Part shown: piece by piece, positions 1 to 62,127 of the stretch
Layout: the number at the start of each line of letters is the position of its first letter
How positions within the stretch are numbered: the stretch's first letter is position 1
DNA from: an uncultured Phycisphaeraceae bacterium
GTDB lineage: Bacteria; Planctomycetota; Phycisphaerae; Phycisphaerales; UBA1924
Reading direction: 5' to 3'
DNA: 62,127 nt
NCBI GenBank assembly: GCA_964441555.1
Contig: CAYTYD010000001.1
Span: 1 to 62,127, forward strand
The notes under the pieces: model-generated
The model's input: only the letters and a program-made list of their open reading frames with translations
Databases searched by the model: none
Told to the model about the DNA's origin: nothing
Translations under genes and position numbers: made by a program

Positions 1-2
1 GG

Positions 3-1382
3 ATGGCCGTGGATCACTGCGCCTTCTCGGACACCAATCCCATCGGTCCGAATCACCGCAAGATCGTTGCGTACAACACCACCGTCAACTACGACCTGCA
101 CGGCACCCACGTCGCCGGAATCGTCGCCGGCGATCCAGGTGTCGAGTCTGCCGCTCGCGGCGTCGCCTACCAGGCCCGCCTGGCTTTCAACATCTGGCCC
201 GCCACCACACAGGCCTCTTTCCTCAGCCGCTTCTCCCTCCACGAATCGCAAGGCGCTCGCATCCACACCAATTCCTACGGCAACGATGCCACCACGGCTT
301 ACGACTACGCCTCCTGCGCCCTCGACACATTCCTCTGGGGCAGCGATTCCAACATGATCGTGTGGTCCACTTCCAATTCCACAACCCTGCGCAATCCCGA
401 AAATGCCAAGAACGTCCTCTCCACCGGCGCCACCGGCAACAACCCCGTGCAGGATTCGGTCTGCTCTGGCGGCACCGGCCCGACCTCCGACGGTCGCCGC
501 AAGCCCGACTTGATGGCCCCCGGCTGTGCGGTGTATTCCGCAGTCAATCCCAACGGCTGCCTCGTCGCCGCTCTCTCTGGAACCTCGATGGCCGCGCCCG
601 CCATGGCCGGCGTCGGCGCTCTGGTTCGCCAGTATTTCGCCAGCGGCTATTACCCCTCCGGCACTCAAAGTCCCGGTGATGGCTTTGATCCTTCCGGCCC
701 CCTGGTCAAGGCCATGCTCATCGCCGGTGGCGAAGACATGACCGGAGTTCCCGGCTACCCATCCGAACGCGAAGGATGGGGCCGCATCCGCGCTGAGGGC
801 TGCCTGGTCTTTGCCGGCGAACCTCAGTCATTGGTCGTCAAGGAAGTGCGCAACAACACTGCCGCTGCCCTCACCACTGGTAGCGAGCAGTCCATGGTCA
901 TCCGCGTCGTGGCAGACGATCAGCCCCTGCGCGTGGTGCTGTCGTTCTTCGACGCTCCTGCCACACTCCCCGCGACCTTTGCCCCGGTCAACGACATCGA
1001 TCTGATCCTGGTCTCACCCAGCGGCCAGCGCTACTTCGGCAACTTCTTCAGCAACGGCATCAGTGCGCCCGCCGGCACTCCCGATGGTCTGAATTCCACC
1101 GAGGTTGTCTACATGCCGCAGCCCGAACCCGGACTCTGGACCGTCACCATTCGCGGCTCTGCCGTGAACGAAGGACGCCAGGGCTTCGGCCTTGTCGCCG
1201 TCGGCCACGTCTCGCGCTGCAGCGCGGATGTGAACAACGATGGCGTTCTCGACTTCTTTGACTACCTCGACTTTGTCAGCGTCTTTGCTGGCATGGAGCC
1301 CAACGCCGACTTCAACCACGATGGCGAAGTCGACATCTTTGACTACCTCGACTTTGTCAATGCCTTTGCCATGGGGTGCTGA
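3..1382 (+). CDS. S8 (subtilisin-like) serine peptidase, 5' end cut by window edge, with C-terminal Cys-bounded dockerin-like module
   Basis: Subtilase motifs HGTHVAG (His), NSYG (oxyanion Asn) and GTSMAAP (Ser). The last 54 aa are a C-x52-C module: CSADVNNDGVLDFFDYLDFV...DFNHDGEVDIFDYLDFVNAFAMGC-stop. Confidence 0.9.
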   Translation: MAVDHCAFSDTNPIGPNHRKIVAYNTTVNYDLHGTHVAGIVAGDPGVESAARGVAYQARLAFNIWPATTQASFLSRFSLHESQGARIHTNSYGNDATTAYDYASCALDTFLWGSDSNMIVWSTSNSTTLRNPENAKNVLSTGATGNNPVQDSVCSGGTGPTSDGRRKPDLMAPGCAVYSAVNPNGCLVAALSGTSMAAPAMAGVGALVRQYFASGYYPSGTQSPGDGFDPSGPLVKAMLIAGGEDMTGVPGYPSEREGWGRIRAEGCLVFAGEPQSLVVKEVRNNTAAALTTGSEQSMVIRVVADDQPLRVVLSFFDAPATLPATFAPVNDIDLILVSPSGQRYFGNFFSNGISAPAGTPDGLNSTEVVYMPQPEPGLWTVTIRGSAVNEGRQGFGLVAVGHVSRCSADVNNDGVLDFFDYLDFVSVFAGMEPNADFNHDGEVDIFDYLDFVNAFAMGC

Positions 1383-1414
1383 TCCGGCATCTGGGATTTC
1401 TCGCGAACAACACA

Positions 1415-1460
1415 CAGGTCCTGTGCGACTCAACCGTCCCACAGGACCTGTTTTCTTTTC
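1415..1460 (+). terminator. Rho-independent terminator after the peptidase gene
   Basis: 11-bp perfect stem CAGGTCCTGTG / CACAGGACCTG (1415-1425 / 1440-1450), followed by TTTTCTTTTC. Confidence 0.55.
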
Positions 1461-1470
1461 TGCTGCATTC

Positions 1471-3183
1471 TCAGTGCAGCACGCGATACACCTCTGCTTC
1501 GTCTGTCAATCCCATCGCGATCTTTCTCGCCGCATCATCGTGCATCGGCTTGAATCCGTGCCGCAGCGCTGCCTCGCGCAGCGTCACGGCGTCCTTATTC
1601 TGATTGGTCAGATCACGCAACTCATCGTTCATCGCCATGATCTCATACACGGCCATGCGGCCGCGATACCCGGTGCCAAAGCACTGTTCGCAGCGCATCC
1701 CGTCGTGCGTGCCGCTGCCTGTGCATACCACGCACTTGCGCCGCACCAGCCGCTGCGCCAGCACCGCCATGAGTGATGACGTCACCAGGTACGGCTGCAA
1801 TCCGATATCAATCAGACGCGGAATCGCACTGGGCGCGTCGTTGGTGTGCAGCGTCGCCAGCACCAAGTGGCCCGTCAGCGACGCCTGAATCGCCAGTTGC
1901 GCCGTTTCCTGGTCGCGCACTTCGCCCACCAGGATCACATCCGGATCCTGACGCAGGAGCGCTCGCAACCCTGCGGCAAACGTCACACCACGCTTGGGGT
2001 TCACCTGCATCTGCGAGATGCCATCGAGGTGATATTCAACCGGATCCTCAATCGTCATCACGTTGCGGCTGCCGCGATCGATCCGTGCCAGCGCCGCATA
2101 CAACGTCGTCGTCTTGCCGCTACCTGTCGGTCCCGTCACCAGAATGATGCCGGTCGGGCGGTCGATCAGGTCCACCAGGTTGGCCTGCATCTCCTTGGTC
2201 ATGCCGATTTGATCCAGCGACAACTGAGTCGTCGCCTGATCGAGCAATCGCAGCACCAATCGCTCCCCATACACCGTGGGAATACAAGAAAATCGAATAT
2301 CGACCTTGCGGCTGCCGATGCGCACACTCGGATACCCGTCCTGCGGGCTGTGCCGATTGGCGATATCCAGCTCCGTCATCACCTTCATGCGGCTGGAAAT
2401 CGCCGGTGCCAGTGATGGGGGCGGGCTGAAGGCATCCACCAGCATTCCGTCCACGCGGAAACGGATGACCAGCTTGTTCTCCTGCGGGTGCACGTGAATG
2501 TCGCTCGCACGCCTTCTCAGCGCCTCAAACAGGATCATGTTCACCAGTCGGATCACCGGCGTCTGCCGCGCCAATTGCAACAGGTCCGTCGAGTTGCCAG
2601 CGCTTCCTGCCGCCGCCGCGATCGCGCGATCGTCCAGCGGCATCTCGTCGACGATCTCGGTCACCAGATCCTGACGCTGCTCATAGCCGCGATTGATCAG
2701 GTTGACCACCGCAGCGCGCGGGCTGAGCACAATCCGGATCGGTGCGTCGAGCAGATCCTCGAGCATCGCATACACGCCCGGCATCATCGGTTGGGCGCTC
2801 GCGATCGTCACCACGCCGTGTTCAGCGCTCACACCCGCCACCTGATGCTGGCGCGAGATATCCGGCGGCACGCTTTCAAAGTACCTCTGCGCCGAATCCT
2901 GCAAGCGCGGCTCAGCGGCATACTCCAACCCAGTGCGCTTGGCCAGCATCTCCAGCGCGTGATGTTCATCAATCGCCAGCATCGACAGCAACACATCCCA
3001 GGGCTCGATGTCGCTGCCTTCGGTGCCTGCAAAACGCGCCAGTTGCTCCGGGCGCAGCTTGATCGGGCTGAAAAGTTCCGCCACCCGGCCCCAATCCTGA
3101 TGACTGGGCTTGGATGGCACCAACGCGCTCGCGGCTTCCAGGGCCGGCGCCTTGCCATTGCCTGCTGTTCCGGTTCCGGCCAT
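1471..3183 (-). CDS. GspE/PilB-family type II secretion / type IV pilus assembly ATPase
   Basis: Walker A GPTGSGKTTT, the LRQDPDVILVGEVRD box, and a C-terminal CVVC...CEQC zinc motif. Its ATG shares one base with the TGA of the upstream secretin gene (TGATG). Confidence 0.9.
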   Translation of the reverse strand: MAGTGTAGNGKAPALEAASALVPSKPSHQDWGRVAELFSPIKLRPEQLARFAGTEGSDIEPWDVLLSMLAIDEHHALEMLAKRTGLEYAAEPRLQDSAQRYFESVPPDISRQHQVAGVSAEHGVVTIASAQPMMPGVYAMLEDLLDAPIRIVLSPRAAVVNLINRGYEQRQDLVTEIVDEMPLDDRAIAAAAGSAGNSTDLLQLARQTPVIRLVNMILFEALRRRASDIHVHPQENKLVIRFRVDGMLVDAFSPPPSLAPAISSRMKVMTELDIANRHSPQDGYPSVRIGSRKVDIRFSCIPTVYGERLVLRLLDQATTQLSLDQIGMTKEMQANLVDLIDRPTGIILVTGPTGSGKTTTLYAALARIDRGSRNVMTIEDPVEYHLDGISQMQVNPKRGVTFAAGLRALLRQDPDVILVGEVRDQETAQLAIQASLTGHLVLATLHTNDAPSAIPRLIDIGLQPYLVTSSLMAVLAQRLVRRKCVVCTGSGTHDGMRCEQCFGTGYRGRMAVYEIMAMNDELRDLTNQNKDAVTLREAALRHGFKPMHDDAARKIAMGLTDEAEVYRVLH

Positions 3184-5792
3184 CAGCGCGTCGCCCCTTC
3201 GCCGTTGTCGGATTTCTCCGGCTCATTGAGTGTGCTGGGACGATTCACGCTGTTGGGGTTGCTGTACTGGTTGTTGTGCATCTCGATGGTCGTGGGGACC
3301 AGATCGGGCAAGTGCTTGGAAATCGAGCTTTTGGCCTGTGGACCTTCGGTCATCAATTTCATATCCATGAAGTTGGGATCACGCATGATCCGGGGCGTCA
3401 TGAAGATGTACAGCGTGGTCTTGCGCTTGTTGTCTTTGGTGTCGCCGAAGAGGCGCCCGATGATCGGAATGTCGCCGATGCCGGGAATCCGGTCATAGTT
3501 CTTGGTGGTGCTGTCATACGTCAATCCACCCACCACGATGGTGAAATCGCTGGGCACCGTCACGGCATCGGCCTTGACGTTGTTGTTCTGGCTCGGCGGG
3601 GGCAGGCCCTGTGTCGCAGCGCCCGTGAAGCTCGAAAGCTCCGCCTCATACTTCAGCCGCAGGTAGCCACCCTCGGAAATCTGTGGCTTCACCTTCAGCT
3701 TGGTACCCGCTTCGCTGGTGCCACCCAGCGATGTCGTCGTGGTGCTGGTGCTCTGATTTGTCTGTGCGTAGGGCACCTTGTCCACCGAGTCGATCGACGC
3801 TTCCTCGTTGTCATCCACCAGAATCTGCGGGCTGCTGACGATCCGCGAATCCGTCTCTTTGGCCAGTGCCGTCATGATGATCGGCACCTGATCACTCTTG
3901 ATCAACGCCAGCGTTGCGCCACCCAGACCCGTCGCCACCGTTTTGGGCTGCGTGATCGACCCGTTGGTGCCAAAGGATGACAAGCCGAAATTCGTATTCA
4001 GCACGCCGCCCGTGCCACCGGAATTGATCAACTGCGTCTCAAACGCCAAGCGCAAATCGTCTGACCAGGTCACGGCCACGATCTTGGTTTCGATGTACAC
4101 CTGCGGACGACGCAGATCGAGTTTCTCCAGCAGCCGCTTGAAATCCGGCTGCTGCTTCATCGGCGCCTTGACCATGATCTGGTTGTTGGCCTTGTCTGCC
4201 ATCACAAAGACGTTGTTGCCATTCCCCAGCGCCAGTTCCGAGCTGCCTTCCATGCCGGGATTCACCATGATCACATTGGGCTGCGCATTCATGCCGCGAC
4301 CATTGCCGCCCGGCAAGAGCGATGAATCCTCGCGATTGGGCGCGCGATTCTGGATCAGACCCTGCACCAGGTCGGCCACCTTCTCAGCGTCCGCGTTCTT
4401 CAATTTGTAGTTGCGGATAACGATCGCTTCCTGCTCCAGATCCAGCTCGACGATCAATCGATCCAACTGCAGCTGCTGCTCGGTTGTGCCGTAGTACATG
4501 ATCGTGCCGCGACCTTCATCCACCACCATCACCGGGCCACCCACCGACGAGGTTGTGCCTCGCGAGCGGGCGTTTCCGCTTTGGTCGCCGTAGTTGTAGT
4601 TGTAGTTGTACTGGGGCTGATTGCTCGGTGCTTCGATCGTCAGCACTTCACCCAAGCCGCGCTTCTGGGCCAGATCGGCCACCTGCTTGGCCGCACTCCC
4701 CACGGTGTACTTCTTTGGCACCAGCTGGTTCAAGACATCAATCACTTCCAGCACCGACCGAACCTGGGTTGTCTCGGCCTCCACGCCTCGGAAGATCAGG
4801 GCATTTCCCTGCGGATCAATCGTCAGGCGATCGCCAATCGATTCCAGCCGATTGGTGGCCTGTTGCGGCTGAGGTTGCTGGGGCTGGCCATCGTTCTGAT
4901 TGCCGGCGCTTGCGCGTGGTTGTGCCGCCTGACCCAGCAGTTGCAGCACGCGCTCACGCGCCACTGGCGCGGCAACGTGCTTCAACTCCAAGCGGATGAA
5001 CTTGCTCTTTCCGTATTCCTCCAGCAGGCGGGTGATGAGATTCTCAAGTGCTGCCAGCTTCTTGGGCGTGTCGGTGGCCACCAGCACACCCATCTCATCA
5101 ATCGCGCTCAACTTGGTCTGAGTTCCCTGTCCACCTGCCTGTGCCGTCAACTGCTCTGCCAGCGCCTGCTTCACGCTTGAGGGCTTCAGGTTCGGCGTGG
5201 AAAACACCCGCGTCGTCGGCAGTTCGCCTGATAGGTTCACGCCCACTTCGTTCTGATTCACCACCGAATAGAACGTGCTGGTCGCATCGTGAATCAGGGT
5301 GAAGCCCTGCTGCTCCAAGAGTGAGGTGAGGAGCGGAATCAAGCGCGACTTGGGGACCGACACCGGCGCGTTGAAGACGATGGTTCCCGTCAGGTTGGCC
5401 TTGATGCTGATGTTGATGCCCATCGCCTTGGCGGCGTAATCCACCAGCGTCGAGAGCTCCACCGGCTCGGCAAAGGCCGAGAAGGTCACCATGTCTCCTT
5501 CGACGGGAATCTCCTGCGGGTTGTTGGCGCTTCCCGGCGCGGCGGCATTTGGCGCGCCGTTGGGTGCGCCATTGACCGGGTTTACTGCTCCCGGCTGACG
5601 ACCCACTGCGTTTGGATTCAAGGGCGTGCCCGTCGGGCCCACGGGCACCGGAGTTGGCACTCCCGCGGGCTGCGCCGTCACTGCTTGCTGCGCCACGCTC
5701 ATCATCGAGATCGACACGCACACGCCCGCCGCCATCATCATCGCCAATCGCTGCCGGCGGCACATCATCTCTGCACGTGTGAATTGCTGCAT
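3183..5792 (-). CDS. Secretin (GspD/PilQ family outer-membrane channel)
   Basis: C-terminal secretin signature DRIPGIGDIPIIGRLFGDTKDNKRKTTLYIFMTPRIM. Signal-like N-terminus MQQFTRAEMMCRRQRLAMMMAAGVCVSISMMSVAQQ. Start placed at ATG 5792, but the ORF is open to 5891. Low-complexity QPQQPQPQQ and NYNYNYGDQ inserts. Confidence 0.85.
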   Translation of the reverse strand: MQQFTRAEMMCRRQRLAMMMAAGVCVSISMMSVAQQAVTAQPAGVPTPVPVGPTGTPLNPNAVGRQPGAVNPVNGAPNGAPNAAAPGSANNPQEIPVEGDMVTFSAFAEPVELSTLVDYAAKAMGINISIKANLTGTIVFNAPVSVPKSRLIPLLTSLLEQQGFTLIHDATSTFYSVVNQNEVGVNLSGELPTTRVFSTPNLKPSSVKQALAEQLTAQAGGQGTQTKLSAIDEMGVLVATDTPKKLAALENLITRLLEEYGKSKFIRLELKHVAAPVARERVLQLLGQAAQPRASAGNQNDGQPQQPQPQQATNRLESIGDRLTIDPQGNALIFRGVEAETTQVRSVLEVIDVLNQLVPKKYTVGSAAKQVADLAQKRGLGEVLTIEAPSNQPQYNYNYNYGDQSGNARSRGTTSSVGGPVMVVDEGRGTIMYYGTTEQQLQLDRLIVELDLEQEAIVIRNYKLKNADAEKVADLVQGLIQNRAPNREDSSLLPGGNGRGMNAQPNVIMVNPGMEGSSELALGNGNNVFVMADKANNQIMVKAPMKQQPDFKRLLEKLDLRRPQVYIETKIVAVTWSDDLRLAFETQLINSGGTGGVLNTNFGLSSFGTNGSITQPKTVATGLGGATLALIKSDQVPIIMTALAKETDSRIVSSPQILVDDNEEASIDSVDKVPYAQTNQSTSTTTTSLGGTSEAGTKLKVKPQISEGGYLRLKYEAELSSFTGAATQGLPPPSQNNNVKADAVTVPSDFTIVVGGLTYDSTTKNYDRIPGIGDIPIIGRLFGDTKDNKRKTTLYIFMTPRIMRDPNFMDMKLMTEGPQAKSSISKHLPDLVPTTIEMHNNQYSNPNSVNRPSTLNEPEKSDNGEGATR

Positions 5793-5992
5793 ACGTCCCT
5801 TCCAGGGGTTGTTGACCACGCCGAAACATCTGACCTGCATCAGAAGCGTCGCGGCGAGTGCCCTTGCGGGCGGTCGAACGGGGAAGTCCATTCCCGTGCC
5901 GCAACTCTACCGTTCCGACACGCTCCCTGCCGGAGGGTTCCTCTCCCTTTCTGACTTTCGGCTTTGGACGTTTCACTTTCTATCCTCTCCCC

Positions 5993-6973
5993 ATGCGCGT
6001 CGTTTCGCTTGTTCCCAGCGCCACCGAGATCCTGGCCCTGCTGATGCAGGAGGCGGGCCCATCGTGCCCGGTGGAGCTGGTGGGGCGCTCGCACGAGTGC
6101 GACTTTCCCCCATCCCAGGCGCACGTCCCAATACTCACCGGGCAAGTCATCCAGCCCGGCACTCCATCCGAGATCGATGCCCAGGTGCGGGTCCAGCTGG
6201 AGACCGCATCCTCTCTATACACCTTGAACGCCGCGGCTCTGGCGGCTCTCCGCCCTGATCTGATCATCACCCAGGACCTCTGCTCGGTGTGCTCCATCGA
6301 CTTGAACGCCGTGCGATCCATCGCGGCGGGGCTGAAGCCGACGCCGGCGATCCTCTCTTTGAACCCCGACACCGTCGAGGCGATGCTCGATGACATCCAT
6401 CGCGTGGGGGTGGCGGTTGGATTGCAAACCGTTGCTACCACAGTGGTTGTGCGCCTGCGGGAGCGACTGCACACAGCCCAGGAGTACGTCAATCCTTTTG
6501 ATCCGCCGATTGCCGTGGCGTTTTTGGAGTGGACGGATCCGGTGTTTGTGGGTGGGCACTGGACCCCCCAACTGATTGAGCGAGCAGGGGGAAGCCACCC
6601 CTTGAATCCGACGCAGGCGGCGGATGAATCGGGGGCGGCGATGGGGCCGCAGATGGCGTACCGCAAGGCGGGGAAGAGCGTGAGGGTGCCGCGGGAAATT
6701 CTGGCGGCGACCAACCCGGATCGGATCGTGATCTGCCCGTGTGGAATGGACCTCTTGGCGACGCGGGAATGCCACGCGCAACTGATGCAACAGCAATGGT
6801 TTAGAGAGTTGCGGGCAGTGCGAAGTGGGGGGGTGGCGCTGGTGGATGGGAACCAATATTTCAATCGTCCCGGGCCGCGGCTGGTGGATGGGTTGGAGTG
6901 GCTGGTGGGGTGGCTGCAAGGGAGGCCGGAAGTGATACCGGAGGGGTTTGTTTGGGAATCGGTGGCGGGGTGA
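5993..6973 (+). CDS. BtuF/FhuD-like (cluster A) substrate-binding protein, cobalamin/iron-siderophore type, no obvious signal peptide
   Basis: N-terminus MRVVSLVPSATEILALL, LRPDLIITQDLCSVC, and the C-terminal YFNRPGPRLVDGLEWL pattern typical of BtuF-like proteins. ATG at 5993 is in frame with ORF 5858..6973. Confidence 0.7.
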   Translation: MRVVSLVPSATEILALLMQEAGPSCPVELVGRSHECDFPPSQAHVPILTGQVIQPGTPSEIDAQVRVQLETASSLYTLNAAALAALRPDLIITQDLCSVCSIDLNAVRSIAAGLKPTPAILSLNPDTVEAMLDDIHRVGVAVGLQTVATTVVVRLRERLHTAQEYVNPFDPPIAVAFLEWTDPVFVGGHWTPQLIERAGGSHPLNPTQAADESGAAMGPQMAYRKAGKSVRVPREILAATNPDRIVICPCGMDLLATRECHAQLMQQQWFRELRAVRSGGVALVDGNQYFNRPGPRLVDGLEWLVGWLQGRPEVIPEGFVWESVAG

Positions 6974-7002
6974 TGTTTGCGGTTTTCCTGCAACAGAAAG
7001 TC

Positions 7003-7031
7003 TTGACGCTGCGTATCATTTTTAGTATCCT
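7003..7031 (+). promoter_or_regulatory. Sigma-70-like promoter candidate at the head of a ~540-nt untranslated leader
   Basis: TTGACG (7003-7008), a 17-nt spacer, then TATCCT (7026-7031). No supportable ORF lies between here and 7570. Confidence 0.25.
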
Positions 7032-7569
7032 CTCTTTCGCTCCCTTCCATATGGGGGGTGGGAAGGGGGCAAACGTTTGCGGCAGGGTGGCAACACTTGG
7101 CCCGCGGACGTGGCAGGTGCGACTGAGCATTTGGCTTCATTCGACCTGAATCGTTCTGATAGGGTGATGTTGAATCACCCGGCTTATTCAAGCCCTTTGT
7201 CAGAGACGCCTGCCGACAATCCGGAATGAAGATCGCAGTGCTCGCCGGCCACCAGACAATCCGCCGGGCGGGCGCGAGAAGGTCTTCAGGGTGTTCGTCG
7301 GTCGGCAAAGCCGCCCTCGTCCAGCATTCGCGACGCGTCTCGGCGTTTCGGATGTCCTCACCCCAAGAAGTGTGATCAAGTTGGTCTGCCGCGAGGTTTG
7401 GCCAGTAAGAACGCACGAGGACGACTGGTGATTTCGCCCAATCGATTGTCAGGGTTTTCGAACGCGGCCCTTCTTTAGCGTTCGCACCGGACGGTGGATC
7501 CCCGGTTGTGTGGTTTCGCGGCGTTCGCCGCACATGCAACCCTCCCTCCAGCCGTCCTCCGGAGTTCAT

Positions 7570-8523
7570 ATGAAGAAGAATCTCAAGGCCTTCACGCTGA
7601 TCGAGCTGTTGGTGGTTATCGCCATCATCGCCCTCCTCATCGCCATTCTGCTCCCCGCCCTCGGTAAGGCCCGCGCAGCTGCTCGTCAGCTCAAGTGCTC
7701 CACCCAGGTTCGCGGCATCATGCAGGGCAACGTGATCTGGGCGCAGTCGAACGGCGACAAGTACCCCCTCCCCTCTGACCTCGACAAGAACAACAACACC
7801 GTCGCCACCACGACCCCCGTTGAGGCCAAGGACTGCAACAAGAACATCATGTCGATCCTGATCTACAACGGTTACATCCCCACGGAAATGGGTGTGACCC
7901 CCGCCGAGTCGAACGGCAACATCAAGGCCTACGAGGGTTACCAGTTCAACAGCCCCACGAGCGCTGCGGCCTCTGACAAGTCGCTGGCCCTGTGGGACCC
8001 CGCGTTCCGCGCCATGACCAGCGATGCTGGCCAGGGCGTGAGCACCACGATCACGGCTGGTGGCTCTTCGTACGCCATCAACATCCCCTTTGCTGGTCGC
8101 AAGGCCCGTTGGGGTAACACCTTCACCGCCACCGAAGTTGCCGTCGGCAACCGCGGTCCGGTGTACGAAGCCAACGGCAGCGGCTCGACGCTGACCTGGA
8201 AGCTCAAGGCCGATGCCACCGGCACCGGCTCGAACTCGCTGCTCATTCACGGCAGCCGCACCACCTGGGAAGGCAACCTCGGCTTCAACGACAACCACGT
8301 TGACTACGTGACCAAGCCCGATCCCGAGTCCGTCACCTTCACCTTCACCGGCCTGACTGCTGGCCAGCGCACCCAGCCCGACAACGTCTTTGTCAACGAA
8401 GACGACTCGACCCGCACGGTGTCGACCAACCTCAACATGACCAACGCCTTCATCAAGATGATCCCCTCGGGCGGCGTGACTGGCAGCAGCACCAACCTGA
8501 CCGTCCAGTTCTACCAGGACTAA
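7570..8523 (+). CDS. DUF1559-type protein with prepilin-type N-terminal cleavage/methylation domain (pseudopilin-like)
   Basis: [35 protein letters not shown] is a class III signal with FTLIELL. The C-terminal region [13 protein letters not shown] resembles the H-X9-DG motif. GGAG lies upstream of ATG 7570. Confidence 0.9.
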
Positions 8524-8556
8524 TTCCTGAGTTGATTGGTTCATCGAGTTTTTTCC

Positions 8557-8591
8557 AACCCCCTGGCCTTTGGCTGGGGGGTTGTGTTTTT
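8557..8591 (+). terminator. Rho-independent terminator after the DUF1559 gene
   Basis: 12-bp stem AACCCCCTGGCC / GGCTGGGGGGTT (two G-U pairs), loop TTT, then GTGTTTTT. Confidence 0.55.
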
Positions 8592-8594
8592 GGG

Positions 8595-8782
8595 GAAGGC
8601 AGCAAGGCAAGGCACTAGGCATTAGGCATTAGGCATTAGGCATTAGGCACTTGGCACTAGGGGGAAGCGGAAGAGAAATGGCAAATGGCAAATGGTCAAT
8701 CAAGGCGCGAGGAAGAGAAGAGGGCGGTGCCGGGGCGAAGTGTGCGTCGACGCGTAACGGCAGAAATCGCGGTGTGTTGAAT
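8595..8782 (-). repeat. Mosaic spacer copy A (distal end of the small-ORF array)
   Basis: Seven phased heptads at 8611-8659: GGCACTA, GGCATTA x4, GGCACTT, GGCACTA. These are followed by GCAAATG GCAAATG GTCAATC (about 8680-8700) and GA-rich sequence. Confidence 0.8.
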
Positions 8783-9043
8783 TCAGTGTGTGGCACGGGG
8801 GCGGCGGCGGGGAGGTTGGAGGCGGTTGAGGAGGATGCGTTGGGTGGATTCGAGGGCGGTGAGGGCGCGGGTGCAGGATTGGGTGAGGGTGGCGAGGGTA
8901 TCGAAGCCGAGGCGTTCGGTGATGAGTTTGGTGTGGGCCTCGGCGAGTTGTTTGTCGCGCGCAAGTGCCGCGCGGCGTTCGAGAAGCCAGCAGCAGGCGA
9001 TGAGGCCGGCGGCGCCGAAATTGGTGAGGAGGGTGGGGTCCAT
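8783..9043 (-). CDS. Hypothetical small protein (86 aa) with N-terminal hydrophobic helix
   Basis: MDPTLLTNFGAAGLIACCWLLERR..., then a helical Q/L/T-rich segment. AAGGAA lies 7 nt upstream of ATG 9043. C-ending codon usage resembles neighbouring genes. Confidence 0.6.
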   Translation of the reverse strand: MDPTLLTNFGAAGLIACCWLLERRAALARDKQLAEAHTKLITERLGFDTLATLTQSCTRALTALESTQRILLNRLQPPRRRPRATH

Positions 9044-9190
9044 GAGTATTCCTTTCAACGCAGAGGCACTGAGACGCAGAGATAGATCGGAGGGGAGAAG
9101 GAGAGGAAAAGAGCAGGAGAGCAGGAGAGAAGGAGAGAAGAAAGGAAGAGGATTTGAAATCTCAAATTTCAGAATTGAAACCGAGAGGGA
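9044..9190 (-). repeat. Mosaic spacer copy B (short form)
   Basis: TTCAACGCAGAGGCACTGAGACGCAGAG (9054-9081), a GGAGA/GAAGA purine tract, and GATTTGAAATCTCAAATTTCAGAATTGAAA (9151-9180). Confidence 0.8.
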
Positions 9191-9565
9191 TCAGGTGGGG
9201 AGGAGTTTGCGGAAGGTTGCGGTGTAGGTGATGGAGCGGGTGCGGGCGCGATCGGTGGGGGCGAGTTCTTTGAAGGCGACGAAGTGGATGTCGGACCAGG
9301 TGTGGCTGTGATCGTCGATGAGGTCGGCGGCGGTGGGAGGGTGAGTGAGGAGCGCGGTGATGTTGTTGCGGAGAGTCCAGAGTGCGGACTCGGTGGAAGC
9401 GACGAGGCGGCCGCTGACGGTGATGACGAGTTCTTTGAGGCCGATGGGGAGAGAGGCGGGGTCGAGTGCGCCCTGAGAGATGAGGGGGATGAGGGTTTGG
9501 CCCTGCTCGCCGATGGTGAAGCGGTGAGGGCCGACGAAGATGGATTGGCCGTTGAAGGAGGACAT
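9191..9565 (-). CDS. Hypothetical protein (124 aa)
   Basis: MSSFNGQSIFVGPHRFTIGEQGQ... GGAG lies 7 nt upstream of ATG 9565. Strong C-ending codon bias. No domain recognised. Confidence 0.65.
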   Translation of the reverse strand: MSSFNGQSIFVGPHRFTIGEQGQTLIPLISQGALDPASLPIGLKELVITVSGRLVASTESALWTLRNNITALLTHPPTAADLIDDHSHTWSDIHFVAFKELAPTDRARTRSITYTATFRKLLPT

Positions 9566-9929
9566 GGGGGGCTCCAGAAAGAGGCACTAGGCATTAGGCA
9601 CTTGGCACTAGGGGAAGGCAGAAAGGCAGGGCATCAGGCATCAGGCACCAGAAAAGACCGTTCAACGCAGAGGCACAGAGACGCAGAGGAAGATCGGAGC
9701 GGAGGAAGAGAGGAGTGAGGAGAAGAGGAGACCAGGAGAAGAAGGAAAGAGAAGAAGTGGCGAAGTGGCGGAGTAAGAGACAAAGGAGCAGGAAAGACAG
9801 ATTTCAGATTTGAGATTTCAGAAAGCAGAAGCACAAGAGCAGAGAAGAGAGGCAAGGACAGGGGGAGCGGGAAGAGAGACACACTGACCGCGCAAAGCCG
9901 CAGTCAGTGGCACGGGAGTGGCGCGGGAG
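9566..9929 (-). repeat. Mosaic spacer copy C (full form)
   Basis: Heptads 9583-9610; GGCAGAAAGGCAGGGCATCAGGCATCAGGCACCAG; TTCAACGCAGAGGCACAGAGACGCAGAGG (9661-9689); GA tracts including GAAGTGGCGAAGTGGCGG; GATTTCA GATTTGA GATTTCA (9800-9820); stem-loop 9884-9907. Confidence 0.85.
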
Positions 9930-10325
9930 TCAGAGGATGGTGATGGGGTCGGCGGAACCGTTTGAGGAAAGGGCGATGAGGGAGAGGGTGCGGGTGGCAC
10001 CTTTGGAATTGAGGGAGTGGGTGCAGGCGCGGACGACTGCGGTGGTTTGGAGGGTGAGGGTGGCGCTGTCGGAGTTGTTGGGGCGGGCGCGGATGGTGAG
10101 CGTGGCGGAAGAAGAAGGGAGAGGCGCGGCGATATCTGAAGCGGTGAGGTGTTGCTGGATGGTGATGAGGACTTTTTGCTCGGGGATGTCGGCGAAGGTG
10201 GGATGAGGGCCGGCATCGGAGAAGTCGATGGCTTCGCGCGAGGCGGTGCGATCGATGGCGATGGAGGAGACATCGGTGAGGAGGAGAGAGCCGAAGGTGA
10301 CGCGAGTGGGGGATGAGAGGAACAT
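9930..10325 (-). CDS. Hypothetical protein (131 aa)
   Basis: MFLSSPTRVTFGSLLLTDVSSIAIDR... GGAG lies upstream of ATG 10325, in frame with ORF 9930..10358. The sequence looks beta-rich. No domain recognised. Confidence 0.6.
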   Translation of the reverse strand: MFLSSPTRVTFGSLLLTDVSSIAIDRTASREAIDFSDAGPHPTFADIPEQKVLITIQQHLTASDIAAPLPSSSATLTIRARPNNSDSATLTLQTTAVVRACTHSLNSKGATRTLSLIALSSNGSADPITIL

Positions 10326-10654
10326 GGGGGACTCCGGAGAATGCAAGGCACTGGGCACTAGGCACTGGGCACTAGGGGAAGGCAGAAAGGCAGGGCATCA
10401 GGCACCAGAAAAGGCTGTTCAACGCAGAGGGGAAGAGAGAGGAGTGAGGAGAAAGGAGAGCAGGAGAGAAGGAGAAGAGCGAAGGCGGGAAGAGAAGAAA
10501 GACACACATCAATTTCAGATTTGAGATTTCAGAAGGAAGAGTGTGGAGAAGAAGGAGAGGAGTGGGTAGAGCAGTCGTCCACCGATTTCATGGGCGAGGA
10601 GGAGAAGGAAAGAGCACGGCCCTGCAAAGCCAGGACCGTGGCACGAAGATGAAG
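10326..10654 (-). repeat. Mosaic spacer copy D (full form)
   Basis: Heptads GGCACTG GGCACTA GGCACTG GGCACTA (10347-10374); GGCAGAAAGGCAGGGCATCAGGCACCAG; truncated TTCAACGCAGAGG (10418-10430); AATTTCA GATTTGA GATTTCA (10511-10531); GGTAGAGCAGTCGTCCACCGATTTCATGGG (10565-10594); stem-loop 10615-10640. Confidence 0.85.
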
Positions 10655-11302
10655 TCAGGCGCGGGTGAGGTGGAATTGGGAGGGGGAGCGGGTGGTGTCG
10701 GGGAGGCCATCGGCGTTGGTGTCGAGTTGGGCGGAGATGAAGCGTGCAGCGCGTTCGAAGAGGAGCATGTAGATGGTGGCAGCGCGGGCGATGGAGGCGG
10801 AGGATGGGAGCGTGAGAGACGCGGCATCGGCGAGATGGCGGAGGGTGAGGAGGGAGATGGGGCGGATGAGGGAGCGAGGGTTGGTGATGTGGAGTTCGGT
10901 GAGTGTGTCGGCTGGTGGGGAGGATGAGGATGGGGTGAGGCCCAGAGAGGCGAGGATTTCGGATTCGGCGGCGGCGATCTGGGGTGCGAAGGTGTGAATG
11001 GAGTAGGGGCGATCGGTGAGTGTGCCCAGGGGAAGGGGTGAGCCGGTGTATTCAGCGCGGATGCGCGAGATGGTGAGGGTGGTGGCGGAGGTGCGAGCGA
11101 TGATCTCGTAGGAGATGTCGTCGATGGTGATGATGTGGCCGGGGGAGATGTTGGCGGCGATGAAGGATGTGTCTTGGGTGGAGGCGGTGAGCGTTGTGGC
11201 GGTGACGGAGCAGACACCGGTGGAGAGGCGCTGGCCGAGCCAGGAGATGGAGCGGAGGAGGGAGGGGTCGATGATGAGGAGGTCGCGGTCGGAGGTGAGC
11301 AT
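10655..11302 (-). CDS. Hypothetical protein (215 aa)
   Basis: MLTSDRDLLIIDPSLLRSISWLGQRL... AAGGAA lies upstream of ATG 11302. The 303-aa track ORF starts at a TTG inside the CU-rich spacer, so that extension was discounted. Confidence 0.65.
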   Translation of the reverse strand: MLTSDRDLLIIDPSLLRSISWLGQRLSTGVCSVTATTLTASTQDTSFIAANISPGHIITIDDISYEIIARTSATTLTISRIRAEYTGSPLPLGTLTDRPYSIHTFAPQIAAAESEILASLGLTPSSSSPPADTLTELHITNPRSLIRPISLLTLRHLADAASLTLPSSASIARAATIYMLLFERAARFISAQLDTNADGLPDTTRSPSQFHLTRA

Positions 11303-11732
11303 GTGAGTTCCTTTTGAAGGACTTTTCAACGCAGAGGCGCAGAGACGCAGAGGGAGATCGAAGAGGAAAGAGGAGAGAGACGAGAAAGGAGAACAGGAGA
11401 ACAGGAGAAGAGGAGAGGGGAGAGCAGAAGAGAAATGGGCAAATTGACAAATATGCAAATAGGAAATTAAGGCAGAGAAGAAAAAGTGGCGGGGTGGCTG
11501 AGTGGGCAAGAGGAAAAGAGAGAACGCAAAGAGGAAGGCGGGAAGAGAAGAAAGGACACAGGTCAATTTCAGATTTGAGATTTCAGAGATCAGAATGAGA
11601 AGCGCAGGGAATGGAGAAGAAGGAGGAGAAGAGGTAGAGCGGTCGTCGGCCCATTTCAGGGGCGGAAGAGGCGGAGAAGGAGCGGAAGGCCTTGCCGCGG
11701 CTTGGGGGCTGCGGCAAGGCGGGGAGGGGCGA
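11303..11732 (-). repeat. Mosaic spacer copy E (longest form)
   Basis: TTCAACGCAGAGGCGCAGAGACGCAGAGG (11325-11353); GA tracts; AAATGGGCAAATTGACAAATATGCAAATAGG (about 11433-11463); AAGTGGCGGGGTGGCTGAGTGGGC; AATTTCA GATTTGA GATTTCA (11565-11585); GGTAGAGCGGTCGTCGGCCCATTTCAGGGG (11633-11662); stem-loop 11689-11720. Confidence 0.85.
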
Positions 11733-12026
11733 TCAGGTGATGCTGAGGCCTTTGATCATGCCGTGGGCGAGTTCGTTGCGGAACTCGAGGGTGTATTCAC
11801 CCAGGAGCTGGCCACTGACGGAATCGCGGCGAGGCGAGGTGGCGGGATTGATGCGAGGCGGGAGGGAGTCTTGCTGAGAGAGGGAGTACCACTTGTGCCG
11901 CGATGGGGAGAGCGTGAGGGGATTGCGGTAGTAGGAGTGGAGTTTGCGGAAGAGGGGGAGGCGCTGGGTGTTGTGGGCTGTGAGCGCGGCGGAGAGGCGG
12001 AGGCGGAGTGGTTCGGTGAGGGGCAT
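11733..12026 (-). CDS. Hypothetical protein (97 aa), first ORF of the array
   Basis: MPLTEPLRLRLSAALTAHNTQRLPLFRKLHSYYRNPLTL... GGAG lies 9 nt upstream of ATG 12026. The resemblance of the YYRNP region to phage portal N-termini is vague and unverified. Confidence 0.55.
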   Translation of the reverse strand: MPLTEPLRLRLSAALTAHNTQRLPLFRKLHSYYRNPLTLSPSRHKWYSLSQQDSLPPRINPATSPRRDSVSGQLLGEYTLEFRNELAHGMIKGLSIT

Positions 12027-12070
12027 TTGCAAATCTCCAAAATTCCAAATTGCCAAATGGCCAAATCAGA
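12027..12070 (-). repeat. Heptad-phased leader directly upstream of the first array ORF
   Basis: TTGCAAATCTCCAAAATTCCAAATTGCCAAATGGCCAAATCAG carries a 7-8-nt periodic CCAAAT/GCAAAT motif. It is related to the AAATGGC blocks in spacers A and E. Confidence 0.6.
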
Positions 12071-12235
12071 AGGGGAGGAGGAACGTGGCGAGGCCGGACG
12101 CGGCCCCCTCGACAAGCGCGGGGCGGAGTGCACACGAGTGCGTCTCTACCCATGGAGGTGAGCGACGCCAGCGCCCGCTTTTTGGGGGGTGTTGGAGGGG
12201 TGAAAAAGTGGTGGATGCGCGTTGTGGCATAAGGA

Positions 12236-12263
12236 GTTATGACTTTTTTTTGGGATGGTCCAA
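12236..12263 (-). promoter_or_regulatory. Candidate sigma-70-like promoter for the small-ORF array
   Basis: On the minus strand: TTGGAC (12263-12258), a 16-nt spacer rich in A, then CATAAC (12241-12236). It lies about 210 nt upstream of ATG 12026. Confidence 0.25.
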
Positions 12264-12369
12264 TAAGACGTTTTCGGTGACCATCGGCGCGCGCGCGCTG
12301 GCGTCGCTCTTAACAAATCGTTCGGGTCGATGGCGTGGCTGGTCTGGGTGAAGGACCAGACAATCGAGC

Positions 12370-13197
12370 ATGCTGACACAGGACCAGGCCAAAGCGTTTG
12401 CGAAGGAATGGGTGCGGGCGTGGAACGCGCATGATGTGGAGGGAGTGCTGAGGCACTTTGCTGAGGATGCGGAATTCGCGAGCCCGTTCGCGGCGGCGAT
12501 GGGTGGAGGCGGCGCTGGAGCAGATGGGGGCGTGTTGCGCGGCAAGGCAGCGCTGCGGGCATACTGGACGCGGGCGCTGGAGCGCTTTCCGGATCTGACG
12601 TTCCGCCTGCTGGATGTGATGGCAGGGGCGCAGAGCGTGGTGGTGCGGTATGGATCAGTGCTGGACCTGACGGCGATGGAGTATTTCGAATTTGATGATG
12701 AGGGAAAGGTGACGCGGGGTGCAGCGCATTACAGCGCCAGCGCGGAGCACCTGACGGGCGCGAAGGCGCCGTGGATGTACGCGACGCACATCACACCGAT
12801 CCTGAATGTGTCGGGGATGAAGGAATCGCTGGAGTGGTTCGGCAAGCTGGGGTGGAAGACGTGCTGGACGTGGCCGGAGGGCGAGGCGGCGACATTCGCG
12901 GCGGTGGGGAGCGGGCAGTGCGAGATCTTTCTGTGCCTTAACGGCCAGGGGGGCAAGGGCAAGGGGAGCAACACGCGGACGGGGGGCGGCCCGGGCGAGG
13001 ACGACACGGTGGACAAAGGCGTGTGGCTGAGCGTGTGGGTGATGAATGTCGATGAGGTGCAAGCGCGGTGCGTGCGCGAAGGCCTGGATGTGACGCATCC
13101 GCCCACGGATGAGCCGTGGGGGGTGCGCGAGATGCACGTGCGGCACCCGGATGGGCACGTGCTGAGGATCAGCCGCGGGAACTGGTTGCAGGAGTGA
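12370..13197 (+). CDS. SnoaL-like (NTF2 fold) domain fused to glyoxalase/bleomycin-resistance (VOC) domain protein
   Basis: N-terminus AKAFAKEWVRAWNAHDVEGVLRHFAEDAEF (SnoaL-like). C-terminal half ITPILNVSGMKESLEWFGKLGW...EPWGVREMHVRHPDGHVLRIS (VOC-like). Confidence 0.75.
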   Translation: MLTQDQAKAFAKEWVRAWNAHDVEGVLRHFAEDAEFASPFAAAMGGGGAGADGGVLRGKAALRAYWTRALERFPDLTFRLLDVMAGAQSVVVRYGSVLDLTAMEYFEFDDEGKVTRGAAHYSASAEHLTGAKAPWMYATHITPILNVSGMKESLEWFGKLGWKTCWTWPEGEAATFAAVGSGQCEIFLCLNGQGGKGKGSNTRTGGGPGEDDTVDKGVWLSVWVMNVDEVQARCVREGLDVTHPPTDEPWGVREMHVRHPDGHVLRISRGNWLQE

Positions 13198-13422
13198 GGG
13201 GAGGCATCAGGCCCTTCGACTGCGCTCAGGGCGGGCATCAGGCGGGGATTCGACGCTTGAGATATGTATTTGAAGCATGCGGAAACCCTTGAAGATTGAG
13301 TTTCGCGAAAACGCTTGATCGCAACGGAAACACGGAAAGAGCGTTTAGCAATCCGCAAGCAGCGCGACGCAAAGTTACCATGCAACAGGTAGGATTTTCT
13401 GTCTGATACGAATCACCCACAC

Positions 13423-13935
13423 ATGGAGTCTGTCATGCGAATCATGCTTGTGATTTCTCTGCTGATGGCCATGTTCCTTGGTGGATGCACCTCTTCAAGA
13501 CAAATGCCATATTCGCACGGCATGTCGGGACTCGATGTCCAAGTCATTGAGGTCAAGCAATTCGAGGACGGCGGCCTTGGCGGGAAATACCTCGTGCACA
13601 ACACTTTGGATGGCCTGAATCACGCCACCCCTTTCCACATCACAGCGCGTATTTTGAAATCGGATTTTGTGAGCGATGCGGGCATCACGTATCGAGTTGT
13701 CGTCTTGGCTACTCCGGAATCCCAGAAAATCACATTCGGACCTCGAATGGATTTCAAGGTGTATGACATGACCAATAAGGAAACCCGCCAATTTCCGCTA
13801 TTCGGCGGGAAGTTTGTGGCGCTGCACGACGATGCGGGAAAAATGCCCGATCACGGCACTCGAATGAGGATTGTCTCGCACGATAAGCACATTCATATTC
13901 ATGGCGACGTGGAGATTCAGCGAATTCGCAGATGA
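13423..13935 (+). CDS. Hypothetical lipoprotein, in a locally lower-GC (~50%) stretch
   Basis: Signal plus lipobox MRIMLVISLLMAMFLGGC. No recognisable domain. Confidence 0.65.
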   Translation: MESVMRIMLVISLLMAMFLGGCTSSRQMPYSHGMSGLDVQVIEVKQFEDGGLGGKYLVHNTLDGLNHATPFHITARILKSDFVSDAGITYRVVVLATPESQKITFGPRMDFKVYDMTNKETRQFPLFGGKFVALHDDAGKMPDHGTRMRIVSHDKHIHIHGDVEIQRIRR

Positions 13936-13957
13936 GGCGACGCGAGCGCGCTGTGAA

Positions 13958-15379
13958 TCAGGTGGCTCTTGTTCTAACTGTGCCAAGCGTGTGATGCAGC
14001 AGCGCGAGATAGCAGATGGCGAGGGCCCAGGAGATGCCGCCGACGGAGCGCCACCAATTGACGGCGTCTTTGAAGTACTCGCCGCCAGGGGGAAGGATGA
14101 GGGCGAGGAAGAGCGCGAGAGTGCAGGAGATAAGGAGAAGAGGAGAGGAAGAGACACCAGGCACCAGGTACTTGGCACCACGGTCGGAAGAAGAGGGATG
14201 TGCAGCACTGGCCTGCAAAGTCAGGACCGTGGCACGAGAAAGGAGAAGCAGTGCCGCGATCAGTACGAACATGGGGAGAAGCAGGACGAGGTGTCGCGGG
14301 TTGGTCTGCGGGCCAAAGCAGAGGACGGTGGCGAGCAAGCCGCTGAATTCAGTGGCGATGAGGAGTGGTGAGGAGTGGGCGGGGTGAGGTGGATTCCAAG
14401 GGAGGGTGAAGAGGGGAATGCGCGCAGCCCGGTAGAGAAGGACAGCGGTGGCGACGAAGGCAGCGGCGGCGAGGGTGATGAGGGAAAGGGTGAGGGGATC
14501 GGTGGCGGGTTTGCCTGTGAAGCGTGAGATGGCGCTGGGAATGCTGATGGAGCGGATGTCGGCGAGGCCAGCGATGCGGGCGGTGGATTGGCCGGGGGTG
14601 GTGGAGAGGACGGAGCGCGGATCGCGCTCGCGCGCGTCGGTGATTTCGGTTTCCTGGCTGACCATGCGGGTGAGGCCGCCGAAGGCCTTGGCGAGGTAGC
14701 GGGCGTTGGTGTCGATGCCCAAGGTGGTGGCTGGCAGGAGGGCCCAGAGGATGGTGAAGAGGAGGGAGAAAGCCGCGGCCTTGTACTGGCGGCGGATGAT
14801 GAAATAAGGAACGGCGATGAGGGTGATGTATTTGATGTTGGCGGTGAAACCGAGGATGAGCCCGGCGAGGACGGGTTTGCGCTCCATGAAGATGAGAACG
14901 AGGAGCCAGAGGGAGGCGATGAGAAGGTTGCACTGGCCCATGACAATGTCGGCGCGAGTCTTGTCGGCGATGAGAACGAGCCCGGCGGCGGCGACGAGGA
15001 GCGCGGTGGGACAGAACGTGGGAAGCGCTGAACCGGTGAGGCGGCGGAGTGCATCGCGCGAGGCGAGGAGCGCGGTGAAGAGGAGGAGCGAGAGATTCAG
15101 GGTCATCCAGAGAAGCGCCGCGTGCTGATCAGCGAGGCGCGAAAGGGGGATGAGAAGCCAGGCGAGGAGGGGTGGATAGATGTAGCCCAGAGAGCCGGCG
15201 GAATAGAGGTCTGTGCCCATGTCGAGGGCGCGGGCACCGGCGAGGAATTCGGCAAAATCCTTGAGTTTGCCATCGTTGATGGCGCGGATGGTGGAGTGCG
15301 CAGACCAGATGGTGGTGCCCAGGAGGATGGCGGCGGCAATGGGGCCGATGGTGCGGGATGAGCGAGGGTTGAAGGGCAC
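13958..15379 (-). CDS. Glycosyltransferase family 87 / DUF2029 polytopic membrane protein (mannosyltransferase-like)
   Basis: GTG start. N-terminal DFAEFLAGARALDMGTDLYSAGSLGYIYPPLLAWLLIP pattern typical of DUF2029. Many TM helices. Confidence 0.75.
   Translation of the reverse strand: MPFNPRSSRTIGPIAAAILLGTTIWSAHSTIRAINDGKLKDFAEFLAGARALDMGTDLYSAGSLGYIYPPLLAWLLIPLSRLADQHAALLWMTLNLSLLLFTALLASRDALRRLTGSALPTFCPTALLVAAAGLVLIADKTRADIVMGQCNLLIASLWLLVLIFMERKPVLAGLILGFTANIKYITLIAVPYFIIRRQYKAAAFSLLFTILWALLPATTLGIDTNARYLAKAFGGLTRMVSQETEITDARERDPRSVLSTTPGQSTARIAGLADIRSISIPSAISRFTGKPATDPLTLSLITLAAAAFVATAVLLYRAARIPLFTLPWNPPHPAHSSPLLIATEFSGLLATVLCFGPQTNPRHLVLLLPMFVLIAALLLLSRATVLTLQASAAHPSSSDRGAKYLVPGVSSSPLLLISCTLALFLALILPPGGEYFKDAVNWWRSVGGISWALAICYLALLHHTLGTVRTRAT
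14085..14245 (-). repeat. Partial copy of the mosaic repeat embedded in frame in the GT87 CDS
   Basis: GCAGGAGATAAGGAGAAGAGGAGAGGAAGAGA, then CACCAGGCACCAGGTACTTGGCACC, then CACTGGCCTG-CAAAGT-CAGGACCGTGGCACGAG. The right arm and tail match spacer D (10631-10646). Translated as ..AAHPSSSDRGAKYLVPGVSSSPLLLIS.. Confidence 0.7.
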
Positions 15380-15439
15380 AGGTGTGGACTATACAGGCGA
15401 GCGGGGAACCGGAGGAGCGCGTGACAGTACACTGAGTGA

Positions 15440-16117
15440 GTGAGAGCCAGTCATATCTGTCCACGGTGCGGGAGCGAGCTGGCGAAAGTGCGCGGCGAGT
15501 GGTGTGACGTGGTGGGACAGCAGGTGGTGCGGTGTGTGGGAAGGGTTGGTGGAGCGGCGTGTGAGTATGTGGTGGCGCGAGGTGTGCCGCGACGCAAGCA
15601 GGTCAGGCAAGTGACGCGGCCGGTGTTGGCAGTGGCGTTGCTGATTGCGACGGTGTTGGTGTGGGTGGGCGGGGTGGCGGCGTGTGCGACGGGGGCGTTC
15701 TTTGGCAGTATTGAGTTGTACTCCACGTTGCGACATGGAGGAGGATTGAGCGCGTGGACGGCTCCGCTCGTGCTGTTTGCGATTGGCGGATGTGGCGCGG
15801 CGGTGGTTGGAGCTTGGATGAGGATCGTGCGTGAAGATGGGGCACATTGGAAGAGGTGGGTGTTGTTTGTGCTGCTCGCGCTGGCGTGGATGGGAAGCGA
15901 ATTAGCGCTTGCCAAAGGCGTGGGTGACATGGTGAGTGGGCGAAACTTGTCGGGGGCGTTGCCGTGGTTGTGGGTTCCTGTGCCGGTGCTGGCGCTGATG
16001 TGGTGGGCGGGGGCGTTGGTTGGGGCGCTCTTGCGCTGGATTGTGGCGTGGGGACGGAGCGTGATGTGGAAACGCGGGTTGCAGAGGGCGCGGCACATGC
16101 GCCCACAGCGTGCGTAA
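15440..16117 (+). CDS. Hypothetical membrane protein with N-terminal zinc-ribbon
   Basis: GTG start. CPRCGSEL...C..VVRC motif followed by 4-5 predicted TM helices. Confidence 0.6.
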   Translation: MRASHICPRCGSELAKVRGEWCDVVGQQVVRCVGRVGGAACEYVVARGVPRRKQVRQVTRPVLAVALLIATVLVWVGGVAACATGAFFGSIELYSTLRHGGGLSAWTAPLVLFAIGGCGAAVVGAWMRIVREDGAHWKRWVLFVLLALAWMGSELALAKGVGDMVSGRNLSGALPWLWVPVPVLALMWWAGALVGALLRWIVAWGRSVMWKRGLQRARHMRPQRA

Positions 16118-16165
16118 TGGCGCGTGATGGTGTGTTAGAAGTATCAGTGCCAGTGATGAAAAGGG

Positions 16166-17125
16166 ATGTTGAAGATGAGCACACGAGGCAATCAGAGTGA
16201 GCGGGTGTCGACGATTGGTGGCGATCGATTGTGCACTGGATGCGGGTTCAATCTATTTGGTCAGCCGGTGAGCCGCGATGTGGGGACGGGTTTGATGGTG
16301 TCGCGCTGTCCGGAGTGTGGCGCGGCGGCGGCGTTGCAGGAATATCCGGGACCCTTTCGGGCGCTGAAGTGGATGACAGGAGCGCTGATTGCGCTGTGGC
16401 TGGTGCTGCTTCTGGGCATGGTGGCGGGAACGGTGGGGGTGATGGTGGGATCGGCCACGGCGCTGCGTGAGGTGACGATCGAAGAAACCAGCGTGGAAAT
16501 CGGCAAGCAACACGCCAAGTGGTTCTTGGAAACCAAACAGGAACAGGTCTTGCAGAAGCAGGTGGACGCAGGCACAATGCAGCAAGCAATGAAGCTGCAG
16601 ATCGTGCAGCAGGTGCAGAATGCCGGGTGGGGTTGGTCTCAGGTGACGGATGCGTGGTGGGATGGCGCTGATCAGCGTTCGATGGTGCGCTGGCCGTGGA
16701 CAGGTGGGCGGGAGAACCTGGTGATGTCGGTGTTTGGTGGCGTGATGCTGGTGCTGGGTGTGTGGTGTTGCGGGGTGCTGCTGGCGACTGCAATGCCGGG
16801 AGTGCGTGGCATGAGGCGATTCGTGTTGGCCTTCATCGTGTTTGGAATCGCGTGCGTTGGTTTTGAAATGGTCGTGCTGATGTCGGCGGTGAGGGGGTGG
16901 AAACCGGCGGGGGGATACACGGTGACGCGGGAACTGGCGCATCAACTTGTGCCGCAGATGGCGGGGTTTGCGATGATCTTGGGATTGAGCGCGATCTTGC
17001 TGATCGGAGTGTGGGTGGGGCGGAGCGTGTCGCGATGGGTGATTCGAGGGGTGTTGCCGCCTCGACTGGCAGCACATCTGCATGTGCTGTGGGAGGCGGA
17101 TGGGCTGGTTTTTGCAGGGAAATGA
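16166..17125 (+). CDS. Hypothetical membrane protein with N-terminal zinc-ribbon (CxxCGxNLxG...CPECG)
   Basis: LCTGCGFNLFGQPVSRDVGTGLMVSRCPECGAAA, followed by several TM helices. Confidence 0.65.
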   Translation: MLKMSTRGNQSERVSTIGGDRLCTGCGFNLFGQPVSRDVGTGLMVSRCPECGAAAALQEYPGPFRALKWMTGALIALWLVLLLGMVAGTVGVMVGSATALREVTIEETSVEIGKQHAKWFLETKQEQVLQKQVDAGTMQQAMKLQIVQQVQNAGWGWSQVTDAWWDGADQRSMVRWPWTGGRENLVMSVFGGVMLVLGVWCCGVLLATAMPGVRGMRRFVLAFIVFGIACVGFEMVVLMSAVRGWKPAGGYTVTRELAHQLVPQMAGFAMILGLSAILLIGVWVGRSVSRWVIRGVLPPRLAAHLHVLWEADGLVFAGK

Positions 17126-17130
17126 TGGTG

Positions 17131-17170
17131 GTGGTGCAAAATCCACCACTGAGTGGTGGAAATTACACCA
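17131..17170. repeat. 40-nt imperfect palindromic repeat, copy 1
   Basis: GTGGTGCAAAATCCACCACTGAGTGGTGGAAATTACACCA, 6 nt after the stop at 17125. It matches 18522-18561 at 37 of 40 positions. Confidence 0.8.
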
Positions 17171-17211
17171 TTGGAGGTGGATTGGGCGTGGGACGGCGCC
17201 GATGATTGGGG

Positions 17212-18477
17212 ATGCTGCGGAGACTGATTGAAACAGAATTGAGGGCGACGATCGCATCGTCACCGGTGACGCTGGTACACGGTGCGAGACAAACGGGAAA
17301 GACGACGCTGGTACAGGCGCTGTGCAGCGCGAGCGGCCGGGGCGCTTGGCGATACGTGACGCTAGACGATGCGTTTGCGCGGGATGAGGCGGAGCGCGAT
17401 CCAGATGGGTTTATTGACGGGCTTGGAGATCGAGCGGTCATAGACGAGGTGCAGTTGGTGCCGCGATTGTTTCGATCGATCAAGCGCAATGTGGACAAGA
17501 ACCGGCGACCGGGACGGTTTGTGCTCAGCGGATCAGCGAATGTTCTCGCGTTACCCAAGTTGGGTGATTCGCTGGCGGGCCGTATGCAGATCGTGCGTGT
17601 CTGGCCGATGGCGCAGGTGGAGCTTGATGGATTGGAGAAGGGATGGGTCAACCCGGTGGATGAATGGTTCGGGGCGCGGTTTGATGCCGGAGCACGAGAT
17701 GCTGGAACTCGCGGCAGAGGGGGTGTGGGAAGGCGATCGGTGTGGTCACGGCTGGTGCGAGGCGGATTTCCTGAGCCGGCGCAGATGGCTGTATCGCGGC
17801 GAGGCGGTTGGTTTAATGGGTACCTGTCAACGATGATGCAGCGCGATGTGCGCGAGATCGCGAACATTGAGGGGTTGACAGATGTGCCGCGAATTGTCCA
17901 GATTCTGGCTGCGCGGAGTGGCGGGCTGTTCAACCTGGCGTCGCTATCGCGAGATACGGGGCTTGCGCAAACGACGCTGAAGCGGTATGTCGCCATGCTG
18001 GAGGCGACGTTTCTGGCTGTGCCGCTGTTGCCGTGGCACACCAACGTGGGCCAACGCTTGATGAAGAGCCCGAAGATGCTGCTGGGTGATACGGGCCTGG
18101 CGTGTCACTTGGCGCGGGCAGACGAATCGCGACTGAAACAGGATGATTTGTTGCGGGGCGGAATGCTGGAGACATTTGTGGGATTGGAGCTGATGAAGTT
18201 GGCCGCGGCATCGCGCAGCAAGCCGGGCGTACACCACTTGCGGTCGCTGCGCGGGCAAGAGGTGGACATCGTGCTGGAGGGGCCGGGAGGAAAGCTGGTG
18301 GGGGTGGAAGTCAAGTCGGCGGCGACGGTGACGAGCGACGATTTTCGGGGATTGCGGTGGATGCAGGATGAGGTTGGGGAGAAGTTCGTGCGGGGCGTGG
18401 TGCTGTATGCGGGAGACGAGGTTGTGGTGGGAAACAAGAACACTGTGGCGCTACCGATGGGCTGGTTGTGGAGGTAG
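17212..18477 (+). CDS. AAA-type ATPase with C-terminal DUF4143-like domain (COG1373-like)
   Basis: Walker A GARQTGKTTL, Walker B-like VIDEVQ. The C-terminal part ends ..EVDIVLEG..GGKLVGVEVKS, a PD-(D/E)xK-like motif typical of DUF4143 proteins. Confidence 0.8.
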   Translation: MLRRLIETELRATIASSPVTLVHGARQTGKTTLVQALCSASGRGAWRYVTLDDAFARDEAERDPDGFIDGLGDRAVIDEVQLVPRLFRSIKRNVDKNRRPGRFVLSGSANVLALPKLGDSLAGRMQIVRVWPMAQVELDGLEKGWVNPVDEWFGARFDAGARDAGTRGRGGVGRRSVWSRLVRGGFPEPAQMAVSRRGGWFNGYLSTMMQRDVREIANIEGLTDVPRIVQILAARSGGLFNLASLSRDTGLAQTTLKRYVAMLEATFLAVPLLPWHTNVGQRLMKSPKMLLGDTGLACHLARADESRLKQDDLLRGGMLETFVGLELMKLAAASRSKPGVHHLRSLRGQEVDIVLEGPGGKLVGVEVKSAATVTSDDFRGLRWMQDEVGEKFVRGVVLYAGDEVVVGNKNTVALPMGWLWR

Positions 18478-18521
18478 TAGACGTGTAGAATTTGTGCATT
18501 TTGCAGTGAATGGCGCGTGTT

Positions 18522-18561
18522 GTGGTGTAAAATCCTCCACTGAGTGGTGGAAATTGCACCA
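18522..18561. repeat. 40-nt imperfect palindromic repeat, copy 2
   Basis: GTGGTGTAAAATCCTCCACTGAGTGGTGGAAATTGCACCA, 45 nt after the ATPase stop and 34 nt before the convergent UbiA-family stop. Confidence 0.8.
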
Positions 18562-18594
18562 GTGAACTTGGGACTGTGCTATGACAACTCCGCG

Positions 18595-19548
18595 TCATGA
18601 GCGGGTGGCAAGCATGACCGCCGCGGTGATGAGTGCGAAGACAAGCACGGCGATGCGGAAGGCGTTGTCTTTATACGCCAGTTCGGTGGGGTCGTCATAC
18701 TTGCCGCGTTCCATCTGCACGATGGTGCGAAGGAGGGCGTAGGTGGCGGGAAGCATGGTGAGCCAGAGCAGGTTGAAGCCCCAGCCGGCGTAATGCAAGG
18801 TGCCTTGTTCGGCGCGGGATTGGACATAGCCGGAGTAGGTGACGAGGCAGGCGACGGCGGTGACGACCACGGCCATGCGCAGGAAATCGATGGTGTAGAC
18901 GCCGAGGACGCCGCGAACGCTGGCGGCATTTTCGCCAAGCGAGCGGAGCTCACCGAGGCGCTTGCCCAGGGCCAGGAACATGGAGACAAAGAAGGTGCAG
19001 TTGAGGAGCCACGAGCTCGGCTCGACTCCGGCGGCGGCACAACCACCAAGCACGCGCAGCACAAATCCCAAAGACAGGGAAAGCACATCGAGGATGACCA
19101 AGTGCTTGATACGGATGGAGTAGGCGAGGGTGTTGAAGATATAGACCGCGACGAGGAGCGCGGTCCAGATGCTGCTTTGTGTGGACGCTGTGGCGGCAAG
19201 GTTGATGAAAGCCGCGGCAGGTGCGAGGGCGGCGAGAGCCGCGAGAATGAAGAAGATGAAAGCCAGGGCGATAGCCACACCAGGGGTGACAGCACCACTG
19301 GCGATGGGGCGTTTGGATTTGCGGGGGTGCTGGCGATCGGCCTCGACATCGCGCAGGTCATTGATGATGTAGCAGCCACTGGAGGCCAGGCCGAAAGCAA
19401 GAAATGCGCAGGCCACATTCAGCCACGGGATGTGGGGGTGTTTGCTGGGGTCGGCGAGCGCGTACAGGGGGCCGATGAGGACAAAAACGCCCTTGGCCCA
19501 TTGCGCTGGGCGGGCGAGCTTGATGAGATTGAGCACGAGAGAGGGCAC
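18595..19548 (-). CDS. UbiA-family decaprenyl-phosphate phosphoribosyltransferase-like prenyl-phosphate glycosyl transferase
   Basis: RPAQWAKGVFVLIGPL, YIINDLRDVEADRQHPRKSKRPIASG, GKRLGEL and LLRTIVQMERGKYDDP closely parallel the motifs of mycobacterial Rv3806c-type enzymes. GTG start. Confidence 0.8.
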   Translation of the reverse strand: MPSLVLNLIKLARPAQWAKGVFVLIGPLYALADPSKHPHIPWLNVACAFLAFGLASSGCYIINDLRDVEADRQHPRKSKRPIASGAVTPGVAIALAFIFFILAALAALAPAAAFINLAATASTQSSIWTALLVAVYIFNTLAYSIRIKHLVILDVLSLSLGFVLRVLGGCAAAGVEPSSWLLNCTFFVSMFLALGKRLGELRSLGENAASVRGVLGVYTIDFLRMAVVVTAVACLVTYSGYVQSRAEQGTLHYAGWGFNLLWLTMLPATYALLRTIVQMERGKYDDPTELAYKDNAFRIAVLVFALITAAVMLATRS

Positions 19549-19831
19549 GAAGAGAGGTTATCGACCAAATCTGGGGGGTTCCCGAGTGAATGAATGTTGG
19601 AAGTGTCGCAAGTTTTTTTGTGACAGCGCGATCCGGGCGTGGCAAGTCGTTGAAGGGGGTTGTGAATCTCAACGGGTTTGCACCCCCCGAGGACTGATGG
19701 AGGTCAGCGATCGGGAGTGGTGGGTCTTGCCAAAGTGCGTGTGCACGTGGCCGGGCTGTCGGTGCGCCTGCGGGGTTCTGCCCTTGGGCTTTGCTTGAGG
19801 GATTGTGAGAGATACGGAAAAGGAGAAGGAA

Positions 19832-20674
19832 ATGAAGAAGGCACTTGTGATCGTGGCGCTGGCTGGTGTGGTGAGTGCGGCGTCGGCCGAAGGAATCGTG
19901 GGTTTGACCCTGAATAACGAATTGGTGCGGTTTGAATCGACATCGCCCGCCTCGACCTTTGGCACCGTCGCGGTCAGCGGCTTGCAGAGTGGTGAGCGGC
20001 TCTTGGGCATCGACTTCCGCCCGGCGACAGGTCAATTGTTTGGTTTGGGCAGCAGCAGCCGCCTGTACCAGGTTGACGTGGTGAGCGGCGTGGCCACCCA
20101 GATCGGCAGTGGTCAATTCTCGACGCTGCTCACGGCCAACAACTACGGCTTTGACTTCAACCCCACGGTGGATCGTATTCGCGTGGCGGGGAGCAATGGT
20201 CAGAACCTGCGGCTGAACCCGCTCACGGGTGGCGTGGCGGCGATTGATGGGACGATTGCGTATGCCGCGGGCGATCCGAATGCCAACGTGACTCCATCGG
20301 TGGTGGGGAGTGCGTATACAAACAACGTGAACGGCGCCACGACGACGACGCTGTACAACCTTGATCTGGCCACCGGCGCGCTGGTGACGCAGATTCCGCC
20401 GAACAACGGTGTTCTGAACACGGTTGGCATGATCGGCGTGAGCTTTGACATCAACACCGGATTTGATATTTCCAGTCAGACCGGCGTGGCCTTTGCGTCG
20501 CTGAACGCTGGCGGCTTCACGCGGCTGTACACCATCAACCTGACCACGGGCGCGGCAACGCTGGTGGGCACGGTGGGTGCGGGGCTGAGCGATATTTCGG
20601 TGTTCATCCCGTCGGCACCGTCGGTGGCGGCGCTGGGGTTGGGTGGGGTTGTGGCGCTGCGTCGTCGACGCTGA
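19832..20674 (+). CDS. DUF4394 domain protein with PEP-CTERM-like C-terminal anchor
   Basis: Signal MKKALVIVALAGVVSAASA. GIDFRPATGQLFGLGSSSRLYQVD (DUF4394-like). C-terminus IPSAPSVAALGLGGVVALRRRR. AAGGAGAAGG lies upstream of ATG 19832. Confidence 0.75.
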   Translation: MKKALVIVALAGVVSAASAEGIVGLTLNNELVRFESTSPASTFGTVAVSGLQSGERLLGIDFRPATGQLFGLGSSSRLYQVDVVSGVATQIGSGQFSTLLTANNYGFDFNPTVDRIRVAGSNGQNLRLNPLTGGVAAIDGTIAYAAGDPNANVTPSVVGSAYTNNVNGATTTTLYNLDLATGALVTQIPPNNGVLNTVGMIGVSFDINTGFDISSQTGVAFASLNAGGFTRLYTINLTTGAATLVGTVGAGLSDISVFIPSAPSVAALGLGGVVALRRRR

Positions 20675-20714
20675 TCGGTTCCCACTCGCGAAGGTGGTTT
20701 CTCTCCTATTCGTA

Positions 20715-20757
20715 CGCCGCCCGGTCCTTTTCAAGAGGGTCGGGCGGCGGTGTTTTT
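20715..20757 (+). terminator. Rho-independent terminator after the DUF4394 gene
   Basis: Stem CGCCGCCCGG / TCGGGCGGCG, followed by GTGTTTTT. Confidence 0.55.
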
Positions 20758-20795
20758 GGGGGGCGAGGCGGGAAGAATGGTGCTAGATTGTGGGT

Positions 20796-22418
20796 ATGGC
20801 AGATGAACGTGGGAATGGCGGCGGGGGTGAAATCAGAGTTGAGCGCAACGATGCTCTCCCGGTGCCTGGTTCTCTTCTGCGGAGCGTCCTGGATGGCCTG
20901 GCGTTCGTGTTCTATGTCATCGTGGCGGTGTGGGTTGGCAACGCGCTGGGAGCGGTAGGGCGAGCGGGGTTTGATGCGCTCAACTACCACGTTCCGACGA
21001 TCGCGCGATTTGCTGACCAATTGCCAAAGCCGGATTTGAGAGATTATCTCTCGGCGACGACGCCGGGGTATCACTTGATCATGGCGCTGTTGGGGCTGGT
21101 CACGCCGACGAATGTGGGGGCTGCGGTGATTGGGGTCGTGCTCATTCAGATGGCCGCGACCGGGTTGTATGGGCGAGTGTGGCACATTCGGTCGTGGCTT
21201 GCGGCACATGGAGAGGCCAGATCGAAGGAATCGTCTGTTGGAGTGGCCTGGTTGTGTGGCTTGTGCATCACCGCTCCACTTCTCGCGAGCGTGTATGTCT
21301 TCACCAGTTCGGCGTGGTCGCTGCCGGATAATCTGGCGTGGGCGGGTGTGGTGTTCGTACTGGTCACTTGCCTGAACTTCCGGCAATCAGCAGTGATATA
21401 CCTGTTTGCTGCGGTATCGCTGTTGTTGCTGGTTTTCGTCCGCCAAATCCACCTATGGGCCGCAGCGCCCATCATCGTCGCGGCGTGGATGAGCGCAGGA
21501 ATTCAGAGCGGGTTGCCGGTGCGGCTGGTTGAGACGAGTGATGCGGGGTGGTCATGGCGGGATTTGCTTTTCACGCAACTGGATCGGCGGGTGAAGCGAG
21601 CGGGGATTGCGGTGCTGTGTGTGTTGCCGGCGTTTGCGCTGGTCGGGTACTTCGTGCACTTATGGGGAGGATTGACGCCGCCGACATTTCAGGGTCAGTA
21701 TCCGGTGGACATGAGCAAGCCGCCGTTGTTGCGGCTGATCAACGCGCCTGCCGCGCCGGCGTTCGTGCTTGCATTGTTTGGTGTCTTTGGCTTATTCTTT
21801 GCTGCATGGTGGGGACCAGCGGCGATTCGCGGGCTCACGCGCTCGCGAGGGCGGATGGTGCTTGGCGCGGGGGCGGTGGTGGGGTTGCTCGCGGCGGTAA
21901 TTCCGGCGACGACGTACTCGATGGCTGAGGGGCGCTGGAGCGGCCTGTGGAACATCGCGGCGAAGCTGCCGACGGTGGGGCACACCTCGGTGTTGATCGC
22001 GGGGCTGTCGATGCTGGGCGGGGTGATCGTGGCGGCGATGATGCTGGGGATGAGGGTGAGCCAGGCGGCGGTGCTGGCAACGAGTGTGGCGGGGTTTGTC
22101 GCGGCACAGATGGCGAGCTTCCAACTCTGGCAGCGTTACAACGAGCCGTTTGTGCTCATCATGCTCATCATCTGCTGCGGACCACTGCTGGCGAGCAACG
22201 ATGTGACCGAGCCGCCCCGCCCACTGAGCGCGCGCTGGTGGTGGCGGTTGCGGATCACAGGGCCGCTAGTCCTCTCGTTGCTGCTGGGGGCGGTGACGGT
22301 GAATGAGCTGCGAAAGGCGACGCTACAGCCATATCTGAATCTGCAGCCGGGAGCAGATCGGACCAAAGAGTTTTTGAAGACGGGGGAGATTGACTCCGTG
22401 CCGACATCCGCACCTTGA
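20796..22418 (+). CDS. Large polytopic membrane protein, GT-C-like glycosyltransferase candidate
   Basis: About 12 or more hydrophobic helices. The function call rests only on topology and neighbourhood. Start is ATG 20796 or GTG 20790. Confidence 0.5.
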   Translation: MADERGNGGGGEIRVERNDALPVPGSLLRSVLDGLAFVFYVIVAVWVGNALGAVGRAGFDALNYHVPTIARFADQLPKPDLRDYLSATTPGYHLIMALLGLVTPTNVGAAVIGVVLIQMAATGLYGRVWHIRSWLAAHGEARSKESSVGVAWLCGLCITAPLLASVYVFTSSAWSLPDNLAWAGVVFVLVTCLNFRQSAVIYLFAAVSLLLLVFVRQIHLWAAAPIIVAAWMSAGIQSGLPVRLVETSDAGWSWRDLLFTQLDRRVKRAGIAVLCVLPAFALVGYFVHLWGGLTPPTFQGQYPVDMSKPPLLRLINAPAAPAFVLALFGVFGLFFAAWWGPAAIRGLTRSRGRMVLGAGAVVGLLAAVIPATTYSMAEGRWSGLWNIAAKLPTVGHTSVLIAGLSMLGGVIVAAMMLGMRVSQAAVLATSVAGFVAAQMASFQLWQRYNEPFVLIMLIICCGPLLASNDVTEPPRPLSARWWWRLRITGPLVLSLLLGAVTVNELRKATLQPYLNLQPGADRTKEFLKTGEIDSVPTSAP

Positions 22419-22625
22419 ATCTGGATTGCGTTTGGGGTTTTGTTGCGCATTGGGTGGTCCGCCACATGGCGTGCGCTTGGGTTTGCCCGATCCTGAGCCG
22501 ATAGACGGTGTAGCGACTGCACGGGTCGCCCCCAGAATCGGGGGCTGATTGCCGCGGTTGCGCGAACTGCCCTCTGCGGCGTTCGTACCGTTGCCTCCTC
22601 ACTTGTTCCTTACAGGAATCCGCTC

Positions 22626-23690
22626 ATGGCCACACCTCGCTCCAAAGTCGCCCTCATCACCGGTATCACTGGCCAGGACGGCTCATACCTTGCCGAGTTC
22701 CTCATTGCCAAGGGATATCAGGTTCACGGCATCATCCGCCGCTCTTCGAGTTTCAACACTGGACGCATCGACCACATCTATCTTGATCCGCACATCAAGG
22801 GTGGCAACTTGAAACTGCACTACGGCGATCTGTGTGACTCCAACTCGCTACAGCGCATCCTCGATCAGGCCAACCCCAGCGAGGTCTACAACCTGGGTGC
22901 GCAGTCGCACGTGCGCGTGTCGTTCGACATGCCGATCTACACCGCCGAGACGGTCGCGATGGGCGCACTCAAGCTGCTCGAGGCCGTGCGCGAGCACCAG
23001 CAGCACACCAAGAGTGAGATTCGCTATTACCAGGCATCCAGTTCGGAGCAGTATGGCTTGGTGCAGGAAGTGCCGCAGAAAGAAACGACCCCCTTCTATC
23101 CACGTTCGCCGTATGCGTGTGCCAAGTTGATGGCTCACTGGGCCACTGTGAATTACCGCGAGTCTTACGGCATGCACGCCTCCTGCGGCATCCTGTTTAA
23201 CCATGAATCACCCCGCCGCGGCGAGACGTTTGTGACGCGCAAGATCACCCGCGCTGTGGGTCGCATCAAGATGGGCCTGCAGGACAAGGTGTTCTTGGGC
23301 AACCTCGACAGCAAGCGTGACTGGGGTTTTGCCGGCGACTACGTGAAGATGATGTGGATGATGCTGCAGCAGGAGAAGGCGGATGATTACGTCGTCGCCA
23401 CCGGCCGCACCATCACGGTGCGCGAGTTTGCCGAGATGGCCTTCCGCCACGCTGGTCTGGATTTTCAGAAGCACGTGCAGTTTGACCCGCGCTACCTGCG
23501 TCCGGCCGAGGTCGATCTGCTCTTGGGTGATCCCAGCAAGGCGGAGAAGAAGCTGGGCTGGAAGCCCGAAACCAGCGTCGAGCAGCTCGCGGCGATGATG
23601 GTGGACCACGACACCGAACTGGCTTCGCGAGAGAAGACCCTGCGCGATGCCGGCCACGCCATGCCCGCCTTCGCCGGTCACGATCAGTAA
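22626..23690 (+). CDS. gmd: GDP-mannose 4,6-dehydratase
   Basis: [44 protein letters not shown] and the YACAKL catalytic motif; full length 354 aa. Confidence 0.95.
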
Positions 23691-23758
23691 TTCGATACGC
23701 CAGCAGGCACTTGACGAGCCCGGTAGACTCATTGGTGTTCTGCTGGAGGTGTCACTTG

Positions 23759-24559
23759 ATGACCCGAGTCTCAGCTTGTGTCGCGATCTGTGCCGCGTGC
23801 TCACCCCTGCTTGCCCAAACCGCGTCATTGCGTTGGGAGGTCCGTCCCCCCGGCGGTCAGTGGCAAAGTGGATTCATCGCGACCACTGCGCAGCAGACGC
23901 TGGATGTTCGTCTGGTTGCCTCGTGGGTCGTCCCCGGCGGCACCGGCGTTGCCTCACTCAATCTTGATGCGCTGGTGAAGAACGCGGGGTTTGACGACCA
24001 AGTGCTCAACCCGGTGCGTGTGCCGCCATTCAATTCGCGGCCGCAGACCGTTGCGGTCCGGCGCGTGGCACAGGGAATCAAGATTGATGACAACGCTGAC
24101 CTCAACGAAGCAGGCGTTGGAAACATGTCGCTGATCCTGATGCAGCTTGCCTCTCAGGTCAGCGGCACAAACTACAACACCAGTAACCCGACAACGCTGC
24201 TGACTTTCCAGCTGCAGGTCGGCTCCGAGGCGGGCCTCCGTCGCGTGATGAGCGTGTGGCCTGCGAACGCCGGAAGTGATCCGGTACATCGCAACCTGCG
24301 TGTGTACACCTCCCCTCAGGGGGCCTCCACACAACCCTTTACTCAGCCCTGCGACCTGACCATTTATGTTGGCGGCGGGCCCGGACCCGGACCTTGCTAT
24401 TTCGCAGACTTCAACCGCGACGGCGCGGTGGATTTCTTTGATTACCTGGATTTCGTCGCCGACTTTGCCGCCGCGATGCCCAGCGCCGACACCAACTACG
24501 ACTGCGAGATCGATTTCTTTGACTATCTGGATTTCGTCTCCACTTTCAGCCAGTGTTGA
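23759..24559 (+). CDS. Secreted hypothetical protein with C-terminal Cys-bounded dockerin-like module
   Basis: Signal-like MTRVSACVAICAACSPLLAQ. The last 54 aa are CYFADFNRDGAVDFFDYLDFVADF...TNYDCEIDFFDYLDFVSTFSQC-stop. Confidence 0.8.
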   Translation: MTRVSACVAICAACSPLLAQTASLRWEVRPPGGQWQSGFIATTAQQTLDVRLVASWVVPGGTGVASLNLDALVKNAGFDDQVLNPVRVPPFNSRPQTVAVRRVAQGIKIDDNADLNEAGVGNMSLILMQLASQVSGTNYNTSNPTTLLTFQLQVGSEAGLRRVMSVWPANAGSDPVHRNLRVYTSPQGASTQPFTQPCDLTIYVGGGPGPGPCYFADFNRDGAVDFFDYLDFVADFAAAMPSADTNYDCEIDFFDYLDFVSTFSQC

Positions 24560-24591
24560 ACCGTCTCGCCACTCACGCTGCGAGAACAGTG

Positions 24592-25779
24592 TTACGGGAA
24601 CAGTGGCACGAGCTTGCCAAAGAGGCCTTGGGTTTCCTGCTCTGGGCCAGCCGCGAAATAGAGGTGATTCTTGTACCCAAGGGTCTCGCCATTGCCCCAG
24701 GTGAGGCCCCAAAGGCCATCGAGCTCGATGGGGTTGCCCTGCTGATCGCGCAGGGTGTCGACATAGGCCCCGGATTCGAGGTTGTAGGCGAGAATGCGTC
24801 CATCGCCGAAGTTGCCGACCAGGAGGTGGTTGGAAAGGGCGCCAAAGTCCTTTGGTGCAATGGCAAAACCCCAAGGCGCATTCAGTTGAATGGAGTGCTG
24901 CAGGGAACGGATGAGGCGGCCTTCTTCATCAAAGACAGAGAGATATCCGTAACCGGGGTAGGCCTCGGCATCGCCGGGTTCGTTGGCGATGCGGGCCCAC
25001 GCGGCATAGATCTTGCCTTCGTGCCACCAGAGATTGAAGATCGCGTAGCCATCGCCGACGGCGGGGTCCTTGAAGTCGCCAGCGGGGGTGACTGGCTTCC
25101 ACTCGCCATCGAACACGTCAACGCTCGGGGAGTTCATGCAGCAGGCGTAAATGCGGCTGCCCTTGGTGTGTTCGGAGACGGCGAGCCCGGTGTACATGCG
25201 GCCTTCTGCGCCACGATCGATGACTTTGACACCCTTTTCCTGACCGTTTGTCCAGCCATAGACGGTGCCATCGAGAGCGACGAAGATGAACCTGCTGGAG
25301 CCCTTCACTTTGCCATCGTCAACCGAGTACTCGGTGCTGGCAAAGCCGCTGTAGACCATGCCGGTTGGCTGCGAGAACGTCTCGTTGTTCTCATGTAACT
25401 TGCCGACGGGAAGGTGAACGACTTCAAGTTCATCCTGTCCGAAGGGGTGCCCAGGTGCGTCGCCGATGTAGGTGGTGGTGGTGCCGGTGCCGGTGTTGGT
25501 GATCCACCAGTGGCCGCCTTTGCCGGGGGGGCGGATGGCGATCCCCCAGGCATCGACCATGAGCTCGTCGACAATCAGCGGCTTGTCGGATTCGCGAGTG
25601 GAGACCAGCGGCACCATGACGTACGCGTTGCGATAGTCTTTCCGCGCCGGCAATTCGGGCTGCACCCAGCGGCGATCACGCACTTCCAACGGATCAGGAA
25701 TCTTGTACACCTGCGCCTTCACGGGCTCAACACAGGCAACGCACGCGCTCAGTACACCGATGATGCTCAGGGCTTTCAT
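24592..25779 (-). CDS. Secreted beta-propeller-like protein (TIGR03118-like)
   Basis: Signal MKALSIIGVLSACVACVEPVKA. The motif DAWGIAIRPPGKGGHWWITNTGTGTTTTY resembles the TIGR03118 family pattern WG.a....FWv.n.gtg.st.Y. Confidence 0.6.
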   Translation of the reverse strand: MKALSIIGVLSACVACVEPVKAQVYKIPDPLEVRDRRWVQPELPARKDYRNAYVMVPLVSTRESDKPLIVDELMVDAWGIAIRPPGKGGHWWITNTGTGTTTTYIGDAPGHPFGQDELEVVHLPVGKLHENNETFSQPTGMVYSGFASTEYSVDDGKVKGSSRFIFVALDGTVYGWTNGQEKGVKVIDRGAEGRMYTGLAVSEHTKGSRIYACCMNSPSVDVFDGEWKPVTPAGDFKDPAVGDGYAIFNLWWHEGKIYAAWARIANEPGDAEAYPGYGYLSVFDEEGRLIRSLQHSIQLNAPWGFAIAPKDFGALSNHLLVGNFGDGRILAYNLESGAYVDTLRDQQGNPIELDGLWGLTWGNGETLGYKNHLYFAAGPEQETQGLFGKLVPLFP

Positions 25780-26045
25780 GGAGAGAACCTAGCAAGCGAT
25801 TGTGATGGCATCATCCAGACACCGTGAACACACCATGAAGACCTTGTGAAGCACATGGTTTGAGGGAGAACCCTGCCGACCTCAACCTTCGCACGGTCTT
25901 GAATCGCCGCTAACACATCCGCCCTCCGAAGTGGATTCACTCTGTCCAACTGAAGTGGCATCTCGAGGCGCGGGTTCTGGTGGACCTTCGCATTCAAGAT
26001 CGCGCCAGGTTCCGGTTCACACAGTTGGACCCACGGAGATTGAAA

Positions 26046-27773
26046 ATGAAGCGTTCCTGTCTTTCCGCTCTCGCGCTTGTGTTACTCGCTGGATCGCTCG
26101 CCTCTGCTCAGGTCACCGGCCCGAACGCCGGCGCTCCTCCGTACATGCTCCCCAGCGATGCAGGTTCGGGAGTGATCTTCACCTCGATCGCCACGAATGG
26201 TCGTGGCGGTGCCAATGTTGATCCTGATATCACGTATCCCAAGTTGGGTGGCGGCACGTATCGCTTGTGGGGCCTGGTGGACGGCGCGGGCGCTTTCCGA
26301 GATGCGGACGACCTCGCGAACAACACGTTCTCGTTCCTGGTCAATCACGAAGTCGGCTCGGGCTCGGGCGGGGTCAAGGCGCACGGCGCCAACGGCACCA
26401 CGGTTTCGGTGTGGAAGATCAAGGCCGATGCCACAGACCTGCAGGTGATCGGCGGCAAGGACCTGATGACCAACGTCTTCCTGTGGGATACCGGCACCAA
26501 CGCATATGTTGCCGGATCGCCTTCGCTCGGTCGCTTCTGCTCGGCCGACCTGGCCGCTCCCGGTGCGTACCGCTTCGGTTCACTCGGCACAGATGAGCGC
26601 ATCTTCCTCAACGGCGAAGAGACCGGCGCGAACGGCCGCGCCTTTGCACACGTTGCCAGCGGCCCGAACGCTGGCACGACTTACGAGCTTCCCAGCCACG
26701 GCGACTACTCCTGGGAAAACAACGTTGCTTCGCCCTTCCCCCAGGCCAAGACGGTCGTAATTGGCGCCGATGACAGCACCCCGGGCAACATCTTTGTGTT
26801 TGTCGGCAACAAGCAGTCCACCGGCACCGAGATCGAGCGCGCGGGCCTCACCGGCGGCACGGTGTACGCCATCGGCATGAGCGGCACGACAGTCAACGGC
26901 AGCGGTCAGAACGAAGAGAGTGTTGTCAACATCCTGGGCAATGCCGTTTCCGGACCGGTGGCCAGCAAGCCCTTCACGATGATCAACATGGGCGACCTGA
27001 CCAACGTGTCGGGTGCGACGCTGCAGAGCACGGCTGATGCACAGGGCCAGATGAACTTCAACCGCCCCGAAGACATCTGCTGGGACACCCGCAATCCCAA
27101 CGTCGCCTACTTCCTCACCACGGCTTCCTTCACCGGCAACAGCCGTCTGTGGAAGATTGAGTTCACCGATGTCACCCTTCCTCAGCTCGGCGGCACCATC
27201 ACCATGCTCTTTGATGGCAACGTCACCTCCACGGCTTCGGGCGGGTTTGCCTCGGCAAGCGGCGCCACTGATGTGAAGATGATGGACAACATGTGCATCA
27301 CGCGCGGCGGCATCATCCTCATTCAGGAAGATGTCGGCAACAACGCTCGCCTTGGCCGCATGTGGGCGTATGACGTGTTTGCTGATTCGATTGTTGAGGT
27401 CGGCATTTCCAACTCCAACTACTTCCTCACCGGCGCACCCAGCTTCCTCACGCAGGACGAGGAGACCTCGGGCGTGATCGAAGCTTGGGACATCCTCGGA
27501 CCGGGTTGGGTTCTCTTGGATATGCAGGCCCACTACAGCATCACCGCCAATGGCCTTTCCGAGGGCGGCCAGCTCATGGCTGCCTTTATCCCAGCGGCGC
27601 GCCGCCTGTGTCAGGTTGACTTCAACAGCGATTCCACCGTGAACTTCTTTGACTACCTTGATTTCGTCCAGGCCTTTTCCAACAACACCCCGCCCGCCGA
27701 TTTCAACCTCGACGGCGTGATCGACTTCTTTGACTACCTCGACTTTGTCGCCGCGTTCAGCGCAGGATGCTGA
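26046..27773 (+). CDS. Secreted PhoX/DUF839-like beta-propeller protein with C-terminal dockerin-like module
   Basis: Signal MKRSCLSALALVLLAGSLASAQ. FLVNHE..., FNRPEDICWD. The last 54 aa are CQVDFNSDSTVNFFDYLDFVQAF...DFNLDGVIDFFDYLDFVAAFSAGC-stop. Confidence 0.7.
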   Translation: MKRSCLSALALVLLAGSLASAQVTGPNAGAPPYMLPSDAGSGVIFTSIATNGRGGANVDPDITYPKLGGGTYRLWGLVDGAGAFRDADDLANNTFSFLVNHEVGSGSGGVKAHGANGTTVSVWKIKADATDLQVIGGKDLMTNVFLWDTGTNAYVAGSPSLGRFCSADLAAPGAYRFGSLGTDERIFLNGEETGANGRAFAHVASGPNAGTTYELPSHGDYSWENNVASPFPQAKTVVIGADDSTPGNIFVFVGNKQSTGTEIERAGLTGGTVYAIGMSGTTVNGSGQNEESVVNILGNAVSGPVASKPFTMINMGDLTNVSGATLQSTADAQGQMNFNRPEDICWDTRNPNVAYFLTTASFTGNSRLWKIEFTDVTLPQLGGTITMLFDGNVTSTASGGFASASGATDVKMMDNMCITRGGIILIQEDVGNNARLGRMWAYDVFADSIVEVGISNSNYFLTGAPSFLTQDEETSGVIEAWDILGPGWVLLDMQAHYSITANGLSEGGQLMAAFIPAARRLCQVDFNSDSTVNFFDYLDFVQAFSNNTPPADFNLDGVIDFFDYLDFVAAFSAGC

Positions 27774-27832
27774 GATCACACCAAATTCACGCGGACACTC
27801 CACCGCGAATTCGTTTGACTTGGAGACGCCTG

Positions 27833-27870
27833 CCGCCCGAAGCCGCCATCGCTTCGGGCGGTTGGTTTTT
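27833..27870 (+). terminator. Rho-independent terminator
   Basis: 11-bp perfect stem CCGCCCGAAGC / GCTTCGGGCGG, followed by TTGGTTTTT. Confidence 0.6.
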
Positions 27871-27874
27871 CCAC

Positions 27875-29494
27875 TCACACCCGCATCACCATTCGAGACA
27901 ACTTGCGCGCTGGACCGGGGAGTGCCTGACACACCTCCCGCACCGCGCCCGCGAGCAGCACGCGGCACAACATCGCGTATGCCACGGCAAATACACCGCC
28001 CACAACCATGATCCGCACCATGTCCACACAGCGTTCGCGCCAGGCGAGATTGTGAATTGCTCCAAACCACTCACCCAGTCGCTCTGTCAGGTCGCCGTAG
28101 AAATCCGCACTGATCGCAAGCCCTGCCGCGATGCACGCCAGCAGCCACGCCGGGAACATGCCTTTGAACACCTCGCCCCATCCTATTCCGAGCGGACGCA
28201 GCGAGATTCCCGTGCACAACACTCGCGTCACTAACAGTGACCCGCCAGTCCACCACGCTACGCCATCCACCGTGCCGTGCACGATGGCACCAATGGCTCC
28301 GAATCCCACAACGCCCGCTCCCTCGATCGCCGTCAGCCACGCGAGCTTCTTGAACTTTCCCTGCGCCATCAGCACCGCCGCAGACAACCCGAACGTGACG
28401 CGGAAAGCAAAGAAGAGGCCCAGAATCATCACCGCGATCACCGCGCCACTCCACTTGCCGTGCCAAAGCAATCGCTCTAGTGGTTCCATCACGCAGGCGA
28501 TTCCCAGCGAGGCCGCCGCCCCCAGCATCATCTGCACACCCTGGGCCCGGCGCACCGCCGCGGCAAACCGTTCCGGCTCATCCTTCAATCGTGCAAACGC
28601 GGAAAACAGAACCTGCTGAACCGTAAAACCAAGAATGGTGCCGACGTTGGCGATCCAGTAGTATGCGAAGAAGTACTCCCCCGTGAGCTGCTTGCTCAGG
28701 ATCATGCCGACCACACCAAAGCTGGCCACATCCAGCAAAGTGTTGGACACAGCACCGATGATCATCCATACGCCGCTGGAGAGAAGCTCTCGCCAGTGCT
28801 TCAAGCCCAATCCACGCATCCACGGCGCATCGCGCGTGGCCAGATAAGACCACACGTTCTCCAGGATCGCCACACCCAGCAGCGGCAATACAAATGCAAG
28901 CGGATTGCGCAACCACCACGCCAGCAGAATCGTGCCACCGTTGCGAACGACAGCGCTGCCTAGTGAAATATGGCTGAGCGTGTCAAACTTCAAGTCCAGC
29001 CGCAACTTCCCCTGCAATACCGCCACCGGCGTATTCATAGGAAGTGTCACCGCAATGATCGCCAGCATCCACGGCATGTATTGATCGGCGTAGGTCTCGC
29101 TCAACCATTCCGGCCGATGCTTCTGCATCCACCAGATTGCCGCGCCCGCACCACCCATCAACACCGAGGCAAACAGATTCATGATTCCCGCAAGCCCAAA
29201 GACCGCAGGCGCCAGCTCCCGGTACTCCGCCGGACCACGCTGCACCAATACTTCGCGGACCCCGCCATCTCGAAAGATCTGCACAAATCCGGAAAGCGCG
29301 ATGGTGACGCCGAAGACCGCAAAGTCACCCTTGCTCAGCCACCAACCGAGCAGAATCTGAGTCACAAACGCCGCGATCTTGGTCAGGATGGTCGCCGCCA
29401 CCATCCAAGAGGCCCCGCGTCCGACGGTTGCGCCCAAGGCCGCTTCCGTTCCCCGTGAAGCCGAACTGTTCTCGTTGATCGCCGCGTCACTCAT
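27875..29494 (-). CDS. Polysaccharide/oligosaccharide flippase (MOP/Wzx-like)
   Basis: 539 aa with about 14 TM helices. The N-terminal GASWMVAATILTKIAAFVTQILLGWWLSKGDFAVFGV pattern is typical of Wzx/RfbX-type proteins. Confidence 0.75.
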   Translation of the reverse strand: MSDAAINENSSASRGTEAALGATVGRGASWMVAATILTKIAAFVTQILLGWWLSKGDFAVFGVTIALSGFVQIFRDGGVREVLVQRGPAEYRELAPAVFGLAGIMNLFASVLMGGAGAAIWWMQKHRPEWLSETYADQYMPWMLAIIAVTLPMNTPVAVLQGKLRLDLKFDTLSHISLGSAVVRNGGTILLAWWLRNPLAFVLPLLGVAILENVWSYLATRDAPWMRGLGLKHWRELLSSGVWMIIGAVSNTLLDVASFGVVGMILSKQLTGEYFFAYYWIANVGTILGFTVQQVLFSAFARLKDEPERFAAAVRRAQGVQMMLGAAASLGIACVMEPLERLLWHGKWSGAVIAVMILGLFFAFRVTFGLSAAVLMAQGKFKKLAWLTAIEGAGVVGFGAIGAIVHGTVDGVAWWTGGSLLVTRVLCTGISLRPLGIGWGEVFKGMFPAWLLACIAAGLAISADFYGDLTERLGEWFGAIHNLAWRERCVDMVRIMVVGGVFAVAYAMLCRVLLAGAVREVCQALPGPARKLSRMVMRV

Positions 29495-29665
29495 GTCGAC
29501 TCTGCTTGCTCGCCCTTGAAATCTTGATCATTGGTCATGCAACCTGTCTCATGTTCCTAGCGGATGCTTTTCTACCTCGGATGGTGTGAACGTCCGGAAA
29601 TCTATCGTCCGTTCCTGGGTTATTCCATCATTTCTCAGTCTTGTCGCCGGAGTTGCTTTCGCGTG

Positions 29666-31921
29666 ATGAATCCGTTCCGTACATTCTTTGCGATGCTGAA
29701 GAATGGCCCGCATTCTGACTTCATTTGTCGCGGGCAATTACCGCACATCGTAGTTGTGGTGCTTGCGCTTCTGGGCTCTTCCTACGCCTCTGCAGCACCT
29801 GCGTTCACCGAAATCTCCGGGGTCGGACCAACCTCAACTTGGGAGTTCCCTGGCAAATCGGCGTTTCTTGACCGCATTGATCGATTGATCGAAGCGCGCA
29901 CAACCGCCTCGCCCGTCATCCGTTCCCGGGTTCGTTACATCTGCCAAGATCCCGCCGGCAACAGTCAGGGCGCTGGCGGAGATGGACTGTCGCCTGCCAC
30001 GGCGTTTCGCTGCAAAAACATGATGGATGTTCGCATTGTGGTCTTCACTGTGTTGCAAGCCCCGGACACATCGATTCTCTTTCGCTGCGGCGATACGTTC
30101 TTCGCCGCCCCTTCGCAAGAGTGGCAGGGACTGCCGCAGATGACTTTCGGCAGCTATTCCTTCGGCTCGTATGTCGACCCCGCCAGACCCAGTGTCGCCA
30201 AACCGCGATTACTCGGCTTCGTCCCCGTTACTGTCGACGATTCGTGGATCTACACCGGCCCAACTACGCGACAAGGATCCTACATCTTCGAACCGTACTG
30301 GGTTCGAACGCGGCCCGCAAGCACGGATCCCTTGACAGGATTTCGCGGCCTTCCGCTTCACAAGAACACCGACGCACTATTGGTGCCTTCCTTCACCGGA
30401 ACCTTTGCCTGGAATCAATCCGCACAACAGCTCGCCATCAATTTCCCCGCCGGACACGATGTCGTCGAAGCGTGCATCGCCCGCGGCCCCGGAGTACTCG
30501 TATACAACGTCGACGACGTACGAATCGATGGCCTTGTCTTTGAGGGGTGGGGCATGGATTCACCCACCGGAACATTCAGCGCGATCACCTTTTATGGTTC
30601 GTACGGACAATCGCTCCACGTCAGCAATTGCGAATGGGGATGGACGGCTTACCACGGCTTTGCCCACATCGCCACCGATGGCGAAGGTGGAATTGCCACG
30701 CTGACAGACTGCACTTTCGGCCTGCACACTCAGCGCACGACCGCACAGGGAGGCGGTGGTGACGGCGCGGTTTCATTCGCCAATCGAGGCCAAAATGAAT
30801 TCGTTCTCGTCAATTGTCGCGGCTTTGCCGGCGGACTGCGCCGCATAGCACAATCCGGCGCGGATTCGCAGTGGCTCGGCATGCCCACATACATCCACAC
30901 CGCAGGCGAACAGCCGATCGGGCTGCATGTCCGAAAAGGGTGCACGTTCTCCAGCACGATCCCCGACCGCGCCCGCTATGTTGATTACAACATGGGCTCT
31001 GATGCGGTGGTCAATCTCCTTGGCCAGCGCGTCGCTGAGCCCGCCGATCCAACAGACATCCGCTCCTATCGCTCGTTCATCATCAACGAACGCGCGGATG
31101 TGGACTTTGGCCCAGCCGGCGGCTCGTGGCGTGGCGTGGATATCAACAGCCAAATCAATTTGACGGTCCAGAACGTGCCTCGCCCTTATCTCTGGGGTGT
31201 TGGCAACGCTTCGCCGCACGGCATCTCCATCAACCGAGATATCAACATCGCACTGCCTTTCGGGTTCTCCGGGCTCTTCGCGATGTCCGAGGTTCTCAAC
31301 CCACACAAAACGATCACGCTTTACCAGCGCCTGCGCCTGACCGGCTTCCCCATTTCCACCAACGAAGTCTTTCGCGCTGAAGTGCAAGCTGCACGCCTCG
31401 CACTCACTCGCCACTACAACTGCATTTTCTCTAATGAGCTCAGCACGCAACAGGTCACGCTGAACTATCCAAACTCAGACCCTGATCTGGCCTTTGGCGG
31501 AGCCGCGGCGTGCGGCTACTTTGCCATCAACCCGTCCTTCTATTCCCTCACCCGTTCCCCGGTCGCCATTGCCTCAGCACCCGACTACCCCATCTCGCCC
31601 GAAGGACGCGACGCCATTCCCGGCCAGCTCCGCTTTGCCGGGACTCCCTTCATGGGATCTTCGCCCCAAGGACCAATCGTGGTGGAATATGACGCGCTTG
31701 GTCTGCCTCGCAGCTCATCGCCCACCATCGGTCCACTGGAAGCAACCTCACTCTTCTGTGCGGCCGATTTCAATCGTGATGATGTCGTCGACTTCTTTGA
31801 TTATCTCGACTTCGCGAACGCGTTCGCGAATCAACAACCCGTTGCCGATTTCAACGCCGACTCCGTCATTGATCTCTTTGACTATCTCGATTTCGTCGCA
31901 GCATTTGCCGCGGGATGCTGA
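29666..31921 (+). CDS. Large secreted protein (parallel beta-helix-like) with C-terminal dockerin-like module
   Basis: TM/signal HIVVVVLALLGSSYASAAP. GDGLSPATAF...GDTFF is typical of the start of pectate-lyase-fold proteins. The last 54 aa are CAADFNRDDVVDFFDYLDFANAF...DFNADSVIDLFDYLDFVAAFAAGC-stop. Confidence 0.7.
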   Translation: MNPFRTFFAMLKNGPHSDFICRGQLPHIVVVVLALLGSSYASAAPAFTEISGVGPTSTWEFPGKSAFLDRIDRLIEARTTASPVIRSRVRYICQDPAGNSQGAGGDGLSPATAFRCKNMMDVRIVVFTVLQAPDTSILFRCGDTFFAAPSQEWQGLPQMTFGSYSFGSYVDPARPSVAKPRLLGFVPVTVDDSWIYTGPTTRQGSYIFEPYWVRTRPASTDPLTGFRGLPLHKNTDALLVPSFTGTFAWNQSAQQLAINFPAGHDVVEACIARGPGVLVYNVDDVRIDGLVFEGWGMDSPTGTFSAITFYGSYGQSLHVSNCEWGWTAYHGFAHIATDGEGGIATLTDCTFGLHTQRTTAQGGGGDGAVSFANRGQNEFVLVNCRGFAGGLRRIAQSGADSQWLGMPTYIHTAGEQPIGLHVRKGCTFSSTIPDRARYVDYNMGSDAVVNLLGQRVAEPADPTDIRSYRSFIINERADVDFGPAGGSWRGVDINSQINLTVQNVPRPYLWGVGNASPHGISINRDINIALPFGFSGLFAMSEVLNPHKTITLYQRLRLTGFPISTNEVFRAEVQAARLALTRHYNCIFSNELSTQQVTLNYPNSDPDLAFGGAAACGYFAINPSFYSLTRSPVAIASAPDYPISPEGRDAIPGQLRFAGTPFMGSSPQGPIVVEYDALGLPRSSSPTIGPLEATSLFCAADFNRDDVVDFFDYLDFANAFANQQPVADFNADSVIDLFDYLDFVAAFAAGC

Positions 31922-32162
31922 TCCTTCGCAGCGATTGATCCATGGCGTTATTCTCGGACGTTGTTTCGCCGGTTTCCTGCACCTTTTCGCAATCGCCGGG
32001 GCATTCGGACGTTCACACATTCTTAACAATCTTGGCTGATGGCTGTCCCTGGGCGCGCCCCGGGCGACACTGCCAGTGGAGATCGTTTGAAAACGTCGTG
32101 GCGGCGTATCGCTCCGATACACCCTCGTGGAATCGCCCGACCCTGCCGGAGGCCTTGACCGC

Positions 32163-34433
32163 ATGAATCCTCAGATTAGACGCACCTTGCTTTCCCTTGC
32201 TGTTGCGGCGGCGTGCACAAGCACCGCCATGGCACAAGACCTCTACGACACCACGGTGTTGCGCACCATGAATTTCCAGTTTCATGATTCCAACTGGGAG
32301 GCCTTGCTCCGCAGCAACTACGCCGCCCAAACCAACATCCTCGCCGATCTCACCGTCGATGGTGTCACCTATCCCAACGTCGGGGTCCGCATTCGCGGCA
32401 ACACGTCCTACACCGCGCTTCCCTCCGGCTCGCAAAAGTTCTCCCTGAATGTCGAAGTCGACGCCGTCGACCCAGAGCAGGAGTTGATGGGCTATGGCTC
32501 CCTGAATCTCAACAACGGCTTCCACGATCCAACCTTCTGCCGCGAAGTTCTCTACAACAACTACGTCTCACAGTTCGTTCCCAATCCCCGCGCCAATCAC
32601 GTTCTCGTCACGCTGAACGGTCAGAATTGGGGCGTGTACATCAACGTGCAACAGTTCAACAAGACCATGCTTGCACAAGGTTTCTCTGACACCACTGGCC
32701 TGCGCATCAAGTGTGCCAACAACCCCAACGGCCCCGGCCTGCGCTACAACGGCAACACTGCGGCGGGCTACACCGGCTATGAAATCAAAGACGCTGGCGG
32801 CTTTGCTGACCCGTGGGTGCCTCACATCGCCGTGTGCAACGCACTGACCAACGGCGCCACCGCGACGTGGCAAACCAGCATCGATCCGATTTTCGCCGTC
32901 GATCCCTCGATCTGGTCGGTCGTTCTTGAAAACTATCTCACCGACGATGACAGCTACATCAATAAGGGCGCGGATTTCATGACCTACCGCAACCCAACGG
33001 ATGGCCGCACCTTCCTGCTGCAGACCGATGCCAACGAAACCTTTACCCAAACCACCTGGGCCATCAATCGCAACTTCACGCAGACAACCAAGCCGGTGTT
33101 GAACCGCGTGTTGGGCGTCGCCGAACTTCGCCAGCGTTATATGGCTCACTACCGTACGGTCAAAAACGACCTCAACTGGGCCTATTTCGAGCCCCGCGCC
33201 ACCGCGCTGCGCAACCTCATCGACGCTGCCGTGCAGGCCGATCCTAAGAAGCTCTACACCCACACTCTTTTCCAGAACAACTTCACCAGCAGCGTCACTT
33301 TGCCATACTCCGGCCCCGCTGGCGGCACTGTTCCTGGTCTGCAACAGTTCGTCAACGAACGCCTCACCTACCTCAACAGCCAGGCAGAACTCGTTGCCCA
33401 GGGCCCCACGATTTCCAACGTCTCACACTCTCCGACCAATCCCGATCCCACCAACACCGTGACGATCACTGCCGCGGCCGCCGCCAATGGCAGCGCGGTT
33501 TCGCGCGTTGATCTCTACTACCGCCCATCACCCAGCGGCACATACCAGCGCATTCAGATGACGAGCAACGGCAACGGCACCTACTCCGTTGTTCTTCCCG
33601 TCGCTGGCACCGCAGGCAAGCGCGTTCCCTACTACGTCTCGGCAACTTCTTGCAACACCTACTCCTCCCTTTCCTTCTCTCCGGCCCGCACCGAGTGGGC
33701 GCCGCTGCAGGTCAATTACAACTTCGGCGCCACCGGCGGCATGCGCATCACCGAGTGGATGTACTCCGGCACCAGTGGTGAATTCATCGAGTTCACCAAC
33801 GTCTCGACCACTCCCGTCGATATGACTGGCTGGAGCTTTGACGACGACCACGCCACGGCTGGCGCGTTCTCACTCAGTGCCTTCGGAGTGGTTCAGCCCG
33901 GCGAGTCGGTCATCGTGACCGAAGCAACCGAAGCGACCTTCCGCGCCGCGTGGAATCTTGCCCCCACGGTCAAGGTCATCGGTCAGCTCGGCGCTGTCGG
34001 CGTGGGTGGCAACAATCTGGCCCGCAACGACGAAATCAATCTCTACGACAACACCAACACTCTGAAGGATCGTCTCAAGTTCGGCGATCAAACCTTCGCT
34101 GGCACCATCCGCACGCAGAACTTCAGTGGCCAGCCGCCGCGCATAGCCATCGGCCAGGACAGCGTGATTCCCTGGGTCCGCTCGGCCCTGGGCGATGCCT
34201 TCGGTTCCTATGCCGCAACCACCGCCGAACTCGGCACACCCGGCTTCTACAACTGGCGCAATCCCAACTGCCCCGCCGATTTCAACGCCGACGGCACACT
34301 CGACTTCTTTGACTATCTCGATTTCGTCGCCGCGTTCAGTGCCAACGCCGTCACCTCTGACTACAACCTCGATGGTGTCATCGATTTCTTTGATTACCTC
34401 GATTTCGTCGCTGATTTCAGCAACGGCTGCTGA
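32163..34433 (+). CDS. CotH-family protein with lamin-tail-like domain and C-terminal dockerin-like module
   Basis: N-terminal FQFHDSNWEALL...LTVDGVTYPNVGVRIRGNTSY (CotH-like). MRITEWMYSGTSGEFIEFTNVS (LTD-like). The last 54 aa are CPADFNADGTLDFFDYLDFVAAF...DYNLDGVIDFFDYLDFVADFSNGC-stop. Confidence 0.75.
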   Translation: MNPQIRRTLLSLAVAAACTSTAMAQDLYDTTVLRTMNFQFHDSNWEALLRSNYAAQTNILADLTVDGVTYPNVGVRIRGNTSYTALPSGSQKFSLNVEVDAVDPEQELMGYGSLNLNNGFHDPTFCREVLYNNYVSQFVPNPRANHVLVTLNGQNWGVYINVQQFNKTMLAQGFSDTTGLRIKCANNPNGPGLRYNGNTAAGYTGYEIKDAGGFADPWVPHIAVCNALTNGATATWQTSIDPIFAVDPSIWSVVLENYLTDDDSYINKGADFMTYRNPTDGRTFLLQTDANETFTQTTWAINRNFTQTTKPVLNRVLGVAELRQRYMAHYRTVKNDLNWAYFEPRATALRNLIDAAVQADPKKLYTHTLFQNNFTSSVTLPYSGPAGGTVPGLQQFVNERLTYLNSQAELVAQGPTISNVSHSPTNPDPTNTVTITAAAAANGSAVSRVDLYYRPSPSGTYQRIQMTSNGNGTYSVVLPVAGTAGKRVPYYVSATSCNTYSSLSFSPARTEWAPLQVNYNFGATGGMRITEWMYSGTSGEFIEFTNVSTTPVDMTGWSFDDDHATAGAFSLSAFGVVQPGESVIVTEATEATFRAAWNLAPTVKVIGQLGAVGVGGNNLARNDEINLYDNTNTLKDRLKFGDQTFAGTIRTQNFSGQPPRIAIGQDSVIPWVRSALGDAFGSYAATTAELGTPGFYNWRNPNCPADFNADGTLDFFDYLDFVAAFSANAVTSDYNLDGVIDFFDYLDFVADFSNGC

Positions 34434-34458
34434 TTGCATCAGGTCTGAAAAGAGCACT

Positions 34459-34498
34459 CGCCCGCGAGCAAACAGTGCTTGCGGGCGTGTGTCTTTTT
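34459..34498 (+). terminator. Rho-independent terminator after the CotH-like gene
   Basis: 12-bp stem CGCCCGCGAGCA / TGCTTGCGGGCG (one G-U pair), followed by TGTGTCTTTTT. Confidence 0.6.
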
Positions 34499-34511
34499 GC
34501 AATCACCTCGC

Positions 34512-36431
34512 TCAGTTCACGCCGCCAGACAAGATCATCTGCTTGTCATGCTCGATCTTGAATGAGTACTCCAACCCAAACTCATTGGTCCCGATCGCAC
34601 TGGCTGGCACCGACACCTCCCAGCGCAACAGGCCAGACTTGGCCTTGTTCTTGGCATATTCCGGATCTTCAGACAATCCTGTGATCACACCCGGCGTGAT
34701 CGTCAAATCCTTGCTGGGCGAGAGGGGTAAGCGATCCTGCAATCGCACCTGCGCCGGTGTCGTGCCGAAATTCTCCAGCCGCAGGCGATACGCCACGTTG
34801 ATCACGCGATTGCCACCCTGCGTGCTTTCCGTCCGCTCCACCAGATCTCGATACGCCCGCAGCGAGGAATCGATGCCAAATCCCACAGTGAAATGTTCGC
34901 CAGCGGTGATCGTCGCCATGTCGCCACGCCCGACAAACGCGCCATCGGCATACGTCGTCAGTGGCCCGGCCAGCAGCACCATGTTGCTGCTGTTGGTCAC
35001 ACTCGCCTCGTCATACACATACGACGTCAGCGCCGGGCTCGCCACCTTGGCAAAGCTCGCTGGCAATTTCGCCGCCGTGATCTGCACCAATTGATGATCG
35101 TCGCGGCTGGGCACGCTGATCTTTCCCGGCAACGCGTACGTCACGCTCAATCCCTCACTTCGCGCCGGCTTGATGGCGTCGCCCTTTCGCAGAATGCTCC
35201 GACTCGCCACCAGATCCAGCAACTGGTCATCCGCCGCGGCAAGGTTGATGTCCTTTGTCAATCTCACCTTCAACTCCGTGGCCTCATCACGCCACTGCCC
35301 GAATGATCCGCCTCCACCCGGCATTCCCGCTGTCTGCGCACGAGTTTGCGACGGCACACCTTCCGGCCTTCCCGGCGCGCGGTTCATCGCCTCGTTCAAC
35401 ATCGCCTGCTTATCACGCAGTTCTCTCTTGGCATCGTCATAGCTCTTGCTCATCAGTTCGCGTGTCCGCGCCACCTCCGCATCCGCCTGCGGGTTTGCAA
35501 GCGCCAGCGTCATCGGCAGTAATTTGGGCCCATCCGAAGCCAGTGATGGCGTCGCCGTCGACAGCGTCAGCGATGCATCGCTCCAATCCTCGCCGGAAAG
35601 CTGCGTGATATCGGCGAAGTACTCCAGTTGAACCGTCTTGTCGCTGTTCTGCTGCGACCGTGTGTCCCGCCGCGCCACATAGCTGGGCGACCACGTCGCG
35701 TTGTTGACGATGTAGTACAGGTTCACTCGCCCGCCTGCGCTGGCATCCTTATTCAGCGTGATCACCGCTTCGTGCATGGTCTTTGACGAGCCAACCGTGA
35801 CAAGCTGCCGCTCGCGCGTCGCCTGGGCCAGTTGCTGCTCCAATCCCTGCTTCTCCGCCGCCAGCGCCAGCTCACGTTCGGCAAACTTGGCCCGCTCACC
35901 CATGATAAATGTCGAGATCTCCTGCACCGTCTTGGCATTCAGCACGCCGGATTTGAACTCCGTCGCGGCAGTGGGGGCCACAAACCCCTGCAATGACTCC
36001 ACATACTTCTTCTGCTCTTCGATCAATCCTGCCTGCCGCGCATTGGCGGTGAGCTTCCCCTGCAATTCAGAAATCTTGGCATCCAGCGCCCGCACATTCT
36101 CATTCACATCCGCCACCACCGGCCGGGCTCGGTAGCGAACGCTCTGCACCTTGGCCCCGCTCAGCCCCTCGGCAAACAAGCTCGCCGGCTCGATCGTCGC
36201 GGGCAATTCCGTCACCACCAGTTCCACCAGCCCGCGTGCCCCCCCCCCACCGCCCCCCGGAACCTCGATACCCCGCATCACCATCGCCTGACCCCGATAC
36301 ACCGTGACCGCCTCGACCTTTCCCTTGGATGTCGGCCCTTCGGCCCCCCACGCCCCCATCGCCACGCTGCACATCTGCCCACACACGCACACCAAAACCG
36401 CCGCCAACACCATCGTCTGCTTGCTCGCCAT
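34512..36431 (-). CDS. DUF4140/DUF4139 (TIGR02231, mucoidy-inhibitor MuiA-like) protein
   Basis: Signal MASKQTMVLAAVLVCVCGQMCSVAMG, N-terminal VEAVTVYRGQAMV, a central coiled coil, and a C-terminal beta-rich region typical of the family. Confidence 0.7.
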   Translation of the reverse strand: MASKQTMVLAAVLVCVCGQMCSVAMGAWGAEGPTSKGKVEAVTVYRGQAMVMRGIEVPGGGGGGARGLVELVVTELPATIEPASLFAEGLSGAKVQSVRYRARPVVADVNENVRALDAKISELQGKLTANARQAGLIEEQKKYVESLQGFVAPTAATEFKSGVLNAKTVQEISTFIMGERAKFAERELALAAEKQGLEQQLAQATRERQLVTVGSSKTMHEAVITLNKDASAGGRVNLYYIVNNATWSPSYVARRDTRSQQNSDKTVQLEYFADITQLSGEDWSDASLTLSTATPSLASDGPKLLPMTLALANPQADAEVARTRELMSKSYDDAKRELRDKQAMLNEAMNRAPGRPEGVPSQTRAQTAGMPGGGGSFGQWRDEATELKVRLTKDINLAAADDQLLDLVASRSILRKGDAIKPARSEGLSVTYALPGKISVPSRDDHQLVQITAAKLPASFAKVASPALTSYVYDEASVTNSSNMVLLAGPLTTYADGAFVGRGDMATITAGEHFTVGFGIDSSLRAYRDLVERTESTQGGNRVINVAYRLRLENFGTTPAQVRLQDRLPLSPSKDLTITPGVITGLSEDPEYAKNKAKSGLLRWEVSVPASAIGTNEFGLEYSFKIEHDKQMILSGGVN

Positions 36432-36544
36432 GACCATTCTCCTGGGCACCCATCGCCCGACACGCCGACACGCTCGCGGCACGGGTGCACAGAAACCTAC
36501 TCGCCACCACCCCTCTGGTTGGTCACCTTTCGGTAACAGCGCGC

Positions 36545-37879
36545 TCAGTCATCGATATGTTCTCGAACTCCGGTCTGTTTTTCAGCCTTCTCAAACGCTT
36601 CTTCAATCACTCGCTCGTCATCATCCGACATGGTGAGAGATTGGCGATACTCAAGTGCTTCTGGATCTGCTTTGTAGACAACCTCTCCGTGTTGCTGTTT
36701 CACCAAGTCGACGATCCGATCCAGGTCAACACGGAAATACTCCTTCCGGAGGTTGACGCGATTGACTCGGTGTTTCTGAAGCGCCTTGTGTAACGCGTTC
36801 TCCAGCTTTGGCGCGTCGTCGCACGCAATCATCAGGTGAACATCGAATGGGAACGGCACGGATGCGTCGCCTAATTCCGAAACACGGTCCAGTGGTTCCA
36901 AGCGGCGTGTCATACCAACCTTGTACACGCCTTCGCCCATCGTGCCGATGTTCGAGATGACGTATATGTTGCCTGCTTTGGTGAGTTCTGCCATGGCCTT
37001 GGCCCTGACACCGCGCGCTTCGGCCTCTGCCAGACGCGCCTGAAGCCGCTGAACCTCCTCGTTGTGCTGATTCCCCGCATCGCGCAGCGCTTTGGCGAGC
37101 GCTGCTTGAACTGCCGCACGCTCTCGCTCAAGCTGTTGTAGTTCTTTTTCGATCTCGCGTTCGCGTGCTTGCTGCTCGCGAATCTCGGCCTTGATGCGTG
37201 CCTGCTCCTCTTTTTGCAGCGCGATTCGGACCTCTTCTTCAAAATCCGCTTTGAGCTTTGTCAAAAGTCGGTCTTCTTCCGCCTTCGGAACGTTTGCTCC
37301 AATTTCGCGGCACCATTCGATGACGTCGGTCAATTTCTGCCGACACGACGTGTAGTTGTTTGAAGAGATCGTCTTTGCAAGCCACTTCTCAACGTCGGCA
37401 AGGTATCGCGCGGCCAGTTCATCCGCTCGCTTGCCAAGAATTGTTTGCTGTTGTTTCGTGTCTCGCACATCCTGCGCGAGCTTTCGGTTGTGAATCATCG
37501 ATCGAGAAAGCTCTTGCCTCGCCAACCGGTATGCCTCTATTAACTCCTCTTTGCGTGATTTTTCTGACTCAAAACGGAATCGCTCTGTTTGAAGTTCCGT
37601 TCTGGCGCTCTGTAGAGATGCCTCTTGTTGCGTGGCGGTGACGCGTTTTTGCTCTAGTTCGAAATATGCGTTAGCCAAATCTTCCTTGAAAGACGCTTCT
37701 CTTTTCAAGAAGTCTTTATGCTTGGCCTCTGTGGCAGCCGTCTGCTCGCGCTGCTTGGCAAACAGTTCTTGATTGGATAGCTGTTGCGCTTCGACGGCCT
37801 TCCTTTTCTTGTCGCCGAGAAAATACACACACACTCCACCAAGCACGAAAGCAAACACTGCAAGAATGAGATAGAGCAT
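36545..37879 (-). CDS. TM + coiled-coil DUF4041-like protein with C-terminal T5orf172 (GIY-YIG-like) domain
   Basis: N-terminal TM MLYLILAVFAFVLGGVCVYFLG. About 270 aa of heptad-rich E/R/Q/A coiled coil. C-terminal GNIYVISNIGTMGEGVYKVGMTRRLEPLDRVSELGDASVPFPFDVH...KEYFRV (T5orf172 pattern). Local GC about 48-50%. Confidence 0.8.
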   Translation of the reverse strand: MLYLILAVFAFVLGGVCVYFLGDKKRKAVEAQQLSNQELFAKQREQTAATEAKHKDFLKREASFKEDLANAYFELEQKRVTATQQEASLQSARTELQTERFRFESEKSRKEELIEAYRLARQELSRSMIHNRKLAQDVRDTKQQQTILGKRADELAARYLADVEKWLAKTISSNNYTSCRQKLTDVIEWCREIGANVPKAEEDRLLTKLKADFEEEVRIALQKEEQARIKAEIREQQAREREIEKELQQLERERAAVQAALAKALRDAGNQHNEEVQRLQARLAEAEARGVRAKAMAELTKAGNIYVISNIGTMGEGVYKVGMTRRLEPLDRVSELGDASVPFPFDVHLMIACDDAPKLENALHKALQKHRVNRVNLRKEYFRVDLDRIVDLVKQQHGEVVYKADPEALEYRQSLTMSDDDERVIEEAFEKAEKQTGVREHIDD

Positions 37880-38572
37880 TTAATCTCCCGCCTCGGTGGT
37901 ATTGGTCGAACTCAGCCAAAGGTGTTGGGCTGGCTTCGTGCATGTTGAACATTCATCGATTGTCATCGCCTCGAAAAGGTCGCGTCGAGTCTCGACCCCG
38001 CACGTCAGACATCGCATTTTCGCGACTCTCTTGTTTATGGTTAGCTGGTATGTGGTCTGCTGACGCTCGCCAAACTGCTCAACGACTCCCAATGAAATCA
38101 GGTCGTCGATGAGCCGCTTGGTCCATTCCGTGCTCTTCTGAAGTCTGGTTGATAGTTGTGTGATGTCTTTTGATTCTCCGTCCTCCAGAATCGACCAAAG
38201 GTCCACGACTATCGCAAGTCGAGCGAATGACTCGTTGAGTTCAGCGGCGAGGTCCGCATCAGCAACCTTGTCAATCCGCTTGTTGTCTTTCAGGACGGTG
38301 GAAAGTTCGGCGAGGGCCTCGGATTCGATGAGGGCTGGGGCCCAGCGCAGTGCCCATTGAATCGTTCTTACATGTTTGAAAGTCTTGCCCTCGTAACGCA
38401 CCTCAAATTGCATCATGCCGCTAATGTGCTCCCAACTTTGCCGAGCATGGCTCATGGCTTCTATGAAGTCGCCTCGGTCTGCCGCTTGAAACATGAGAGT
38501 TTCGTACTTTGAGTACTCCTCGCTGTCGCGTTGTAGTTCCGCCTTGGTTGCCACACGCCACCTCCCTTTCAC
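37880..38572 (-). CDS. Hypothetical protein with wHTH-like segment and C-terminal CxxC-x16-CxxC zinc ribbon
   Basis: Its TAA abuts the ATG of the downstream T5orf172 gene (TAAATG). ITQLSTRLQKSTEWTKRLIDDLISLGVVEQ (wHTH-like). MRCLTCGVETRRDLFEAMTIDECSTC. Start is GTG 38572 or ATG 38494. Confidence 0.6.
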   Translation of the reverse strand: MKGRWRVATKAELQRDSEEYSKYETLMFQAADRGDFIEAMSHARQSWEHISGMMQFEVRYEGKTFKHVRTIQWALRWAPALIESEALAELSTVLKDNKRIDKVADADLAAELNESFARLAIVVDLWSILEDGESKDITQLSTRLQKSTEWTKRLIDDLISLGVVEQFGERQQTTYQLTINKRVAKMRCLTCGVETRRDLFEAMTIDECSTCTKPAQHLWLSSTNTTEAGD

Positions 38573-38648
38573 TTTCCAACCCCAGATTACCGCCCCACAA
38601 ACCCGCCGTCGCTTCCCCTTGGCGCTTTATTTGCGTCGCAGGTACTCC

Positions 38649-38672
38649 AACCTGACATACTGCTGTCAGGTT
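38649..38672. promoter_or_regulatory. Perfect 9-bp inverted repeat in the divergent promoter region (operator candidate)
   Basis: AACCTGACA-TACTGC-TGTCAGGTT, 77 nt upstream of the GTG at 38572 and about 50 nt upstream of the MBL-fold gene. Confidence 0.35.
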
Positions 38673-38718
38673 CAGTGCTTATTCGGACGCTTTTTCGACT
38701 GCTGGGTTGTCGGCTACT

Positions 38719-39750
38719 ATGCCCCTCGCACACCGCCCCGGACGACAGCCCGGGTTTGGAGATTGGTCGATGCTTCCTAAGCCCCCGCCGCGTGACGGCA
38801 CCATCGGGTTCTTGTACCTCCCCCCATACCGCATTCAGGGCGTTTCCATCGCTGGCGAGGCGACTTGCATCCAGGTTCCCGAGCTCGACATCTGTTTCGA
38901 TATGGGTCTGTGCCCGCGCATGGCTTTGGCTTCCAAGATCTGCGCCATCTCCCATGGTCACATGGATCACATCGGCGGCCTGGCATATTGGTGCAGCCAG
39001 CGCAAGTTCCAGGGCATGGGCGTCGGCAAGATCATCTGCGATGAGCGCATCGCCCCCGCCATCGACAAGATGATGGCCGGGTTTGTCGATCTGGAACGCC
39101 AGCGCACTCCCTACGAACTCATCAAGGTCCAGCCCGGACAAGACCTCCAGATCAAGAACGGCATCTTCCTCCGCCCCTTCCTCACCGAGCACACCGCCCC
39201 CAGCATGGGCTACTCGCTCATCGAGAAGCGCTCCAAACTCAAGCCCGAGTTTCTCGACCTTCCCCAGGAAAAGCTCCGCGAGCTCAAAGATCGTGGCATC
39301 GAGATCACCCGCACCCTCGAAATCCCCCTCATCGCCTATGTCGGCGATACAGCACCGGGCCCACACCTGATCCACGATGACATCCGTAAGGCCCAGATCG
39401 TGCTGGGTGAGTGCACCTTCTTTGAGCCCGATCACAAGGACCGCGCCAAGATCGGCATGCACATGCACGTCAGTGATGTCGCCGAATGGCTCCGTGTGCT
39501 CGAGTGTCAGCACCTGATCCTCATCCACGTCTCGCGCCGCACCGATATGCAGGCCGCCCGCAAGCACTTCGTGCAGGCCGTGGGCGAAGAGGCCGCTTCC
39601 AAGGTCCTCTTCCTGATGGATCACAAGACCAACCGACTCCGCTACGAGAAACAACTCGCCGAGGCCGAGGCCCTCGCCGCCGCTCACGCCGCGGCAAGTG
39701 GCAAAAAGCAGTACCCGGATGTGCAGGTCGAAGCCGAAGACGACCAGTGA
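38719..39750 (+). CDS. MBL-fold metallo-hydrolase (RNase Z/BN-like)
   Basis: HGHMDH motif, downstream GDTAP and a His-rich C-terminal core. The start is uncertain: TTG 38707, ATG 38719 or ATG 38770. Confidence 0.8.
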   Translation: MPLAHRPGRQPGFGDWSMLPKPPPRDGTIGFLYLPPYRIQGVSIAGEATCIQVPELDICFDMGLCPRMALASKICAISHGHMDHIGGLAYWCSQRKFQGMGVGKIICDERIAPAIDKMMAGFVDLERQRTPYELIKVQPGQDLQIKNGIFLRPFLTEHTAPSMGYSLIEKRSKLKPEFLDLPQEKLRELKDRGIEITRTLEIPLIAYVGDTAPGPHLIHDDIRKAQIVLGECTFFEPDHKDRAKIGMHMHVSDVAEWLRVLECQHLILIHVSRRTDMQAARKHFVQAVGEEAASKVLFLMDHKTNRLRYEKQLAEAEALAAAHAAASGKKQYPDVQVEAEDDQ

Positions 39751-39868
39751 TCAAAAGCACACCAACCTGCCGCTCGTGGTGTCACACGCGGCAGGTCGGT
39801 GATGTGCATGGTTCTTGTATTGATTTCAGATCAGTGAATGATGTTGGCGTAGAGGTCGGTCGAGCGGC

Positions 39869-40987
39869 TTAATAGGCAAAGTTCGAGAAGTAGTTGGCGG
39901 TAGTGAAGTTGCCGGGCCCGACGATGACGGGAGCCATTTCGTTTCCAGCGGCGATGCCGCCGTAGTTGGAAATGGTGTTGGCGCGAGCCGTGTTGCGGAT
40001 GATAAAGTTATCAGTGCCGTCAACCCACAGGCCCCAGTCATTACCGGTCATGTCGTTGTTCTCAACGCGGTTACCATGCCCCTGGATCCACAGCCCTGCA
40101 GAGTCGCTCGCCGCACCGTTGAGCCGCAACGTGTTGGAAGCGACAGTGCACGTTGAGCCCACGCGAACCCCCTGCCCGGTGTTGCTGAGTGCAAATGAGT
40201 TGGTCAGCGTGGAATGATCGCCGATGTCGAAGCCGCGCCCACTGGAGCGGGCGGTGCAGCGGTCGATGGTGACACCGGAGGTGAACTTGAAGCCGTAATT
40301 TGTGCAGTTGACGGCTGAGCAGTTCTCCAGCCGGACGCCGCTGGCTGTTGTCTCGAATCCAATGTCGCTGCAGTTGGTCGCGGTGCAGTTGGTAAGCACG
40401 CAAGAAACATCAACGTCGAATCCGCTCGTGCAGCCATCGGCAAAGCAATGGTCGAGGATGCACGCTCCGGCGATGCCAAACCCGCTGCCCGACTGGGATG
40501 CCACGCAATTACGAAGCACGAAACCGCCTCCGGTGCCAAAGCCAGAGGCTCCCGCGTTACTGAGTTGAACGCCTTCAATCAAACCCTTCGATGCACTGAA
40601 GAGCCGGATGCCAGTAGAAGACATGTTTTTAACAAAGCCGTTCTTGATGACGATTCCCGAGATCGAGGTCGTCGACTCGATCGCGTGAGTCCCTCCGGAG
40701 ATAGTGAAGCCGTTCAGATCGATGGTGACGTTGCTCGCCGTGATGAGGATGCCAACGGTCGTGTGGGTGATGTTGCCCGTCAGGTAGTACGACCCCGGCT
40801 GCGAGATCACAAACATGGCGCCAGACTGTCCGGGCGTGTTCGTCGCGTTGATCGCCGTCCGCGGCTCAACCTCAGAAAGCGTCTTCATCGTCGCCGTGAT
40901 CGGGCCCGGAGGAGGATTCAATGGCCCCGCCATCGCTGCCGAAGCCGCGGCCACCATCATCACTGTTACAAAGGTCTTACGCATCAT
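39869..40987 (-). CDS. Secreted right-handed parallel beta-helix repeat protein, paralog 1
   Basis: Signal MMRKTFVTVMMVAAASAAMAGP. Shared N-terminal box LNPPPGPITATMKTLSEVEPRTAINATNTPG. Repetitive G/N/S/T-rich beta-helix rungs. Ends NFAY. Confidence 0.75.
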   Translation of the reverse strand: MMRKTFVTVMMVAAASAAMAGPLNPPPGPITATMKTLSEVEPRTAINATNTPGQSGAMFVISQPGSYYLTGNITHTTVGILITASNVTIDLNGFTISGGTHAIESTTSISGIVIKNGFVKNMSSTGIRLFSASKGLIEGVQLSNAGASGFGTGGGFVLRNCVASQSGSGFGIAGACILDHCFADGCTSGFDVDVSCVLTNCTATNCSDIGFETTASGVRLENCSAVNCTNYGFKFTSGVTIDRCTARSSGRGFDIGDHSTLTNSFALSNTGQGVRVGSTCTVASNTLRLNGAASDSAGLWIQGHGNRVENNDMTGNDWGLWVDGTDNFIIRNTARANTISNYGGIAAGNEMAPVIVGPGNFTTANYFSNFAY

Positions 40988-41240
40988 GGGTCGTCTCCTG
41001 TGTGTACTGATTTGTTTGTGAGCCCGGGCCGAATGTGCTCTCTTGCTCATTCGTCACCCAAACTCCCAAGACAGTGCGACGACAACCGACAACAAAGCTA
41101 GAAAATGGGGTTCTTTCTGTATCAATCGCAAGATTGATCATCCCCGCCCACAGAGCATTCGCCAAAAACACACAAGCCCGCAGAGCGAAGTGTGTCGCCA
41201 TGCGGGCCTGGTGGTTTGAGGGGCGTTGTTCAGATTCGCA

Positions 41241-42383
41241 TCAATACAGAATGTTGGCGAAAGGATCAGTCGTGCCCAGCCCGCCGCCACTGTTGCCGTT
41301 GATCGCCGCACTCGATGTGCCAGTGACAATCGTGCCCACGCGGCTTCCTGCCGCAACATACATCGCTGTCGTGCAACCACGCAGGGTGTTTGAAACAATG
41401 TAGTGGCTGGTGGTGACAGATGAGATGCCTGTGGCCATGCGGGTGATCTGGTTGTCCTGCACCTTGGCACCGTTGGTGTCCTGAATCTTGATGCCGATGG
41501 TGTTGGCGACAAATGCCGGATTGGTGATGCTGTTGCCACGAATCAGGCACTCGCCACTGGCGAGAATGCCGATGACGGAACTGTTCGAGCAGACCGAGTC
41601 CAGCACGCTTCCGCTATCGATGACCACGCCAAGGCCGTTGGAGTCAGACGTGAAGTTGCTGACCAACCCGGTTCCAATACTCGCACCAGCACCGGCGTTA
41701 TACGAGGCGGTACAGTTCTTGATCGTCGCGCGGCGGACCGAGAACCCGTCAGCGGTATTGCGAATAGCAACACACCCTTCGATCAGCATGTCGTTGAGGC
41801 CATCAGACCACACGCCGCCACCATTCTGAATGAACTGGCAATTGCGAATCGTGCCGCCCGTGACGAGAGTGCCGTATGAGCTGCATCCCTCCACCACGAC
41901 ATTTTCAATTACAGCGCCCTGATTGCTGCTCGGAGCATGAATCAAAGAAATGCCCGTCGAGTCCGTATTCACGATTCTTCCGTTGCGAATCGTCGGCCGA
42001 TTCACTGTGTACCCGTACACACCGGCTCGCGATCCCGTGAGCCCCTTGATCGTGAATCCGTTCAGATCCACCGTCACGTCGCTCGCCGCGATCTGCACGC
42101 CGTACTTGCTCGCCTCGACCGTCACATCACTGCTCAGGTAATACGAACCTGGCTGCGAAATCACGAACATCGCGCCAGCGTTCCCCGGCGTGTTGGTGGC
42201 ATTGATCGCCATCCGCGGCTCAACCTCAGCCAAGGTCTTCATCGTCGCCGTAATCGGGCCCGGAGGAGGATTCAATGGCCCCGCCATCGCCACAGTCGCG
42301 GCAGATGCCAGCACCATCATCGACAAGCCGAGGTTCCTGATCTTCGTGTGGCGGTTCTTGTTGACATGCAGCTTGAGGTTCAT
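41241..42383 (-). CDS. Secreted right-handed parallel beta-helix repeat protein, paralog 2
   Basis: MNLKLHVNKNRHTKIRNLGLSMMVLASAATVAMAGPLNPPPGPITATMKTLAEVEPRMAINATNTPG. Beta-helix rungs. Ends NILY. Confidence 0.75.
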   Translation of the reverse strand: MNLKLHVNKNRHTKIRNLGLSMMVLASAATVAMAGPLNPPPGPITATMKTLAEVEPRMAINATNTPGNAGAMFVISQPGSYYLSSDVTVEASKYGVQIAASDVTVDLNGFTIKGLTGSRAGVYGYTVNRPTIRNGRIVNTDSTGISLIHAPSSNQGAVIENVVVEGCSSYGTLVTGGTIRNCQFIQNGGGVWSDGLNDMLIEGCVAIRNTADGFSVRRATIKNCTASYNAGAGASIGTGLVSNFTSDSNGLGVVIDSGSVLDSVCSNSSVIGILASGECLIRGNSITNPAFVANTIGIKIQDTNGAKVQDNQITRMATGISSVTTSHYIVSNTLRGCTTAMYVAAGSRVGTIVTGTSSAAINGNSGGGLGTTDPFANILY

Positions 42384-42671
42384 GGGCTTCTCCAGAAAGA
42401 ACTGAGTTGGCCCAAAGCCGAATCCGCTCCCTCGCGAATCCACCACTCCGGCACCGCAACTAATGCGACGCCATCTCCCGTCGTGGCTAAACCCCGCTGC
42501 ACAATCACGCCAAGAACCACTTATCGGGTCCGGCAATCACCAGTCAAGGCCTCTTTTCTGCCCCGTCCTCCCACTCACCTGCCACCTACCAAACTCACCA
42601 AAACCCGCTATCCTGACCCCTTGCCCGCTGGTCAGATCTGGTCGGCGGCAAATGCAGGAGTTCAAAAGCCC

Positions 42672-44807
42672 ATGTCCACCGGACCAGTTACCTCCAGCGG
42701 TGATGCTTCCGCCCCCGTCTATTCACCGCCGCCCTCCGTCAACGCCAAGCAATTGCTTGGCCACCCGATGGGCCTCTTCCTGCTGTTCCTCGTCGAGATG
42801 TGGGAACGCTTCTCCTACTACGGCATGCGCGGCTTGCTCGTCCTTTATCTCATCTGCGTCGCGGGCGTCCATCAGTTGAAGCCGGGAAACTATGTCAACC
42901 AGGTCACCGTCTCTGAGGTCGTTGCCGGTTCTTCCGGATCGTCTGAATCGATAGCTGGCTCGCAAACCTTGAACTACCAAGCAGTCGTTGGTGGTGCGTC
43001 CGCGGCTGATACTGCGCTGGTTCCAGCCAGTGGCAAGCCCACTTTCATCCTGCAGCGCTTGAAGAAGGTGCCTAATAAGGATGACCCGAACGCCTTTGAC
43101 TGGGAACCGGATGCTGCAACATCAGCTACCAGCAACGTGACCATGGTGGTGTCGGGCAACAAAGCGGAGAACGTCACCAACAGCGAAACCGCTTTTCGCA
43201 TCAGCAACCCGACCGACAAACCCATTAACATTCGTGTCGGCGTCAAAGCACCGGAAAAGGATGGCCGCCGCTACCTCGTTCTCAATGGTTCACCCAGCGA
43301 ATTGTCCGTTGAACTCAAGCCAGACGCACAGCTGAAACCCGACGAAAAACCCTTTGAAGTCGTCGTTTCCAGTCCTCATGACAGCGGCCGCGCCTGGACA
43401 AAGAAGGAAGCAAACACGCTGTACGGCTGGTACGTGGGGCTCGCCTACCTCTTCCCCATCTTCGGCGGCATCATCGCCGACAAACTCATCGGTACCCACC
43501 GATCCATGCTCGTCGGCGGCCTCCTCATCTCACTGGGACACATCGTCCTAGGCATCAGTGGCATGGGCGATCTATCGCAGAATGCAAGTGGCCTCGCGAT
43601 CTTCATGGGCGGCCTGGCCCTCATCGTCTGCGGCACTGGCCACTTCAAGCCCACCGTCTCCGTCATGGTCGGCCAGTTGTACGGCACCGGTGACGCTCGC
43701 CGCGACGGTGCCTTCACCATCTTCTATATGGGCATCAACCTGGGTGCCTTCCTCTGCGCATTCGTCTGCGGCACGTTGGGAGAGAAGGTCGGCTGGCACT
43801 GGGGCTTCGGCGCAGCTGCTGTCGGCATGATTCTCGGCCTCGTTCTGTACACCCTCGTGAAGCCAATTCTCCTCAAAGGCATCGGCGAAGCCCCGGCCCA
43901 CGTCAAGAGCCCATTCGGCGCCACAGTCCTTTTCTTCATCGGTTCGATTGTGCTCTCCGCGATTTTCGCACTCGCATATCAGGCGGGCGTGATCACCCAA
44001 ATCGGCGGCTTGATGACGAAGATAGGAGACGATGGCACCCTCCGCATCGCCGTCCCCGCCACGCTCATCGTCGGTATCCTCGCTTGGGTCGGCTGGTTCC
44101 TCGCTCAGAATCGCCCCGAAGATCGCGGTCCCGTTCTCAGCATCTTCATCTTCATGGCATTCAACACCTTCTTCTGGTGCGCCTTTGAACAAGCCGGATC
44201 GTCAATCAACATCTTCACCGATCAAAACACAGATCGTCACATCGCAGGAGCGAATTCCTTTGAAGTGCCCACAACCTGGTTCCAATCCGTCAACGCTGGG
44301 CTGATCTTCATCCTCGCACCCATTTTCGCCATCATCTGGACCAAATTGGGCAAGAAGAACCTCAACCCCAGCCAGCCAGTCAAGATCGCGCTGGGCCTCA
44401 TCTTCCTTGGCCTCGGCTACATCTTCATGGTTATGGCGGGCATGACGGCAAATGGCGGCGCCAAGGCCGGCATGCTCTTGATTTTCCTCACCTACTTCTG
44501 GCACACCGTCGGCGAACTCTGCCTCTCTCCCACCGGACTCTCCTACGTCACCAAGACTGCGCCCATCCGATTCATGTCACTGCTCATGGGCATCTGGTTT
44601 GTCTCGTCCTTCGTCGCCGGTCTGGGTGGCGGCCTCATCGCCGCTCAAGTCGAAGCCATCGAAAAGGGCCAAATCAAACTTCCCTGGAGCTTCGGTGGCC
44701 AGGCCGACTTCTTCTTCCTCTTCGTCGTCACCTCCATCGGCGCCGGAGTGGTAGTGCTGCTTCTCACACCGGTGCTCAAGAAGCTGATGCGCAACCCCAA
44801 CGACTGA
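42672..44807 (+). CDS. Proton-dependent oligopeptide transporter (POT/PTR2, DtpT-like) with a large TM1-TM2 insertion
   Basis: PTR2 signature FLVEMWERFSYYGMRGLLVLYL and FGGIIADKLIGTHR, 14-TM-like body. ATG 42672 is in frame with ORF 41937..44807, whose N-terminal 245 aa overlap the beta-helix gene and were discounted. Confidence 0.85.
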   Translation: MSTGPVTSSGDASAPVYSPPPSVNAKQLLGHPMGLFLLFLVEMWERFSYYGMRGLLVLYLICVAGVHQLKPGNYVNQVTVSEVVAGSSGSSESIAGSQTLNYQAVVGGASAADTALVPASGKPTFILQRLKKVPNKDDPNAFDWEPDAATSATSNVTMVVSGNKAENVTNSETAFRISNPTDKPINIRVGVKAPEKDGRRYLVLNGSPSELSVELKPDAQLKPDEKPFEVVVSSPHDSGRAWTKKEANTLYGWYVGLAYLFPIFGGIIADKLIGTHRSMLVGGLLISLGHIVLGISGMGDLSQNASGLAIFMGGLALIVCGTGHFKPTVSVMVGQLYGTGDARRDGAFTIFYMGINLGAFLCAFVCGTLGEKVGWHWGFGAAAVGMILGLVLYTLVKPILLKGIGEAPAHVKSPFGATVLFFIGSIVLSAIFALAYQAGVITQIGGLMTKIGDDGTLRIAVPATLIVGILAWVGWFLAQNRPEDRGPVLSIFIFMAFNTFFWCAFEQAGSSINIFTDQNTDRHIAGANSFEVPTTWFQSVNAGLIFILAPIFAIIWTKLGKKNLNPSQPVKIALGLIFLGLGYIFMVMAGMTANGGAKAGMLLIFLTYFWHTVGELCLSPTGLSYVTKTAPIRFMSLLMGIWFVSSFVAGLGGGLIAAQVEAIEKGQIKLPWSFGGQADFFFLFVVTSIGAGVVVLLLTPVLKKLMRNPND

Positions 44808-44813
44808 TCGCCC

Positions 44814-46019
44814 GTGTCCGTCTCCTCCACACTCGCACCCTTCGGCACCAGCATCTTCGCAGAGATGACTGGTCTTGCCATGCGCCATCAAGCCATCAAT
44901 CTCTCGCAGGGGTTTCCCGATTTCGACGGCCCAGACTTTCTCAAAGAGTCCGCCATCGCCGCCATCCGCGCCGGTCACAATCAATACGCCCGCTCTTTCG
45001 GCGTCCCCGCCCTCAATGCCGCCATCGCCCGTGATTTCACCTCGACCGGTGGCTACCTCATCCCCGAGCCCGACACCCACATCACCATCACCAGCGGCTG
45101 CACCGAAGCCCTCCCCGCCACCATCCTCGGCCTCATCAATCCCGGCGATGAAGTCATCCTCATCGAACCCTTCTACGACTCCTACCCCGCCTGCATCGCC
45201 CTCGCCCGCGCCACGCCGCGCGTGTTAACACTGCGGCCTGATGACGCTGGGAGTTTCGCCCTCGACACCACAGAACTCGAAGCCGCTTTCACACCCCGCA
45301 CCCGCGCCATCCTCCTCAACACGCCGCACAACCCCACCGGCAAAGTTTTCTCGCGCGCTGAACTCTCTCACATCGCCGCACTCTGCATCAAGCACAACGT
45401 CCTCTGCATCGTCGATGAGGTCTACGAAAAGCTCGTCTACAACCCCGCCCTCCCACACCTTCACATCGCCTCATTCCCAGGCATGGCCGAGCGCACCGTC
45501 ACCCTCTCTTCCCTGGGCAAATCCTTCAGCGTCACCGGATGGAAAATCGGCTGGGCCATCGCCCCGCCGCACCTCACCGCCGGTGTCCGCGCTGCTCACC
45601 AATTCCTCACCTTCGCCACCAGCACACCCATGCAGCACGCCGCGGCACACGCCCTCACCTCCCCCGATGGCGCTGCATACCTCTCATCCCTCATCTCCCA
45701 ATACGCCGCCTCGCGCGATCAACTCTCTGCCGCACTCACCGCCGCCGGGTTCATCCCCCATCGCACCGATGGCACCTACTTCATCATGGCCGATGCCTCG
45801 CGCGTCATCGCACGCCTCGCCGCCCGCCCCGGCCACACCCACATTCAGGATGACATCACCCTCTGCCGCTGGATGACCGAACACCTCAAGGTCGCCGCTA
45901 TCCCGCCCACCGCCTTCTACATCAACAAAGAACACGGCAAACACTTCGTTCGCTTTGCCTTCTGCAAAAAGCCCGAAACCCTCGCCGCCGCGGCAGAGCG
46001 GTTGAAGGGGCTTGTGTGA
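44814..46019 (+). CDS. Class I/II PLP-dependent aminotransferase (YbdL/kynurenine-aminotransferase-like)
   Basis: INLSQGFPDFDGP, NPGDEVILIEPFYDSY, NTPHNPTGKVF, and SLGKSFSVTGWKIGWAI (PLP Lys). GTG start. Confidence 0.9.
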   Translation: MSVSSTLAPFGTSIFAEMTGLAMRHQAINLSQGFPDFDGPDFLKESAIAAIRAGHNQYARSFGVPALNAAIARDFTSTGGYLIPEPDTHITITSGCTEALPATILGLINPGDEVILIEPFYDSYPACIALARATPRVLTLRPDDAGSFALDTTELEAAFTPRTRAILLNTPHNPTGKVFSRAELSHIAALCIKHNVLCIVDEVYEKLVYNPALPHLHIASFPGMAERTVTLSSLGKSFSVTGWKIGWAIAPPHLTAGVRAAHQFLTFATSTPMQHAAAHALTSPDGAAYLSSLISQYAASRDQLSAALTAAGFIPHRTDGTYFIMADASRVIARLAARPGHTHIQDDITLCRWMTEHLKVAAIPPTAFYINKEHGKHFVRFAFCKKPETLAAAAERLKGLV

Positions 46020-46213
46020 AACAAATTCCGGGGCTGGTTTCCTGTATCTCTCGCCCGCGGGGCGAATGAGAATTGCCAGAGGTGAAGCGAGCCGCGACGC
46101 GGCGAGCAAACCCCTGGACAGTGCCCCATCTCACCCTCCGCCCTTTGGGCAGATGGAACTCTGCACCTCTCTTGCCCAATACCCGGTAGGATCATGTCTC
46201 CGGAGGTTGTCTC

Positions 46214-47788
46214 ATGGCTCACCAATCCCCTTTCACACGCTTCCCCGCTCTCATGATCTTGGTGGCCGGGCTCGCGGCACCCAGCATCGCCTTCACCGAT
46301 GACCCCGCACCCGCGGATAAGAAACCCGCCCCCAAAGCCCCCATCACCAACGTCGAGCTCGAGCGCATATTTTCTCTCAAGGAAGTCGCCGACCCCATTC
46401 TCACCATCGACCCCGCTTCCGACGAATACTCGGATCTTCTCCCCATTCTCAGCAAGATTGGCACCGCCCGCGTCGTTCTCCTCGGTGAGCCCTCGCACGG
46501 CGATGGGGCCACCTTCCTCGCCAAGTCCCGCCTCATCAAATTCCTCCATCAACGTGGCGGGTTTGATGTCGTCGCCTTTGAAAGTGGTCTCTACGACTGC
46601 AAGCGTGTCAACGATGGCTTCCGCGAAGAGTCCACCTGGTCCGATGCCACAAAACGAGGTGTCTTCGGCATCTGGTCGCAATCCGAACAGTGCCGCCAGC
46701 TCTTCGAATACATCATGGACACCCACTCCGGCGCATTCGCCAAAGAACATCCGGGCCTGCAACCCCTCACCCTCGCCGGCTTCGATAGCCAGTTCACCGC
46801 CGTCATCCGCAACTCTCCCTTCTTCGAAGACCTCGAAGAGTTCTTCATCCGCGCTGGCGGCGTCATCACCGCCGATCAGGCCGATCGCCTGACACAGCTC
46901 AAAGTCTGGCACATCGAAAGCAACTTCAAACCCCTTGAATACGACGAAGAACAACTCTCCGAGGAAGACCGCGAAGTCCTCGCCCGCGCCCGCGCTGCAA
47001 ATCGTGAACAGACCAAGGAGCTCCTGGAAAATATCGCTGACGTCGTCGCCGCGATGGATATCGATCTCAAGCAACCCAAGAGCAAGCTCCTCACCGCCCA
47101 TTCGCCGCAACAGGTCGCCTTCACCCGTCAGTGCCTCCTCTCACTCGCCGCGTACACCCGCCAGGTCGATCGCGCTGGCACCAAGAGTGACACCGAAAAA
47201 CCCGAGGAGAACAACCTTCGCGACAAGGCCATGGCCGACAACCTCCTCTTCCTCGCCAACACCATGTACCCCGGCAGAAAGATCATCGTCTGGGCCGCCA
47301 GCTTCCACAACGCTTGGGCCATCGAAGGTATTCAGTGGCAGGATGTCCCCAACGCCTACGCCAGCACCAAAACCATGGGTGGTTATGTCAAAGAGGCCCT
47401 CGGCACCGATGTTTACTCCATCATGTTCACCGCGGCACAAGGTGAAACCGGCCGCCCCTGGACCGGCCCCTCCCCTCTCGAAGCCGCCCCCAAGGGTTCG
47501 CTCGAATACCTCTGCAAAAAGGCCAATTTCCAGCACTGCTTCATCGACCTTCGCTCCATCAACCCTGATGAACACGCCAGCGCCCAGTGGCTCACCCAGC
47601 CCCTCGTCGCTCGCCCCCTTGGCTATTCACCCATGACCGCCGTGTGGACCGAGCACACAGATGCCTTCTTCTTCTCCCAGACCATGACGCCCAGCACCAA
47701 GGCCGCCATCGCTGAAGATGCTCCCAAGAAACCCAAGCAATCACAGGATGGCGACACCCCCGAAGAGAAGAAAAAGCCAAAGTTCTAA
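46214..47788 (+). CDS. Erythromycin-esterase-family (EreA/ChaN-like) protein, secreted
   Basis: Signal-like FPALMILVAGLAAPSIA, then VVLLGEPSHGDGATFLAKSRLIKFLHQRGGFDVVAFESGLYDC. K/E-rich C-terminal tail. Confidence 0.7.
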   Translation: MAHQSPFTRFPALMILVAGLAAPSIAFTDDPAPADKKPAPKAPITNVELERIFSLKEVADPILTIDPASDEYSDLLPILSKIGTARVVLLGEPSHGDGATFLAKSRLIKFLHQRGGFDVVAFESGLYDCKRVNDGFREESTWSDATKRGVFGIWSQSEQCRQLFEYIMDTHSGAFAKEHPGLQPLTLAGFDSQFTAVIRNSPFFEDLEEFFIRAGGVITADQADRLTQLKVWHIESNFKPLEYDEEQLSEEDREVLARARAANREQTKELLENIADVVAAMDIDLKQPKSKLLTAHSPQQVAFTRQCLLSLAAYTRQVDRAGTKSDTEKPEENNLRDKAMADNLLFLANTMYPGRKIIVWAASFHNAWAIEGIQWQDVPNAYASTKTMGGYVKEALGTDVYSIMFTAAQGETGRPWTGPSPLEAAPKGSLEYLCKKANFQHCFIDLRSINPDEHASAQWLTQPLVARPLGYSPMTAVWTEHTDAFFFSQTMTPSTKAAIAEDAPKKPKQSQDGDTPEEKKKPKF

Positions 47789-47821
47789 GTAGCGTCCGAC
47801 ATGGCCATGTATCCTTAATTC

Positions 47822-48406
47822 ATGGCGTTCATTTCGTCGCAAACCTTCCCTTTTCGCTCAGGGCCCGGACAGATCCTCATCCGTTCCGCCCTTCCCGCCG
47901 ATGCCGCCAGCGCACTCGCCTGCGCCCGCGAAATGTTCTCTACCTCCGACTACACCCTCACCAGTAAAGACGAATTCTCCGTCACCCTCGAACAGGAAAC
48001 CGCACTCTTCACGTCCGTCGCCGATCATCCGCGGCAGGCCTTCCTGCTGGCCATCGACGAATCCGCACACGATGAGCATGGCCCCCTCGTCATCGGCCTC
48101 ATGTCCATGTTTCAGAACACCGCCAAACGCAAACTCCGCCACACTGTCAATCTCGGCATGGGAATCCGCACCGCATATCGCGGCAGAGGCGTCGGCGATG
48201 CCCTCATGACCGCCGGCATGGCCTGGGCCCGCGCTCATCCAGATCTGCACATCGTCACGCTGGAGGTCTATGCCGCCAACACCCCAGGGCTCGCCCTCTA
48301 TCGCCGCCACGGCTTCATCACCCACGGCTCACTCCCCGGCGGATTGATCCATGACGATCGCACCGAGTGGGACCAGATCCTCATGCACTGCCGCGTTGAT
48401 CGCTGA
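47822..48406 (+). CDS. GNAT-family N-acetyltransferase
   Basis: Motif A RGRGVGDALMTAGMAWA and a LALYRRHGF C-terminal motif. Confidence 0.85.
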   Translation: MAFISSQTFPFRSGPGQILIRSALPADAASALACAREMFSTSDYTLTSKDEFSVTLEQETALFTSVADHPRQAFLLAIDESAHDEHGPLVIGLMSMFQNTAKRKLRHTVNLGMGIRTAYRGRGVGDALMTAGMAWARAHPDLHIVTLEVYAANTPGLALYRRHGFITHGSLPGGLIHDDRTEWDQILMHCRVDR

Positions 48407-48449
48407 TCATCTCACGCGTTCCGATTCCAAGAGCACATACCGTGTTGCC

Positions 48450-49274
48450 GTGCCCGAACTCCCCGAAGTCCAGACCGTTCGCGCCACACTCCTCCCCACC
48501 ATCCTCGGCGCACGCGTCGAATCCGTAGTCATCCATCGTCCCGACATCATCACAGGCAGTTCATCTCCTGCCGCGCTCCTCGTCGGTCAGATCATTTCCG
48601 ACACCGCGCGCCGCGGCAAGCAACTCGCTCTCATCGGTTCCGCCGGTTCGGTCCTCATCGTCCAACTCGGCATGACCGGGCACTTCTACGTCCCACCTTC
48701 CGATGCCGATCTCTCCCTCCCGCATGTGCACATCGTGTGGAAACTTCACACACCCAACCGCAAATCCGCGTTCCTTCTTTTCCGCGATCCCCGCCGCTTT
48801 GGCGAAATCACCACACTGACCGATTCAACCGCTCTCCACTCCCGCTGGTCCTCACTCGGCCCTGACGGGCTCGAGGTCACTGGCGACCACCTGCACAACA
48901 CCCTCCGTCATTCCACCCGCCCCATCAAGGCCGCCCTGCTCGATCAAGCCGTCGTCGCCGGTGTCGGCAATATTTACGCCGACGAAGCCCTCTTTGCCTC
49001 CCACATCCGACCCGCCCGCCGCTGCACTCGCATCAAGCCAGCGGAGTACCACGCCCTGGCACACGCCATCCGCACCATCCTGGCCCAGGCCGTCTCCCGC
49101 CATGGCTCCAGCATCCGCGACTATCGCGATGGATCTGGCCAACCCGGCTCCAACCAGAACCACCTTCTCGTCTATGGCCGCGCAGACCTTCCCTGCCTTG
49201 TTTGCACGTCGACGCTCAGGTCGGGGCTCGTCGCCCAACGCACCACCGTCTGGTGCCACTCCTGCCAAGTCTGA
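48450..49274 (+). CDS. mutM: Formamidopyrimidine-DNA glycosylase
   Basis: A GTG start gives (M)PELPEVQTVRATL with catalytic Pro2. Also GVGNIYADEALF (H2TH) and a C-terminal zinc finger CLVCTSTL...VWCHSCQ. Confidence 0.9.
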   Translation: MPELPEVQTVRATLLPTILGARVESVVIHRPDIITGSSSPAALLVGQIISDTARRGKQLALIGSAGSVLIVQLGMTGHFYVPPSDADLSLPHVHIVWKLHTPNRKSAFLLFRDPRRFGEITTLTDSTALHSRWSSLGPDGLEVTGDHLHNTLRHSTRPIKAALLDQAVVAGVGNIYADEALFASHIRPARRCTRIKPAEYHALAHAIRTILAQAVSRHGSSIRDYRDGSGQPGSNQNHLLVYGRADLPCLVCTSTLRSGLVAQRTTVWCHSCQV

Positions 49275-49697
49275 CCTAAACCTACCAACCTACAAACTCC
49301 GCAAATCCTCCGCCTATCACAAGTTATTCACAATTCAGATTGTGCTCAGGCGATTCGCGGCACGCGTCCCGTTGACTCAGTTGCGCCCGTGCCTCTCTTC
49401 CTTCCTATACAGAATAGAAAACTCGTAGTCCTAGTAGCAAGCGCTGGCGGGTTGTGGAGAAGTCCGCAACCGAGCCATAAGTTCAATCAAATCAAATACT
49501 TATGAACAGCATGCCAAGCTGCCAACTTGTCAGTTGCCTGACGACTGATGCGCTCGGACGCTGGCGCTTGGTCTTGCGCCAGAAATCGACACCCCGTCGA
49601 GGCCGAACAACTGCGTGTCGATCGCTCACACCCGGCGGGATATCCACCCCTTTTACACATTCGCTGTCAGTTAGCACGTTGCGGGTATCGATCAAAA
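49275..49697. other. Candidate oriC region downstream of dnaA
   Basis: 423-nt gene-free stretch, lower in GC. DnaA-box-like 9-mers: TTATTCACA (49324-49332, 1 mismatch), TTCTCCACA on the reverse strand (49453-49461, 1 mismatch), ATATCCACC (49640-49648) and TTTTACACA (49651-49659). AT-rich AAGTTCAATCAAATCAAATACTTATGAA at about 49479-49506. Confidence 0.4.
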
Positions 49698-51176
49698 TTA
49701 GACAGACTTGGATAGCCGCAATTTGTCCTCAATCGACTTGATCACACCCCCCAGGTCATCATCTTGCGTCAATCTGGTCTCGATCATCCGCACCGCATGC
49801 ATGACCGTCGTGTGATCGCGGCCGCCGAAGGTCAAACCCACTTCTTCCAACGAATGCCGCGTGTGCTTGCGAGCCAAAAACATACAGACTTGTCTAGGAA
49901 TGGCCACCGACCTGTGCCGTCGCTTGCTCATCAACTCAGCCGGACGAACCCGATAGAAGGCCGCGACCGCATCCAGGATCATTTGAATAGACAGGTCGGT
50001 ATGCTCATCTTGTCCGCGGTCTGCCAAGGCCTCACGCACGAGCTCAATGCTGAGGGGGCGTCCCTCAACAGCCGAGCGCATGTGCAGAGTGACAATGGTG
50101 CCTTCGAGCTCGCGGATATTGGTGTCCACCCGAGCCGCGATGAATTCGGCGACTTCTGGTGTCAGGTTGATGCCGCGGAGTTTGCCCTTGGTCTTCACGA
50201 TGGCGACGCGGCTTTCGTAATCCGGCGCATCCATCTTGGCCACCAGACCACTCTTAAAGCGGCTCACCAGCCGGTCTTCCAGATCGGGAATCTCCTCCGG
50301 CGCGGCATCCGACGACAGCACAATCTGCTTGTTCATCTGATACAGCGAGTTGAAGGTGTGGAAAAACTCCTCCTGGGTCCGCTCGCGTTTGGCCAAGAAG
50401 TGGATGTCGTCGATCACCAGCACATCCAGATCGCGGAAACGATGGCGGAAATCACCCATCTGCCCTGCCTGCACCGCATCCATGAACTGGGTGATAAACC
50501 CGTCGCACGAGGTGTAATAGATGCTGGCACTTGGCTGAGCTTCGCGGATGGTCAGACAAATCGCCTGCAAGAGATGGGTCTTGCCCAGTCCGACGCCGCC
50601 GTGAATAAACAGTGGGTTATAGGTCCTGCCAGGTTTTTGTGCCACGGCGACTGCCGCGGCGTGCGCAAGGCGGTTTGACGGCCCTTGTACAAAGTTCTCA
50701 AAGCCGTAGTCGGGATTGATGACCAAGCCGTGATCACGAATCGGGGCTGAGCGCGGACTGGGCTCGATGTAGCCAGATTGCAGACTACCACTCGCGACTC
50801 GGTTTTCAGATTCGACCGGTGCATCGCGCAGTGGAGGTTCGCCTATCCCCTGATCGGCGGTCGAAGTTGGCGCCGACCGACTGGGCTTGGTCGATTTTCG
50901 GCCCGGTGTTGGAATGGAGGGTGCCGCGTCTGATGGACCGATAAATCGCACAGGTAGCAGGCGGCCGCTGACAGCAAGGGCAGCGTCATTGAAATGCTCG
51001 GAGCAGGAGCGTTGCAGGTAATCGCGATGATTGTCAGTGCCAGATCGGAGCCAGAACGCGCCGTCGGCGACGCCCACCGGCTCAAGTTCACTGAACCAGT
51101 GTCGATACGTGGGGGCGTGATGCTCTCGCAAATGCGTGAGCATGCCATCCCAGAGTTGACGATCGGGTTGGTTCAT
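49698..51176 (-). CDS. dnaA: Chromosomal replication initiator protein DnaA
   Basis: Walker A GGVGLGKTHLLQAI, DDIHFLAKRERTQEEFFHTFN, C-terminal DNA-binding SKRRHRSVAIPRQVCMFLARKHTRHSLEEVGLTFGGRDHTTVMHA. Start placed at MNQPDRQLW (ATG 51176); the ORF is open to 51380. Confidence 0.95.
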   Translation of the reverse strand: MNQPDRQLWDGMLTHLREHHAPTYRHWFSELEPVGVADGAFWLRSGTDNHRDYLQRSCSEHFNDAALAVSGRLLPVRFIGPSDAAPSIPTPGRKSTKPSRSAPTSTADQGIGEPPLRDAPVESENRVASGSLQSGYIEPSPRSAPIRDHGLVINPDYGFENFVQGPSNRLAHAAAVAVAQKPGRTYNPLFIHGGVGLGKTHLLQAICLTIREAQPSASIYYTSCDGFITQFMDAVQAGQMGDFRHRFRDLDVLVIDDIHFLAKRERTQEEFFHTFNSLYQMNKQIVLSSDAAPEEIPDLEDRLVSRFKSGLVAKMDAPDYESRVAIVKTKGKLRGINLTPEVAEFIAARVDTNIRELEGTIVTLHMRSAVEGRPLSIELVREALADRGQDEHTDLSIQMILDAVAAFYRVRPAELMSKRRHRSVAIPRQVCMFLARKHTRHSLEEVGLTFGGRDHTTVMHAVRMIETRLTQDDDLGGVIKSIEDKLRLSKSV

Positions 51177-51398
51177 CGCGTCGGCAGGAAAAGAACACGA
51201 GAGAGAACATCCGCGATGGGAAAAGGTACCCCTACACACCGACGATTCGCCCAGGCAATGTGCTTGGACGATTCGCCGAATCCGTGCCACGCTCCGCCCA
51301 CCCGCGTCGCGTGACCTCCTGCCAGATTCGGAACGACAACGGTACTTGACACCCAGCGTTGTGTCAACAGAAAAGTGCACACATGCCGATCAACCGCA

Positions 51399-52619
51399 TC
51401 ACTTGATCGGCGTCACGCCGGGAACCGGTGCGGGGAATGTTGGCGCGTTTGGTCCACCGGTTGGTCCAGCGCCCGGCGCGCCGTTCGCAGGCGCTTCGAT
51501 GTCCTTGATCATGTCGGCGAGTTTGGGCACAAACTGATTGACCTTGTAATCCACCAGTGCGTAGGCCCACGGCGCGTGCTTGGCGTTGAAGACCTTGACC
51601 TCTTCTTCGATTTCCGCGTGGGTTTTCGGCTTGGGCTTGGTGACGTCTTTTTCCGCGGCCTCGGGCTGTGCCGCGGGATCAGGAACACCTGCGAAGTTGG
51701 TTGAGGCAGCGACCTTCATCCAGGTCTTGCTGTCCTGCTTGCCCAGCGTCACGGTGATGACCATCCCATCGAACATCTGGTAGGTGCAGGTGCCGACTGG
51801 TTCTTTGGCAAGATCAATCGTCGCGGCAGGTGCGACATCGGCCATATCGACAAATTCGACGGCATAGCTGGGCGTGGTTGCCGAAGTGGGAAACTTCAAT
51901 TCCTTGCCGGCGGGCATGGATTCCAACGCATAATCGGTCTTGCTCGAATCGGCGCGCGAGACGGTGTAGGTTTCCGCAGGAACCTCTCCAGCCGCGGCAC
52001 GCGCGATGGTCGCGCTCTTGAGGCGCGCGCGCTCGGTGGAAAAGACATCAGTCACCAGCCACTGTGCGGCGGCGACTTCTGGCTGCATCTTGAGATCAGA
52101 GAGATACGTCTGATTCTCACTGGCGCGGCGCAGAAAGACACCCTCGCCCGAGCGGCCATCCGCAGCAAACGCAAACTTGCCGACGATCACAGACAGTAAA
52201 GAAGAGTTTGCACCGTCAGACAGAGAGACGGACACGCCATTCGTGCCTGCGGATGGCGCATCCAGATCAAGCAGGGCGAACTTCTCCGGCTTGTCGGTCT
52301 TGGGTTCGATGAGCTTGGCTTCGGCGAGTGCGAGCAGCAGTTCCTTGATCTTGTCGCTCTTGGCCGGATACCCGCCGCGCGATTCGAGCTTCCACACCGT
52401 GGCATCACCGTCCTTGGCGCGCGTGAGGATCAGCGTGTCAGCGCCCTTGCGCAGCTCGATCATGGCGACATCGTTGATCCTCTCAGAGAGTGTCGGCACA
52501 AGCTTCTGTGCGCCCGACAACAAGGAAGCGGTGGGGGCGTTCTGGCGCGTGACGAGCAGTGCTCCGCCGCCGACAACGACGAGGGCACCAGCGAGAATGG
52601 CAAGAGTCTTGGCGTTCAT
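51399..52619 (-). CDS. DUF4340 domain protein (last gene of the GldG-type ABC cluster)
   Basis: N-terminal TM MNAKTLAILAGALVVVGGGALLV and the WKLESRGGYPAKSDKIKELLLAL pattern typical of DUF4340. It follows a GldG-like gene, as is usual. Confidence 0.7.
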   Translation of the reverse strand: MNAKTLAILAGALVVVGGGALLVTRQNAPTASLLSGAQKLVPTLSERINDVAMIELRKGADTLILTRAKDGDATVWKLESRGGYPAKSDKIKELLLALAEAKLIEPKTDKPEKFALLDLDAPSAGTNGVSVSLSDGANSSLLSVIVGKFAFAADGRSGEGVFLRRASENQTYLSDLKMQPEVAAAQWLVTDVFSTERARLKSATIARAAAGEVPAETYTVSRADSSKTDYALESMPAGKELKFPTSATTPSYAVEFVDMADVAPAATIDLAKEPVGTCTYQMFDGMVITVTLGKQDSKTWMKVAASTNFAGVPDPAAQPEAAEKDVTKPKPKTHAEIEEEVKVFNAKHAPWAYALVDYKVNQFVPKLADMIKDIEAPANGAPGAGPTGGPNAPTFPAPVPGVTPIK

Positions 52620-52649
52620 GTTTGTGTGCTCAGAGAGTTGGGGGCTGGC

Positions 52650-54605
52650 TTACTCGGAGATCTTCACGCGGCGTCGGCTGACGCGATACCAGCCGATCGC
52701 CACGGCGATCAGCGCAACGATCGCAGGCACCAGACCAATGTTGATGATCTTCAGGTTGGTGCCAAGCTGCTCGACATCCTTGCTCAGGTTGAATTTGACG
52801 TTGCGAAGTTCTTTATTGGTGTCAGCGATGTTCTCGCGGAGGGTCTTGATGGTGGCCTGCTGTTCCGGGGTGAGAATGATGCCGCCATCCTTCTGATCCG
52901 GTCGTGCACGCTGAATCTCCTCGATCTTGCTCTTGGCCTGTTCGACCTTCTGCTGCAGGGCATCTTCCTCGGCGCGATACTTTGTTTGCGCGGCGGCCAG
53001 CATGTCGCGGACGCGCGTGAAGGGGCGGGCATATTCGCCACGAGCGCGGATGGAAATCAGATCCTGCGATCCGCCCAGGTTGTCCACGGTGTTGGACACA
53101 AAGTCGGCGTTGTCGCTGAACTTGCGCATCACAGGAATCTGGCCGAAGAGGCGATCTTCCTGCACGTAGAAACGATCATCGATGAAGTCGCAGTCGGCGA
53201 TCAACACCACGTTGATGGGAGACTTGCTTTCGGCGAGGGCGGGCTGGGTGCTGGGCTCTTCCTTCTTTTCGACCGGGTTGTTGGGGTCCGGCGTCGCCGC
53301 GGGCTTGCCAGCGGGAAACGCGGTCTTGACTGCTCCGCTCAGGCGAGCGGCGATGGTCAGGCGGTTCTTTCCGGGCACATATTCGGCGATCAACTTCTTC
53401 GGATCTGGCATCATGCCAATCTTGGCGGTGTCGATGAGCATGGCTTCGTCAGTGCTCTGCACCAGTGGCGTGACCGTGACCCATGATCCTTCACCACGAC
53501 CCGGCTTATCTTGAATGGAGCCGGCGGTGGCAAAGACAATCCGGTTGAGATTGCCGGTGATCAGATCGCCACTGACGAGGTTGGAGTCGGCGGGCTTTTC
53601 CTTATCCATGCGCATATCAACCCAGCCGACGTAGGGAACGGGCTCGCGCTGTCCCTGTTGGTTGACGTTGACAGCGCGCTTCAGATCGCCCACGAAGCGC
53701 GAATCGACGATCTCCACACCCCACGCATTCAGCAACTTATTCAGATTGCTTGCCTTGGGGGCGAGCATTGCCTCCATCTGGTTGCGGGCGTTCATGGGGA
53801 TATCGGTTTCGCAGTAGGGATCGACGAGGGCGACCAGTCGTCCGCCGCGGAGCACGAATTGGTCGATTGCAAAGAGGGTCTGATCCTTGAAGTCCTTGGG
53901 GTGCACTAGCAACAGCACGTCGATGTCTGCGGGAATCTCGGTGGAATCCACGCCGAGCTCGCGCACTTCGTACAGCTGCCGCAGTTCGGTGATCACCTGT
54001 GAAGGACGTTTCTGCTCGGGGCGCTGAGTCTGGGGGTTCAACACGAATCCGCCAGCGATGTTCAAAGGCGAGATCAGGCCGATGGCCTTCTTTTTCGGAT
54101 TGGAAAGCTGGTAGATGAGCTTGGAGACGTTGTACTCAAGAAAGCGCTCTTCGCTGGGGTCAAAGGCGGGAATCACCTGCACACCATCGATCGTGTTCTT
54201 GCCGACCAGGCCCATGAAGATGGGGTCGCGTCCCTGCAGGGGCACAAGGCCCGCGGCGGTGGCGCGATCTTCGTCCTCGCTGTATGGTGCGGGGTCGATG
54301 GTCTGCACGATCACTTTGCCAGCGCTTTGCCGCGAAAACTCCTCAAGCAGTTCGCGGACCCGCTTGCCGTAAGTGTTGTATGGCTCAACTCCGGCGACCG
54401 ACTTCTCGCTGAAGTAATACGTCAGCGTGATGGGGTCGTCGGGATTTTTCGCGATGTTGCGTGCTCCGTCACTCAGCGTGAAGAGCTTGTCCTGCGTCAG
54501 GTCGACGCGGGCGCGGCGAACGCCCTGGCCCACCAGAATGTTGATGCCCAGAAACAGGGCGATCAGAATCACGATGGCCAGCAGTGCATTGAAGGAACGG
54601 TTCAT
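52650..54605 (-). CDS. GldG-like ABC-transporter auxiliary protein
   Basis: 651 aa with N- and C-terminal TM anchors. LTQDKLFTLSDGARNI...ITLTYYFS pattern of GldG/ABC-type uncharacterised transport auxiliary components. Confidence 0.75.
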   Translation of the reverse strand: MNRSFNALLAIVILIALFLGINILVGQGVRRARVDLTQDKLFTLSDGARNIAKNPDDPITLTYYFSEKSVAGVEPYNTYGKRVRELLEEFSRQSAGKVIVQTIDPAPYSEDEDRATAAGLVPLQGRDPIFMGLVGKNTIDGVQVIPAFDPSEERFLEYNVSKLIYQLSNPKKKAIGLISPLNIAGGFVLNPQTQRPEQKRPSQVITELRQLYEVRELGVDSTEIPADIDVLLLVHPKDFKDQTLFAIDQFVLRGGRLVALVDPYCETDIPMNARNQMEAMLAPKASNLNKLLNAWGVEIVDSRFVGDLKRAVNVNQQGQREPVPYVGWVDMRMDKEKPADSNLVSGDLITGNLNRIVFATAGSIQDKPGRGEGSWVTVTPLVQSTDEAMLIDTAKIGMMPDPKKLIAEYVPGKNRLTIAARLSGAVKTAFPAGKPAATPDPNNPVEKKEEPSTQPALAESKSPINVVLIADCDFIDDRFYVQEDRLFGQIPVMRKFSDNADFVSNTVDNLGGSQDLISIRARGEYARPFTRVRDMLAAAQTKYRAEEDALQQKVEQAKSKIEEIQRARPDQKDGGIILTPEQQATIKTLRENIADTNKELRNVKFNLSKDVEQLGTNLKIINIGLVPAIVALIAVAIGWYRVSRRRVKISE

Positions 54606-54675
54606 GGAAGTACTCGCTCTGGTCCGTATGAAAGTCGTGAAAGAGAACGTGGCCGGTAAGACGGTGAAGATCCGC

Positions 54676-55407
54676 TCAACCCTTCTTGGCCTCGATCACC
54701 ACGGCGTTGATGAAGAGAAAGACGCCGATCAGTGAGCCGAAGAAGACCACATCGCGGATGTCAATGACACCCTTGGAGATGGATTCAAAGTGTGTCAGGA
54801 AACTCAGGGAAGCCAGTGCGGACACGATGTTGTCGGGAAGCCAGCCGCGGAAGACCTTGAGCACGGGATCGAAACCAACCAGCATGAAGACAAAGCAGAC
54901 CACGACGGCGATGACGAAGGCGATCACCTGGCTCTTGCTGATTGAGCTGATGCACTGGCCGATGGCCAGATATCCGCCTGCGAGCATGAGTGAACCCAGG
55001 TATCCGGCCAGAATCACGCCGTGGTCGGGCTTGCCCAGATATGAGACCGTGACCCACACCGGGAAAGTCAGAATGAGTGCCACCGCGGCAAAGGCCCAGG
55101 CGGCGAGGAACTTACCCAGCACAGCGCCACCCAGCGAAATGGGCAGCGTCAGGAGCAGTTCCAGCGTGCCGCTGCGGCGTTCCTCGGCCCACAGGCGCAT
55201 GCTGATGGCGGGAATCAGGAACAGATACAGCCAGGGGTGCCAATCAAAGAAGATGCGTAGATCGGCATTACCATTTTCATACAGCCGGCCCAATTGAAAC
55301 GTGAAGATGCCGGTGAGTAGCAGGAAGATGACGATGAAGACATACGCGACGGGAGTAGCGAAATACCCGGCCAATTCGCGGCGGAAGACAGCAAGCGTTC
55401 CTTTCAT
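54676..55407 (-). CDS. ABC-2 type transporter permease (GldF-like)
   Basis: 243 aa with 6 TM helices. FRRELAGYFATPVAYVFIVIFLLL N-terminus. ATGA overlap with the upstream ATPase gene. Confidence 0.8.
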   Translation of the reverse strand: MKGTLAVFRRELAGYFATPVAYVFIVIFLLLTGIFTFQLGRLYENGNADLRIFFDWHPWLYLFLIPAISMRLWAEERRSGTLELLLTLPISLGGAVLGKFLAAWAFAAVALILTFPVWVTVSYLGKPDHGVILAGYLGSLMLAGGYLAIGQCISSISKSQVIAFVIAVVVCFVFMLVGFDPVLKVFRGWLPDNIVSALASLSFLTHFESISKGVIDIRDVVFFGSLIGVFLFINAVVIEAKKG

Positions 55408-56348
55408 GCCGCACCTCCTGCCGCGGTGATATCTCGGAAGACATCATCCAGTCGTCCTGATTCCACCGTCATCTCTTTGACCTCCCAGGCCCTGTTACGC
55501 ACCAGCTGTGACACGTCGCCCACGATGGATTTGCCACCCTTGGCGATGACGCGGCAGGCAACCACACCTTCCTCGGTGCCCTTACCTTCGACTTCGGCGA
55601 CGCCCGCCACCTTGCGAAGTTCATCAAACACCATTACGCCCTGCGGCGGGCGAACCTTCAGGCAAACGGCGTTGTGCAGCTTTGATCGCGAAGCCAGCTT
55701 GGCCGGAGTCTCATCCGCCACCACGCGGCCGCGGGCCACGATCGCCGCGCGAGTGCACACACTTTCCACTTCTTCCAAGATGTGCGTTGAAAGGACGATG
55801 CACTTGTCTTTGGCCATGTCCTGAATCAAGCCGCGCACTTGGTGCTTTTGATTGGGATCGAGGCCATCGGTTGGTTCATCCAGAATGAGCACCGGGGGAT
55901 CGTGGAGAATCGCCTGGGCCAGACCGACGCGCCGCTTGAAACCCTTGGAGAGTGTCTCGATCGGTTGCCGCACCACCGAAGCGAGCTGCAGGCGATCGAT
56001 GACAAAGGCGGTGCGCTTGTGCGCGACATCGGATGACAGCCCGCGCGCCTGGGCGACAAACTTGAAGAGCCCTTCCGGCGTCATGTCGGGATAGAGGGGA
56101 GCACCTTCGGGCAGATACCCCATGACGGTTTTGACCGCCAACGGGTCTTTGAGGACATCGTGTCCGGCGACCAGTGCTGTGCCGCTGGTCGGGGTGAGGA
56201 ACCCGGCGACCATCTTCATCGTGGTGGATTTGCCGGCGCCGTTGGGCCCCAGAAAGCCCAGCACTTCACCCTTGTCGATCTTCAGAGAGATCCCCTGCAC
56301 TGCGACGAAGGAACCAAACTCTTTACGCAAAGCCTGCAACTCGATCAT
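55404..56348 (-). CDS. ABC transporter ATP-binding protein (GldA-like)
   Basis: Walker A GPNGAGKSTT, signature LSKGFKRR, Walker B VLILDEPTDGLD. Confidence 0.9.
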   Translation of the reverse strand: MIELQALRKEFGSFVAVQGISLKIDKGEVLGFLGPNGAGKSTTMKMVAGFLTPTSGTALVAGHDVLKDPLAVKTVMGYLPEGAPLYPDMTPEGLFKFVAQARGLSSDVAHKRTAFVIDRLQLASVVRQPIETLSKGFKRRVGLAQAILHDPPVLILDEPTDGLDPNQKHQVRGLIQDMAKDKCIVLSTHILEEVESVCTRAAIVARGRVVADETPAKLASRSKLHNAVCLKVRPPQGVMVFDELRKVAGVAEVEGKGTEEGVVACRVIAKGGKSIVGDVSQLVRNRAWEVKEMTVESGRLDDVFRDITAAGGAA

Positions 56349-56524
56349 GGTCGTCGGCTCCTTGGCCTTGGCCGCCCATCGCGATCAGAAGCACTTGTCA
56401 ATGCGGCACTTACGGAGAAAAACATCCCTCCGATCCATGCCGCCACCGCCAGGACTTGGTTGCCCAATTGTCCAGGGGGTTGTTATATGCAGGATGATGA
56501 GGATGCGCGCACGGGCAGATTCCG

Positions 56525-57442
56525 TCAGGCGTCGACTTGCTCACGCCAGTTGGCGACCCACTGCGAGGTTATCGGTCCAACGCTTCCGCCACCGATGGTT
56601 TCGCGCTCCAGCCGCGTGACGGGAAGGACGCCGAAGCTGGAGTTGGTGACGACGATTTCGTCGGCCTTGAGGAGATCATCTATGGAGACGAGCCGCTTGG
56701 TCACGGTCATCCCGGTTCCGGCGGCCCAATCGAGGACGTGCTGGCGAGTGATGCCGGGGAGGACGGGGGCGCGGAGCCGCACGCCGCCAGTACTCGTTCC
56801 ACCAGATTCGGTTTCTTCGCCGCGAGCGATGGGCGTGATGACCTGACCGTCTTTGATGAGGATGAGATTCGAGACACAACCGCCGCAGAGGTGATTGGTG
56901 ACGGAAAAGACCAGGGCCTCGCCAGCGCGTTTGGCGGCAGCTTTCTGAAGTTCACGCAGACGCGTCCAGTAGTTCAACGTTTTGTGCCCTTCGCCCTCGT
57001 CCAGCGGATTGGCACGGAAATCTGCGACGACAACGCTGATGCCGTTGTCATACATCTCGGCGGGGTAGGTGATGGCCGGCTGCGACACGACAAGCACCGT
57101 GGGGCCGGCGTTTTCGGCCTTGCCACCGGCGAGCAGATTCAGATCGCCTCCGGTCACAGTGAGCCGCACGCGCTGGCGAGGCGTGGCATCGCGCTCGACG
57201 GTGGCGACGACGGCCTCTTCGAGTGCGGCGAGGTTGAGCTCGCGCGTCAGGCCGAGCTCCTTGGCAGAGATGGCCAGCCGCGACAAGTGTTCATCGAGCC
57301 CGATGACGCGGGCTTCGCCGCCGGACATCACCGCCGTCATGGTTTCAAAGAGACCGACGGCGTGCTGCAATCCGGCATCGAATGCGGAAATGCGGGCATC
57401 GCCCGGAGCGAGAAACTCACCATTCACCAGCACAGTTGGCAT
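56525..57442 (-). CDS. Class IV (fold type IV) PLP aminotransferase / aminodeoxychorismate-lyase-like
   Basis: FDAGLQHAVGLFETM N-terminus, GHKTLNYW (PLP Lys), LPGITRQHVL, and VTNSSFGVLPV, typical of the IlvE/PabC/Dat family. Confidence 0.8.
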   Translation of the reverse strand: MPTVLVNGEFLAPGDARISAFDAGLQHAVGLFETMTAVMSGGEARVIGLDEHLSRLAISAKELGLTRELNLAALEEAVVATVERDATPRQRVRLTVTGGDLNLLAGGKAENAGPTVLVVSQPAITYPAEMYDNGISVVVADFRANPLDEGEGHKTLNYWTRLRELQKAAAKRAGEALVFSVTNHLCGGCVSNLILIKDGQVITPIARGEETESGGTSTGGVRLRAPVLPGITRQHVLDWAAGTGMTVTKRLVSIDDLLKADEIVVTNSSFGVLPVTRLERETIGGGSVGPITSQWVANWREQVDA

Positions 57443-57478
57443 GGGTCAAGGGTAAGACGATCGGAAGCGGCGTGCGCT

Positions 57479-59263
57479 TCATTTCGCGGGCTGATTGCAG
57501 TACGAGACCCACATCCGCCGCAGCACGCGCTCGAAATCGTGGCACCAGGCCTGCCCATTGCACAGCGTGGAGGCGAGCAGTTGTGGTCGAAGAGAGGAAC
57601 GGAGGGTCGAACGACCCGGGGCGTCTGCCGCGAGCGCTGACGCGATCTGGTGATAGTGATCCTCGTCTTTGGCGATCCAATCCGGGTGGCCCAGGTGTGT
57701 GAGGAGAGAAACGCCGACGCGGCTGGCGTGGTTCTGCCCTTCCAGCACCACCACCGGCACGCCCATGAAAATCGCTTCGCAGGTTGTTGTCGTGCCGTGA
57801 TATGGGAAGGTGTCGAGGGCGATGTCCATCTGTGAATACAGATCAAGATGCTCGCGCAAGCCGTCAGTGGCGGTGTGCAGCACAAGGCGGGAGGGATCGA
57901 CGCCCGCTGCAGCAAAGCGATCGCGGGTGCGTTGCTGAGATTCAGGATCGTCGAGGCCAATGGTCTTGAGCAGCAGCCGCGAGCCGGGATGATCGTTGAC
58001 GATGCGGGCCCAGCGCGTGACGGTTGAATCGCTCAGTTTCTGCAGGGAGTTGAAGCTGCCGAAGGTCAGCGGGCGGTCTGGCGCGATGCGTGGCTCAGGC
58101 GCGATATCTGGTGGTGGCGGGGCATAACAGAGAAAGCACCCTTCCATGCGTTCCAGCCGCTCGACGTAGTGCGGGTCTGTCAATCCGGGTGGATCGGTGA
58201 TCGCATCCACGATGCGGTGTCCAACGGCAGAGAGGCCAGTGGAGTTTGGATAGCCGCAGTAGGTTGCCTGAACGGGCGCGGGTCGATTGTGCAGCGTGCC
58301 CATGCGGTGGCCGATGGTGTGCCCGTGCAGATCGATGAGGATGTCGACGCGATCATCCCAGATCTGCATCGCCAGCTTGTTGTCGCTCAAGGCGCGGCAG
58401 TCGCGCCACAGATCAGCGCTCTTCTTCAGGCGTTCGGTGAAATCGTCGGTTGGGTTGGTGGTGGAGAAAGCCACGATTTCAAAGGCGGATCGATCGGCAA
58501 ATTTCAGCAGTGGCTCGATGAAGAAAGCGACCGAGTGCCGGCGCAGATCGGCGGAAAGCACCCCCACGCGAATGCGCCGATCGGGATCGCGTGATTGTGT
58601 GTATTCCACGGTTGGAGCACGAAATGAGCGACTGAGAATCTCTCCGTATCGCCGGTGCACGGTGCCGATGTGGGCAGGGTCCAAACCATCGATGTAGTTG
58701 CTGGCGTAGGAAACCATCGCCGCGAGAAGGTGCGAGTTGGGCTGCTGCTTGAGCCCGGCCTCGATCACCTCGATGGCCTCGGCGGGGCGACCGGCGGTGA
58801 GCATGACTCCGCCCAGCGCACTGGTCAGATTCTCATTTCCGGGTTGCGCCGCCAGGCCGCGGCTGTACGCCTCCTCCGCTTCGCGAAAGCGGCCCTGGTG
58901 TTTCAACACCGAGCCCAGACCCTGCCAGGCGTTGATCCAATTCGCATCAATCGCCAGGACGCGGCGAAAAGCCTCCTCGGCCTTGATCAGATGGCCAAGC
59001 TGTCCCAGCGTGTTGCCATAGGTGGTGAGAATGTGTGGGTTGTCGGGCGCGAGCTTGGCGGCGGTTTCCGAGTAATAGAGCGATTTCTGATGCTCTGCCT
59101 TATGCACAAGCACCACGGCCATGGCGTCATAGAGATATGGGTTTTTTGGCTCGGCGCGGATGAGCTTCTGCAATTCCATCACGGCGCGGTCATACTGGCC
59201 CGCGGCAAGAAATGCCTGAATCTGCTGCTGTTTAGCCGGTGGAAAGGTGCTCATGCTCGACAT
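57479..59263 (-). CDS. TPR-repeat protein with SPINDLY/OGT-like (GT41) C-terminal glycosyltransferase domain
   Basis: About 5 N-terminal TPRs (AEEAFRRVLAIDANWINAWQGLG and others). The C-terminal half has RIRVGVLSADLRRHSV...DILIDLHGHT...FGSFNSLQKL...LDTFPYHGTTTTCEA, typical of COG3914 proteins. Confidence 0.75.
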   Translation of the reverse strand: MSSMSTFPPAKQQQIQAFLAAGQYDRAVMELQKLIRAEPKNPYLYDAMAVVLVHKAEHQKSLYYSETAAKLAPDNPHILTTYGNTLGQLGHLIKAEEAFRRVLAIDANWINAWQGLGSVLKHQGRFREAEEAYSRGLAAQPGNENLTSALGGVMLTAGRPAEAIEVIEAGLKQQPNSHLLAAMVSYASNYIDGLDPAHIGTVHRRYGEILSRSFRAPTVEYTQSRDPDRRIRVGVLSADLRRHSVAFFIEPLLKFADRSAFEIVAFSTTNPTDDFTERLKKSADLWRDCRALSDNKLAMQIWDDRVDILIDLHGHTIGHRMGTLHNRPAPVQATYCGYPNSTGLSAVGHRIVDAITDPPGLTDPHYVERLERMEGCFLCYAPPPPDIAPEPRIAPDRPLTFGSFNSLQKLSDSTVTRWARIVNDHPGSRLLLKTIGLDDPESQQRTRDRFAAAGVDPSRLVLHTATDGLREHLDLYSQMDIALDTFPYHGTTTTCEAIFMGVPVVVLEGQNHASRVGVSLLTHLGHPDWIAKDEDHYHQIASALAADAPGRSTLRSSLRPQLLASTLCNGQAWCHDFERVLRRMWVSYCNQPAK

Positions 59264-59265
59264 GC

Positions 59266-60489
59266 TCACAAACGAGATTTCACCCACTCACGCGCTGCTC
59301 GATCAGACGCCATCACATCCGCCAGCGTGTTGCTGCGACGGCTCGGCACGCCCTCCAGCGCGCCGATGGCGAGCTCGGCGATGCGGGCGAATGGCAGAGG
59401 TGCTCGCGAGTCATCTAGAAAGCGGCTCACCGCTTCTTCGTTGGCCGCGTTGAGAATCGCCCCGCGCGTGGTATCGCTCTTGCCAGGACCGATGCACTCG
59501 CGCCAGAGCGCGGCGCCAGGGAAGCGATGTTCGTCCACCGGTTCAAACTCAAGCGAGCGCAAGGTGTTGAAATCCACACGCTTGCACTTCCCCTGATCGC
59601 GGGCCGGATAGGTCAGTGCAAGCTGAATCGGCGTGCACATGTCGGGCATACCCAGCTGCGCGAGCGACGCACCATCCACTGTTTCCACGATGGCGTGCAC
59701 GATCGATTGCGGATGGACGATCGCACCGAGCCGGTCGGGCCCAAGGCCAAAGAGCCAGTGCGCCTCGATCAACTCAAGCGATTTGTTGATCAGCGTGGCG
59801 GAATCAATCGTGATCTTTCCGCCCATCCGCCACGTTGGATGCTTCAGGGCATCCTCGCGTGTCGCCCGCGCGATCTCCGTTGGTTTCCAGGTTCGGAACG
59901 GTCCGCCACTGGCTGTCAGCAGCACCCGCGAGATTTGATGATGACGATCCTCGCAGGGTGGATACACCGGCACCGCTTCGTATGGATAGATGCCGCTGAG
60001 TGCCTGCCACACCGCGGAGTGTTCACTGTCCACCGGCAGCAGCATGCAGCGCGAACTTGCCGCGACCATCACGTTTCCTGCCGCGACCAGAGTTTCCTTG
60101 TTGGCGATGGCCACCTGCGGACACACCTCAATGGCGGCGAGTGTCGCAGGAAGTCCTGCGGCGCCGACCATGGCGGCAATCACAACGTCCGGTTTCACAT
60201 CCCGCACCAGTTGTTCCGCGGCACCCACACCGCGACGCGCTTGTCTCACCTCTTCTGGCAGCAACTCTCGCGGCGCGGTGTCATCGGCCAACGCAAGCGC
60301 CCTGACGCCAAAACGCCGCGCCTGCTCGGCGAGCAACGAAGCGTTCTTTCCCGCCGCCAGCCCCGCCACTTGGTAGTGAAACGTGGTCTGGCGATTCATC
60401 TCCAGGCGATTCAGATGGTCGATCACATCCAGGGCCTGTGTGCCGATGGATCCAGTCGAGCCCAGAATGACCACTCGTTTGCTCGTCAT
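59266..60489 (-). CDS. dxr: 1-deoxy-D-xylulose-5-phosphate reductoisomerase
   Basis: VVILGSTGSIGTQALDVI (NADPH site), LPVDSEHSA, SGGPFR and HPTWRMGGKITIDSATL motifs. Confidence 0.95.
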   Translation of the reverse strand: MTSKRVVILGSTGSIGTQALDVIDHLNRLEMNRQTTFHYQVAGLAAGKNASLLAEQARRFGVRALALADDTAPRELLPEEVRQARRGVGAAEQLVRDVKPDVVIAAMVGAAGLPATLAAIEVCPQVAIANKETLVAAGNVMVAASSRCMLLPVDSEHSAVWQALSGIYPYEAVPVYPPCEDRHHQISRVLLTASGGPFRTWKPTEIARATREDALKHPTWRMGGKITIDSATLINKSLELIEAHWLFGLGPDRLGAIVHPQSIVHAIVETVDGASLAQLGMPDMCTPIQLALTYPARDQGKCKRVDFNTLRSLEFEPVDEHRFPGAALWRECIGPGKSDTTRGAILNAANEEAVSRFLDDSRAPLPFARIAELAIGALEGVPSRRSNTLADVMASDRAAREWVKSRL

Positions 60490-60554
60490 GCGCGCTCCAC
60501 GATATCAGCACGCCTGCCCCCACAGACGAACGCCGCTCGATGTGCAACCGAAGA

Positions 60555-62127
60555 TCACTCCTGCTTGGGACGCTTATTCAACTCGCTGGCATTGAGCTTG
60601 CGTCGGCCAGCACCATACAGACTGCGCGGTTGAACGGGACGCACCACAGGGGCGGGCATGTCTGCCGAGCGCTCCTTCGGCGCCGCTGGCGGTGTGCCGG
60701 TTGGCCTGATGCTGGGGCTCGCGCTTGATTGCGGCTGTTCTCGCGGGGGCGGAGTCGGTCGTGGCATGTCTTGCCGCGGTCCGCGTGGTTGTCCCTGATT
60801 CTGACGCGGATTATCGCGTTGCCCATCGCGCGGCCCGTTTTGTCCACGGCTTTGTGTGCCGCTGCGCGGACCACCTCGGGCACCCTCGCGAGGCCCCTCT
60901 CGAGATCCGTCGCGCAAACCCTGGCTCTGTGGACGGGGCTCAACGCCACCTTGTTCACCCTTCACACGACCGCCGCGGCCGCGGCGACGACGACGGCGTG
61001 GTCCACCATCACCCTCTTGTGGCTTGCCTTCGCCACCCTCGCCCATGCCGCCATCACCTTCAAAGCCCATTCCGCCCTCATCACCACCAAATTCGGCAAA
61101 GCCCATCGGCTTGCCAAACCCGGTGGGTCTTCCGAATGCGGAACCAACGATTCGATCATCGTCGTGGCGTGCAATCTGGGGTGGCTGTCCCTGCTGCGGA
61201 GCGCGACGCGGCTCCCCGTCGTTGCGCAGTGCCGGTGGCTCGTCGCCCCAATCACCACCGCCGCGGCTCCCGTCACCTTGGGGTGCGGGCGTTGCGCCGC
61301 GCATCCCTTCGGAGCTCCCATCGCGCTGTCCTTCGCCGCGGCCGCCACGACCTCGACGACGGCGACGGCCTCGGCGCTCGCCATCCGGCCCTCCCTGCAT
61401 GTTGTCGTCAGGTGCATTGTGAGGGCCATCGCTCGTGGGGGTGCTGGAGCCGTGAGCGGCTCCGGCAGGAGTGCCGGTTTGCGTTCCCGCCGCGCCACCC
61501 TGTGGGTGTGTCACCGGCTCGCCCCACTCATCGGCATCATCAGCGATTGGCGCAGCGTGTGCTGGTGCTCGGTCACCATGCCCGCCTCGACCACCCTGAT
61601 TGCCTCGCCTGCCATCATCGCGGCGTCCCTGATCGCGAGGACCATCGCGGTGTCCTTCACGACGCCCATCGCGCGGGTTATCGCGGCGTTGGACTTGCGT
61701 GTTTGCATCGCGGGCCGCGTCACGACCACCTTCACGTCCTGGTCGATCGTGCCGCGGCTTGCCACGGCCACGACCGCGCCGGTCATACTTGCCGATATCC
61801 GCCAGCGTCGGGCCCTCGAGCTGCTCGGGACCATCGCTGCCACCTTCGGGGAGCGCCTCATCAAACTCGATGGGATGCGCTGAGGGCACTTCGCCATCTT
61901 CGACGACTTCCTCCACCACATCCTGCGGCTCGGCATCAAAGACCGGTGTGTCTTCCACATCCGGGGCATCCTCGGCGAAGGAAAATTCCTGGAGGTTCTT
62001 GGGACGTGGGGGCATTGGGAGACGAGTCAGATCGACATCCCCCTCATCGTCATAGGCGTAAATCGTCACGCGATCGACAGCGACAGTCTCGCTGACACGC
62101 ACATCCACGTGGCGTTCCATCAGCTTT
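60555..62127 (-). CDS. Partial CDS: about 500-aa Arg/Gly/Asp/Pro-rich disordered C-terminal region of an unidentified (possibly RNA-associated) protein
   Basis: The frame is open to the window edge, and an in-frame ATG at 62120 could instead be the start. Low-complexity GRGRGKPRHDRPGREGGRD..., GPRDQGRRDDGRRGNQGGRGG.... No catalytic domain is visible inside the window. Confidence 0.55.
   Translation of the reverse strand, partial: KLMERHVDVRVSETVAVDRVTIYAYDDEGDVDLTRLPMPPRPKNLQEFSFAEDAPDVEDTPVFDAEPQDVVEEVVEDGEVPSAHPIEFDEALPEGGSDGPEQLEGPTLADIGKYDRRGRGRGKPRHDRPGREGGRDAARDANTQVQRRDNPRDGRREGHRDGPRDQGRRDDGRRGNQGGRGGHGDRAPAHAAPIADDADEWGEPVTHPQGGAAGTQTGTPAGAAHGSSTPTSDGPHNAPDDNMQGGPDGERRGRRRRRGRGGRGEGQRDGSSEGMRGATPAPQGDGSRGGGDWGDEPPALRNDGEPRRAPQQGQPPQIARHDDDRIVGSAFGRPTGFGKPMGFAEFGGDEGGMGFEGDGGMGEGGEGKPQEGDGGPRRRRRRGRGGRVKGEQGGVEPRPQSQGLRDGSREGPREGARGGPRSGTQSRGQNGPRDGQRDNPRQNQGQPRGPRQDMPRPTPPPREQPQSSASPSIRPTGTPPAAPKERSADMPAPVVRPVQPRSLYGAGRRKLNASELNKRPKQE

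What the first reader, a model, noticed from the sequence alone, without database searches (positions are those of the whole stretch)
36545..38672. Low-GC two-gene island: wHTH/zinc-ribbon protein plus membrane-anchored coiled-coil T5orf172 (GIY-YIG-like) protein, a candidate defence module
GC falls to about 48-50% in spot counts (for example 37501-37560 = 29/60), against about 60-65% in the flanks. The two genes are translationally abutted (TAAATG at 37877-37882) and are inserted between unrelated housekeeping-type genes on opposite strands. The downstream protein has one N-terminal TM helix, about 270 aa of coiled coil (DUF4041-like), and a C-terminal T5orf172 domain, which belongs to the GIY-YIG nuclease superfamily. 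The upstream 230-aa protein has a wHTH-like segment and a CxxC-x16-CxxC ribbon, and no family I recognise. Small operons combining a nuclease-like effector with a sensor or regulator on compositionally foreign DNA are typical of anti-phage systems. I cannot assign this pair to a named system.
Basis: partly seen in the sequence, partly recalled or inferred. Interest (0 to 1): 0.7.

Follow-up and report, generated by a model that had tools for sequence, protein, structure and literature searches.

The report
Two-gene SNIPE-type anti-phage nuclease cassette
The low-GC island holds a homologue of SNIPE/PD-λ-1, a membrane-anchored nuclease shown in E. coli to cut phage DNA as it is injected, and here it is always paired with a previously undescribed zinc-ribbon partner protein that the published one-gene system lacks.

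Summary
Two abutting minus-strand genes (TAAATG junction) form the lowest-GC 2 kb of the window: 52.8% against 60.0±1.8%, with GC3 57-61% against 76-79% in the flanks.

The 444-aa protein can be assigned to a named system. It matches PADLOC's PD-Lambda-1 models (E 3e-77, near full length). It has the SNIPE layout: an N-terminal TM anchor, a coiled coil, a diverged DUF4041 and a GIY-YIG/T5orf172 nuclease. SNIPE is published as a one-gene system (Saxton et al., Nature 2026).

The upstream 224-aa protein is the new part.
- It founds an unannotated family of 267 clusters with four invariant Cys and no consistent Pfam or PADLOC hit.
- AlphaFold (pLDDT 92) gives a helical domain, a winged helix and a zinc ribbon, with no full-length structural relative.
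- In about 80 of 80 loci with a full-length copy and room downstream, a SNIPE-like gene follows directly (junctions measured in 27 pairs: -7 to +24 nt in 26).
- Among 80 SNIPE-like genes from reference genomes, only one Planctomycetota clade (20 loci) has the partner.
- Nested sister nucleases carry a homologous ribbon fused to their own N-terminus (hhalign 97.5%).

I read the partner as a dedicated subunit or regulator of the nuclease, not a classical repressor. This is a new two-gene variant of a known system. No experiment tests it.

The parts
36545..37879 (-). Gene B: 444-aa SNIPE/PD-Lambda-1-type membrane-anchored nuclease (stop codon included).
   Evidence: ORF. PADLOC PD-Lambda-1 PDLC03976 at E 3e-77, aa 32-428 against profile 75-483/491. 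phrog_1847 at E 5e-84. More than 6900 homologues.
37808..37876 (-). Gene B aa 2-24: single N-terminal transmembrane anchor, followed by the basic patch KKRK.
   Evidence: Kyte-Doolittle 19-residue maximum of 2.55 at aa 2-4, with no other hydrophobic segment. A hydrophobic N-terminal helix is present at the start of the nuclease in all 27 junction-mapped pairs and is followed by basic residues in nearly all.
37241..37426 (-). Gene B aa ~152-213: diverged DUF4041-like central domain (RYLxDxxKW...NNYxxC...).
   Evidence: Aligns colinearly with the Pfam DUF4041 segment (aa 270-326, E 8.5e-13) of the enterobacterial homologue L061. Conserved block in alignment A3. Gives no Pfam PF13250 hit on its own even at E<=10.
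36695..36970 (-). Gene B aa 304-395: T5orf172/MUG113 (GIY-YIG-type) nuclease domain.
   Evidence: Pfam MUG113 E 1e-18 and T5orf172 E 5e-15. Y306, R325, R326, H348, E360, N373 and E380 are invariant in 25 homologues. Mapping E360/N373 to the GIY-YIG catalytic Glu/Asn is my inference from the LExxL...RxN motif.
37880..38554 (-). Gene A: 224-aa partner protein (start GTG 38554; the longest ORF would start at GTG 38572).
   Evidence: ORF. Gene calls of 224 aa in other datasets. Family of 267 representative clusters. AlphaFold2 with the family alignment gives pLDDT 92 and pTM 0.77.
38180..38554 (-). Gene A aa 1-125: N-terminal all-helical domain with the family's most conserved motifs (GMMQ[FY]ER, AP.L, RRIDK..S.DLA).
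   Evidence: Alignment A1 and column conservation. Helices 4-26, 30-55, 63-74, 78-90, 92-97 and 102-123 in the model.
38039..38179 (-). Gene A aa 126-172: winged-helix unit.
   Evidence: Secondary structure in the model. Foldseek partial matches to ArsR/SmtB, Fur/PerR and MarR winged helices. Sporadic Pfam MarR_2/FeoC/HTH_24 hits in family members. No conserved basic columns.
37901..38038 (-). Gene A aa 173-218: zinc ribbon, CxxC-x16-CxxC (C182, C185, C202, C205 in 224-aa numbering).
   Evidence: All four Cys invariant in 56 sequences. Homologous to N-terminal ribbons fused to sister SNIPE-like nucleases: hhalign probability 97.5%, E 6e-12. Specificity control.
37877..37882 (-). TAAATG junction: gene A stop abuts gene B start.
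   Evidence: Of the 27 pairs measured, 26 have a gap of -7 to +24 nt and one has 60 nt.
38561..38566 (-). GGGAGG Shine-Dalgarno-like motif 6 nt upstream of GTG 38554.
   Evidence: Read directly from the sequence.
38649..38672 (-). Perfect inverted repeat AACCTGACA-gcagta-TGTCAGGTT in the divergent intergenic region, 94 nt upstream of gene A. It is a candidate operator and is unproven.
   Evidence: 9-bp arms, matched by about 1.5% of shuffles. Comparable repeats occur in only 5 other independent loci; 17 have none.

Best explanation
The island is a horizontally acquired two-gene anti-phage cassette of the SNIPE (PD-λ-1) kind.

**Gene B.** Gene B encodes a nuclease tethered to the cytoplasmic membrane by one N-terminal helix. 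Its coiled coil, diverged DUF4041 domain and GIY-YIG/T5orf172 nuclease domain lie in the cytoplasm. By homology with E. coli SNIPE it would stay auto-inhibited at the membrane and cut phage DNA as it enters the cell. This step is inferred from homology and is not shown here.

**Gene A.** Gene A is translated just ahead of B from the same transcript. It encodes a soluble, acidic protein with a helical domain, a winged helix and a zinc ribbon. It is a dedicated partner of this nuclease clade. I infer that it binds the membrane-proximal N-terminal part of the nuclease through its zinc ribbon. It would then supply in trans the adapter or licensing function that other SNIPE homologues build into their variable N-terminal region. 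That could mean holding the nuclease off, or directing it to the entry site.

**Possible extra role.** A secondary role in repressing its own operon through the upstream palindrome is possible but weakly supported.

**Sub-confidences.**
- B is a SNIPE-family membrane nuclease: about 0.9.
- The cassette is a defence system: about 0.75.
- A is an obligate functional partner: about 0.85.
- A acts by protein-protein association rather than as a classical repressor: about 0.45.
For: **B belongs to the SNIPE family.**
- PADLOC PD-Lambda-1 models match at E 3e-77 and 4e-75 over almost the full length.
- The TM anchor is present.
- The central block aligns with a Pfam-positive DUF4041 segment.
- The nuclease domain has an invariant core.
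- The mechanism and the TM/DUF4041/GIY-YIG architecture of SNIPE come from PMC13190303.

**A is a real, dedicated partner.**
- Its family has 267 representative clusters, about 220 aa each, with four invariant Cys.
- All 7 distinct family members looked up or found first, counting the window's own gene, are followed by a T5orf172 gene.
- All 20 genome loci that carry gene A have it directly upstream on the same strand.
- All 53 metagenome loci with a full-length A and room downstream carry the pair.
- Of the 27 junctions measured, 26 have a gap of -7 to +24 nt.
- Flanking contexts differ completely between loci.
- The cassette is GC-poorer than its flanks in 16 of 16 other hosts.

**The ribbon links A to the nuclease.**
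- Sister nucleases L027, L028, L029 and L033 carry a homologous ribbon at their own N-terminus, ahead of a longer hydrophobic stretch that I read as two TM segments (not formally predicted).
- These loci have no separate gene A.
- hhalign gives probability 97.5% and E 6e-12.
- A ribbon-only HMM scores these N-termini at 28-34 bits, against 14.5 bits or less for about 75 other CxxC..CxxC ORFs.
- L027-L029 nest inside the A-associated clade in a rough NJ tree.

**Evidence against a plain repressor.**
- The winged helix has mean net charge about 0 and no conserved basic column.
- Conservation sits in the N-terminal domain and the Cys ligands.
Against: - No experiment exists for this clade, and defence is inferred from about 39% identity to enterobacterial homologues over the C-terminal 300 aa.
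- Pfam's DUF4041 model does not detect gene B.
- The winged-helix fold, the upstream position and a significant palindrome in the window and five other loci also fit a transcription factor.
- The tight upstream-small-gene, downstream-nuclease layout also fits a toxin-antitoxin pair.
- The window shows no defence island around the cassette.
- The NJ tree is crude.
Confidence: 0.55

Rival explanations
1. Gene A is simply the operon's transcription factor. It would be a winged-helix repressor or activator, dimerised or stabilised by the zinc ribbon. It would bind the upstream palindrome and set SNIPE expression, with no physical role in nuclease action.
For: - The winged-helix fold is predicted with high confidence, with Foldseek partial matches to ArsR/SmtB, MarR and Fur/PerR. 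The Fur/PerR proteins also carry CxxC..CxxC structural zinc sites.
- Family members give sporadic MarR_2, FeoC and HTH_24 hits.
- JGI names one homologue 'predicted transcriptional regulator'.
- The window has a perfect inverted repeat with 9-bp arms at 38649-38672 in a divergent promoter region where no terminator is expected. Five other independent loci have repeats with p<=0.035, against about 0.8 expected among 23.
Against: - No inverted repeat above chance was found in 17 of 23 loci.
- The winged helix has no conserved basic residues and near-zero net charge across the family, and the window protein has net charge -9.
- The family is found only with one nuclease clade, unlike promiscuous defence regulators.
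- Its ribbon is fused to the membrane nuclease itself in sister lineages, which is hard to explain for a free repressor's domain.
Confidence: 0.25
2. The pair is a toxin-antitoxin-like module. B would be a nuclease toxin and A its co-translated neutraliser, which is lost or displaced on infection so that the cell's or the phage's DNA is degraded (abortive infection).
For: - The layout is a small upstream gene abutting a downstream nuclease, with translational coupling.
- SNIPE without its TM anchor is highly toxic in E. coli through its nuclease (PMC13190303), so this nuclease family needs restraint.
- A is acidic, as many nuclease inhibitors are. That comparison rests on my own knowledge.
Against: - E. 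coli SNIPE acts by direct defence without cell death and needs no antitoxin (and for the microscopy passage).
- The permanent in-cis fusion of the ribbon in sister nucleases does not fit a labile antitoxin.
- A family members give no consistent antitoxin-family hit in Pfam or PADLOC.
Confidence: 0.15
3. The cassette is not a defence system. It would be a selfish T5orf172 homing-endonuclease-type element, or a housekeeping membrane-associated DNA-processing pair.
For: - T5orf172 domains are common in phage homing endonucleases (titles and abstracts listed).
- The window shows no neighbouring defence genes.
Against: - B has a TM anchor and a full-length match to PD-Lambda-1 models rather than a stand-alone nuclease.
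- No gene-A relative was found in 2.9 million viral contigs.
- The cassette has patchy distribution, foreign composition in 16 of 16 other hosts (17 of 17 counting the window), and variable insertion sites. That is the signature of accessory rather than housekeeping genes.
Confidence: 0.05

Closest known systems
SNIPE (= PD-λ-1) of E. coli (Vassallo et al. 2022, PMC9519451; Saxton et al. 2026, PMC13190303)
   Same: - Gene B has the same order of parts: N-terminal TM anchor, long helical region, DUF4041-type domain, helical linker and C-terminal GIY-YIG/T5orf172 nuclease.
- It matches both PADLOC PD-Lambda-1 HMMs nearly end to end.
- It aligns at 39% identity (E 1e-60) with an enterobacterial DUF4041 protein.
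   Different: - The published system is one gene, and the E. coli homologue inspected (L093) stands alone in a P2-like prophage hotspot.
- Here an upstream partner gene always accompanies the nuclease.
- Pfam's DUF4041 model does not detect gene B.
- The host is a planctomycete-type genome rather than an enterobacterium.
- Interaction with ManYZ or with tape measure proteins is untested.
Zinc-ribbon-fused SNIPE-like nucleases of Planctomycetota (L027, L028, L029 from Planctomycetaceae bacterium SH248, L032, L033, L059), seen here and not named in the literature I could search
   Same: - L027, L028, L029 and L032 nest inside the gene-A-associated nuclease clade, L033 sits just outside it, and L059 falls elsewhere in the tree.
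- Their N-terminal CxxC-x16-CxxC ribbon is homologous to gene A's C-terminal ribbon.
   Different: - The ribbon is in cis, followed by a longer hydrophobic stretch that I read as two TM segments instead of one (not formally predicted).
- The helical and winged-helix parts of gene A are absent, and no remnant lies upstream.
Membrane-associated multi-protein DNA-targeting defences (Zorya, Kiwa) as reviewed in PMC12904381
   Same: The concept is the same: a membrane-localised component working with a DNA-binding or DNA-cutting component at the site of phage genome entry.
   Different: The proteins are unrelated. Nothing here resembles ZorAB motor or KwaA/KwaB components (no such PADLOC hits).
Fur/PerR and ArsR/SmtB winged-helix metalloregulators
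   Same: The Foldseek match covers the winged helix only. Fur/PerR also combine a winged helix with a CxxC..CxxC structural zinc site.
   Different: - There is no full-length match (TM-score to query <=0.32, E >=0.01).
- The domain order and the N-terminal helical domain differ.
- There is no conserved basic DNA-binding face.
- No sequence-level relation was detected.

Membership tests
SNIPE / PD-Lambda-1 (protein family) | Significant, near full-length match to the PD-Lambda-1 profile HMMs used by PADLOC | tested here: met
   PDLC03976 at E 3e-77, 258 bits, aa 32-428 against profile 75-483/491. PDLC03977 at E 4e-75.
SNIPE / PD-Lambda-1 (protein family) | N-terminal transmembrane anchor with the bulk of the protein cytoplasmic | tested here: met
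   There is one hydrophobic segment at aa 2-24 (KD 2.55) followed by KKRK. A hydrophobic N-terminal helix is present in all 27 junction-mapped partner nucleases and is followed by basic residues in nearly all. Topology is predicted by the positive-inside rule only.
SNIPE / PD-Lambda-1 (protein family) | Central DUF4041 domain (Pfam PF13250) | tested here: inconclusive
   Gene B and its clade give no PF13250 hit even at E<=10, whereas the enterobacterial L061 hits at 8.5e-13. However, gene B aa ~152-213 aligns colinearly with that DUF4041 segment within an E 1e-60 alignment.
SNIPE / PD-Lambda-1 (protein family) | C-terminal GIY-YIG-type nuclease domain with catalytic residues intact | tested here: met
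   MUG113 at 1e-18 and T5orf172 at 5e-15. Y306, R325/R326, E360, N373 and E380 are invariant in 25 homologues. Which Glu equals E. coli E414 is inferred and not shown. No solved structure was detectable by sequence.
SNIPE / PD-Lambda-1 (system as published) | Single-gene system, sufficient on its own | tested here: not met
   Gene B always has the gene-A partner directly upstream in its clade. Sufficiency of B alone is not testable here.
SNIPE / PD-Lambda-1 (system as published) | Protects against phage by cleaving DNA during injection; associates with injection machinery | not testable with these tools
   This needs plaque assays, labelled-DNA injection assays and proximity labelling as in PMC13190303.
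Winged-helix transcription regulator (MarR/ArsR-like), for gene A | Winged-helix fold | tested here: met
   AlphaFold2 model at pLDDT 92. Foldseek partial matches to ArsR/SmtB/MarR/Fur with probability about 1.0 and target TM 0.4-0.56.
Winged-helix transcription regulator (MarR/ArsR-like), for gene A | Conserved basic DNA-contact surface in the recognition helix or wing | tested here: not met
   Mean net charge of the winged helix is -0.2 and of the recognition helix -0.3. No column exceeds 57% K/R.
Winged-helix transcription regulator (MarR/ArsR-like), for gene A | Palindromic operator upstream of its own operon | tested here: inconclusive
   A significant inverted repeat occurs in the window and 5 other independent loci, and none in 17.
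Phage homing endonuclease of the T5orf172 type | Free-standing soluble nuclease gene inside a phage genome or between phage genes | tested here: not met
   B is a TM-anchored 444-aa protein. The window's flanks have native composition and no phage domains. No gene-A relative occurs in viral contigs.
Type II toxin-antitoxin module | Upstream protein neutralises the downstream toxin and is selectively degraded | not testable with these tools
   Only the gene order and the coupling are compatible. There is no consistent antitoxin-family hit.

The most novel reading that the evidence does not exclude
Gene A defines an undescribed obligate second subunit that turns SNIPE into a two-component system in Planctomycetota. 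In this reading the protein docks by its zinc ribbon at the membrane-proximal end of the nuclease. It then acts as the sensor or licensing factor that decides when the tethered nuclease may cut, for example by recognising incoming DNA or a phage entry protein. The ribbon-fused nucleases would be the single-chain version of the same device.
Probability: 0.35. Interest if true: 0.65.

Novelty: new variant of a known kind. Interest (0 to 1): 0.5.

Why it matters
SNIPE is a recently described way of telling self from non-self by location: it cuts DNA only where phages inject it. How the tethered nuclease is kept off host DNA and switched on at the right moment is still unclear. The published work points to the variable N-terminal region as an adapter.

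This cassette adds three things.
- A whole clade has moved part of that function into a separate, strictly co-inherited protein.
- Sister lineages fuse that protein's zinc ribbon back onto the nuclease.
- Together these give a natural split and fused pair of designs for dissecting regulation.

It also adds an unannotated protein family (267 clusters) to the defence catalogue. Current PD-Lambda-1 detection rules would report only half of the system. A cultured carrier, Limnoglobus roseus PX52 (locus L031), offers a place to test it, and it would extend known defence biology into Planctomycetota.

Tried and rejected
- **Gene A looked like an orphan.** The word-indexed homologue search found only two near-identical proteins. 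The exhaustive HMMER search overturned this with 267 clusters.
- **First locus scan failed.** The search for related loci with the 56-sequence alignment failed because the family is too diverse. An 8-sequence subset worked.
- **Single-sequence AlphaFold2 was useless.** It gave pLDDT 47. The alignment-based run gave 92.
- **No full-length structural relative of gene A.** Foldseek against PDB and BFVD found none. Profile searches of PDB sequences found nothing for A or B.
- **DUF7295 lead rejected.** Only 2 of 56 family members hit it, and both were below threshold.
- **No mobility signature.** I looked for flanking direct repeats, tRNA genes and terminators and found nothing meaningful. No sigma-70-like promoter was found, which is uninformative for this phylum.
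- **Source organism and an island-free strain.** An exact-protein look-up of the neighbouring MBL-fold gene found nothing on record. The window's genome is also not among the species representatives; the best nuclease match was 51%.
- **Ribbon-less remnant of gene A.** I searched upstream of the ribbon-fused nucleases and found none.
- **DUF4428 link.** The SNIPE paper reports this N-terminal domain, but Pfam gave no hit to the ribbons.
- **Catalytic residues.** Anchoring them on a solved GIY-YIG structure by sequence failed.
Full report

Yes. Two ORFs lie head to tail on the minus strand.
- Gene B is 36545-37879 (444 aa).
- Gene A is 37880-38572 as the longest ORF (230 aa).

Gene A's working start is most likely the GTG at 38554, for three reasons.
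- It lies 6 nt downstream of a GGGAGG.
- It gives the 224-aa product that gene callers report for the two closest homologues.
- It matches the N-termini of the whole family.

The stop of A and the start of B read TAAATG at 37882->37877.

- The two genes are 52.8% GC.
- The flanking genes are 61.6% and 61.3% GC.
- The window mean for 2028-bp windows is 60.0±1.8%.
- The island is the lowest such window in the 62 kb.

Part of a GC dip could come from the Lys/Glu/Gln-rich coiled coil. However, GC3 is also low, at 57% and 61% against 76-79% in the neighbours. The DNA is therefore compositionally foreign.

No tRNA lies in the window, and no flanking repeat lies at the island borders. The six neighbouring ORFs annotated include no integrase. 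They encode:
- a DUF4139/DUF4140 protein on the minus strand;
- an MBL-fold protein on the plus strand;
- a CotH/LTD protein;
- one protein with a NosD-type beta-helix match, next to a paralogue-like ORF that gave no Pfam match;
- a POT transporter.

This is not a defence island.

**2. What is gene B?**

Pfam finds only the C-terminal T5orf172/MUG113 domain. PADLOC's two PD-Lambda-1 models match almost the whole protein:
- E 3e-77, aa 32-428 against profile positions 75-483 of 491;
- E 4e-75 for the second model.

PD-λ-1 was found in an E. coli functional selection. [quoted passage not shown]

PD-λ-1 has since been characterised as SNIPE (PMC13190303).
- It is a single protein with an N-terminal TM helix, a DNA-binding DUF4041 and a GIY-YIG nuclease.
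- It sits auto-inhibited in the inner membrane.
- It cleaves phage DNA during injection.
- It associates with ManYZ and with tape measure proteins.

Gene B has each of these parts.
- One hydrophobic segment at aa 2-24 is followed by KKRK.
- A low-complexity helical region follows.
- A conserved central block lies at aa ~152-213.
- A second helical stretch follows.
- The nuclease domain has Y306, R325/R326, H348, E360, N373 and E380 invariant in 25 homologues.

Pfam's short DUF4041 model does not detect gene B even at E<=10. It does detect an enterobacterial homologue (L061, E 8.5e-13). A pairwise alignment (E 1e-60, 39% identity over aa 123-420) places gene B's central block exactly on that DUF4041 segment. 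I therefore treat it as a diverged DUF4041.

Assigning E360/N373 as the catalytic Glu/Asn rests on the GIY-YIG 'LExxL...RxN' motif, which I recall from memory. No solved structure was detectable by sequence to confirm it.

The family is very large. More than 6900 hits passed E<=1e-10 among the 8000 candidates scored. The nearest non-self relative is 57% identical, and named relatives are Phycisphaerae, Pirellulales and other Planctomycetota.

**3. What is gene A?**

Nothing in Pfam, NCBIfam, PHROGs or PADLOC matches gene A at family level.

The word-indexed search made it look like an orphan. An exhaustive HMMER search then found 267 representative clusters, 129 of them at E<=1e-10. Nearly all are about 220 aa and align end to end at 22-34% identity.

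The alignment shows:
- four invariant cysteines (CxxC-x16-CxxC);
- a strongly conserved N-terminal half, with the motifs GMMQ[FY]ER, AP.L and RRIDK..S.DLA.

With this alignment AlphaFold2 gives a confident model, at pLDDT 92 and pTM 0.77. It has a six-helix N-terminal domain, a winged helix at aa ~126-172, and a C-terminal beta-ribbon that carries the Cys pairs.

Foldseek finds no full-length relative in PDB or BFVD. The best E-value is 0.01 and the TM-score to the query is 0.32 or less. The partial matches are:
- winged-helix regulators (ArsR/SmtB, MarR, Fur/PerR);
- helical-repeat plus winged-helix (PCI) architectures;
- a TPR plus rubredoxin architecture (LapB).

Across 56 members there is no consistent Pfam or PADLOC hit. 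The DUF7295 lead appears in only 2 of 56.

**4. Is the pair conserved? From gene A to gene B.**

- The 79%-identical homologue is followed, with the same TAAATG junction, by a gene 68% identical to gene B's N-terminus.
- Five further family members, at 22-33% identity to gene A, were looked up on long contigs. All are followed within 0-18 nt by a T5orf172/MUG113 gene of 389-494 aa. One of those genes is split in two.
- A metagenome scan added 64 loci. All 53 with a full-length gene A and at least 200 nt of room downstream carry a SNIPE-like ORF directly after it.
- The only exceptions are one doubly degraded locus and two short A-like fragments. Six loci that my first adjacency filter mis-scored have been re-read and counted as pairs.

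**5. Is the pair conserved? From gene B to gene A.**

The test set was the 80 best SNIPE-like loci from species-representative genomes, out of 588 or more relatives.
- 20 loci have a gene-A homologue immediately upstream on the same strand, at E 1e-95 to 5e-31.
- All 20 are Planctomycetota, including the cultured Limnoglobus roseus PX52.
- None of the loci from Enterobacterales, Bacteroidota, Myxococcota, Cyanobacteria or other non-planctomycete lineages has one.
- An E. coli homologue is annotated as a lone 'DUF4041 domain-containing protein' between a phage CI repressor and an integrase.

Further properties of the pairs:
- Of the 27 junctions measured, 26 have an A-B gap of -7 to +24 nt and one has 60 nt.
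- Every partner nuclease begins directly with a hydrophobic N-terminal helix, followed by basic residues in nearly all.
- Flanking genes differ completely between loci. Examples are DnaE/DnaG, glycine-cleavage genes and methyltransferases.
- The cassette is GC-poorer than its flanks in 16 of 16 other hosts, by 7.9 points on average.
- No gene-A relative was found in the viral contig collection.

The cassette therefore moves as a two-gene unit.

**6. The zinc-ribbon link.**

In L027, L028, L029 and L033 there is no gene A. Instead the SNIPE-like protein itself starts with a CxxC-x16-CxxC ribbon, followed by a longer hydrophobic stretch that I read as two TM segments from the sequence, without a formal prediction. 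L032 and L059 also lack gene A, but there the ribbon is less secure. In L032 the CxxC..CxxC ribbon lies on a separate upstream ORF, which I read as a split gene. The ribbon-only HMM scores the L032 and L059 ribbons at only 14.2 and 7.5 bits, within the background range.

The evidence that these ribbons are homologous to gene A's ribbon is:
- A ribbon-only HMM built from gene A's family scores these N-termini at 34, 32, 28 and 17 bits. About 75 other CxxC..CxxC-bearing ORFs, among 6904 in the same loci, score 14.5 bits or less.
- A profile-profile comparison gives probability 97.5% and E 6e-12 over 44 columns.

In a rough neighbour-joining tree of the nuclease C-terminal 300 aa:
- all gene-A-associated nucleases form one clade;
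- L027, L028, L029 and L032 nest inside that clade;
- L033 lies just outside it.

No ribbon-less remnant of gene A lies upstream of the fused forms.

This split-versus-fused pattern is the strongest available hint that the ribbon works physically with the membrane-proximal N-terminus of the nuclease.

**7. How does it most likely work?**

Shown here:
- B's homology and architecture;
- strict co-occurrence and tight coupling of A and B;
- homology of the ribbons;
- foreign composition of the cassette.

Inferred:
- B acts like E. coli SNIPE, as a membrane-tethered nuclease that cuts entering phage DNA.
- A is a cytoplasmic subunit that binds B through its ribbon. It would provide the adapter or licensing role that the SNIPE authors ascribe to the variable N-terminal region.

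I favour a protein-partner role over a plain repressor for these reasons.
- The winged helix has no conserved basic face. Its family mean net charge is about 0, and the window protein as a whole has net charge -9.
- Conservation sits in the helical domain and the Cys ligands.
- The family appears exclusive to one nuclease clade.

A repressor role is not excluded.
- The window has a perfect inverted repeat with 9-bp arms (38649-38672) in the divergent promoter region, with p of about 0.015.
- Five other independent loci have comparable repeats, which is more than chance predicts.
- Seventeen loci have none.

A toxin-antitoxin reading fits the gene order. It fits poorly with the stable in-cis ribbon fusions and with SNIPE's non-abortive mode of action.

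**8. Comparison with what is known, and novelty.**

Gene B is a member of the SNIPE/PD-Lambda-1 protein family. The one caveat is that Pfam's DUF4041 model misses it.

The system differs from the published one in one defining respect: it is not a single gene. The SNIPE paper does not use the words 'zinc' or 'accessory', and its uses of 'operon' and 'neighbouring' do not concern SNIPE's gene neighbours. It notes only PH or DUF4428 N-terminal domains in TM-less homologues. Two reviews describe SNIPE as a single membrane-bound nuclease.

Within the literature and libraries I could search, the gene-A family and the two-gene architecture are undescribed. I rate this a new variant of a known kind.

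**9. Verdict.**

The interest is moderate.
- The effector is already explained by a 2026 paper.
- The obligate partner family, its restriction to Planctomycetota and the split/fused ribbon pattern are new and testable.
- They bear on the open question of how SNIPE is restrained and targeted.

All functional statements remain inferences until tested.

Noticed in passing
window 39869-41050 (-) and 41241-42536 (-): Two adjacent minus-strand ORFs (393 and 431 aa) share a near-identical N-terminal stretch (MAGPLNPPPGPITATMKTL.EVEPR.AINATNTPG..GAMFVISQPGSYYL). They look like tandem paralogues of a secreted beta-helix protein. Only the second reaches a Pfam NosD match.
   Followed up: no
window 32127-34433 (+): A 768-aa protein has CotH kinase and Lamin-tail domains. 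Its C-terminal tail has repeated 'DFFDYLDFV' motifs that look dockerin-like.
   Followed up: no
window 41937-44807 (+): The POT/MFS transporter match covers only aa ~487-910 of a 956-aa ORF. The ORF's first ~200 codons run antisense through the neighbouring gene at 41241-42536. The true start is probably much further downstream.
   Followed up: no
window 36545-36670 (-), gene B aa ~402-444: Beyond the Pfam nuclease domain, gene B and its relatives keep a highly conserved acidic C-terminal tail (A404, E407-L409, Y411-S414, D421, I425, E426 are invariant or nearly so). Its function is unknown. It gave a weak, non-significant resemblance to the C-terminus of antitoxin RelB (E 0.13).
   Followed up: partly
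L005 6682-8201 and L006 (same coordinates): The SNIPE-like gene is split into 309-aa and 172-aa ORFs while the upstream gene-A homologue is intact. This may be a frameshift, a pseudogene or an assembly error.
   Followed up: no
L093 (E. coli NZ_CP135595.1, 2995071-3002530): The E. coli DUF4041/SNIPE homologue sits between a phage CI repressor and an integrase. It lies next to an AAA ATPase plus DUF4435 pair, which I recall as the PARIS defence system. That makes this a prophage defence hotspot, and 379 of 5426 complete E. coli genomes carry a homologue.
   Followed up: partly
L003/L004 1-2418 and L005/L006 155-2035: Some gene A-gene B cassettes lie near DNA methyltransferases (an 838-aa N6_N4_Mtase; MethyltransfD12 with a PDDEXK_11 nuclease). 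This suggests a defence-island context in those hosts, unlike the window.
   Followed up: no
L155 2-142 and L157 296-547: Two metagenome contigs hold only a short match to the N-terminal ~50 residues of the gene-A family, with no SNIPE-like gene downstream. They may be decayed remnants, or the N-terminal motif may occur in another protein.
   Followed up: no
window 36483-36544: Only 62 nt separate gene B's stop from the longest-ORF start of the next minus-strand gene (DUF4139/DUF4140), and no terminator-like hairpin lies on that strand. Read-through transcription into the native gene is possible, or that gene may start further downstream.
   Followed up: no
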